Shown: piece after piece, positions 1-55,996 of the stretch
Numbering within the stretch: the stretch's first letter is position 1
Layout: every line of letters begins with the position of its first letter
Assembly: GCA_003427395.1 (NCBI GenBank)
Contig: BFEA01000031.1
Location: 1,911,854 to 1,967,849 of the forward strand
Length of the DNA: 55,996 nt
Direction of reading: 5' to 3'
From: Chara braunii
Taxonomy: Eukaryota; Plantae; Charophyceae
The notes under the pieces: model-generated
The model's input: the letters and a program-made list of their open reading frames with translations, nothing else
What the model was told of the DNA's origin: nothing
The model's database searches: none
Position numbers and translations under genes: made by a program

Positions 1-82
<82 letters not shown>
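1..82. repeat. (TG)n microsatellite followed by short (AG)n
   Basis: Read directly from the sequence. Confidence 0.99.
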
Positions 83-662
83 GGGAGATAATTTGAGGAT
101 GAAGGATTCATAGTTTAGAAAGGAGAGGTGTTTATTAATGAGATTATTGAGTCTTTTCAGATGGAAGATATTCCGGTGGTGGTGACGTTCTTCTATACGA
201 GCGAGGAAGCCAGTAAATGGATGTCAGATCCGGACGAAGAAGAAATCGTCATGGTGAGAACCGAACGGTTAATTTATGTTTCGTCTATCGTTTCCCTGCG
301 AGGGATAGACCATGGTCCTGGCAAGGGAGTTTGATGAACCCCTCTCGCTTGTTCGTTTTTTGCACTTACGTTGCGAGATACATCATCTGTTACGGGCTCG
401 CAAATCGGAGGAGTTATGAAGTATCACACATTTTGGTTTGGTACGGCGATGAATGTTCTCCATATGTCGGGGAGACTCCAAAAGTGAGGTGGTTTTTCTT
501 TTAATGCTCTTGCGCTATAACAAGCTTTATGGTTCATTTGCTTATATCTATCATTATCGGTAAACCCACGATAATAAGTATCATCTATGCAGGCGAAATG
601 CTTTCTTTGGAGATAAATTTGCGAGCGAGGAGCATCGACTTTTTGCGTCGATTAATGCTTAA

Positions 663-958
663 TAACTGACATTTCGTTAAAACTGACATTTTTTTCTAAA
701 TTCACGAAAGTGGACTTAATCAAAATTTTCTTGCTCATCGGGTGAGAAAGTGGTTATCTCACTTTGTTCATCTGATGTACCTCAACGTAAAGTGTCGTTA
801 ACATACATTCGATAGTCAGATCATCGGGAGTCACCACGATACCCGATGATGTGATCATCCGACGTCATGAGGACAAAAAAACACTAAAAAATATTGTTTT
901 TCGGTACGCTCTATTTTGTGAATTTAGAAAAAAATGTCAGTTTTAACGAAATGGTAGT
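663..958. mobile_element. MITE with ~45 bp terminal inverted repeats, flanked by TTAA
   Basis: CATTTCGTTAAAACTGACATTTTTTTCTAAATTCAC (~670-705) is inverted at ~918-953. TTAA sits at 659-662 and 959-962. The outermost bases of the left TIR are slightly degenerate. Confidence 0.7.
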
Positions 959-1759
959 TTAATGTGTTTTTTTTTGTGGAGAGATGGACGGTGGCCAACA
1001 TGATTTTACCATTGTAAGATATCTTCTTATTCACGATACACTGGATGTAAGATTGATCGAGGAAGCAGGACGACTCTTGATAGTTTGAGACGGTACGTCG
1101 ACTCAGTGGATTGAGTTCATCGGTATGCTTCGGGATGATCGATGGTTTATTCCAGACTCGCGCTCGAATGTTCGAGTCAATGTGGCTTGAAAGATAAAAT
1201 AGTTTCCTGGTTATACTTTGTATTTTCGTCGTATGAGTAATCTTCAATGTGTCTCTCGAGTAATTGTGAGTATCAATATTACCTCGTTCGGCGATTGATT
1301 TGACATCGTACGGATCTGGGACACTAAGACGCGACAACTGTTTTGGATGAGCAGACCATTCCGAGCCATAGTATGGCGGTTGGCCTCATGGATGGTCGCA
1401 CTCTATGGTACTCGGACGGTTAAGGTTATGCGAGGTGGACGCGTCACGAGTTTGGTTTTTGACGATGTGAACTCGCATGCTTTGACACGTTAGAGGCTCC
1501 GGCTTGCGAGGGGCGTCAGTTGTATCACAACTAGATACACCCCCTGGAGATTTCATTTAGATCATAGAGTTGTTGTACGTCCTGGTGTCCCGTAGAGGGA
1601 GCCACTATATTTTGGCTTCGCAAGGTAACCATTAAAAAAAAAAAAATTATGTAGATAGGACCACAAGATGGATAGTATTCGGATTGCTCCGATAATTTCA
1701 CTATCACGCTCTAACATTGAGGGGTAATTACATGTGCAGACAAAAATATTAGTGTACAT

Positions 1760-2263
1760 TGTCGAGCGAATCGGCCCTCGCCTTTTCTCTCGAACAGGCG
1801 AGAGCCTCCCGACCATTTCACGCAGGAGTTTAAGCAAAACATAACCAAAGAGAGACAACTCGGGGATGACGCATAAATAATCCCGCGAGCCGCCGAGACG
1901 GTCGTCGTCGCGTCGTCCCTTCGCCGCTATAACCCGGTGCGCCAGCTGTACATCCCGCGGTCCCCTACGACAGGATAGGTTAACGAGGGGCATAAGCTTG
2001 CTTCCCTAAGGGGCTGTCATCACCCTTAAGGCCGTATCCCTACCGAGCTACTGACCCACGTGCGGAAGTTTTTACATGCAACTGCAGAGGTGGGTCAGCC
2101 GACGGCGTTTGCTCGTTCGCTTGAGTATAGGTACTCGGAGTTAAAACGCTTACTGAACTCGGACGTCGTCCGTTCCTTAGGGCGCTGATCTCCTAAGTAC
2201 GAAGCGTACGCCGGTCCACTAGGACGGTCTCAACCAACCGTGAAACCCCAATATCCTAGTCTC
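1760..2263. mobile_element. LTR-like/terminal repeat, copy 1 (homologous to 7140-7636)
   Basis: Both copies start TGTCGAGCG(A/T)ATCGG(C/T)CC. They share the block CCCCTACGACAGGA...GAGCTACTGA...GCAGAGGTGG...CTCGTTCGCT and the motif TCCTAGTC(T/C)CTT. No TSD found. Confidence 0.5.
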
Positions 2264-4149
2264 TTTTGTCACCAGTTAAAAAGAAAGTTATAACAACCAC
2301 GCATAGTTACAAAGAAAAAACGAATCGACCGTAATTGACAGGATCATATATCCAATATGAAATGATAATTGAATGAATCATAATCATCATTACATAAATC
2401 CAATAACACAATATCAAAATAAAATTCGACCACCCCGGGTCGAATTCCAAAAAAATCATACAGCCGTCAACGAGGAGTTGGCTTTCAACAATCATCTCAA
2501 TGCAGCCGATAAGGTAGTCGGTCTGTCTTAGTTTTGACTTGATAAGATGCACTGCCAAAGTTATTCATTTCATCCTACCCCCGACCTAAGATTGAACACG
2601 CACACACCCGTTTCCATACGTTTTTCAATCTTCTTGGATGACGGACTATTTTGCGGATAATTCTTGATCAGGGGCATTACTTGAGTTGTTGCATGTCTCT
2701 TCCTCTAGGAACTAGGAAGTGGTCTGGGGTACTCCTCCTCCTCGCCCCAGCACAAGACTCGGATCTCAGAAGTTAGGCCGTCTCCACCGAATCGGCAAAA
2801 TAGCCCCCCGTAGAACAGTCCACTCTGGGTCGATAACAGGGTCGGCTCCTAAAGCAATGAACCCTCGCCCCAGATGCTTCATGAAGAAAGAGAATGTGTT
2901 CACCACAGGTAGATTTTCAGATGTCTCATTCGTCTCTTGCCCAAGGTAACTCAAACGGAAATAGTTAGAAAAGATAAAGAATGAGAACCATTTAGACAGA
3001 TAAAAGTCATTAAGGAAAGAAATGATCAGTCTTTGGGAAAAGGCTACGTTCGTTTGACCTTATCTGCTTTATTTGATTCGAATTCGTTTTACTGTGGGCG
3101 CAAAATTGACATTTTTCAAAACAACCAACCCTTCCTGGTATGCAAGCAGGTAAAAAGTCAAAAGAAGGGCAATCTCCTTTGCAAGCATCCTTCTACCTAC
3201 CTGCACAACACGCAGAGACAACAAGTTCAAAAGAAAATCAGTGCAATCCCATGCCCAAGCCAGACCTTTTCATTCACATGCACGATACGCACGACTTTCC
3301 TTTACCTTTTCAACGAGCATTCAATGAACAGGGTCAACCAAAGTGTGGGTTCACACAGGTGTGAAGGGAAATCTGAGTCAATCAACTGACCTTGAGTGAA
3401 TTAGTGTCGAACGCGCCGTGACTCACTAAAAAAAGTCAAGTAACATATGCGTGTCGCCGAAGAAACCACAGTCCCGAGGTAAGTCTTGGGCCAACCGCTA
3501 GTCCCAATTTACTCTTGAATCGCAAGTCCTACTCGCCGAAGTCCTAAGTGTGAAGATAGTGAGCCGCACTCGTCTCAGAAAAATACTCAGTCTGGTACCA
3601 CGTTAGTCCCAACTGGTCCCAAGCGGTCCCGGATGGTCCCACGCGGTTCTAGGTGGTCCCATGCTGTCAAGCACTTCGTCGAATGACTATTGAGTCGAAA
3701 ACCATTTCTGCCACACTTCTCAAAAAAATAAAACCCGTGCGAAATCTCAAAACCGCATGCGTCGAGACTGCAGCAAATGACCGCCTGCGTTCCACGTCAG
3801 TCCCAACTGAACCCAGACAGTCCCAAGTAGTCCAGTCCCACTGCAACAAGTGTTGGGTAGTCCCAACTACAAAACATTTATCTTATATGCCGCATAAAAA
3901 AAAAATAATAATAATAAACTCGTCCGTCTCACTCAGATTTCGTACCGTCGCATACCGTTAACCGCCACCATGTCACGCTGCTGCTGCCGTACACGCCAAT
4001 GGTAGCAGACCTTCATCAAGAAAAGCAAACGCCACGCCGCAAAAAAAAAATTTTCGTATCGTAAAATAAACCTCCATTCCACGCCGCATGTCCCATCGTC
4101 GTGCCGCAATTCCGTTGCTGTGTCGAACCCTCGTCGGAAAATGGCATCG

Positions 4150-4310
4150 GGTCGCCATGCCGTACCACAGTGAAAAAAAAAAAAAAAAAGCGCAGCGCTT
4201 CGCCGTGCTGTACCACCGTAAAAAAAAACATCATTGCTTCGCCGTGTCGTACCACAGTAAAAAAAACGATAGCACTTCGTTGCGTTGTACTACCGTAAAA
4301 AAAAAAAACG
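4150..4310. repeat. Short tandem units (GCCGTGTCGTACCACAGT-A-run), probably transposon subterminal repeats
   Basis: About four imperfect copies, each ending in an A-run. Confidence 0.6.
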
Positions 4311-5785
4311 GCAGCGTCACCCATAAAAAGTGTCGTCGACGGCAGCTTCACCCTTCAAAATAAAGGTGTCATGCCGACGCCGCGGTATTTCGGCAGCATA
4401 ACCCTACAAAAATGGTTTATGGTTGCCAAAAATATCGGTCGGCACACCTCCACCAGTTGTTGTGCTCCCCGTCACTCCTTGCCACGCTGCGCTGCCGCTC
4501 CTCACCACGCTGCCGCAGAGTCCCCCTTGAGACCAACCTGCCAAGGGGTGGAGTATAGTGCTTCAGCCAAGGCTATGGTTGTCTCCTCCCTTGCCATGCT
4601 CCTTTGCTGTCCTCCATCTCCACCGGCAGCACTCCTGCCTCCTCTCAATGACTCCCGCAATGAGGCAAGTGTGCTGTCACACACTGACAGCTGGAGGCAA
4701 GTGTGAGGCAGCTGGGGGACACCTGCCTCTTTCGTAGTGGCTGAGGAGGGCAGCAGCAGCCTCAGCTGCCCCCAGACAAAATTCGTCATTTGCCTGGTAC
4801 CTTACCCAAGGAGAGGGGCATGTGAGCTTTAAAGTGAATGGGGAAAAAAATCGTTTCATATGTGAAAAATGCGAAAAATGTGGTAAGAAAAAATATGTTT
4901 TTTTATACGTGATGTAGTAAGAGAAATCAATAATGGTATGTTGAAGGGATACATTTTTTTTAATATATAAGCTTGAAAAAAAAAAGTTCGTAAAAAATGT
5001 GGGGGGAAAATGAGAGAAAAAAATGAGGTTTCTGCGAACATATGTTTATGTGAACTTAAGATAAAATTGAAAAGGTTTGTGTACACACACATTGTTAAGA
5101 ATCCACAAGATGCACGAGAGTTGCAAAAAATTTACAAGACGCCACAATAATGTGCAATTTTTCGTGTATGCCAAAGGTGTGAGGAATATGCAATGAGACA
5201 ATTATGAGTTTGAAGTAGTGTATACGAAAAGAAACAATTGTACTGAGTACAGAATAAACAACTGTACTGAAAGTATGCAGAGCAAAATATATGGAAATAG
5301 GATTTGCAAACCAAGGAGGGTGAAATCGAAATGAAAAAATTGAGAATAGTTTTGTAGTTCCGAAAAAAAATTATAAATTGTCATTGTTTATACTAAGAGG
5401 TAACTTCAGTAGAGTCATAAAAACGAGTTATAATTGCACTATGGGAAAAATGCAATTTGCAATTGCAGTTCGGGCACCCTACCTGGCCAGAAAGCTGAGT
5501 TGTATACACTGCCCAAACTGCAATTTGAGACTGTATCTTTGACCCATTGTGCAATTATAACTTATTTAATTTCCTATTATACTAATTAGCCCTAGTTGCT
5601 TAAAATTTGAGAGATGTGTTAATAAAAGGTTTGCAAGGGCATTGAATGATATGATTAAGTTTCTTTCATGGAGTTGTCACTTAAACTTGTTGTTCGTAAA
5701 ACATTTATGGATAAAACTCAATTGGACTGAGAAGTGGGTAGCAGTGAAATGAAAGAATGAAAGAGTGTGAGGGATGACCTATGAC

Positions 5786-5804
5786 CTGTCTCTTATACAC
5801 ATCT
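5786..5804 (+). other. Tn5 mosaic end / Nextera adapter (assembly artefact) between two identical 103 bp copies
   Basis: Exact CTGTCTCTTATACACATCT. 5683-5785 is identical to 5805-5907. Confidence 0.95.
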
Positions 5805-6126
5805 AAACTTGTTGTTCGTAAAACATTTATGGATAAAACTCAATTGGACTGAGAAGTGGGTAGCAGTGAAATGAAAGAATGAAAGAGTGTGAGGGATGAC
5901 CTATGACATTGAAGAAATGTTTAGCAAGCCCCCACTACTCGATGAAAAGGGTAATTGGTTGGGTAGTGGGGTTCTTTGCAAAAAAAATGCACAAGAAAAT
6001 CTATGTAAAGAGACGACGGAAATGTGTATCATGAGCAATTAGTGGAAATAAAATTTTCATTAATTAGATTTCTATGGATTTTGAGTTTGACAATACATAC
6101 TTGTATAGTTTGTGGGAATGAAGACG

Positions 6127-6299
6127 TGAAGACAATCACAAGACCAATAATGAAGAAGAAGTTGACATGAGCCTTACTTTTATGGTGTAATCAACTTCCT
6201 CCCAACACTCCCTCGAAGCATACTGTTGAGGAAACCCAATCCTTCTCCTCATACAACACTCAGATTGAGGAAAAACTCTATCGTGTTCTATGCTTTTAT
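6127..6299 (+). repeat. Dispersed ~173 bp repeat; inverted copy at 16270-16442
   Basis: TGAAGACAATCACAAGACCAATAATGAAGAAGAAG...ATGCTTTTAT matches the reverse complement of 16270-16442 with scattered substitutions. Confidence 0.9.
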
Positions 6300-6730
6300 C
6301 CGAGGTACGAAACGACAGGGGCTGTTCATCCCGCCTAGCTTGATACTTGAACGAACCGACCCCGGGGTAGGGATCCTGGATTTCCTTGAGACTAGGATCA
6401 TGGTCTTCGAAACCCAGGCGACAATTTTGATGACTTACAAATTCAAGAATGCGGCTGCTATCTGGGATGAACAGCCCCTGCCGTTTCGTACCTACAAGGA
6501 GTTTTCTTCATATGGCCCGAAGGCGGCCAAGTTTGCGATTGTTGCCAATACAATACAACGTATTGCTATGAATACCAACGACCTTGTGTGCTGGAATGTC
6601 TTCACCCTGTAGGAGGAACTCAAGAAATTGAGAATTCCAAACCACACGGTTAAGGCAGGTATCAAATGGATGAAAAGGCGGGATAGCCTTGAGCTATGGG
6701 ATCGAATTTATAAAGCTATTGATGAAGGGG
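6300..6730 (+). pseudogene. Penelope-like element reverse transcriptase C-terminal (thumb) fragment
   Basis: Translation LILERT..DFLETRI..TYKFKN..YKEFSSYGPKAAKFAIVANTIQRI..L*EELKKLRIP resembles the PLE thumb pattern FLD-I..T..Y-K..Y..F-S..P...K..I....R...L...GYP. One in-frame TAG at 6610-6612. Recognised by eye only. Confidence 0.55.
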
Positions 6731-7139
6731 AAAAAAAAAACCATCGGGGGTCGACGCCTATTCCGCAGGGCCAACGGCTACTGGATTCTGGAGCAGCTGG
6801 TTGGGATCGGCAAAGCCTGGGGAATAAGCGGTTGTGAAGTAGTCTGAGGTCGACTGACGAACGCAGGTGTGAACGGTGGGAATTATTACTGCTTCGTTGG
6901 ACTGGTTTCAGGCGTAGTTTTGTCGTTTTTTGCAAGGAATGGTGGTGTACGCTGCCTCGGATAATATTTTTTTTGGAATTGTGTTAAAATATGTGAGAGA
7001 TAAAATACGATCGTCAAATCTAGGAAGTGCTCCCTGCGGGGGCCGACTTAGGCCTAGTAGATTGAAGCATGGCCGAGGGATATATTTTCATGGGTTAATG
7101 GGGCTGAAGGCTCATATGGGCCTACTGCCTTGAGCACGC

Positions 7140-7636
7140 TGTCGAGCGTATCGGTCCCGCATGGGGACCCTCCCGGCCGCGTCACGCAGGATTTTGCAGG
7201 ACTTTGTCGCAGAGCGTTTTGACCGCTCTGGCCGAGTGCGCCAACCGTACCTCTCGTGAGCCCCTACGACAGGACAGGGTCATGCGAGGCACCGCTTACC
7301 TCCACCTGCGGGAGCTGTCACCATCCCTTAGATGGGCGTATCCCCGCCGAGCTACTGAACCACATGCGAAAGTTTTTCGTATGCAATTGCAGAGGTGGCC
7401 CAGCCGAGCGCGTTTCTCGTTCGCTGTAGCATAGGGGGTTACACGAGGTCGAACGCCCGAAAAATCGAACCCGTACACGAATCGACGTATTTGGGGGGCT
7501 GAGGTCCCAAACGCGACTCGGTGCCGGTCGACTACGACGCATCACACACACCACGCGTTACACCACAACACTCACATTTACCCACACATGGAAAAACACA
7601 AAACAAACAGAACATCACAACACTCCTAGTCCCTTC
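7140..7636. mobile_element. LTR-like/terminal repeat, copy 2 (homologous to 1760-2263)
   Basis: Same TGTCGAGCG start and internal conserved blocks as copy 1. Confidence 0.5.
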
Positions 7637-10124
7637 AGTATCAGACCCATAACTTCATGTCGCGAGAATCAGGTAGGCACCGCGCGCTGGACTTTTGTAT
7701 AAGAGTCGTGCGCACGCATGGCCTCCTCATATCGGCCAGCCATGCGGGCATTCGCAAGCATTTGCGTTGATGGGGTACTATGTGGTACTCGTAGCCTCGC
7801 GACCCTTGATAATTTCGAAGGTCGCGTTCGACACTCAAGTGTCGGCTGACAGGCGCTTTGAGGGGTAATCTCTCGACGCCAGACAACCACCATGTGCGGT
7901 TGAAGACCACACCCTCTTCTGCACCCTGTGCAGAGGGGTTGAGTAGACAGCTTTAGGGCTGTCGCGGTAGCCAAAATCAAGGGGTTTGACTTTGACGGCT
8001 ACCACGGACTACAACGTCCAACCATGATAACTTAAAAGGAGGAAGCAACTGCAAATAGTCTAATAGCCGTCCCAACTGGAAGGGGTAGGCCAACGCGAAG
8101 GGTGCGCATGGGTAAGGCCCAAAAACAGGCCCGTAGGTCGCCCGACGTTCGAGATGTTGAAGACTCGTATGCGGGGCCCCATAGGCCGATTAGGGATGAT
8201 TCCCTGCCTACACGTCGCTTCGCGCGGCCGAAGCTCGAGCCTACTGGCCATAACGTGCTTTTGCTTTCTCCGCTTGACCCATAACTTTAGAGCGTGGAAA
8301 TCGATAAGTGTTGCGCGTATGGTTTAGTATAAGGCCGCGCGGATGCAGGCCCCACGCATATCAACCAACAATGCGGATTTGCGCACGCAGTCGTGATGTC
8401 GACGCACTATGTGATGCCCATACACGAGTGGCCTTTTTTTGAGCCATGGGGTCGCTCTCGATACTCAGGCGTTGGTTGAAGCGCACGCTAAGGGGGGTAA
8501 ACCTTTAACAAGCGCAAGACCGGCGTGAGGGCCTTACCATCTTTTGCACCCTGAGGTGGCCCAAAGGGTGCGCGGTAAGATGGTCCCTAGGGCAGGAAGG
8601 AATTCGGAGCGGTGGTGAGTTGTCTGGCGCATCACCAGCGACACGCTAATCCTTCCGCCCGAAACTTTATCGTTCCACCAAAATAACCTCAACAAGGATG
8701 AAAAACAAATCCTCTTAACACTATCGGAAGAAAATACCTTCAATGTTAGTCTGGGGCTTGGGACGTTCCGGACAAGGATCTTGGTTTCCAGGCTTGGGAC
8801 AATTGCCCTACCACACGAAGTCAAGGAGAATAGAAGGACGCAAGCGTGTGGTCGCATAGCCCCATAAGGGTTACCCGAGCATACGCTTACTTCGATTATC
8901 ACATCATCGGGCTGGGAAAAAAACAATCTCACCCATAACAACAGGCTGTGGGGTAGTACACTCTCACAACAGTTGTGTGGTTTGCCCATCTGAATTCAAA
9001 ACATAATCACTCAATCATGAGTCAAATGAGACTCTTCCATACATACCTGCAATCATATACACAACATTCAAANAACATCACNCGNGCTAAAANGGGTCAA
9101 CTTTTCAGCCTCCTGCAACTCACACCCTGCCTTATGCACTCAAGCCCAACCATTTCCCCATCAATCCTTAACAAAGGTACTCAGTCTTTCAGAAATGACC
9201 CTTTATAAAGAAGCTGGGTGAAAACCCAAAGAAACACACAAATCCTGGCAAGGGCCAAGGCCTTAGGTTGAGAGGCAGGAAAAATAGGAAAGTTGAGTCG
9301 TAAACCGATGAATCGGCAACCGACCTGTTATCAGTGATAACAGACAAGTGATCCCTTCGTAGAATCAGGCCGAACAATTTGAGCCTACAATCGGATGTGA
9401 AAACCTGCATCACAGTATTGGTCAAAGAGAACCACTACTATGTTCAACCCAAGTAGAGGATAGTTCCCCAATTTGTACCCTAGCTCCTCTATCAGTCTCA
9501 CGTTCAACTTCCCTCACTAACGCCGAGTCACTGAGAAAATTGGCAGCATCTCCCCTATCTAGGGTGGATTTGTCAAGTCTCTCTTGGCTAATAATAATCT
9601 AACTCCCTAAATTCTGTGAAATTTCGGCAGCGCTTCCCGTAGGAAAAGTGCCTTTCCAGAATTTCTAAGAGTCAAAAAAATGACTAACTTTTTCAGATTT
9701 GCAGAAATTTCGGCAGCGCTTCCCGTAGGAACAGAAGGTTGCCAAAATTTATATAAAGCTGAAACTGAAAAGACAAGGCATAACTATACTTGGGACTAAC
9801 TTCTGACACTTATTTAGAAGGTAGAATCAGCGATAATCTGTACGACCTCTTGATGAGGCTGTGTGATAACACTGATCCTAACTCCTAGTAGAGTCAGTTC
9901 TATATTATCCCAAACTTTCCCTCCCATCATCCATCCTACCTGCCTATAGCTCTAGCACTCGGCAAGCACCTAAAGCAACTAAACTATCAAAGAGATGCCC
10001 CAGAGTGGGAACCCACAAGCATGCATAACCAAACATCTCTCACAATCTCACATTAATTTAGTCCAAGTAGTTCGTTAAATCGCTTAGTTCCTTCCCTTTT
10101 ACATCCCCCTTTCCTATGGCATAC

Positions 10125-11377
10125 GGTCAAACAAGGCCCTAACCCTAGGGTATGCCTGACCTGCTTAGGTACACAATTAAAGTACGCACATTTGGACTGC
10201 CCTAACCCTAGGGTATGCCCAACATAACATGAACTGTACACATAAGGCATATGACCAGACCGCCCTAACCCTAGGGTACGTCTAGCTTCTGCCTAACTGA
10301 CGACAAATAGCATAGAACTGGGCTGCCCTAACCTTAGGGTGTGCCCAATTTGCTTTAAACAAAGTTACATACAACATCATTCTATACCATCCCTACCCAG
10401 GGGTAGGTCTAGCTTGCCTGAACATAAATACAAACGACAAAAAGTTGGACCGCCCTAACTCTAGGATACGTCCAACCCACAGCACATCTACGACAAAAGC
10501 ATATCACTAGGCCGCCCTAACCCTAGGGTACGCCTAGTTAGCCATACAGTTTAAGTTACATAAGGCAATGTGATCAGGCTGCCCTAACCCTAGGGTGTGT
10601 CTGATCTGCTTGAACAGTTATAAACACCGAAACGCTGGACCGCCCTAACCCTAGGGTACGTCCAACTTACTTTAAACAACAAAGGCTTATCGCTAGGTCG
10701 CCCTAACCCTAGGGTACGCCTAGTTAGCCATACAACAGAAAATAGGGTACAAATACTTTCACAGACTTTATGTTTTTCCTTCTCTTATTAAGCTGTCGAT
10801 CGAACCTTTCCAATAATGGAACTTTCGATCCTGCCTCATGTCTAGAAGGGAAAATAAAACAAATTTATACTAACTCTCTGCTCCTTAGTGTTATCACGAG
10901 CATATAATTGAACCGCCCTAACCCTAGGGTACGTTCAGACTGCCCGGTTACCTTTGTTTTACTCTTCACCTCTTTCCCTCTTCCTTAGTTCTACCTGACT
11001 TACTGATTGGCTTTCCTCACACGGGGTGTCCGTCTGTCAGAAGTGTAAGTTCAATAAAATATATATATCAAAATTTATACTTTTGCTTGGCCAGTTAATT
11101 CGTGGCTCATGACTAAGCCGCCCTAACCCTAGGGTACGCTTAGTCTTATGCCGTTACTCCCTCAGAAGAAAACACGCACCGCAACTCATTAAAATAAACA
11201 CCAGGATTCTGAGCCTTCCCCACCCGGGGTGCCCGTTCTCCTGTTCAGAAACCCTCAAATAAAATAACGACCGATCCTATCCCACCCAGGTAGACCAGCT
11301 ATAAGAGTCACTCATTCAGATCAGCAAACCTCAATAAAACATAGCACTGAGTCCACATCCACCCGGAGGGGCTCAGC
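10125..11377. other. Array of ~16 conserved-structure hairpins (core CCCTA-ACCC-TAGGG, covarying outer stems)
   Basis: Core starts at 10137, 10200, 10263, 10326, 10391, 10453, 10515, 10582, 10643, 10701, 10916 and 11121. Degenerate units have loops at 11019, 11222, 11284 and 11361. Outer arms are self-complementary but differ between units. Confidence 0.9.
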
Positions 11378-13455
11378 CTTGGGTTGAGCCGGTCAAACGC
11401 ATGCATAACCCTTTTCTCCCACCTTCCCCTAATTCGTTCCGTCTGAATTCACTCAAGGGTTATCTGTTCTCTCATATATAATTGTTCATTAAACCTTTCA
11501 CAGTGCATGTCCTGTCAAACATAATAATCAGAAAAAGTAGTAGCCTCTCACATATACGTTCTGATACCCAAGGGGATAGCAGATAGGGGAAGGGATCACA
11601 CGCGTCAAACAAGAGTTATACCTGCAATTCTCTGCCTCCAGAACCCTGCCTGGGTTCCTGCAGAGCTCCCGCAATCGGTGGGGCAAACCCCCCACAGAGG
11701 CCTTGGCGCGGATTACAGGTTTCAATCCCGCTTGCCGCCTTCCTCTCGACATCAAAAGACTAGACTGAGAGTAAGAATGGCAGAAGAAGAAAGTTCAGAC
11801 TCTCAAGATACGGGAGAGGTTCACTCAGATTTGCGGGAGAGGGCCTTGTAGTCTTCAACTCCTGAGGGCCCCTCAATGATGGCCAATAAACGCAGTGAAG
11901 ACTATTAAACAACAACCGAAACGTAGAGTAACAGTCCTCCAACAAAACTCCAACTCGCAGTAGCGACCCCGTCGTGAAGAGGAAATGGTGCACAGTGGTG
12001 ACGCGCAAATGAGGAGCAGTGATCCGGGCAGCAGCAACGCCCAACTCAGTTTTCGTTTCTAATAAAAGCACTGCGTCCCACGTACAAGAAGCTCAGAGGC
12101 GCAATCTTACCGGTCTGCCCAAATGTGCACTCCGCATGCCCCCAATGACCGAAGTCCAACAACAATAAACCTTGGTAACCGATCTACGGCAGCAGCTCAG
12201 GTCGTCATTGCCACTCCTGAAAGCACGAGTAGCTGTTGCAGCAACCGTCCTAATGGCATTTGGTAGCTGCAGCGGTAATACTGTGGCATCAGCTACCCTT
12301 GCTGCAGCAACTTACACTGACTGTTGTGGCTCAAGTAACGAACTTTAGCAATGGCGGCCCACCGTGGTGAACAGTGCCCTGCAATCAATGCTATCGAAGA
12401 AAGCAGATGCTGTATGGACGGCGCAAAAAGTACCGAAATAACAACAAGTGCTACGTTGATTACACAGCCGTACCACTGACCCTGACAACAGTAATCCGGT
12501 ATGATGCGACAGACACCGCTACACTCAGTCAGCCACACTGGTTGTCCCGCCGCTACAACGGTACCACCGACCTGGTCACAGGCAACAACTTAACTTAGGA
12601 TGACTGCAGACTGTCGGAATCATAGTCGTTGTGAGCCTAAACTTGAGATGTCGGCAGCAACAACTCCTAGTGGTTCGGGCATAAGTACTTCAGCATCGAA
12701 CGAAGATCTGCATCAAGCTCCAAGCTACTGCTGCAACTCTTACTTGCAGCCACAACTCCTCAGACGTATAATCATCACCCCAGGGACAAACGACAATTCG
12801 ACAGGCTGGACGGCAGCAACACCCCAAATATAAGCAGACCGTATCTTCTTAACGTAGCCACAGTCTGACCGTGCCGCTGGCCCCTCCCCTCTTAATCACG
12901 AAACGTAGTAAACGAAAGTGAGTCTTTCGTTCAAAAACTGAGGAAGACGCACCGACATACCATCCCGACCTTTATCATTGTCTTGGCTCCCGTGCGTTCG
13001 AGCACGACAGGTGAGGTAAGTATTTGTCAGCCCTCGCTCTCACCACACTTCTCCCTTTCGTTCGTGCTCCTTCCTCCTACTTTCTCTTTCTTATAGTCTC
13101 ACCCTCGTTCTCTCTCATGATACCAGGCAACATACTCTAATGACAACCACGATTGTATGAGTAATGACGCATGTTATCGCGATAGCAGCAACGAACAACG
13201 TTTGAACTCAAAGAGGTGATCACAAAAACGGACATCACGGTGAGGCACGCCGGATCAAGACAGCGGTTGTGGTTAAGAGCGGAGGGGCGTTGCAACAGAC
13301 CTCGCCCCTGTACTCTACAAATATGCAAAATGAGAATGAATCTTCCGTTAGAAATGCGGCCAGATGCAGCATCCACTATCCCACCGAGTGAGTCCACAGT
13401 TTGCCACCGTAGCTCGACGCTCCGTTCTTCTGCAATCACCAAATAGTGGCGAGTG

Positions 13456-13456
<1 letters not shown>

Positions 13457-13530
<74 letters not shown>

Positions 13531-13550
13531 TTCTCTCTCTCTCTCTCTCT
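13457..13550. repeat. (CT)n microsatellite
   Basis: Read directly from the sequence. Confidence 0.98.
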
Positions 13551-14134
13551 GGTTCCTGCACGCACTTACGGTTGAATCCGACTGGTAGTTGCAACCATCA
13601 GGCACGACGAGCATCTGCACTCAAACCGGGATCGCGAGCATGATCACTTGTGGCGAATGCAATCAAAGAGCAACATCGTGAATGAAGACGACGGTGATGG
13701 CCCGATGAAGATGACTGCGGCGAACTGGACGTAGGCGAGTACCACGATAACATGGGGGCGAGGATCATGGCGCGGCGATGGAAACCACAACCACGACCAC
13801 CACCATGAATGAGAATGATAGACGTCAAAACAAACTGTGCGGCCAGGTAAGTATCATTTTCCTTCTCTCCTTCGGCTCGACCCCCGCCTTGCCCCTGCTC
13901 ATGTAAAGCTACCAATGAACCTGGCCGAGACCTTGGCCGCATGCATGCACACTGATGATGAAGAAATAGCATCGCCCGTCACAGGTGCTTCAATGGCGAT
14001 GAGGCAAGGGGTGGATTTCCCGCTAGAACACAGCTAGACACTTCGCCCGCTGGTCACCAAGCCTACAAAATGAGAATGAATCTTCCGCTAGAAATGCGGC
14101 CAGATTCATTACTATACTCAACCTCTGATAGCAA

Positions 14135-14699
14135 TGGCGCAGCCCCTGTTGCTCAGATCCTTCTCTCCTATCTCTCTCTATACTAAACCTACACCAAAAC
14201 TAATCTCGGATTTGAATTCGCCCTACCTCATAACCCTGAAAACGTCCTTTACCTCGCCCTATTCCATCAACGAATGAGCGAACTACACCGTCTTCTATCC
14301 TCTTCTTCCCTCTTCCCCGTCGCATCCGTCTTCTTCTTCCTTTTCTTCCGCCTCGTCTGTTGCTAACGCACGCGTTCCCACTTAACGCTGCTTGCCACTA
14401 TGCAATCCCTCAACAGCTTGTCTTCGAAACAGCAGCGTCCTCGTGCCTTGCTGTCGGGCTCACTTCATATAGTACTCCTTGCAGCCTCCCGGCATAAGTC
14501 AGCGTGGGATGAATCTGATCAAACACGGCGCCAGGTTCATCCCTCTAGGCAAAGAGGCATAAAAGCCAGAACCATCTTCAAAGCGACGACAGAAAAAAAA
14601 GAAAAAAAAAAAAATTATATATATATCGTCACAAACAGAACTGCCCGGTAAACCGTAGGCAGAGAGAGAGAAGAGGACAACAAACGAGGGGCTGTGACA
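14135..14699 (-). mobile_element. Probable retrotransposon 5' LTR with adjacent tRNA-iMet-like PBS
   Basis: TG...CA ends with short inverted termini TGGCGCAGCCCC / GGGGCTGTGACA. On the minus strand it is followed by TGCTATCAGAG (14133-14123), one mismatch from the PBS TGGTATCAGAG. A related terminus GGGGCTGCGACA occurs at ~43964-43975. Confidence 0.45.
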
Positions 14700-15111
14700 A
14701 ACTGTTTCGTCGGAGTTTCACCGACTCATCAGGATGACTTCACCCTTGCACTTCCCTACTTGTATTTTACCGTATTCACGTATTGATACGAACGTGAATG
14801 CTCCTGCCTGCAGTGGTGAATGCTCTGACTGAGCCAAGCCATTTGGTTTTACTACAGGCCTCGGAACTGTTGCCAGACTTACAGCAGAAGTTGCTTCGCA
14901 AGACTACAACTCAGGGAGCAACAAGCCCCCGGATTTTCAGTCACCCACACATAGCCCAAATGCCCGTGACCGCCCCCCCAGCTGGGGTATTGCTCCATCC
15001 TTAACAGATGTCCCGGAGGACTCAGACAGGGCGGCGGCCCTGAAATATCATCCCTGGCAGACCGGTCCTTTTAATAACCCAGAGTTCATAGTATCATACT
15101 CACCCACTCTC

Positions 15112-15175
15112 AACGGAGCTCGAACTCAGGCCTGCATTTCAACAGTTCATGGGTGTACCCACTGAGCTAGGCTCT
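15112..15175 (-). mobile_element. tRNA-derived SINE-like head
   Basis: The minus strand has an A-box-like TAGCTCAGTGGG and a B-box-like GAGTTCGAGCTC at tRNA spacing. The cloverleaf is imperfect. Confidence 0.45.
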
Positions 15176-16269
15176 TGGGTTGCACGGTTGGCCCATGTAC
15201 CGGCGTCGAACCAAGCCCAACAAAAAAATAAAATTAATAATACCTAAAAAAGAAATAGTAATAATCATTAAAAAATTAAAATAAAAATGGGAACGAAGCG
15301 AGGGGAAAAGGAGGACTTGTCGAACCCTGCCCTTGGTCCTGCTCGCCGGTCCCGTAGGTGAACTTCCCAGCAAAACCAAGAGGGATAGCCCCGCAGGACC
15401 CTCAACCCCTCAGCTCTCCTGCGCTCCTTTGTTGCTGGTGGCTGGTCTCGATCCCCGGATCTGCTGGCTGAAAGTCTAGTGCTGTAACCAATAGGGCTAA
15501 GCCCAAGCCTATAACTCTCTTATGAAGAGTAACTACAACCTACTTGGGCCTGCAAAGTGTGCGCCAAGGCCACTGTTTGGCTTATTGTCTGAGCCCGTGG
15601 CCCCACACGCCCGTGTTTGCCACCCAAGGGTTGTGTTTACTAGACTCATCCTGTATGTAGCCCCGCCGTGCTGCAGCCAAAGGCCGAGGCTTTCCTGCTC
15701 CACCATATTCGTCGAAAGGGTGTCCTTTTACTATCTCTGAGTCATAAAGACCCTGGCTTTCACTCACACCGTACCCAGCCCGTGCCATCCTAGCCAAAGT
15801 TTGTCACGGCTCCTACTGCCGACAACACATGGTCAAACCTAGTATNNNCGTGGCCNGCANGGCGCGGCCCCCAAACGCCACCNNCCNTGAGTCAAACGGA
15901 GCCCTCCTNCAGCCGTACTCTCAATTGTAGAATTGTCTATGGATTGAAATTTCGTCAGCGCGTGCGAGGCTGGGCCCTAACCTACTNCTAGCTCGTACTA
16001 CCAAGCGGGGTTATTGGTTTATACTGAGTAACTGTCTAGCTAGCCTAACGCGTGCCCTCAAGGTGCACGCCCACACACTCTCTGATTCAATCACAAAATG
16101 CGAGTGCCACTCTCACCTTCTGGGAGTTGGTTGTGGTCACCCAAAAATGGGACATTTTCTCGAATGTTGTTGATGACACATCTTCTGTGAGATGCAAAAA
16201 TGTGCCCAAATACCTTTGTAAGGGTGTTCGGGCCGACAACGCAGAGGGAATGGTATGGTACAGACTAGT

Positions 16270-16442
16270 ATAAAAGCATAAAACACGATAAAGTTTTTCC
16301 TCAATCTGAGTGGTGTATGAGCAGAAGGATTGGGTTTCCTCGACAGTATGCGTCGAGGGAGTGCTGGGAGGAAGTTGATTACACCATGAAAGTTAAGCTC
16401 ATGTCAGCTTCTTCTTCATTATTGGTCTTGTGATTGTCTTCA
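16270..16442 (-). repeat. Inverted copy of 6127-6299
   Basis: Reverse-complement match. Confidence 0.9.
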
Positions 16443-18330
16443 AGGGCTTAGAGGTATAGAAAACAGTTTTGAAGGGATGCACGACAAAAACCTGCAGAAA
16501 CGGATAATGAGAGGAATGCATGGGGATTTGTGGTAGGTGAGGTTATGATAAAAAAACAACCAATAGCGATCTTGATATAATATGGGGCAAAAAATAAATA
16601 AGTTGTTTGAAAAAAGGAAAAGTTGTCGGACCTGTTGAAATTTTAGGATTCATTTTTTTATTTTTTTTTCAAAATTTTAAAAGGTTTTCGACACACTGAC
16701 CTATGAGGACTTATATATTATTTTGTGGTTCATTTCCTTTTGTATTTTCAATATTTTGTGGTTCATTTTTTATTTTATTTTAATATTCGTTTGAACTTTG
16801 ATGATATTAGTGTTAAGTGCGTTTGGGTACTTTGTTAATATTTTATGGTTCGAGTCAAATTCGACACACTGACATGCAAAAGATTATGCCTTATCATGCA
16901 AACTAATTATATTTTGCGTTTTTTTGCTTCGTATCTGATTGTTATTAAAACAAGGTGTTTTTTCATTACGTATAACCAAAAATTAATTACATTCACACAA
17001 ATCGTTACACTCGTACCTAAGGTCCAGATAGGTCTTGAGGAACAATTTGTGTTCGGGTTCAGGACTGAGCGAAACCAATGAGGTAACAAACAAGGGTTTG
17101 TGTTATATTAATAGATGCATAATTTATAATATACTCCAAGTTAGATAATCAACCCCCTAAGGAGGAACAGGAACTGACAATGTCTGAGAGTGGGCAAAAC
17201 ATGTCCGCGAAGAGTTAGTTAGGAGACGCAATGCATTTTTCTAAGGATGCTCGACGAAACATTATCGTTAACCTAGAGTTCGGGGAGGTGAAACACAATG
17301 CTAGGAAAACCAGAAAGACGAAAAAAAATTTATTTCTCGTACCGTTTCGACTCTTTGAAAGCGCTTTCAATATTCATACCTTTGAATATTTGTATATGTG
17401 CTATGATGTTGTATGCTTCTGCATGTGAATGCTGTTTCATTGAAACCTTTCATTAATCAATCATTGTTAATTTCAAATTTTAAAGTTGTTTATAAAATGT
17501 AAACCATTATTTCTCATTCAAATTATTATCAACTATAACCAATTAATATTGGAACCATAAACTATAATCTCTACATCAATAGCCCAAACCAACTTTAAAT
17601 GTTCATTTTTTCTAGTCACTTAATTGTGTGTAGAGATTCATAATTCAATACTCATTGTGTGATATTAGGAATCAAGTGAACTTTAATGAATTAATATTTG
17701 AGATCATATCACATTGAACGATATGTGCGTAAATCGAATTACGACTTATTTGCTAGTTATTAAGCATACTCCCCATGCAATTGTTAGTCCTCACACAAAA
17801 TTGCACTCTACACTTTATTATAAGGAGATTGCCACGCCCGACCTAACACCTAGGCTTGACGCCTTGGGTCCCAGGGCTTTAAAAAAAAAAAAAAAAAAAA
17901 AAAGTTTTCGCTTTCTCAGAGGACAAAAAATCTGGAAGTTTTTCTTTGTTGGAGAGTTGGTTGCCTGAGGTACCATGGCTTGCAAAAAAAAAAAAAAAAA
18001 ATCGATTTTCAACGCTTTTGACATGGATCTTTTCTTTTATGGGAGAGTTAGTTGTAAAGGGGAAGGAAGGGGGTTAGAATTTGGTTTGAAAAGGGCTATA
18101 CGAGTTTAAAAGGCGGTGCCTTAGTGCGAGTACATTTACCCCCCCCCCCAATGCTATAAGGATTTTTTAGTGATCCTCAACCAAAAGTCGTTTGTATTGC
18201 AATTCTATTTTTTTTTTTTTTCTGCAATGAGGCTGCTCGAAATCCTGCCTGGGGGTCATGCCTGGCTAGGCACGCAGGCGTGTATCCGGGCAAAATTTTG
18301 GTTCCCGAACCCAGGAAAAAAAGTCTGGGC

Positions 18331-19077
18331 CAGGGTTGTCGACGTTCGGGACGGGCCGAACGCCCGAACGTTGGGGGCCCCCTCTCGACACGTTCGGCCG
18401 TTCGACAGAATGCGAACCCCAAAAAAAAAAAAAAAAAAAAAAAATCCAAAAACTCTAGAAAAGATATATGTTATGTATAAGAATAAACTAAACAACATTT
18501 ACCTCAATGTTACATTCAAATTCTTTACCAAACTTGAAATAAAAATCAACTACTAAAAATAAATAATAATGATAAAAATTAGTGGAAAACAAACGAGAAT
18601 GAAATTATTGAGTGGGCGAGCACGTTTTTGACACCACCATCTTTGGCGATTTTTCGGTTTTTTTTTGGCTATAACAAATGCCATGAAATTTTATATATCT
18701 GTAGCTTACATAATAGAAAATTTACAAATAAAATTAAAAAAATATATTTTTTTTCATGCCCCGAAATAAAGGAAAAATAAAAAATCAGAAGTGAGAAAAA
18801 ACAAATCAACGAGTGCGCAAGCAAGTTTTGACACCAACATCTTTGCCGATTTTTCATATTTTTGGGCTGAACATAATGACTTCAAAATTAACAGGGAGAT
18901 ACCTTACATCACAAAAAAATCACACAAAAAATTTCAGAAAAAACTAATAATATTTAGGTGCCAAAATATTTTTTTGCGGGGTTTGAACCCTTTCAGGTTC
19001 GGGCCCGTTACGGGACGGACACCCGAACGTTCGGGGTTCAGCTTAGGGGCCTCCGTACGTTCGGCCAGGCAACCCTG
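18331..19077. mobile_element. Non-autonomous hAT DNA transposon
   Basis: TIR CAGGGTTG...CAACCCTG. Perfect 8 bp TSD GTCTGGGC at 18323-18330 and 19078-19085. Subterminal CCGAAC/GTTCGG repeats at both ends. Confidence 0.9.
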
Positions 19078-21101
19078 GTCTGGGCTTTATTTGAATTAAT
19101 AAGAGTATTTGAAAGTTGAGCCCCATGTTGGGAATAGTATCGAACTCAATTTTACATAATTAATAATCAATCAATAAAATCAAGAATAATATGCAACGAG
19201 TAAGTTGCAACTTCTACAACAACAACAAAAAAACCGCCCTCATATAGCATATAAAAGTCAAACCACATTTTACCAAGTGGTGAAACACAACTCAAACCAC
19301 AAGGAACACAATCAACCTTCCAATCTCTTTGGATATTATTGACCTATGGTTTAAATAATTTGTTTGAATGAGTCAACACAAGGTTCAACATATTATGTCC
19401 TTTGAGCTTGGACTATGGTAGATGACCAACAGGGTTGAAACTACAAAGGGAAGGCTTCAAGTGGCTAACTGCTGTCCGTTATACTATTTTAACGACTTCA
19501 AACCATCCTTGCCTTATCCAGTACAATTTTGAAATATGAAGGAAGTGTTAGTTTAAGATCCAATGGTGTCAAGGGTGTACGAGATTGAGTATGGCCTAGG
19601 GATTGGGCCCTACCTCTTTTTCCCCTAAACACATGCGCATCCGTTTTAGGTGCATACAAATATGCATGTTGTGAAAATTTCCCCTAAACACAATGCCCAT
19701 CTGTCGTAGGTGCATACAAATATGCATGTTGTGAAAGAACAAGTACATTCGCGCCTCTTTTTGCCATGGCGTATTAACACCATATTCGTTTTTCTTTTTT
19801 TATTGGTGTCGTCATCCATTGTGGTCTGGTAGCCACGAGCCCCCAGATGTTTAGGGATTCCCTTGATATTGATTATCAATATTACCTAGGCAATGTATTG
19901 GTGGGTTTAAAATTGTGTTTTTTAAATTTTCTTCTCATTTCGCCATTCCAACTTAGGTGACCTAAGGAGGTCCTTCAACCCATTCATTATAGACATCTTT
20001 AAATAACACATTAATTGGGCTACCTATCCTCTTATGCTCCTTTTTTTTTTGGGGCAGATGCATAGAAAAGAAAAAATAGTAGGTATTCCCAATAACTTCC
20101 AGTAATTGGAATGGTAAACGACCTCTTTAAGTGACTCACTTTTCAAAGTGCGTAACATAAAATGACCCAATTTAAAAGACACACTCGTTACAAACAATCT
20201 ATCTTGTTCATCACAATAGCAATGTTACAAGCAATCAGTCTAGTTCATCACAATCACAATGAAGGCACCTCGTGGGACAATATGTATCCATGTCGTGACC
20301 CTAGTGGAACCTTAAGGGACTACTGCAACCATGTTCATGTACAGTTGTTCGAGTGGCAGCCTAACCACTAGTACCTCTGCTTACGTTGGGAAATCAGAGA
20401 AAACTGCCCGTTCCACCAGGCTCAGCATCTCTGCCAGTGTTGAGAAGTTAGGGGAAACTGCCCGTTCCCGAATAATTCAGACGTCCCACCAGGCTCAGCA
20501 AGTCCCATAAAGTTCAGTTTTATATTGCCCGCACATGAAAGGAAAAGCAATAAAAAAAACTACTTTCTCTACTACGATGATGTTAGGCAGGCTAGTCTAG
20601 GAAACCGTGCTCACAGTAGTCCTCCACATAATGAATCTTTCTACTCAAACGATCAGATTTTGAATGTTCTCTCCCCCCCCCCCCCCCCCATTTCTCTTCT
20701 CATTCTTATAGGTCTCCTGCCAACGAGGCAGGACGAGATCCGTAATGTGGTCAGACTGTGTTTCCTCACATGACTGTAACCCTGATCACACTGGCACTTA
20801 GACGAACGTATGCAGACATTTTCAGGGCCGAATCCGTACTTTCATTCCCCCCCCCCTTCTTTGTCGTTCTGGAATCTGACAACCTGGCCACGGGGCTGAA
20901 ACGTCCTCACTGAGGGCACACTCATAGTACTCCTTCCAAGAATGTATACAACTACATTTCACGACCCAAGCTTTGTTTCCTATTCCCCCCCTCCCTTTTT
21001 TTTTTTCAGTTTCACGGCCACAACTTTGTTTCTTTTCCCTGTTCTTTCTGGGAGAGCAGCAAAGAAGAACTCGAAAGACTTAAGTGTAGTGGCAGTCTTA
21101 A

Positions 21102-21812
21102 ACCACTACTACCCCCGCCGTCCTCAATTAGTGAGACCGGTAACCAAGATCCATGACGGTTACCGGTAGCACAATGGGGGGAACTTGCGGAGTGGCAAAA
21201 TTGGAAAATGCATCGAATTGCCCCCACGATTTATTTCGCGGTCGAAATATTTTTTGTAAAATTTTAAATATTGTTTTCTAAAAGATCACGACGACATCTG
21301 CAGAGCCTCCAATTTTCAAACTTTTTGGAGTATTGTACTGGACGTGAAAAATTGCTTAAGTGGGTACTTTTCCCGTTGGCCAACAGGCGATAGAGCAGCA
21401 GAAACGGAATATGAGACGAATTGACGCGGCATTTACTTCACAGTCTTCAATATATATTTTTTTAATTTACATATTGGACCAAACCTAGAAGCCCATCAAT
21501 TTGCAGAATTGTCGAGTCATCCTTCTGAGCGCAAAAAAAAAAAAAAAAGTGACGAAACGACACAAAGTTTATTTCATGTTTTTTTTTTTTTTGTTGATAT
21601 TTTCCTAGGAAGATCACAATCTAATCTACATATTCTCAAATTTTCAGATTTGTTCTTCAATTCTTCTGAGCGCGAATAATCACCAAAGTCGACAACTGAA
21701 AATGCTTGGACCGGACCCACCTGCGCCTGCCGGTGCTCCTCCCCCCCCCCCTTAAGAACTCGGTCCGTAAGGCCAGGAAAGCCGAATTTAGGCCGGCGGG
21801 GTTAGTGCTGGT
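21102..21812. mobile_element. TTAA-flanked non-autonomous DNA transposon (piggyBac/Kolobok-like target)
   Basis: TTAA|ACCACTACTACCCCCGCCG ... CGGCGGGGTTAGTGCTGGT|TTAA, with imperfect ~22 bp TIRs. Confidence 0.75.
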
Positions 21813-22846
21813 TTAAGGAATTCATACAACTATGTTTACGTACAGTTGATAGGAACAAGGAAGAGAGAGATCCAAGTGGCAGCCTTGGGATAATACAACC
21901 ATGTCGAGGTGTAGCAATTCGACAAAGGAGGTCTATTATGTTTAGGATCCGAACCCTCTCCATGGTTCATTGCATCCGAATCATTGCATGCGGTTCACTG
22001 CATGAGGGTGCTCTCCAGTCTTGCAGATAACTATAATCCATCTCAGTGACGTCACACAACTCGATTGCACCCTGAAGAATCAGCATCCAACAACATTCTT
22101 CATGCATTTGCCACTGCCTGCTTTAGTCTTGCTCACCCTTCCCCCCCCCCCCCCTATTTCCCCACATCGTGCCTTCACAACCTTGACTCCATGACGCCAA
22201 CCGGAAGAATGAACACCCAATCACATTCTCGATGCAATTGACACTGCCTGGTGTTCCCGACCATTCTACAACGTCCCTTTGCAACCTCAAATCGTCACTC
22301 CCACAACCCTTAACAGTTCAAACACTCCATAACACCCACAGTCTTAACCTGTCACATCAGGAACCCTCCACCCTTCCCTCACTGTTTTAGTTTCACAACT
22401 CTTCGCATATGTCCCACGTACTTCACACTCACTGTTGTGCCCACTCATCCTGACACTAGCTGCCACTTCCGCTGCACATCCAATAATGTGACAAGATGAC
22501 CGTGAGTAGACCTTATCCATCACTGCACCATCGAACCTGCCCTGTTCATTCCCATTCCTAGACCTACCATGTCCTTTGACACCATGATGGGACCAACTCA
22601 CCTTCCCCGTCCGGTTCCACAACTGGACTAGCAGTGTGCTGTCCTGTCCAGGATCATCCAAGACTGGCCCACCTCCTCTGTCAAGTTACATGCCCGCGCG
22701 ACATCACCTCTCCTGTCCTGTTCCATCTCATGTTCGGGCCCATTACAGGACCACCTCTCCTAAGCCTACCCAATTCCCACTGCGGGACCTCCTGCCTGTT
22801 CAGCTCCAACACCGGACGACATCACACGTTCACCACAACTCTGTCA

Positions 22847-23091
22847 CTCTGACTCAGCTTTTCCGACCGATCTCGACTTTTCCTGTCTGGCCCCTTCACT
22901 GTCCCCCTCTCACTCTGTTTTTCCCACCGATGTAGACTCTTCCTGTCCAGTCCTTTGACCAAGGCTCACACTTTGACTCTTTCTGACCGATCTTGACTAT
23001 TCCTGTTTCACCCCTTCACAGTCTCCCTGTCACTCTGTTTTCCCCACAGATCTAGACTCTTCCTGTCCAGTTCTTTTGACCAAGGCTCACA
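22847..23091. repeat. Tandem duplication of a ~120 bp pyrimidine-rich unit
   Basis: Two copies ending TAGACTCTTCCTGTCCAG...TTTGACCAAGGCTCACA. Confidence 0.85.
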
Positions 23092-23154
23092 GTATTGGAC
23101 AAGTGTTTAGCCTTGTCTGTGGCAGGTTACAGGTTCAAGTCCTGCTGTGAATCC
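23084..23154 (+). mobile_element. tRNA-like sequence (SINE head or tRNA pseudogene)
   Basis: B-box/T-arm CAGG-TTCAAGT-CCTG and acceptor-like pairing TCACA/TGTGA. D and anticodon arms are degenerate. Confidence 0.4.
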
Positions 23155-23814
23155 TTCGGAGCTTGGACAAGAAACAAAATGTGTGTCCATTGTCAGGGTC
23201 AGTCAGTGATTGCCCATCAGTGACTTGTAACCCAGTGATTGGGACCCAATCTGTTTCACGAACCGAAAAATTGTACCAACGAGAAACTTCCACACAATAA
23301 CCACCTCTTTTCTATGGGCATTTGAAGGCAGACCTTTCAGAGCGAAAACTTCAGCTGGTATCATAAATTGTACAAGCATTCACTCGTATCATAAATTGTA
23401 CAAGCATGTACCCACATTCTATTGGTTCATCAGTACATGTTCATACGTGGCTGCTGGGACTTCATCATCCCCGACGAGCACTTACATACGAATCAACACA
23501 ATCATGTGCGTTGAACAAGGATCCTTGCATCGCTCGGCAATCCAGAAGTCTATCCCAAATCCATACTGCAACTGCCGAACTCTCGCAACCTACCACCCCC
23601 CTGCCTCTCTCTCTCCCCACTGTTTTCACCGCCTTTGCTGCTTCCCTTCCACTTTGTCATGCATTTCAGCAGTTGCCCCAGTCTCATCCTGGAAAAGGTT
23701 GCTAAGCTGTAGAGGAATCAAACAGAGTGAGGAACATTTGACATTGAGAACAAACTGACAACTTAGCGCGCAAGGGAGAAGCAATGCCGAAGTCTGAACA
23801 TACCACACACAATG

Positions 23815-23863
<49 letters not shown>

Positions 23864-23969
23864 NNNNNNNNNNNNNNNNNNNNNNNNNNNNNNNNNNNNN
23901 NNNNNNNNNNNNNNNNNNNNNCACACACACACACAATGCCGAAGTCTGAACATACCACACACAATGTCT

Positions 23970-24032
<63 letters not shown>

Positions 24033-24520
24033 GCCGCACACACAGACATTTAAGTGCAGTACCTAGCATTCCTGATTAACTTTCAGAAGGCAGAGAAGCC
24101 CACTCATGGACATTTGCCAGCACAATTGAATAAGAGCGATTGAAGAAGTGAAGTCTACACCCACAGGTGCACAGATTATGAAGTGGCTAAAAATATATTG
24201 AAGCATTCTGACTAGGCATAGGCTTGATGCACGACTACGGATGGGCGGCTAAGTACTATACTGAGTATACTATCACTTGAAGAGGAAATTAATGAGATGG
24301 AAAAGTTCGAAAACAATGGTATTTTTCATGGGGAAACCAATCGACGGAAGAACAGTATTAGTATCCATTGAGGCGAAGACCCAAGTTTGCTTTCAATAGG
24401 AAGCCCCTACATTTTACTTGGTCACTACTGAGGAAAGAAGACATTAAACTGCTCGATGCCATTCCATCAGAGGATGCACTACGCTGCAAATGATTCCTTC
24501 CGTGTATGACACAACCCATC

Positions 24521-24596
<76 letters not shown>

Positions 24597-25096
24597 CAGC
24601 TCAACTCTAACAAGGTCTGATAAACAACAAGCCTCTGTGACACATAGTCACCAGCATACTCAACCTGTCGAGGAAAGGCCCTGAAGTGGTGGGACTTTTC
24701 ACACCCCTCAAAGTGCTCAGCAGAGGACAATTTTCACTACCACTTTGACCACTCAGCCCTGCAGTGGTGGGGCTTTTCGCACCCCTCAAAGTGCTCAGCA
24801 GAGGACAATTTTCACTACCACTTGGACCACTCAGCTTCCTCAACGCTGCCGAGATCATGTCTTCAATCTTCTCAAAATCAAAAGCAGCAACAGCACTGTA
24901 CAGTCCCCAGATGGCCTCAGGTCTTCGACTTCCAATCCACATCCACAGTATGATCTTTGAGGTTCGCACCTTCGTGATCGTTGGCCCATTCCTCTGAGGC
25001 AGCAAAGTTTCCACACTGAGTTGTCGAGCGAGAGGAACGGAACGACAACTGTTGTCATGGGGCCATACACCAACTCTGTCAAAACTGCGTGCAGAT

Positions 25097-25187
25097 GTCC
25101 CATCCGCCAGGAGATCCCATTAAAATTGGAACGATACAGACAAGATTAGCCTGCCCCCTGCAGAACGATGACGCACAGATTGGGAAA
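25097..25187 (+). pseudogene. U6: U6 snRNA pseudogene (diverged, near full length)
   Basis: GTCCC...TAAAATTGGAACGATACAGACAAGATTAGCCTGCCCCCTGC...GATGAC. The ACAGAGA box is mutated to ACAGACA. Confidence 0.85.
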
Positions 25188-25487
25188 CAATCAGAAAAGA
25201 ATAAAGAAGAATGCAGGTGTACAAATCGCTTACTTGTGTGACAAAAGTTTGAAAGAATCGAAACAAAGGTACGTCAGGCCATAAAGCACAGCAGGATCAG
25301 GCTACTACAGAGCCCATGTGGCCGAATGGCAGCCGCATGTAAGTGTCAGTAGAGAGAAGATGAATTTGACTAAAGAGAAGATGGAATCAAAGTTATCAAA
25401 CTAGCACAATAAAATTATGAGCTACCCTCCCTTTGGGGGAAAAAAGGATGATCAGGCTACAGAAAACTAAGGAGTCTCATGTCCTTG

Positions 25488-25555
25488 GATACAGAGAAGA
25501 TGAGCATGGCCCCTGCACAAGGAAAGGATGAGACACATAAATAAGAAAAATGACC
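25488..25555 (+). pseudogene. U6: U6 snRNA 3' fragment
   Basis: GATACAGAGAAGATGAGCATGGCCCCTGCACAAGG..GGATGAGACACATAAAT; 5'-truncated. Confidence 0.85.
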
Positions 25556-25881
25556 TCTCCCTGCCCCCCCAAAAAAACGAGTCATCCATAAGTGGATATA
25601 AGCTCTGCAGATGTGAGCAGAGGTGTTCGGCAATTACCGCGCGGATCAAAGGCTGGGATGGAAATGCTATTCGCCGCGCATACTCATCATGAACAGCATA
25701 AGCCACACTGAAACCATTCTTTTCGCCTTTTTCTCTGCAGGTCATTCTTTTCTTTGCTTTCCTTCCGTCCTCTTTTCCAGGGGAAAAAAATGGTCTGACG
25801 GTCCTGGCTCTGTTCTATTCAGGGGAGTAGCAGTCTGGCTTCTTTTCCGCCTGCAAGCAAGTGTGGTTCTTTTTTTCACTA

Positions 25882-25986
25882 CCGTCTTCACCCGAATAGA
25901 ACGCCCGGTCATTATAGCTCTAGATGGAATGGAGATTGAACCAAATACGGCTATAATGACGGGGCGTCCTATTCGGGTGAAGACGA
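25882..25986. mobile_element. Tc1/mariner (pogo/Tc2-like) MITE, 105 bp
   Basis: TA|CCGTCTTCACCCGAATAGAACGCCCGGTCATTATAGC ... GCTATAATGACGGGGCGTCCTATTCGGGTGAAGACGA|TA. TIR is ~37 bp with a TA TSD. Confidence 0.8.
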
Positions 25987-26650
25987 TAGTGAGAAGTCCC
26001 TTTGATCTGCATGCAAAGTCTGAGGAAGGGCTCAGCGAGGTTATGCGGCAACATTGCCCGTCAAACAGGAATTCCAAGACCCAATGCCAGCGATTCAAAG
26101 AAGAAAGACATGAGAGAACTAGGGGAGAAGCCCGCAGCCCAATCACCATGATGGTATGGTACAAGTAGAGGGGTACAATTCAAGGGGAACCTCCAACAAA
26201 TCTGGTTGGTGGAAGACAAATTGCAAAAAGATCGAGGGACCGCTCTTGAAATAGAAAGACTGGCACAACTCTGAGAGACTACATGTCGCATACAGAGGTG
26301 GTACAGACCAGAACCAAGAACCGACCTCTCATCGATAGAGCAGGATGGCACAGCGGAAGACTGGAATACCAATGATCAGACCCACTCAATGTCGAAATGT
26401 AGACTGGACATACATCATCATCATCATTCAGTGTGAATGGCCTGGCGCCACACTCAAGGACAGAGGCGCCAGGCACAGCTCACACACAAATGAGGAGGAA
26501 GAGGCGAAGAAGAGGGAGGAGGAGATGAGAATGTCGTCAACCCGAATGTCGCTGATATTAATCCCATATAGTCCCCCACAACGTCTCTGTCCAATGTCGA
26601 GTCTGAGTCCCAATGTTGTCAATCTCTCTCTCTCTCTCTCCCAATGTTGT

Positions 26651-26687
<37 letters not shown>

Positions 26688-26849
26688 CCTAATCAAAAGA
26701 AGTCATAGAGTGCTGGAGGGGAAAGAAGCTCTCTCTCTCTCTCTCTCATAGCCTAATAAAAAGAAGTCAGAGTGCTGGAGGGGAAAGAAGCTCTCTCTCT
26801 CTCTCTCATAGCCTAATAAAAAGAAGTCATAGAGTGCTGGAGGGGAAAG

Positions 26850-26899
<50 letters not shown>

Positions 26900-26903
<4 letters not shown>

Positions 26904-27447
26904 CCAGGTACTGACCTGCAAAAGGTGGCGCCTTGATGCAGGTATGGACGTGCTGAAGACGAAGCTGGAGCGATGGCATCGCAGGTAAGTCTCAGGCAAG
27001 TCCCCTGGCGTCCGCCACAGTCTCTCTCCTCTCCCTGCGCTACTCGAAGTCCTATCAGCGCCCAGTGCTGGAAGACTACTACTACACCGATGTCATCGAA
27101 AGAGAGCCCCTATTCAATCCTCTACTGAATGCCTGGCCGAAGCTGGACCCAGCTATATATAGCACTGGGTCGGCCTCAGCTGCTGAGTCCTGGTGCCCAA
27201 ACTGAGGCTGAGCCTCAATCGGGCAGGTGCCTACTGACGGCGCGGCCTCTGTCTCAGGGTCTGGCGCTAAAATGCGTGCCAGGGCCTGCGTCCAAACGAG
27301 GCCTACAGGGCCTCTAACTGGTACCGGTCGGCCTAGCCTAACCTACAGGCCCTACCGGCCCTAATGCGGGCCAAAACGACACAGACCTAACTCTTCTGAC
27401 CCCTAGCCTACCTGGTCGGGCCCTGCTGGGTTCCATGCCACACTACA
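26900..27447. mobile_element. Possible solo LTR next to a (CT)n tract
   Basis: TGT...ACA ends, an internal TATATATA and GC-rich composition. No TSD seen. Confidence 0.3.
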
Positions 27448-28183
27448 TGTCAGTAGCATTGAACAACAGCGGAGGGGTTTGGACCAAGGCTTTCTCTTCT
27501 AAGATATTCCCCCCTCCCCCTCCTCCCCCCCCCATTCTGAGGTTGTTTTCAAGCCATTCTTAGAAGAGAAAGCCTTGGCAAGAAAGAGAGAGAGGAGTTT
27601 AACAACGAGCTTAATGAAATGGAGTTATCAATGCTGTTCATGGCTGCTTCTGCATCAATGAAAGGAAACGTGGGTGTGTGGCATATGTTGTATTGTTTAT
27701 GGCTTGCCAGACAATGCCAGTGGAAAAGGCGCCCGACTGATGCAGCCCAGAACGCACATGGAGCCAGGCCCATAAGGTCCCTCTCAAAGGGGGAAAAAAG
27801 AAAAAGTAACTCAGCCCAAACAACAGCATCATCATGCATGTGAAATAGTGGATCGGAGTACAGTGTCCCTGATAGAGTGGAACTGAGTGCAGTGGTGGAC
27901 AAGGAAAACTAGAAAGGGGAAACAAAAGTCACCATAAACTCCGCCCCAAGGTTGAACAACCGCATCAAACAGTGGAAGCGAAGTAATCTGTGCCAAAACA
28001 CAATGAATGTGAAACAGTGGAGCCACATTGTCCCTTTGAATGTGAGACACAAATGAAAAAGGGTCACCATAACTCCTCCCCAAGGTTGTGCTTTAACGAT
28101 GTGCTTACGCTGCCATAGTCAACCTCTAACTAAATTGTTCGCTGAGTTGTATCTCTCTCTGTCTCTCTCATAGTACAATGGGG

Positions 28184-28750
28184 CTGAGTAAAGTGGTGCA
28201 GCTGAGTACAGTGGTGGAACTAAGTCCAGTGGTGGAACCAAGTCCAGTGGTGGAACCGAGAACCGTGGTGGAACCGAGGACCGTGGTAGAATTCGGTACA
28301 GTGGAACCGAGTTCATAAGCAGTGGAACTGAGTGCAACGGAAATCGATATATTGAAACTTGGTAGACTGGAACTCAGTAGAGAGTACAGTGGTGGAACTG
28401 AGGACTGGGGTAGAATTCAGTACAGTGGAACCGAGCTCATAAGCAGTGGAACTCAGTACTGAGTACAGTGGAACTGACTGTGGTAGAATTCAGTACAGTG
28501 GAACCGAGTTCATAAGCAGTGGAACTCAGTANCTGAGGACTGTGGTAGAATTCAGTACAGTGGAACCGAGTTCATAAGCAGTGGAACTCAGTACTGAGTA
28601 CAGTGGAACTGAGGACTGTGGTAGAATAAAGTACAGTGGAACCGAGTTCATAAGCAGTGGAACTGAGTACAATGGAACTCAATATATTGAAACTTGGTAG
28701 ACTGGAACTCAGTACTGAGTACAGTGGCGGAACTGAGTACAGTGGAACTC
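28184..28750. repeat. Complex minisatellite built from CAGTGGAAC(T/C)GAG / GAGTACAGTGG motifs with higher-order units
   Basis: Many imperfect copies, including repeated GGTAGAATTCAGTACAGTGGAACCGAGTTCATAAGCAGTGGAACT. Confidence 0.9.
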
Positions 28751-29624
28751 GGTCGGTAACTCAAACTGTGCAAGTGTACAGCACTGATGGAAATAACAAA
28801 TACAACAAAGTGTCAAAAACATCAAAAGAAAAGGAAAAAGATGAGAATAACAAATTGCACAGCAACTTAAACAATGCTGTTGTTAAACTGAACTCACCAT
28901 CTCCCAACCTTCCATGATACGATATCGCCGTATAATCATCCTTCCGATATCTGAGGAAATTTGCTGCAGTTGCTGCAAAGAATATGTGTTCTAATGAACC
29001 TCCCTCGTATGCGCAGAAAGACAACCCGCCGACCACAGACACACAAAAACACCCTACGCCGCCTACGGACTGAAGCCTGGCAAGAATGAACCGTATTCTG
29101 CCCAGAGCGCTTCAGGTTGCTACTTGAGGAAGCAGAAACAGGCTCCGAAGAAACTTGTCATGATTCCTGTGAAGAGTTGCGAGTTTTCGTCGACCTTCCT
29201 CCTTCTCGAAGTACCCCCCGGCCTTGAGATATCATCGTCGAAGTGACCGTCCCTAGGCACTTCAAAAATTCATCTGCTTCCGGTGGTGTTCGAGCTCGGG
29301 TCCATATTTCAACACTTCAGGGGTGTACCAACTGAGTTTTCGTTGACCTTCCTCATTTGCAGAGCAAATCAATTTGCAGCTGAGTCGAGCTGACCACCGA
29401 CACACACAAACGCTGAGCCTGACGAGAACGATCCTTATTCTTCCCAGGGTGCATCTGGGAGACGAGCAAGGAAGCAGAGAAAGGCTCCCAAGAAACTCGG
29501 CACAAGTCCTGTAGAGTTGTCGACCTCCCTTTTTTTTTTTTTTTAATAAAGATAATAAGGCTCCTTCTATTCTGGGAAGCAGCAGTCCGGTTCCTTTTCC
29601 CATCGGCAAGTCAGACATAATACA

Positions 29625-29962
29625 AGAGGTACTCATGCACGCTCCTCCCCATTAAGTTGTTAACCTTCCTCTTTTGAACAGAACCCATCTGCCATTCGGT
29701 GCAAATGAGTAAGCTCAACAAAAAGAACTGGTTCTTTGCAGCAATAGCGGTGAGTTTTCCGGGAGCCTTTCCCTCCTTCCTTGTGCATCTGCCAGAGGTA
29801 CTCATGCACGCTCCTCCCCATTAAGTTGTTAACCTTCCTCTTTTGAACAGAACCCATCTGCCATTCGGTGCAAATGAGTAAGCTCAACAAAAAGAACTGG
29901 TTCTTTGCAGCAATAGCGGTGAGTTTTCCGGGAGCCTTTCCCTCCTTCCTTGTGCATCTGCC
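29625..29962. repeat. Perfect 169 bp tandem duplication
   Basis: 29625-29793 is identical to 29794-29962. Confidence 0.95.
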
Positions 29963-30296
29963 AAAGCAGTCTGTGAAGAATAAGGATCATTCCTGTGTGT
30001 CTCTGTGGTGGTCAGATTGATTTCTTGCGCGAATTGGGGAGGTGAAAAAAAAAACAAACACCAATACTTCACAGGAATTGCTGCAACCCTTACTGTTTCC
30101 AGAGTGCTTCGGGCAGATGTGCGCAAGGAAGCAGAGACATGCAGACAGGCTGGCAGCCAATGCCAGGCAACTTGTTGACAGAGCCGAGTTTCCGCATGAA
30201 CAGTGGACCCGCATGAACAGCGGGCAGTGTTCTGAGGCTTCGTTACAAAGAAGAAAGAGAGATGAATTGACTATGCATGCAATCGTGTCCCTTTCA

Positions 30297-33200
30297 TCAA
30301 GCGGATCCTTCCGAATTCAGCTGCTGCCCCTGACGCTTCTTCACAACTCCACGCCAACCAATAACAGGAGGGATGGGTTTTTCCACTCCCCAGCCGTTGT
30401 CACGGGGTCTGGATACAATGTGACTCAAGTCGATGATGTTTTGCGAGCCTGTCTTTTCTGCTTGCTGCTTTTTCCCGAGAACTCCACGTAAGTCGATGAT
30501 TTTCGGTGGTGTCTTGCCTTCTTCACAATTTTCTTTGCGACTCTTGTTTTGCTCTCTTGCACCAACATTCTGAGGACTCGCGTCTGTGTGATCTTGATTC
30601 TCTCTGTCAGGGTTACTGGCGATCTCCTTAGCTCTGAAAAAGGCGTTAGCATCTCCACTGTTGTCAGCATCTACATCAACCACACACACATCTCCACTTC
30701 TCATTGGGGCCAGGACCAAATCACCAGCGGCGGACACTTCACCACTGTTTATATGAAACCCTTGATCTTCCTGCCACTTACTCTTGCTTCCATTGAATGA
30801 ATTGTTGACAGGTTCATGGCCTCTGGAAAAACCCTTTCCCTCTCCGATGTTGTCCGCATCTCCATTTCCCAGTGCCGCGATGGCCAAACCATTGGCAGAG
30901 GACACTTTGCCCCATTTTTCATCGACCTCTTGCTCTTCCTGCTGCTGCATACTCTTGCTCCTGTCATATGGATTGTTAATTGCCCGACCTGCATTTTCAC
31001 ACATCGCACCGTCGCCACTCGCATTGCTCAGCTGCATACACGAACTCTCAGCTTCCTCAAACCCACCCTCTGCTCTCTCACTCCTCCCACTCTTGATCCC
31101 GGAGTTGCATGTGGCTACACCAAGCATCAGGGATGTGTTGAAGAGCTCGAATTCTACCCTGGACATTTTGCTCTCCTGCCGTCCATCTTCTTTGACTAAA
31201 TTACACAAATACACAGCGTTCCTGTTCGGCGAGGCATGTCCGTCATCAACCCTTACAGTGTCAGGACTTCTCCGCTGTTCGCTGCTCCTGCGCTTGCCAC
31301 CCTTGCTCTGAATGTAGCATTCAGTATCATCCGATACAACCATGCTCACTTTTTCTCTGCCATCCATTCCCTTCTGGCCGCCCACGGTCGTCTCCTCATC
31401 GTGACTGTCACAAACTACAATCGAGTCGCCCGCATTACCACATGAGACTGGTAGTTTCGCTTTCGCCAACGACTTCTCATCCCTCTTGCAAATCCCAGGA
31501 GTCTTCTGCTCTTCTATTGCCCCATACTTGCGACCTTGAATTTCGATAGAGTTTTTGGCAGTCGAATATGCAACTGGAAACTGCGCATTCCTCACTGTTC
31601 GCTCATCCGTCGTGCCAGTGCCAGGGCTCCTTTGGTGTTCCATCACTTCATGGTCACTGCTGCAGTCCTTCATTTCAATTTCAACCGATCTTGTCGAATG
31701 CTCATTCGCGTCCCTTGCACCAGGGTTAGAAATCATCTGTTGTTCTGCTCTCCCGATCTTGCTGCCGTCAATTTTGGTGCCACACCTGTTCGCATCACCT
31801 GAAATGCCAGGCAAATCACTGTTCGCCACCAACCTGTCCTCCGTACAAATACGGTTACTCACAATTGGCTGTTCTGCCTGCTCCTCGTGGCATCCCATGA
31901 TTTCTATCACTCTGTTCCCGTTATCGCACAAAACCGACTCTGCTAGGTTCACCACAATGGTGAGACGGTTCTCATCAGGCCCATCAGCTGTTTCGATCAT
32001 CATCCCTGAGCGGACTTCCTTTGTATCATCTGTTGTTTGCATCCCTTTCCCTCTTCCCACTGACTGCAGCTCATGTTCAATTTCCCTTTTACTCCCACCA
32101 GTTCTGGCGACATCCTTCCCCGGAAGACACCTTTGTAGTTCTTTTTCCTTGTGGTTGTCATCCTCAACTTCAATTGGGTGCTTGACAGGATCACACAGAA
32201 CCAGCGATTCGACACTTACGGCATGTTGATCATCCATCTTGCTGCTGCTCGGGTTCTTCTGCCGTTCTGCGTCTTTGTGTGGACAGTTTCCAGTCTCTTC
32301 AGAGCAGTGAGAAGCATTCTGTAATTCAGGCGATATGACGCTCATGACCAACCCGTCGTCCATATTATCAATACACGCCGGAGCCGCCCGTCCTGCCTCC
32401 TCATGTGCTCCTTGGTCTTTTCTAAACTTTGGCATGTGCACAATTGCAATGACTTCAAGCTCAGACTTCGCCCCGTCGACTCTCTGATCATGGCACGGAG
32501 ATGGACATCGAGGCTCCTGAATTTTGATCCCATCGTCTGGTGCGCACATCCCTTCCCCGCATCCCTTCTGCTGGCTGATACAGTCCACATCCTCCTGCCC
32601 TTTGTCTGGGGAGGAACTCTCCTTCCCTAAGGTCTGTGGCTTCCCCCTACCGTCATCAGCATCGTCATCCATCAAGTCAATAATATCCCACGGCAATCTC
32701 GGTGTTTGGTTATCATTCTCTAATGCAACCTTGCCAGAGCGTTCTGATAAAGCTGCTTTCTGGCATGGTGAGGACGCCTGTCCTATTCCACACTCCGTTT
32801 GACTACCATCACTTGCAAATAGGATAATGTAATCTTGCCCGTTCCTTACCTGACTTCCTCTCCTGTGATGGATAGGGGAAGACGAGTTACTTCGTCTGTC
32901 TTGACAACCAGAACCTCTGCGAGCCTTCCCTTGTCCCTCTGCTGCCAAACTACTGCATCCAGTGTCCTCTTCCGCTCTGCAAGGGCCCACAGCCACACAA
33001 TCAGAATCTCTGTCATTTTGTGATGCTGCACCCCTCCTGCTCTGCTGCGTAGGAGCATCTACAGTTGCCGGTTCCCCTGGTGGAACGTCGATGAGCTCTT
33101 GGTGGTCCTTGCATGAGCTCTTGTTTGCTGGCACTTCATTACAATCAAAATCCCCCTCCTTGATCGAAACAACATCAGGAGCATCACGCTCATGCTCTCG

Positions 33201-33461
33201 TTTCCTCTTGCCGCTATGTATAGCTGCTGACGGCTTATTGCCCAACTTTACAGCACAGTCAGTAGATGAAAGTGACACAGCAGACGTAGCCCGATTTGCC
33301 ACACGTGTTTCATTTTGTTTTGCAGCATCATGCTTCCTCCCATCAACGGCAACAAACATCGACTCCGTATCTGACGCACAGATACTCTTATCATGCTTGC
33401 GCCTCTGCGACCCCTCCTGATCTTCACCATGTTGTTCCTTAGCTTCCACAGCCACATTAGC
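30297..33461 (-). CDS. Terminal exon (1054 aa, disordered, SIM-rich) of the ULP1/OTS-like SUMO protease gene
   Basis: Long uninterrupted ORF with a phase-0 acceptor TTGCAG|GCT at 33461 and stop TGA at 30299-30297. Motifs are shared with exon 46562-44466. Linkage to the protease is inferred from strand, phase and paralogy. Confidence 0.7.
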   Translation of the reverse strand, partial: ANVAVEAKEQHGEDQEGSQRRKHDKSICASDTESMFVAVDGRKHDAAKQNETRVANRATSAVSLSSTDCAVKLGNKPSAAIHSGKRKREHERDAPDVVSIKEGDFDCNEVPANKSSCKDHQELIDVPPGEPATVDAPTQQSRRGAASQNDRDSDCVAVGPCRAEEDTGCSSLAAEGQGKARRGSGCQDRRSNSSSPIHHRRGSQVRNGQDYIILFASDGSQTECGIGQASSPCQKAALSERSGKVALENDNQTPRLPWDIIDLMDDDADDGRGKPQTLGKESSSPDKGQEDVDCISQQKGCGEGMCAPDDGIKIQEPRCPSPCHDQRVDGAKSELEVIAIVHMPKFRKDQGAHEEAGRAAPACIDNMDDGLVMSVISPELQNASHCSEETGNCPHKDAERQKNPSSSKMDDQHAVSVESLVLCDPVKHPIEVEDDNHKEKELQRCLPGKDVARTGGSKREIEHELQSVGRGKGMQTTDDTKEVRSGMMIETADGPDENRLTIVVNLAESVLCDNGNRVIEIMGCHEEQAEQPIVSNRICTEDRLVANSDLPGISGDANRCGTKIDGSKIGRAEQQMISNPGARDANEHSTRSVEIEMKDCSSDHEVMEHQRSPGTGTTDERTVRNAQFPVAYSTAKNSIEIQGRKYGAIEEQKTPGICKRDEKSLAKAKLPVSCGNAGDSIVVCDSHDEETTVGGQKGMDGREKVSMVVSDDTECYIQSKGGKRRSSEQRRSPDTVRVDDGHASPNRNAVYLCNLVKEDGRQESKMSRVEFELFNTSLMLGVATCNSGIKSGRSERAEGGFEEAESSCMQLSNASGDGAMCENAGRAINNPYDRSKSMQQQEEQEVDEKWGKVSSANGLAIAALGNGDADNIGEGKGFSRGHEPVNNSFNGSKSKWQEDQGFHINSGEVSAAGDLVLAPMRSGDVCVVDVDADNSGDANAFFRAKEIASNPDRENQDHTDASPQNVGAREQNKSRKENCEEGKTPPKIIDLRGVLGKKQQAEKTGSQNIIDLSHIVSRPRDNGWGVEKPIPPVIGWRGVVKKRQGQQLNSEGSA

Positions 33462-33596
33462 CTGCAACATCCACACGTCAATATCACAGGAAAGGGCCGA
33501 CAAGGAGATCTCAGAAAGTACAAGGGTACCTGTTGCGGCTTTGCTCACAAAAAAATGGAGAGAGAAAAAAATGAGAAGAGGTGTGGGGGGGGGGTC

Positions 33597-34472
33597 ATTA
33601 AGAAAAGCACCTTAAGAAAGGTCAGAGTGGTGGAGAATGATGATTTTACGATATTTGAGCCACTGATATCCATTCGGGATTTGGAAATCGATCCAGCAGA
33701 GTGGGCATGGAACATCAAGGGAAGCTTGTCAAGAGTAAGTAGGAAAATTAATATACTTCAGTACACCATTAAATTGGGCTACCGTCTAAGGGGGAGATCA
33801 TGTAATTTAGATCACATGTTGGCGATAAGATGGGAGAAAAGAGTGGATATACCAAGGGAACAGGTAGAAAGTTTACCATGGTCATCTTTGCACAGTATCA
33901 GAGAGGTACCAAGGTCAGGAGCATACAGTGGCTCATCTTTCATGTAGCACTCCCGGTCAATATCTGGTTGTTCGATAGGCGAAACAGGCTCAATAGGAAC
34001 GATGCAGATCTAGACTGTGTTATGTGTAGAGGAGGCGTTCCGGAACCATTGCTTGCTCCATTGCCCGGAAGCAGAACATCTCTGGTCCTTAGCTCATTCA
34101 CTATGGACAGACACTACGGAGGTCCCCATCCCGCAAAACACGAAACTAATATTGACAGGAAGTGAGGAGCCTAAGGGGTGGAGGTCAGGTCACAAATTTA
34201 TCTTTCAGCTGCTGAGACAGTACACTTTATGGACAATCTGGAAACGAAGATGTCAGCAAGTGGTGTGCAAGACTCCGATGACTAGAATGGAAGCTAAGGC
34301 ATACCTTAACCAAATCCCAGAAAAGGGTACTAGCCCAGGGCAAAATCGCGACTATGGAAGGACAGAGACTTATCTTCCATTGGTTCAAAGACGAGCGCCA
34401 GGAAGAGACTATAGATGATCAACCTGTGACACAGGAACTGAGGCTGCCATATAGAAAAGAAAAAAAAAAAAN

Positions 34473-34507
<35 letters not shown>
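33597..34507 (+). mobile_element. 5'-truncated L1-type LINE 3' end (zf-RVT) with poly(A), antisense in an intron
   Basis: Frameshifted translation W..FH.ALPVN..L...CVMC...HCLLHCPEAEHLW...LWTIWKRRC, followed by an A-tract at ~34455-34507. Confidence 0.85.
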
Positions 34508-34508
<1 letters not shown>

Positions 34509-34798
34509 AAGGGGGCAAATGCAAAGACGGGAGGCCAAGCAAGTTCTGCATAATATGTTGGAGATGGATTTTACAGCACAATGGCAAAGAGTAAGAAGAT
34601 AATCCCAACAAAACCCGGAGAAAGACCGGGAGACGTTCAAAACGTTTCAGAGGGTTACGTTGGTTAAAGGTAAGATAGTAACAATCGAAGGATCCAGAGT
34701 AGTCTTTCACTGGTTTGGGAATACGGAGCAACGTGAGCAAGAATAGTGCGTCAGATTCCCTGAGGTAGTACACCAAGATTATGCCAGCATTGAAACTG

Positions 34799-34827
34799 AG
34801 GGTTTAGGGTTCAGGGTTTAAGGTTTA
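34799..34827 (+). repeat. Short degenerate interstitial TTTAGGG-like tract
   Basis: GGGTTTAGGGTTCAGGGTTTAAGGTTTA. Confidence 0.5.
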
Positions 34828-36572
34828 CACAGGAGCAATGAAAATAGGGCTTGGGGTGTTGGGCATTTCGAGAGGGGTTCACAATTATCATATGAACCGA
34901 TACCTACAAGTCCTAGAGTTTCTGCAGGCCCAGGAATGTGAACAGGTCCCACACAGTTCCCACACAGGGTTCCTTCTCACTCACCATCATATGATTGTAC
35001 CCCCCCTTGTTCCCACACCAAAAGATGTCTGGCGCCCTCACAATATGGAGAGTCTGGCATGCTCAAAGAATGAAAGATCAAAGAGGTGGGACGGAGAAAG
35101 AGTGATGACAAGAGAAGATGGGACAATAAAAAATATGTCAAACGAAAGAGAAATTTGGCTAGAACTTCACTAAGGAGGGAAAGGAAGAGGACAAAGGGGT
35201 GAAGATGAAAGGTGACAAAAAACAAACACAACCGAAAAAAAAACGAAAAAGTACAAAGCAAGTTGAAGGCAATCTGGCAAAAGCGAAGCAATAAGGAGCA
35301 ATTAGAAAGGAGCAAAGACAAGAATGGACGTAGGGCAAAAAGGAAGACAGACGAATAGAGACAGGAAGAGGAAATAAACGGAATGGGAGTAGACGAAAGA
35401 GGACAAAGAGGAGAAAAGCCCGCGAGACAAGACATTTATACAAATGAGGGCCCATCATTCTCAACCTGAACTTGCTGGATCGAGGTCGGAGCACAGAGTT
35501 GGGCACAAAGAGGAGTTGGGAGTGCTATAAAGGGGATTATCAGCCTGCAGTATCGCTGGCATGCTCTCGGTCATTCTTCTTGGTCTGGTGTCAAGAAAGG
35601 AGAAAGACAGAAATGGGCACAAGGGGGAATGCTTGGTTGTCATTGGCAGGTCTCTGCATCATCAACAAAAAGGACATGAGACTGATCATCGTAGGTTTCA
35701 GCCTCCCTGGCCAAGAAGAGGAATGAACATGGAGTGAAAGAAGTTAAATGGAGGCGAGGTATTGAAATTGACCTGGGAGACGTAGCAGCAGGAGGTCTGG
35801 TCTTAGGACATGAGACTACTGACATAGTTTTCGCTTGGCAGAGCCAAGAAAGGCAATGGGTGATATAGCAAAAGATGTTGTGAGGTCCAGATATTGGCCT
35901 GTGTCGTCCAAAACCTAAATAAGAAATGAAAGGCGTAGATGAGATAAATTTGCCAGCTTGAAAGGCGATACGGTGTGAGTGATGACAGCGGAAAGGGTGG
36001 TGCTTCATAGAAGTGGTTGGTGGCGGCGAGGAATCATCAAGGGAGTAGTATAGGGGTCAGTATGTGCAGGTGGAGGAGGAAGAGGAGGAGGAGGAGGAGG
36101 TGGCGGCGGCGGCTATGGGGTTGGTAGGCTGATACTATGGCAAGCCAACGGCGTTTTGTGTAACGAGGTTCAGTGGAACTCTGAATGGAAATAATTTTTC
36201 TGATGCAATAAGTTGCAACTTGTGAGGCATACCAACCCCATCAGCTCAAACCAGAGACAGTGCCAGTTAATCTAGCTGGCATTCATGCATCCGGCGAATC
36301 TGGGACTCTAGAAAATACATCGCTGACTACGGAAGCTCATTGCTTTGTGGACTTTCTCACAAATTATTGAAATCCTTTATGCCTGTCCAGTGTCCACCAT
36401 GCTGGCTGCCTACCATTTTGCAGTGGTATGCCTACTGTTAAGTGTTCTATGCAGTGCACTCAGAAAGAAATCCTCATGTTGATTTTTTTTAACGAATGAA
36501 TCATGGCTGTGCCAGCAACCAGCCAGTTGGACCGGGCTGGTGGTCCAACCGGAATTCTGGTTGGGCCCAAAA

Positions 36573-37240
36573 NNNNNNNNNNNNNNNNNNNNNNNNNNNN
36601 NNNNNNNNNNNNNNNNNNNNNNNNNNNNNNNNNNNNNNNNNNNNNNNNNNNNNNNNNNNNNNNNNNNNNNNNNNNNNNNNNNNNNNNNNNNNNNNNNNNN
36701 NNNNNNNNNNNNNNNNNNNNNNNNNNNNNNNNNNNNNNNNNNNNNNNNNNNNNNNNNNNNNNNNNNNNNNNNNNNNNNNNNNNNNNNNNNNNNNNNNNNN
36801 NNNNNNNNNNNNNNNNNNNNNNNNNNNNNNNNNNNNNNNNNNNNNNNNNNNNNNNNNNNNNNNNNNNNNNNNNNNNNNNNNNNNNNNNNNNNNNNNNNNN
36901 NNNNNNNNNNNNNNNNNNNNNNNNNNNNNNNNNNNNNNNNNNNNNNNNNNNNNNNNNNNNNNNNNNNNNNNNNNNNNNNNNNNNNNNNNNNNNNNNNNNN
37001 NNNNNNNNNNNNNNNNNNNNNNNNNNNNNNNNNNNNNNNNNNNNNNNNNNNNNNNNNNNNNNNNNNNNNNNNNNNNNNNNNNNNNNNNNNNNNNNNNNNN
37101 NNNNNNNNNNNNNNNNNNNNNNNNNNNNNNNNNNNNNNNNNNNNNNNNNNNNNNNNNNNNNNNNNNNNNNNNNNNNNNNNNNNNNNNNNNNNNNNNNNNN
37201 NNNNNNNNNNNNNNNNNNNNNNNNNNNNNNNNNNNNNNNN
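36573..37240. other. Assembly gap (N)
   Basis: Run of N. Confidence 1.
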
Positions 37241-37984
37241 GTGGAGGGGTTTCAGCAAGCACGGGCTTCAGCAGACATTGACAACAACATACCTGGCTTT
37301 CTGCAAACGTTAACCTTCCGCTCAAAAACTTTGAAAAAGGGGGCTAGGGATGTTAGTGGCGGGGTAGGGACGGTACTTCCCCACTCAAAAACTTTGAAAA
37401 GGGTGGTGGGGGTGATAGTGTTAGGGTGTGCTTGTCACTGCTGTCTGGTCCAAGTTGCCCTCGATGCTGGTAGGGTGATGGTCCTGACTGCTGGGCACAC
37501 TGATGTAGGATAGTAGGGATAAGGGGTGCGCTGGGAGCATTAACGTGGGGAAGGGTAGGGAAGGTGGACTATCCTGTCAGCACAACCACCGGGGGTCTCG
37601 CCTTCCACGAGCCGCCTTCTTGGGCTACACGAGGCCTGAAGCCTCACATTTCCCATGCCCTTAGGTGTGAAAGTTCTCTGAGACCCTTCATTCTTGCCTT
37701 TGCTTCCCTTTTGGAGCCCTTTCCTACCGCAGAACCACTTGAGGTGCAGACTTAATTCGTTCTTCTCTTGTGAAGCACTGATCTTTACACATCTGCACTT
37801 GGATCCACTTGCTACTGCATCTGTGGTTCGGCGGGCCATTTGAGATTGCATCTGTGGCTTCGGTGGTCTTCCCTTGCCAAGTGGCTTCCGCACAGGCAGT
37901 AACCTACGGTTGATGTTGACCTGTCGATCCATCCATAGTTGGGGGAAGCATTGATCCCCGAGAAGGAAACCAATCGCGGGAAAG

Positions 37985-38580
37985 GCAAAGAGTTTGGATG
38001 TGTGAAGCACAGCACAAGTCCAGGGTGCAAAATACTGACGCATTAATTTCTGTGGCATGTTCTGTGCTGATGTAAACTAAGGCGACTTAAATCCACGCCT
38101 GGTCACCCAACTGGAATGCTGCTATCCCTCTATGCAAGTGCCCTGATTCTATCATGACCCTCTGAGCTTCTTGCACCTCCCCAGTACTATACTTTGCAGC
38201 ACCTTTCTGCACTCAAGGGCACACTCGACACTTCCAGGGACTTCCAAGACAAAAAGCCAACCAGAAGGAGTTCTGGGTTTCCATCCTAAGTGCCGTTCGT
38301 TGGGTGGACGAGCTGTTGCTGCGTGCATAGCATTATTATACAATCCAGCTATCTGAGGCCGTCTGATGTTCCAATCAAGGTGATCAGCAGTAATGTAATG
38401 CCTGAGAAGCTTCTGCGCTTGTCTATTCATCTGCTCGGCTTGGCCATTCACCTCAGAATGATTACCAGAGGTTATCTTCAGTTCTGAATCCAACCTTTTC
38501 ACTAGGTAATGCCACAGTTCACTAGTAAACCGGACATCGCCATCGCTTACCAGGGTTATGGGTAATCCAAAGCTCACAAC
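37985..38580 (-). pseudogene. Ty3/gypsy integrase core and GPY/F region, degenerate
   Basis: FGLPITLVSDGDVRFTSELW...HSEVNGQAEQMNR...YNNAMHAAT..P, followed by FQLGDQAW...KLMRQYFAPW. Confidence 0.9.
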
Positions 38581-38999
38581 CACGGCGCCCAGCACCGTTG
38601 ACTACACTCTCGCCCAGCACTGTTCAGGCTCCAAGATCTTGGCGCCCAAGCAAAGCAACAGCGCTTCTGCGTCTGGCAGAATCGAAGAAGAGAAGGTTCC
38701 AGATGTCGGCCTCCCTTTTGTACCTGTGCCTGTGGCCCTGCCTCCCATGTGATTCCGGACTCTTCCTTCCAGGTCCTGCCGCGGCAGACAAAGATTCGGT
38801 CTGTTGTGGCTTTTCCCTGGGACTGAGCTGCAATGGGACCAGGACTGGACACGTGGTGACTTTCTACCTACCGACTTCTTGGACTCTCTACTGTTCCTAC
38901 CGGTTTTATCCACAGGGAACGTTGTACTTTGGCTCTAAGGTACTGAAGAAAATGGGAGACGGTACTGGGGCCCTACTGCGGCAGTGCATGAATCCTTTC

Positions 39000-39205
39000 A
39001 CTATTCCGAGGAGAGTGTCACGACTCTACAGGACACATTGGGTTAAAAAAGACTTATGCTAATCTGTTGCATCATGCAATGATATGAAGAAGGATGTGCA
39101 CTTGTATGGTGGAAGTTGCCAGGTTGGTCAAAGGGGCAAACTACAGACACAAGCACCTCTAGGCTTCAGCTAATCGCGTCCCCTTCCTCAAGGACCTAGC
39201 CAGCA
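39000..39205 (+). pseudogene. Ty3/gypsy integrase N-terminal HHCC zinc-finger fragment
   Basis: ECHDSTGHIGLKKTYANL..DMKKDVHLYGGSCQVGQRGK...PLG...PLPQGP. Confidence 0.75.
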
Positions 39206-39382
39206 GGAAAGGAAACAAGCAGATTTTCTAGATTTGCCGCTTCATGCCTCTACGCGCTACTGGAAAGACGGCACTAGGAATCGCTGATCACTGGATTGAA
39301 GACTCGCAACGTAGCAGGAGAGAGAGGAAGAACAGCAGCAAGGACATTCAGAGAGTGACTGAAGAACCTGGGTGCTGTTAGT

Positions 39383-39385
<3 letters not shown>

Positions 39386-39471
<86 letters not shown>

Positions 39472-39496
39472 NNNNNNNNNNNNNNNNNNNNNNNNN

Positions 39497-39570
<74 letters not shown>
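39386..39570. repeat. (GA)n microsatellite with internal gap
   Basis: Read directly from the sequence. Confidence 0.97.
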
Positions 39571-39573
<3 letters not shown>

Positions 39574-41479
39574 TTTTGGGGGAAGTGCCTGTGTGAATGA
39601 GAACAGGCAGATAGGAAAAAAAAAAGAAGAAGAATCCTGCAAGCGCAGCGATAGCCAGCTAGTGCACGGCTTCTCAAGCCATTTGTTGTAGGTTGATCGG
39701 GGGGGAAGGGCACTAAGTCCCCCATCACTTTTTTTCTAGACGGCACGAAAACGGAAGCATGCCAACGTGTAAGGAGAAGCACCAGCCTGGAGACGTGAAG
39801 CGTGCAACAGCCAGGGAGTAAAGAAGGCAGAAAAACGCTGTTTCAAATTTCAATTAAAAAAAGCGGGGTGCTGAGTGCCAATGGGCCCTAAATACTGAAA
39901 CATGCGGGGTGCCGGGACCTGGGACAAATGGGGGGCAACAACAAGGTTAACAGGACAAGGAATGACTGCACAGCAAACAACACTGGGCCACAGCCTCCAC
40001 TGGAGGCACCCAAATTGCACACCACATGTCCACTGGCCCTCTGGTCAATGAGCCGTTGTATATTACAGGGACGTTGGACCCAATTTCCAGCAGGTGCTGC
40101 TCCCACCAATAGATGGACCCTTCAAAGCGGGGAATTGATTAAGGGGTCTGGTCTTATCACCCCGTTACGCAAAACCCCCTGCGGCTGAAGATTTCCCAAA
40201 AAAAAAAGAAAAAAAAAAGAAGCATGCAGGGTGCCCAGGCAGACAGCAGACGGTGAATAAAGAAAGGTGCATGCGAAGCGAAGTAGAGAGGCTGTGCGTT
40301 TGGAACAAGGCCGGTGGGCAGCAGTGAACCAAAAAAATAAAAAAATAAAAAAATCTGGGATCTGGCTGGGGAATATCAAAGGGAGTTGGAGAGCGGAAAA
40401 AGCGGTAAAAGCACGTACCTGCAGCAGACATCGAGCTTGGTCAAGCGACACAACGGCATTAGCCGGCAACAAGTCTTTAGTGAGCTTGGAGGTGAGGCAT
40501 TCGACGCCTTAGCCTTGCATGACATGGTTATGATGCTGACTCACTGTTGTGCGAGTCTTTCCCTGGATTGAGCTGCAAGAGTCCTCTTCCTGTTGCTGTC
40601 AAAGTAGGTCCTAGGATTGAGCTGCAAGAGTCCTCTTTTCTGTTGCTCTCAAAGTAGGTCCTATGTCGGTTGGAGGTTTGGGGGCATGCCTGCCACCGGC
40701 AAGTGAGATAAGTAGCAAACACGGGCAGTGAGCGGCGGACGCTCATTAAACAACCCGTCTAGCCCAAGGACCAGTACTGATCGGCATAGGACCGAGCCAC
40801 ATGTGTATGGAGGTAGCTTATTGTTGGATCTCTTTGTACGGTCCGCTAACAGACATAGGCGAGGAACTGGTCACTCTTCGTGAGGTCTGGGCTACTAAAA
40901 AGGAAACACCAGGGAAGTTAGTACTAGTACATGTAGAAGTTAGTAACTGTGAGAATAGGTGCGATGATAGACAACGGGTCAACCAGAAGTTATATCTCCC
41001 AAAGAGCAGTTAAAAAGTTGCATTTAGGGATATAACTTCAAGATTTGGAAGAGCCAGAACTCTCGAGAATGGCCAGTAACACTTTGGTGGGCATGGGGCA
41101 GTACCCTGAGGGGGTTAAACCACTAGTAGATGCCAGCCATCGGCTGTGGGCCCCTTTTGGAGGTCGCCTGCCATTGATTTATGCTATCGACGGCGTGCAA
41201 GCCTCCAAAATTTTAGGAGAGGCTCAATTGGACTGGTGGCGAAAGCAGATGTGAAGATGGGCGAAGTTGAGTGTTGGTTGCCCAGTCAGGACGAGGAGAA
41301 GAAAAAAAAAGTCCGCCAGTATCATCAGTCTGGTTTAAAATCCTCCCTGTCCATTTGCTGTATGAGTGGCCCTGTGTTCTCAGTTAAACAGTAAGGAACA
41401 AGTTGGTAGATCAGGTTTCTGTGGCATATGTGACACCAGAGAAGAGGGATAAGGCAAAGGAAAGAGAGCCTAAAGGAGA

Positions 41480-42885
41480 GGGAGAGTCTATGTCACCCCA
41501 AGTCCAAAGGTTACCAGAACAGTTTGTCAACGTGCTGGAGGAGCCCAAGGGAACAATAGAGAGGCCAATTAAGCATCACATTGAGATAGAGCCAGGTAGT
41601 AAGATTCATAAAGTCTCATTTACAAGATGGCACCAAACAAGCTAAGAAGAGCTAGAAGACAAAGGGTGGATTAAGTCAAGTTCACCTCCCTATGGTGCAC
41701 CTGTCTATTTGTTCCTGAAAAGGAAGGAGAGCTAAGACTGTGTATAGACTTTACCGGTCTGAATGCGATAACAATAAAGAATGGAGAACCATTGCCCCTT
41801 ATCGATCACCTGCTAGAGACGTTGCAGGGCTGTAAGTATTTCTCTAAGATAGACTTGAAGGCAGGGGATCATTAGATTGAAGTGGCTCCTGAAGATAAGC
41901 AGAAGACAGCTTTTCGAACAAGGTACGACCACTACCAGTTTAATGTGATACCCTTTGGTTGGACTAATAGCCCTGCTACCTTCCAGCGTTGTATGAAAGA
42001 CTTATTAGCCGACTGGCTTGACATATTTTTTGTCGTATATACTATATTTACTATTTAGATGATATATTAATTTTTAGCAGGACTTTAAAAGAACATGAAG
42101 AGCACCACGAAGTCCTGACTAAGCTTAGAGGGAATAAGTTAAGGTAAATCCCAAGGAGTGTCCTGACTAAGCTTAGAGAGAATAAGTTAAGGTAAATCCC
42201 AAGAAGTGTCGTGACTAAGCTTAGAGAGAATAAGTTAAGGTAAATCCCAAGAAGGGTGACTGGGCTAAGCAGCATGTGTTGTATCTCAGTCATGTCATAG
42301 ATGTACAACCTGATGATAGTAAAATTGCACCAATTAGGGACTGGCCGACGCCAAAGAACATCATAGAATTGCGCTCATTCCTACCACTGGCTATAGTAAG
42401 TCCGTCAAAAAAAATTCTACTAAGGCTGCACCACTTCACAGATTGTCGAAGGAGGAGTTGTGGGACAAGGACTGCACTTCATCCTTTAAGAAGTTGAAGA
42501 AGGCGTAGATTGAGTACTGGGTGCCGAAGACTGAAGATCCATCCTTGCTTTCTGTGGTGACCACAGATGCTAGCCAGTATGGAATAGGAGCGGTGCTGTA
42601 GCAGGAAGGTGGCAAGGGCTATAGACCGGTAGAGTTCATGTCCAAGAGACTGCCACCAGAGAAAGTAGCTGACTCTACCTATGAGTGAGAATTGTGTGCC
42701 CTCTATGAAGATAGTTGAAACCAGTGAAGGGGAAGTATAATGTTGCCGCCGACGCATTGTCCAGAAGAGCAGATTTTCTGGGATGATAGCTACTTACTTA
42801 GATACGGGAAAGGACTTGCAGCAAAAGATCAGAGATGCTTATGACTCAGATCTGATCTATAGGGAGGTTATAGCTGTCAGCAAAC
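41480..42885 (+). pseudogene. Ty3/gypsy pol (RT + RNase H), degenerate
   Basis: IKHHIEIEPGS...GWIKSSSPPYGAP...LRLCIDF.GLN.ITIKN.EPLPLID...FSKIDLK...KTAFRTRY..Y.F.V.PFG.TNSPATFQ...YLDDILIFS...TDASQYGIGAVL...ELCAL, with stops and frameshifts. A 48 bp unit is triplicated at 42112-42255. Confidence 0.95.
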
Positions 42886-44465
42886 AATACCATGTCATAA
42901 CAACACGCTCTTGTATGAAATTCCTCCCATCAAGCTTCCAATCAGGTCATCCCCATCCACCACCACCATCCCGCCCCACGTGTCAGCACCCGCCCCCATC
43001 CCATGCATTACCACCCATTCCCTGCCCATTTGACCATCACCCGTGCCCATTCCAGCATTATCGCCATTCCCCTTCCAGTTGCCCCAAAAATCTGCCCCCC
43101 TGTCCATTCCAGCACCACTTCCCATTCTCAGCCAATGTCCAATCACCCGCATCCATTCCAGCACCACCTCCCTTCCAGCTCTCTCGCACTAGTCACTTGT
43201 GAACTTGCAGCTTTCTGGCTGTCTTCTGTATATCCCCAAACCCCCACCGTTCTATTGCAGCAAGAGAGGTCTGCAAGACTAGTTTGCACATAGCACGTAC
43301 TACCTATCACAAGGCCGTCGGTCCGGTAGCACCCGATGGCCCGGACCGCAGATTTGTTACATTTCTTCGACAATCTGGGCTGTCAGTCCGGCAGGACCAC
43401 GACGGCCTGGATTCAGATTTTTGACGCTAGCGATTTTAATAATGTAGGGATGAGAAACACTGTATCACACAATCAGCACATACTAACTATCATGAGAAAC
43501 ACTGTATCACACAAGCTGAAGCGCAAGGGTTGGCACGTCCTATGTGACGTCAAACACATGAAATTTGCAGAGCGGTGCACTCATTGAGATTGAGTGGGCA
43601 GCTGCGAAGGGGACAGCTTGAGAGCTGTGGAGGTCACTAGGTGCCATTTCCTGTCACGCCCATTCAGAAGACGAGGCAGCAGCAGCAGGAGCAGTGACAG
43701 GAGGCAGAGTTACAGCAGCAGCCGCAGCAAAAGGAGGTGGGGATGGAGGCAAAACGAACACGAAGGTGTCGATCAAATGATGCCAGAAACAACAGTGAGG
43801 ACGAAGAAAAGAAGCAGCAGAGAGAATGACGAAGAAAAGGACTCGTCCTCATAGGAGGATCATGAAGAGGACAGGGGGCAAGGCACCTCCAGAGTAGGAC
43901 AGTAGGAGGAACCACAAGCATGCCATGAAAAACACAGACGCATTTCATGAAGGCTGAAAATTAGGGGCTGCGACAAATGTGATCCTGATGAACCCGAGGC
44001 ATGCTAAATACATGGTCACATATATTGTCACGTATCTATGAACTAAATGAGCGCACTTTGTGAAACAAATGATAAAAATAGAAATACACAAGACAAACAT
44101 GGTCACATATATTAACCCTGAAACCCAGATCTCTCAACCATGCCAACAATCAGAAACCTCTTCGTTCCCTCGTCCCCTGTCCCTGCCACCCATCTCGCCA
44201 CCAAACCCTCCTCTCTTTCCCTCCCTAGTCCCTTCCCCAGCAGCAGCCCCCACCCGACTTCTAATCACCACATATAGTGCATGGTACATCCAGGCCATTT
44301 GCAGCACAGCATCCTACCTTACTCATTCCAGTAGTCAGCATGAGGGGCCATCCACGGCTAAGAGCTTGCAGGTGGCTTTTTCAATGAAACAAGGCCCTCT
44401 AATCTGGCCGAATGAACATTCAGACATCAAGCCAAGTCCCAAAAGAGGACAGAATTTCAAGGTAC

Positions 44466-46562
44466 CTTGTCAACAGTTTCACTTGAGCTGATGATAAAGC
44501 CTCCATTCGCACGGCCGTTGTCACAGGGTCCACTGAAGACAACCAGGCTATCTCCATCTCCTTCATCTTCGATGCCGTGGTCTGTTTCACTCAAGTTGAT
44601 GACTGTGCACACATCGCCATCACCATCGTCAATTTCACAAACACCTGTTCTGTAATCACCTGCAATTCCATGTGCGCCAACACTTGGAGTCTTGTCCACT
44701 ACCATATCTGCAACCTTATCCACATCCACCTCTTCCCTAAGAATAATCCTGTTGCTACACCCAGTTTCTTGATTTTCTTTGCATCTTACCACAGTTGACG
44801 CATTTTCATGGTCACTATCAATGATGAATACATTTGTTTTTGGTCCTGACAAGCTATCTGTACTACATGCTCTAGACATCTCCCCATTGTGCTTCCCATC
44901 TTGCTCTTTAGCACCCTGCTGCTTGCTCTCCTTTTGACTGCTTGCCCTTGCATTTCGGCCTGTGTACTCCAATTCTATCAAGTCCTTGTTTGCACTTCCC
45001 GATTTCATGCATGGACTTCTCTCCTTTTGAAACCTGCGTCCATCTTGTTTCCTCTGCATGGTGCTCCCAAAGGCGTTCTCAGATGCTCCTTCTCTGCTCC
45101 GTCGCCGATAGACAACGACCGGTCGCATCCCTTCCTTTCCTTTAGAATCTTCCTCCATCCAATTATCACAGTACGCAACAGTAGACTCGCTGTTTGCCGT
45201 TCCTCCATTTTGCAACCTGTTTTTGCGGCCATCCTGCTGCTGCTGCTGCTGCTGCTGCTCCGCTGCAAGCTGCACACTATTCACATCTTTCAAAGACCCC
45301 ACACATCTTCCACCTCCGAGTTCACATTCTGCAGCAAACTTGTCCTCCAGGGGGCATCCCACCATGTTATGTGTTCCTTGAGGCTGTTTGCGTGTCTGTT
45401 CCTGCACCTCGTTTGCATCATCAACAACTTGAACCTCAGAGCTACCACCATGATCCCTACGCTGGGGTTGATGCAGATGCTCATTCTTTTCAATTGTCCT
45501 TCCAAGTGCACATCCACATTCACTCTCTCTCCTGTCCGTGCTGCTTCGCTCAAACTCACACACACATTTATGATCACCCTTCCCCATGCTCCCAAGCTTC
45601 TCACAGTCATCTTTGGATTTGCAATTGAAGTCATTATCATCATTATCATCATCATCATCCATTAAATTGATGAATCCTCTACAACAGATTGATTCTCTCT
45701 GCTTGTCATCTGATTCAATGATGGCAGTGCATTCTTCGGCGATAGCACAAGTTGAAGCCTCAGCTCCTGAACTTGGTTTGCCAGGGGTTACTGTGCCTGC
45801 ATCTAATCGCTGCAGTGCTGCCAGGTCATTCCTGCAGTTGCTTGCATCTGAGCTCCCATAACCATTTTTTTCAGCCTGCACTGCCAGACTGTCTCTTCCA
45901 CCATGGCTGAAGAAACAATTCTCAGCCTTCCCTCCAATCTCCAGGCATGTGCTCTGGCCACCACCCTCGCGGCATGCTCCCATCACTCCATCCTCATTAG
46001 CTGCAGGGCTTGATCCATGTCCTAATGCAATTGGCCGCGTCAATTCCACATCCCTTCCCCCTCCTACAAGGTCACAAACTGCAGGCCCACTTCTGTCTTC
46101 TGTATTACCTACTTGGCCTCTATGTCCCTGTTGAGACATGTCTCCACTCTCTATCTCCCCTGCCAAGTGTCCTTGAATATCACCTGTTCTCAAAACATTC
46201 GATTCTCTGCGGCCATCTTCACCACTCATAGCCTTGGTTGGGACAACATCCATATCTGTGGCATCATCCTCCCGCTTCCGTTTGCGGCTGCCATTACCCT
46301 GTGCAGTTTCCGCTGCACAGTCCCCATCTGTACTGGTGCATGTTTCTTCCTCTGTTTCTATATCAGGGTACAGAGGAAAGGTCTTTGGGAAGACCCCATT
46401 CCCCTCTTCCAGCACAACACGCCCTTCTGTACCCTCTGGATCCATGCCATCAGCTGTCATCAAGGTCACTTCTGGTGTTGGCCTGCTTCCACGTTTCTCA
46501 TGTACTTGTCTGACCTCAAAATCAATTCCATTTTGTTCACGACTTTGCAGGGTTACTTTTTC
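44466..46562 (-). CDS. Large exon (699 aa, disordered, SIM-rich) of the ULP1/OTS-like SUMO protease gene
   Basis: Pyrimidine-rich acceptor CTTTTCTTGCTGCAG|GAA (phase 0) and candidate donor AAG|GTACCT (phase 0). Open frame with an NLS-like RKRKRE. Confidence 0.8.
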
Positions 46563-46790
46563 CTGCAGCAAGAAAAGGAGCCAGCAACTTCACTAGTGAA
46601 AAGAAACAGCAAGACAACAAAAGGTATCTTGACCTGGTATTCTATACCTGCACTGTAACTAGGTAGCCCCTAACACTATCGTGCTCATTTTGTTTGACTA
46701 CGATTCAAAATCATGATCTACTTCCTAATAGTTACATGTGTGTCACTGTTCACATGCGTGTCACCATTCAGCCACATGGGCAGGGTACCT

Positions 46791-46971
46791 CTACCTGCAT
46801 CTTCTTCACAAGTTTGCAGGGTTGCCTTTGGCTTATTCGTTTGGTTGATCTTTTCATTGTGATGATGGTGGTGTTATCCATTCAATTATTAGTGTATTTT
46901 TTAACGAGTTCAACATTTTTATTTAGAAGAGAGGGGCGGGGATTTTGGGGGNNNNNNNNNNNNNNNNNNNN

Positions 46972-47046
<75 letters not shown>

Positions 47047-47261
47047 CATCTACTCGCTCATCAGGTCTGTAGGCTGCACCCAGACCCACAAATAAAAAAC
47101 AAGGCATCTACCTGCATCTTCTTCACAATTTTGCAGGGTTGCCTTGGCTTATCCGTTTGGTTGATCTTTTCATGGTGATGATGGAGGTTTTATCCATTCA
47201 ATTATTACTGTATTTTTTAACGAGTTCTACATTTTTATTTAGAAAGAGGGGCAGGGATTGG

Positions 47262-47345
<84 letters not shown>

Positions 47346-47401
47346 TCTACTCCTTCATCAGGTCTAAGGGGCGCTCCCAGACCCACAAAAAAAACAAGGC
47401 A
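46791..47401. repeat. Tandem duplication (~300 bp unit containing a (GA)n tract)
   Basis: Units start TCTACCTGCATCTTCTTCACAA at ~46791 and ~47107. Confidence 0.9.
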
Positions 47402-48123
47402 GCACAAACTTCATCGTTGCCCTGCACCACGTTGGTGTTGGCAGGTAATCCCGTTGAGGGTGGAACACTCATGGTAACCACCTGATAACATATTGACACG
47501 GCCATACAATCTTATTGTCTAATCATTGGCGCCAATCAGCTGCAACTGTGCAACTTGATGACTTTGGAAGGTGATCACGCCATGATAACAACCGTCCGGA
47601 GACGTGCGAGCCCAATGAGTGCGGCCGTACACTGATTTGGGATTTCAAAAAAAAAAAAAAAATCACAGCATGGGGGATTTCGCTACAGTTTGGGTTTGTT
47701 TGGGTTTGCTTCGCTATGAACAGCTAGCGGCAGCATGTATTCCGTTTCTCATGGGTATTGCATCACACAGCGTAAAGCCACTGGCTTCCCGAACACAACA
47801 CACGGACATTATGCCAATTTTATGGACATGTCTGGGCTAGATGTCGTCATAATGGGTAAGCCTTGTACACAAGGAAAGACAGTAGCTCGTAATTTGCTCT
47901 GCAGCAACTGATTTTGCTCAGAGTGGGATAGGTCTAACTTAGCGAAGAGCACTCTGAAAAGCTTCTTCAACAAAAACTTGAAGCTTAGCTCTGGCCACAA
48001 AGCCTTGATTGCACCTAGACTGGATCTGCTCCCCTTAAGATGATGCCCAGCCAATAGAGTTGCTAAGCAAAAGAAAGAAATGTAAGATGGGAAGAATAAC
48101 CCTGGTCTGTCCTGTTCACTCAC

Positions 48124-48249
48124 CTCCCTCACGTCATTTGCGGCTGGGATGACACTCTGTAGTTTCTTGTCAAATAGGCTCATTAAAATCTTTCCAATCT
48201 TCTGTCGCAAAGCAGAAGCCTCTGAGGGTTCAAACCAGTCAGGACCCAT
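48124..48249 (-). CDS. Exon encoding the end of the peptidase C48 domain (MGPDWFEPSEASALRQKIGKILMSLF...)
   Basis: TTTCAG|ATG ... GAG|GTGAGT, 126 nt, phase 0/0. WFxPxEASxLRxxI is typical of the end of plant ULP1C/D (OTS)-type catalytic domains. Confidence 0.85.
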
Positions 48250-51200
48250 CTGAAAATAACATCCAAACATCATGCCATCCCCAACGTGAGATTTAACCAA
48301 CCCAGCCACCCATCTGCCCACTCCTCTCGCTCCTTTCTCTCAGCAACACACACACAAAGAGTGGAAGTCCGGCGTTCCTTTTTTTTTTTTGTGGAGTGGT
48401 GTATAGCGGAACAGTCTGGCACAGTCCTGCTTTTTGTCCACTTTGTGTTCTCGTTTTTCTCCAGTGCTTTTCTTGAGTCTAAGTGAGCACCTCTAGCACA
48501 TGCCGAATAGTTGGTCGCCCTTCGTTTCGAGTGCCTGCAACACTATTAGGGTGGCTGCTGTGTCTGGGATGTCTGCGTCTGTGTGTTCCCTGCGACATTC
48601 GTCAAAGTGGCTTTTGAATGCATCTTCGGAAGTTTTTGTCAACTCTCTATTCAGGGGGAAACCTCGTCTTGCTGTGAAGCTCAACCACTGAGGATTGTAT
48701 GACACGCGTCATCGTCATCACACCTCCCGATGAGCCAGTGAAAGTCCGACGAAACAGTCTGGCACAGTCATGCTTTTTTTGCGGAGTTGTGCATGGCAAA
48801 CACAGCAACATCCCCACCCACCCACACACACACACACACAAATATGAATATAAATATATAAGACAAAGGAATAAGGACCGCAACAGAGAAACAGGCGAGC
48901 AGAGACAAAATAAGTCAAAACAAATGGCACAGATTATGAAGACCAACGGTTCAAACGACTGGTGGACAGTGTGGAATAGCTTGGAATTCTATCCCATGTG
49001 AATGGACTCGGAACGAGATATAACAACAGAGGCCTTGAACTCACAAACACAGCGTAGGGATAACGGTGAAGTGAGCTGGTATATACCCAGTGGGGCAGGC
49101 ACAAAATTGTCCCCAACGGATCATAGCAGCAAACAACAGAAAGAGTCGAGCGGGCGATGGTCCAATACTTGAAAAGGAAAGAGATAAGCTCACCTCCATT
49201 CGTGATTTCCCAATTTCCACATAGTGATGGGCGGGAATGTTTTCAGACGACCGGCGGGTCAACGTAAAAATATGAGGTACTGGCCGTCCAACAGATTAGT
49301 ACCTGATCATACGACATCCGACACATAGCACAAACTCTACCGATCTCCAGCCAGGGATCATGACGTACTGATCTCAACCATGCCCACTGCAGAAAACATG
49401 GAGCATGACTCTGGCCATCCTCCATACCTGTGAAACCTGGCTTGTTGGCAGCCATAGCCGCATCTTGTGCAGAGACAATGTTGTACAGTTTAATTGCCTG
49501 GCGGATATTATATTCGAGTTACATCTCACTTGTGCTTTGATGTGTGTGCGTCAGCTGGTCTATGCATGGAGTGAAATCATCGTGTAGTGTTGATATCTTT
49601 CTCATACATCAGTGCAAATTCTCTAGATATGGGTGGCAGACGTATCTGATGTGGATTCCGACTATATACGGGCCTGTGTGGTCTCCACCCCTTGTGGAAT
49701 TCAAAAGGCGTCCTGACTGTTCACAGATGCACTGAGTTGTTATAAGCACTTGCTCTGTCCACCCCTTGCCAACTTCACACCTCAATCAATCTGATCCATC
49801 AGCTTATTCGTCTGCTCTGTCTGTCCGTTAGGTTTGGGGTATGTCTACCAGACAAGATAGTCAGCTGGGATCCACACTCTTTCATTAGCTGTTGGCAGGC
49901 TTCGATAGTCAACCTAGCATCCCTATCACTAACTATAGTCACCGGGTCGCCATTGTCCTAGACCCAGTGAGCAAATAAATTCTCTATGACTAGCTCAGTC
50001 CCCCAAACTCACAGATCACCACAAAGTTACACAAACTCACAGTCCCTCAAAGGAACACTGCAATCTCTGAACAATCACCACCGCAGCTGCCCAACTAATG
50101 ACATCACAAATGTACACCTTACCATTGCAGCTAACTCCATCACCGTGCAACCATTCTCATGATCAATTCCTTCCCGTCCCAGCCAACACTCCTCGCCACC
50201 CACTCACAAAAATTGGCCCCTTCGTCAATAACACTCCATCGCCAAGGCACACACCCAACCGACTAACACCCCAGACAAAATCATGGTGGCCATTGTAAGC
50301 CAGGATTCTGGAAAACAGATCACCACAAACCCACAGACCCTCAAACAAATACTGCAATCCCCAACTAATGAAAAAATAAATCTACCCTCACCACCATGTA
50401 TCAACTGCCTTCAAACCACCAGTACTTGGCCCAGCTATTAGCCGCGGGAAAAAAATAGAGTAGAAGAGTTTCTAGTCAGATGAATTTGGGTCACCCATTA
50501 CCAAGGTACTGTCCAGCCTGTTTGGCGTCACCCATTACCAAGGTACTGTCCAGCCTGTTTGGCTGAATGAATCCCAGACATTCATGCTCCATGAGCAGAC
50601 TACACAGCCATATTCCAAAGCCTGCGTTAGACATTGTCCATTCACATCCTGTCCATTGCAGTCTCGCTGAGTTTCTGACACATTTACTCAACATGAGGTC
50701 AATACCGACAACTGCCATTTCCCCAACTCAGCAACCGCATCACATCCTGTCCATTGCAGTCTGGGTGAGTTTGTCACACGTTTACTCAACATGAGGTCAA
50801 CACCCACAGCTGCCATTCCCTAACTCATCAGCCACGCCTTCCCAATTTTACTGCCCTCAGGCAGCGTACAAACCCCACATCCCCTCCTGAAGAACAGCTC
50901 ATTGTTGTCTCTCCCTCCCACCTACGCATGATATAAACCCACGCCAGTCCAAGACAAACCGGGAAGCCCGGCTGCAAGCCCGGTATGACATGCAATCCAG
51001 AAATGCAATACTTGCGCCGCCGCACTTCACACTATGTAAAAATGTTGCTCACTACAGTACATACCTCTTTTGCACAGCACGTGGAACTGATGCGCAGCCA
51101 CTGTTTCCCGTTCATTCAATGTACCGCTCAGTTCTTCTTTGACATGATACACTTTCCATTGCAGTCCAATTTCCCTTTGAATCGAAGTGCCGTTTACTCC

Positions 51201-51740
51201 TCTGCTTTTGCCAAATGTTACGCCAGGCACACTCTTTCATTTCGGAAGACATTCTGAAAATGGCATCTTTTGATTCTTTTCCAATTTCCACTCAGTCCTC
51301 TTCAGGCGTCACTACTATTCACACCAACACCATTGACAGCAACTGCTTCTCCTACAATCACATCCCCTTCTCTTTCATTTTCCCCTCCATACCTTTGCAA
51401 TCCGTCTACGTCTCCAATCATCTCACCCAAAATTCACCCCTCTAATTTCTCATTCTATTTATGTCCAGTGTCGTTGGAAAGAGTTGGCAATATGGAATCC
51501 CGCACCATATCCCCACAAAGCCGAAACACTACTTCAGAGAATCAACGGTACTGAATACTTACTCTGACATGCATACCAGCATAAAACTCACAATCTACAC
51601 ACACACACAATAAAGAGCACCCCCACAGTCACTTGAAAACCCAAACAGTCAACCACCGACTTCTCTCCCCAACTCAAATCTCCCCATCTGTTGATCCATT
51701 GTTCGACTGAATGAAAACATGCATACATTCTTTTTTTTTT

Positions 51741-51833
51741 AATGTGGACCATTTCTCGATTTATGCGTGACATCCATCCGCAGGGGCCATGCTAATTTCT
51801 TCTCTGTATCGTTCCAATTTTAACGGATGTCCC
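51741..51833 (-). pseudogene. U6: U6 snRNA retrocopy with A-tail (plant-type 3' end)
   Basis: The minus strand reads GGGACATCCGTTAAAATTGGAACGATACAGAGAAGAAATTAGCATGGCCCCTGCGGATGGATGTCACGCATAAATCGAGAAATGGTCCACATT, then A10. Confidence 0.9.
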
Positions 51834-51863
51834 ACAGGAAAGAAATACCATTCTTTTTTTTAT

Positions 51864-51920
51864 TTGCGCAGGGGCCATGCTGATCTTCTCTGTATCGTTC
51901 CAATTTTAACAGATGTCCCG
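51864..51920 (-). pseudogene. U6: 3'-truncated U6 snRNA copy followed by an A-run
   Basis: The minus strand reads GGGACATCTGTTAAAATTGGAACGATACAGAGAAGATCAGCATGGCCCCTGCGCAA, then ATAAAAAAAA. Confidence 0.9.
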
Positions 51921-53068
51921 ATTCTTACTAATTTCTTAGGCGTAATTTGATGGGTGCCCCAAGCATGTCAAAATAGCTGACAACACTGCAAAAAGGACAT
52001 GCAAAAGAAAAGACAGAATCCCCAAAGCAGCATCTCAGTGTGTTTCCGCACCAGACTCAGGAATCACCTAGCATCAGTGTTGTCAGGTCAATGGTGTCAC
52101 CCTCCAATTGGTCAGGGGCCGACCAGCCCATCGGTGCACCTGTCGGCTCCGACCGTTCAGCAGCTCGTCGGCACCCCACAGAAAACAAACAAAAAAAGCT
52201 AGCAGAACCACCATAACACCCAAATATTACCCCCCCCCCACTTTACCTCCCATGTCCCCCCCATAACCCCCCTAACACCCCCATACCNNNNNNNNNNNNN
52301 NNNNNNNNNNNNNNNNNNNNNNNNNNNNNNNNNNNNNNNNNNNNNNNCCCCCCCCCCCCCGAAATTTCTCAGCAGATTTGGGCTGTACTCAGCAATCGCA
52401 GTACAGCCTCAAAATCGGACCTTAAAAAAAACAGTTGATGGCTCTCTTTTGGCTGGTGGGCAGACCGCCGACCGGTTGGCTGCAAAACAGTCGGGGGTGC
52501 CTACCGTAGCTAAACAGGCATATGGGCGAGCCTTTCCCAACTCGGACAAGAACAGATTTGAAACATGAAGCAAAACAACTGCAGCTTTGAACAGCCACCA
52601 GACCTTAACTGTACATAAGCTTCTGATGAGATGCAAGCACAAACGTCCTCCAGCCCTTCGTGGATAGGAACACACCTCTGTTTGCAAGGGCCAAAAGAGA
52701 TGCCTTCGGTAGCCAGGGACGAAAGATGCATCTCTGCCTGTCCACAGTCACTGACATGAAAGGTCACGTCAATGCAGCATTGATGTAACACTCCCATAGA
52801 TGAGCTTCACAAACTGCTGTATATATCTATCCATAACAATATTGCGCCTCGTGATACCCATGGCAGCCAATTCTTCATCCATTAACAGGGGGACTATGAC
52901 CTTCCGTGGCTGTAACGGAAAGACATCTTTGCTGGTCGCCTGCAATTGTTCATCCTAAAGACTGCACGGGTCCACATACATTTGTTAGGAAGTTCTCCTT
53001 GCTCACATGCACAGCATGCAGGGGAGCGAGTGAAGACACAAATGAACAAAAGAGTGACGAGGACGCAC

Positions 53069-53188
53069 CATATCATGGAAATTCTTCTTCGCGGTAAATG
53101 TCATAGTTTTCTGGATAATTTTAAGGAACTGCTTGATGTAGTACAGAACAAAAAGGCCACAATCACAGTCGTTCTCCTGTTGAGGTAC
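53069..53188 (-). CDS. Exon with the catalytic Gln/Cys of a Ulp1/C48 SUMO protease (VPQQENDCDCGLFVLYYIKQFL...)
   Basis: TGTATGCAG|GTA ... ATG|GTGCGT, 120 nt, phase 0/0. PQQxNxxDCGxF is the C48 oxyanion/catalytic Cys motif. The His/Asp exons were not found and probably lie beyond the window end. Confidence 0.9.
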
Positions 53189-55612
53189 CTGCATACAACA
53201 AAGGAATCAATCGGACACCATTGAGCACGGTTCAGGGGAAAACAGCTGGCTTCCAACCAGTTGGCCCTAACCAGCTGACCGTTCGGCCAGTCCAGGGGCA
53301 CCAATCAGCAGGTGCCGATCCACCACGATGGCCCATTTCTTTTTCCTTTTGCTGCTTCTTTTTCTTGCTCTTTTTCTTCTTCATTATCTTCTTCGTTTTC
53401 TTCTTCTTTTTCTTTCTTCTCCTTCTCCTCCGCCTTCACCACAGTTATTTCAAAGACAAGTTTTTGGTTTATTGAGCTCTTTCAGATCTGTTCATTAATT
53501 TCGCTTCTATAGCGCCCTCACCTCCCCAATCGGGCAGAATTTTGCTTGACTTCGCTGTTCATAAAGCTTTTGCCCCCTCGTCCATTTTCCTTTTTTATTT
53601 TCAACGACGAAATTTTCAGAGAATCTAACAGTGAATAGAATCATCTCTGTATCCCTTACAACCTTACGCAGCCCAATTTACAAGCGACATCCTAGTTTTC
53701 AGAACTACAAGATACCCGACGATCGGTTGCGGATCAGTTGGCAGTTTGCATCGGCCATCGTGCGAGACTCAGGCCTCGGTAAGCCCGACTGGACCCTGTA
53801 TCAGCAACAACGGCCGCCCTAAGTGAAGGCAGGCCTACTGGACCCTGTATCAGCAACAACGGCCGCCCTAAGTGAAGGCAGGCCCTGGGCCAGACACGGG
53901 GCGTGAACTGAACACAGGCCGCTGGCAGTTGGACACGGGTAACCACCCCAGGCCCTGTGGAAGATTCCCCGGGACGGGCTCAGCCACTTGGGCCCTACCG
54001 GAAGCTTCCGTGGGGAGGCCCAGACCAGCCAGGCAGCCCACGACTGGCAGCCTCATTCCATAAAGGAAAGGGCCTGGCTGCTGGCTAACATTCGGGCACT
54101 CACTGCTTATGCGCAAGCGCTGCTGCACCAGCTGCTGGAGCGAGTGCCTACACGCTCACGGGCGAGCAGGGAAGACGCAGGCAGCCATAGCCAAGCTGGC
54201 CTGCGCGTTGCTGGATGGGGTGCATGGTGGTCCTTGGGTGCACGTGGCATCTGTGTGGGCGATCGAGGCTGTGAGCGAAGCGTGAGACATACCTGGTGCT
54301 TGAGGCGAAGTGCATTGGCCGAGATCTGCTCATACTTCGGGGAGCTGTTGACGTCACCAGCGGCATTGTAGATAGGCTAGACAGGATCTGCCATTCATAG
54401 TCTGGGCGCGAAGCGCCAGATAGGGATTCGACATTGGTTCATCGTTGATGATGATGAGACTATTCCAACATTGTCACTTGTGCGCTTTTGCTGTGCTCTT
54501 ATTTGGTGGAACTCAAGTTGCAATTCTGCTTTTGGTTCGAGGTCAAGACTATCTGGTTTCATGTGTATGATGCCGCTTGGTTTCTGGAATTCGCTATCGC
54601 TCATTTTCCTTGCAATCGGCTGACATGCCAACAAGATGATTGTTTGACACCGAATTGAGGACATATTCGGTCGAATGATGTAAATCTCATTCATCCTGAT
54701 TGTTTACCAGCGGATTGAGAGCATAACCAGTCATTTCCGTCACATGATTTTGAATCTCATCACAAATGGTTAACGGGGAACCCCAACTCAGGTTGGCTAC
54801 AGGCAAGGTAGCCAAAAACTCAGGTCGGCATCTATGATGCAGAGATCGGCATAACTCAGAACTGGCAAGGCGACAACAAAGCGTTTGGGGTCTGGAAAAC
54901 CAGGAAGCCTCCAGCACCATGCTTTCATGATGATCTCCTAGAGAGCAAAAAAGGAAAGCTGACATCGAGGATGAAAGCCAGAAGGCGTCCATGCCAAAGG
55001 AGTGACTATCCTTACTTCCCATGCAGATGTTCAGGGCCTGTTGTCATGCCACTAAGCGCCACAGAGATGGCGACAGCTCTTCCTGGACATAGACAGGTGA
55101 TCAGATGCTGAGCAGTTGGACTCCTTAACAGGAGTTAGATGGGACTGTTTTTGGATGTGTTCCTTCAATAGGAATTCGCATTTTCGAAGGACGGGTACAT
55201 GGTACGAGTGTACCCAACAGTCAATTCTTCCAAACGGAAGCTGTCAATGCTGGCAGGATTCCCCAGGCCGTGACATGGGGAAGAGTTTTAAAGTGGGTTT
55301 TTCTCAATGGAGGGATGCTGGACCCGGTTTCCAGCAGGTGCTGCTCGCTCCCACCAATATAAAGGAGCTCGAGATTTGGAAAGAGAAAAAAGAAAAAAAT
55401 TGAAAAAAAAAAGAAAAAAATAAATAAAGAAAGAAAAAAAGAAAAAAGAAAAAAATACGTATACATTTGGGCATAGTCACGGCCAAATTCCGTCGGTCGC
55501 ATCACACTACATCTAGCTGTGCCCATTTTCAGTCACATCGGACAGACTTTTCCGGATGGACGTGAGTGATCGCCACAGCGAGATTCACTTGCACTTTCTC
55601 CGATGTATTTAA

Positions 55613-55796
55613 ACCACCAGTTCAACTCCCAGCCATTTTCTACAATGCAGCTGTGCTCGTGCCACAAGTTTTGCGGGCCAGCCTACCAGAGCAAAATGGC
55701 TGGTGATGCCAGCCAAAGGACGTTTGGCGCTGATTCGGTTTGGTGTGCAGGGTTTTTTCCAGGCTCTGCAAGGGAAACGTCACAAGTACTGGTGGT
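55613..55796. mobile_element. TTAA-flanked MITE (184 bp)
   Basis: TTAA|ACCACCAGT ... ACTGGTGGT|TTAA. A related terminus AACCACCAGTACTTG also occurs at ~50414. Confidence 0.7.
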
Positions 55797-55996
55797 TTAA
55801 GTGAAGGTACTGCTGCATTCACCCGAATCACACTGACTTTACTGTATGTGTTTGAGCATAGTAAAAGGGCCTTTACCCGATATAGGCCTCAGGCCTTGTA
55901 AAAATAAAGCAGCACGGGCCTTGAAAAAGTAAAGCATTGTGAAAAGGTATCTCGTCAGAGCTCAGAAACGTGAAAGCAGGTCAAAGGTCAAGTTCT

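Follow-up and report, generated by a model that had tools for sequence, protein, structure and literature searches.

A tandem array of covarying hairpins with a constant apex in a high-copy repeat of Chara braunii

Introduction

Ten consecutive hairpins in the genome of the charophyte alga Chara braunii carry nearly the same tip, while the stems below it differ from one unit to the next. What keeps such a series paired, and what might read it, are the questions raised by this locus. The preliminary description, made from the letters alone, proposed that the units arose by tandem duplication and diverged with the fold and the cap kept, in a way that neutral decay does not readily explain.

The window analyzed here is a stretch of 55,996 nt (contig BFEA01000031.1, positions 1,911,854 to 1,967,849, forward strand), and all coordinates are counted from its first letter. 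Its content is eukaryotic: microsatellites are numerous, and the window also holds two U6 snRNA genes, a telomere-like run of plant type and the decayed remnant of a Ty3/gypsy-like reverse transcriptase (RT). The two U6 genes or pseudogenes, at 25096-25203 (+) and 51738-51845 (-), scored 53.9 and 73.5 bits and showed about 80% identity over 75 nt. The telomere-like run, (AGGGTTT) x 4, lies at 34799-34827.

Results

Layout of the array and its core

The array consists of ten units (u01 to u10) at 10116-10736, with a period of 58-67 nt, and is followed by two lone units (u11 and u12, with cores at 10916 and 11121); all are listed here without a strand. The start-to-start distances were 63, 63, 63, 63, 64, 62, 67, 61 and 58 nt, then 215 nt from u10 to u11 and 205 nt from u11 to u12. 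The layout proposed for the ten units, a core between YG and TRY enclosed by two complementary arms, was borne out, and every arm pair listed before was present as written.

The common core of the units is CCCTAACCCTAGGG, 14 nt long. It was found in exact form in nine of the twelve, starting at 10137, 10200, 10263, 10515, 10582, 10643, 10701, 10916 and 11121. The cap, described before as invariant, is constant in most units but not strictly so: there was one mismatch in the core at 10326 and two in that at 10453, and the fifth unit (10389) was degenerate, with a shifted variant, CCCT-ACCC-AGGG, that retains the ACCC loop. Every copy is oriented on the + strand. With up to three mismatches allowed, 15 matches to the core were found against 3.2 expected, a number reached by none of 100 shuffles.

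With units that are only some 67% alike, the array escaped Tandem Repeats Finder. The linkers are A-rich and diverged, as had been noted, but they are not unrelated. Whole units are homologous, and the likeness extends beyond the hairpins (72% identity over 300 nt at an offset of 190 nt, or three units). A covariance model built from the twelve units matched these twelve and no further ones in the window. The other arrays of about 60-nt period in the window (22847-23067 and 28186-28750) contained no conserved-loop hairpins.

Anatomy of the unit

On either strand, the unit folds into a tiered hairpin made of a basal stem, an outer stem, an internal loop, an inner stem and a 4-nt loop. The basal stem has 3-5 bp, mostly GGCA/TGCC, also GCA/TGC, and GGCT/AGCC in u10. 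Such stems had been claimed for several units and were seen in most of the unit folds. The outer stem of 7-8 bp covaries between units. Above it is an asymmetric internal loop, with CG on the 5' side and TAC on the 3' side in seven units and TG/TAT or TG/TGT in three; the remaining two units are odd. The inner stem is constant, with 5-6 bp of CCCTA/TAGGG including an extra G.U pair on the + strand, and closes a loop that reads ACCC on the + strand and GGGU on the - strand. Spacers of about 12-15 nt, A-rich on the + strand, separate the hairpins. RNAalifold, run unguided, gave the same two upper tiers on both strands.

Exact cores were present in u02 (10191-10223), which has a TG/TAT junction; u03 (10254-10286), with a GGCA/TGCC basal stem; u07 (10506-10538), with a perfect 7-bp outer stem; u08 (10572-10606), with an 8-bp outer stem containing one G.T cell (10600) and a basal wobble (10610); u09 (10634-10666); and u10 (10692-10724), in which the GGCT/AGCC basal stem is a compensated change relative to GGCA/TGCC. 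The edge unit u01 (10126-10160) has four nucleotides, AAGG, in place of CG before the core and two A.C cells in its outer stem. Unit u04 (10317-10349) has the loop variant ACCT and a TG/TGT junction. In the degenerate u05 (10380-10412) the ACCC loop sits on a shifted CCCT/AGGG stem, and u06 (10444-10476) combines a core with two mismatches and a perfect 7-bp outer stem. Both lone units, u11 (10907-10939) and u12 (11112-11144), have exact cores. The outer stem of u12 is perfect, and this unit showed the strongest excess stability among the units (z -4.9 on the + strand and -4.6 on the - strand).

The core holds a perfect 10-nt palindrome, ACCCTAGGGT, in nine units. The covarying arms were centered on the ACCC loop (alignment column 31.5) and not on the center of the palindrome (column 34.5), which is three columns off. 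This symmetry about the loop indicated that the arms are tied to the hairpin.

Several smaller features were observed around the units. Junction columns 23 and 41 of the alignment of the units (10116-11156), beside the inner stem, co-vary in a non-Watson-Crick manner, with C/C in seven units and T/T in u02, u04 and u08. Both columns are within CpG, and the pattern may reflect either constraint on a pyrimidine-pyrimidine mismatch or CpG decay in parallel. Another two-tier hairpin lies between the array and u11, at 10797-10835 (+), with a GATCGAA/TTCGATC outer stem, a TTCCA/TGGAA inner stem and an AUAA loop. A small distal hairpin at 11218-11229 (+), CCCC-ACCC-GGGG, displays the ACCC loop on a different stem; as a relative of the units it was not significant by the covariance model (11196-11261, 9.2 bits, E 4.8).

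Pairing of the arms is maintained

Covariation was examined in the twelve units of this one copy, together with a table of variants from mapped reads of other copies. By pairwise identity, the units agreed most in the core (0.90), less in the two arms (0.52 and 0.59) and least in the flanks (0.46 and 0.35). The 7-nt arms, 52-59% alike between units, have drifted about as much as the linkers.

The pairing nevertheless persisted. Among the 84 outer-stem cells, 69 were Watson-Crick pairs, four were G.U on the + strand, seven were A.C (G.U on the - strand) and four were other combinations. The mismatches had been described as nearly all wobbles on one strand, more often the minus strand. This was true in part: seven of the 15 are wobbles on the minus strand and four on the plus strand, but four are wobbles on neither, and the bias toward the minus strand was not significant.

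Of the seven outer pairs, six showed compensated double changes between two types of Watson-Crick pair. At 17/45, for instance, seven units have A-U and five have G-C, and none has a mismatch. All four combinations of pairs 17/45 and 19/43 occurred among the units, so that a single ancestral split cannot explain them.

Column shuffles did not reproduce this pattern. Standard pairs made up 92.3% of the cells compared with 83.8 +/- 1.4 in the shuffles, and doubly changed cells numbered 22 compared with 9.9 +/- 2.4. Neither value was reached in 500 shuffles, nor was the covariation score. When one partner was slid by 1-3 columns, pairing fell to 12-46% of the cells. The shuffle and slide controls gave similar results on the minus strand.

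Since column shuffles ignore the relatedness of the units, tree-aware simulations were also performed. A perfect ancestral stem was allowed to diverge neutrally under four models (star or coalescent tree, 90% or 100% transitions), and runs were retained only if the mean pairwise distance between arms agreed with the observed 0.44. The simulated stems kept on average 34-47 Watson-Crick cells, with a maximum of 68, compared with the 69 observed; none of 3000 runs reached the observed number in any of the four models. The covariation thus persisted once the history of duplication was modeled, and the controls, the RNAalifold folds of both strands and the simulations together upheld the proposal of tandem duplication with fold and cap kept.

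The changes between close relatives were of the same kind. Between units whose flanks suggest a sister relation, the changes were fully compensated; u04 and u09, for example, differ by two double changes and no single ones. Transitions made up 90% of the differences in the arms, compared with 40-43% in the flanks, where the alignment is uncertain. This excess is consistent with stems that changed by way of wobble pairs; mutation driven by methylation would likewise favor transitions. The array as a whole folded better than its shuffles on both strands (z -8.96 on + and -4.52 on -). We conclude that selection acts on the pairing and, with high confidence, that a single-strand fold and its apex are what is kept.

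The carrier is a high-copy repeat

Reads from one DNA run and from three runs of poly(A) RNA were mapped on 9094-15000 (Ns are present near 9073-9093). The summed depth of DNA contig words was 1,700-119,000 over 9094-11851 and fell to 57-170 over 12049-13230. Many variant contigs and joints were found over the region, as in an interspersed high-copy repeat. The proposal that the array lies within a repeat was confirmed by this depth. We place the non-coding carrier at 9094 to about 11900, where 9094 is the start of the mapped part. The region 8000-12100 had no second copy anywhere in the window.

At three stem positions the majority letter of the family differs from that of the window: A to G at 10130 in the outer stem of u01, T to C at 10600 in the outer stem of u08, and T to C at 10610 in the basal stem of u08. 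All three majority letters restore Watson-Crick pairs, and the letters in the window are products of G-to-A or C-to-T change. This indicated that the family as a whole pairs better and that the copy in the window is decaying.

Depth was extreme at 9291-9881 (60,000-119,000) and at 14610-14806 (about 1.6 million). The latter segment was strong in each of the three RNA runs, where many reads continued into dissimilar sequence, and is probably a short, very abundant expressed repeat.

The carrier had been suggested to be a retroelement. This was not supported in the window, where no LTR pair, primer-binding site (PBS), polypurine tract (PPT), gag or pol was found linked to the array. The carrier could be a solo LTR or a truncated copy. 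A brute-force search for TG...CA ends with target-site duplications gave eight candidates, such as 5688/5810-11944 (TGTTG...CAACA, AAACT), which is at chance level, and one left end fell inside an assembly artefact. This artefact, at 5682-5907, consists of an exact 19-nt Nextera/Tn5 mosaic-end adapter (5786-5804) between two 100%-identical 104-nt copies; the duplication is not biological. A PBS-like, tRNA-iMet-like site at 11558-11569 (-), with two mismatches and no preceding CA, was no better than chance; three such matches were found where 4.3 were expected.

A 173-nt inverted pair, 6127-6299 (+) and 16270-16442 (-), is 93.6% identical, has sharp ends and brackets 10.3 kb including the array. 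It was considered as terminal inverted repeats and rejected for want of a target-site duplication; it probably represents two copies of a short dispersed repeat.

No coding signal was found within 20 kb of the array, in terms of Pfam hits, zinc-knuckle motifs or RT motifs. Pfam found no families in 36 open reading frames (ORFs) of the window. Protein homologues were found neither for the ORF across the array (65 aa) nor for those in the segment of 37,000 depth (75 aa) and of 1083 aa. The last of these (30297-33548, -) and another long frame of 704 aa (44457-46571, -) have an acidic or serine-rich disordered look and no Pfam family. Exact look-ups of two long ORFs returned no record. The only RT remnant in the window, at 41740-42420 (+), lies 30 kb off with other features between. 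It is decayed, with YLDDILIFS at 42052, many stops and a 48-nt tandem repeat, and Pfam returned nothing on the neighboring ORFs.

Transcription and the choice of strand

Poly(A) RNA over the array was absent in two of the three runs. The third gave 0.2-3x depth with mates in both directions, and these reads came from other copies, because they carried the family-majority letters. The transcript envisaged for the array was therefore seen as a trace in one run, contributed by relatives of this copy, and the carrier is almost silent in the three runs.

Several observations pointed toward the + strand, on which the loop is ACCC. The excess of folding energy over shuffles was larger on this strand (the z-scores given above), and ten of the 12 single units had a more negative z on it. 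The downstream stretch 10737-11400 was more structured than its shuffles on the + strand only (z -3.21, compared with -0.96 on the - strand and -1.67 for an upstream control). On this strand the closing pair 24/39 is a G.U in 11 units and an A-U in the remaining one; on the - strand the G.U would be A.C. The linkers are A-rich on the + strand.

On the other hand, wobbles numbered seven on the - strand and four on the + strand, or six and three after correction to the family letters, a difference that was not significant. Nucleocapsid proteins prefer G-rich loops, which would favor the - strand with its GGGU loop.

Database and literature searches

The preliminary description recognized no described element in the array, and the searches agreed. 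At gathering thresholds Rfam matched only the two U6 genes, away from the array, and at E<=1 it gave nothing in 9000-12200; its models of CsrB/RsmZ-type families did not match the array either. In a metagenome scan, pairs of cores 35-60 nt apart were found in 24 contigs; these were telomere-like CCCTAA/TTAGGG repeats of unrelated organisms throughout, and no homologue of the array was among them. The 19-nt core with its junction had no match in viral contigs and three isolated chance matches in prokaryotic genomes. In the literature, a full-text search for the core led only to work on human telomere fusions, and searches on Chara LTR elements and on tandem stem-loops in LTRs gave nothing relevant.

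The resemblance to a CRISPR array without cas genes, remarked on earlier, is superficial. CRISPR repeats are near-identical over 23-55 nt and alternate with unique spacers of similar size in prokaryotic genomes. Here only 14-19 nt of the unit are constant, the remainder is homologous, if diverged, to the neighboring units, and the genome is eukaryotic.

Discussion

A possible docking platform

We interpret the array as a cis-acting, multivalent, protein-docking platform of hairpins on the RNA of a very abundant mobile repeat, and put the probability of this reading at roughly 50%. The element would be transcribed, and each unit of about 50 nt would fold independently into its tiered hairpin. 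The hairpin would present the constant apical module, a 5-6 bp stem with a 4-nt loop (ACCC in a + RNA, GGGU in a - RNA), to a sequence-specific RNA-binding protein. The likeliest candidates for this reader would be the Gag/nucleocapsid of the element itself or a host factor for export or stability. Ten to sixteen copies of the module would provide avidity. The outer and basal stems would need only to pair and could drift by compensated transitions, and the A-rich linkers would prevent neighboring hairpins from mispairing. The outcome of binding may be packaging, export, stability or escape from silencing.

Some of the findings count against this platform. The core is conserved far beyond the needs of pairing, and a binding site in double-stranded DNA would also explain this. 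RNA from the locus is nearly absent, and none of gag, pol, an LTR pair, a PBS or a PPT is tied to the array in the window.

Alternative explanations

The core may instead be a repeated site for a DNA-binding protein, so that the array would act as a cis-regulatory element in double-stranded DNA, an enhancer or silencer of the repeat. Candidate sites are the palindrome ACCCTAGGGT, which could bind a dimer and is perfect in nine units, and the telobox-like AACCCTA, which could bind a Myb factor of the telomere-repeat-binding type and has nine occurrences in the array against two in the rest of the 56 kb. A DNA site would account for a core that is 90% identical between units amid surroundings of 35-59%, and for a locus that is nearly silent in RNA. 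It gives no reason, however, for 7-nt arms and basal stems to covary, nor for the arms to be symmetric about the ACCC loop, three columns from the center of the palindrome. The canonical plant telobox, AAACCCTA, is absent from the window, where only the 7-nt AACCCTA inside the cores was found, and the uniform orientation of the cores is not required by a palindromic dimer site. We regard this explanation as unlikely.

The hairpins could also form in single-stranded DNA, as intermediates of reverse transcription or as structures recognized by an HUH-type or rolling-circle transposase. DNA hairpins tolerate G.T wobbles, and covariation cannot separate single-stranded DNA from RNA; the scarcity of RNA, and a carrier without an assigned class, are in keeping with such a process. 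No Rep/HUH protein, transposase or other coding capacity was found nearby, however, the 173-nt inverted pair (6127-6299 and 16270-16442) lacks a target-site duplication, and we know of no system of single-stranded DNA recognition with 10-16 internal hairpins. These points make the explanation improbable.

We give equally little credence to a palindromic satellite without function, in which pairing would be kept by extrusion of hairpins or cruciforms followed by mismatch repair, or by short-tract conversion between arms. The array is indeed tandem and has grown partly by block duplication, this copy decays through C-to-T and G-to-A substitutions, and the variation in the arms is nearly all transitions, as in a methylated genome. 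The neutral models failed by a wide margin, however. Repair would not hold an asymmetric 4-nt loop and the core constant, and unequal exchange within identical cores should have yielded chimeric units with mismatched arms, of which few were seen. Conversion between arms of 7 bp that lie 24 nt apart is, to our knowledge, not an established mechanism.

A precursor that is processed to units of about 60 nt or to small RNAs, in the manner of a polycistronic miRNA or siRNA-type cluster, would suit the regular unit size with one hairpin each, but is very improbable, as the helices (5-6, 7-8 and 3-5 bp) are broken by internal loops and form no continuous stem of the roughly 20 bp that Dicer-like enzymes use, Rfam gave no match, and the poly(A) libraries, which would miss small RNAs, showed no pile-ups or ends of reads.

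Relation to known systems

As a docking platform, the array resembles several known systems in working principle only and is a member of none of them. The A-repeat of Xist, a mammalian lncRNA, has 7.5-8.5 conserved GC-rich hairpin cores with U-rich linkers and is bound by SPEN. Like the array, it strings together short, conserved hairpin modules with variable linkers in which one base predominates; in Xist these modules form a multivalent protein platform. There is no sequence relation. In Xist the sequence of the cores is itself conserved; in the array constancy is limited to the apex, the stems covary, the host is an alga and the carrier is a high-copy repeat.

In the CsrB/RsmZ sponges, many hairpins likewise display one short loop motif, which titrates a protein. 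These RNAs are bacterial, have GGA loops and come from single-copy, abundantly expressed genes, unlike the array.

Packaging signals of retroviruses and retrotransposons share stable stem-loops with short exposed loops. In HIV-1 psi, the G-rich tetraloops of SL2 and SL3 are bound by the zinc knuckles of nucleocapsid. The GGGU loop, if the RNA is of the - strand, would resemble such tetraloops, a likeness offered as a lead. Psi regions have two to four different stem-loops in place of the 10-16 copies of one found here, and no Gag was found in the window.

Engineered MS2/PP7 tagging arrays follow a like design: the apex that binds the protein is constant, and the stems and spacers are varied, which limits misfolding and recombination. 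They are synthetic, whereas the array is natural and its partner protein putative.

A bolder version of the docking platform, which we consider doubtful, is that each abundant retroelement family of this alga carries its own "barcode" of 10-16 hairpins. The constant apex might then be read only by the Gag of that family or by a dedicated host factor, giving family-specific packaging or cis-preference, and the loops would differ from family to family. In such a case the apex CCCUA-ACCC-UAGGG, or its complement with a GGGU loop, would be a natural counterpart of MS2-type RNA tagging.

Implications

If the core proves to be a DNA site instead, it would remain remarkable that pairing has been preserved around a regulatory motif. 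If the hairpins are docking sites on the RNA of a transposon, they would constitute a natural multivalent RNA tag, uncatalogued in Rfam and unfound in the literature searched. Such a tag would offer a ready system for studying how mobile elements specifically recognize their own RNA, and would be a source of orthogonal RNA-protein pairs. It could also help to explain how the 2-Gb genome of this alga came to be filled by a few repeat families.
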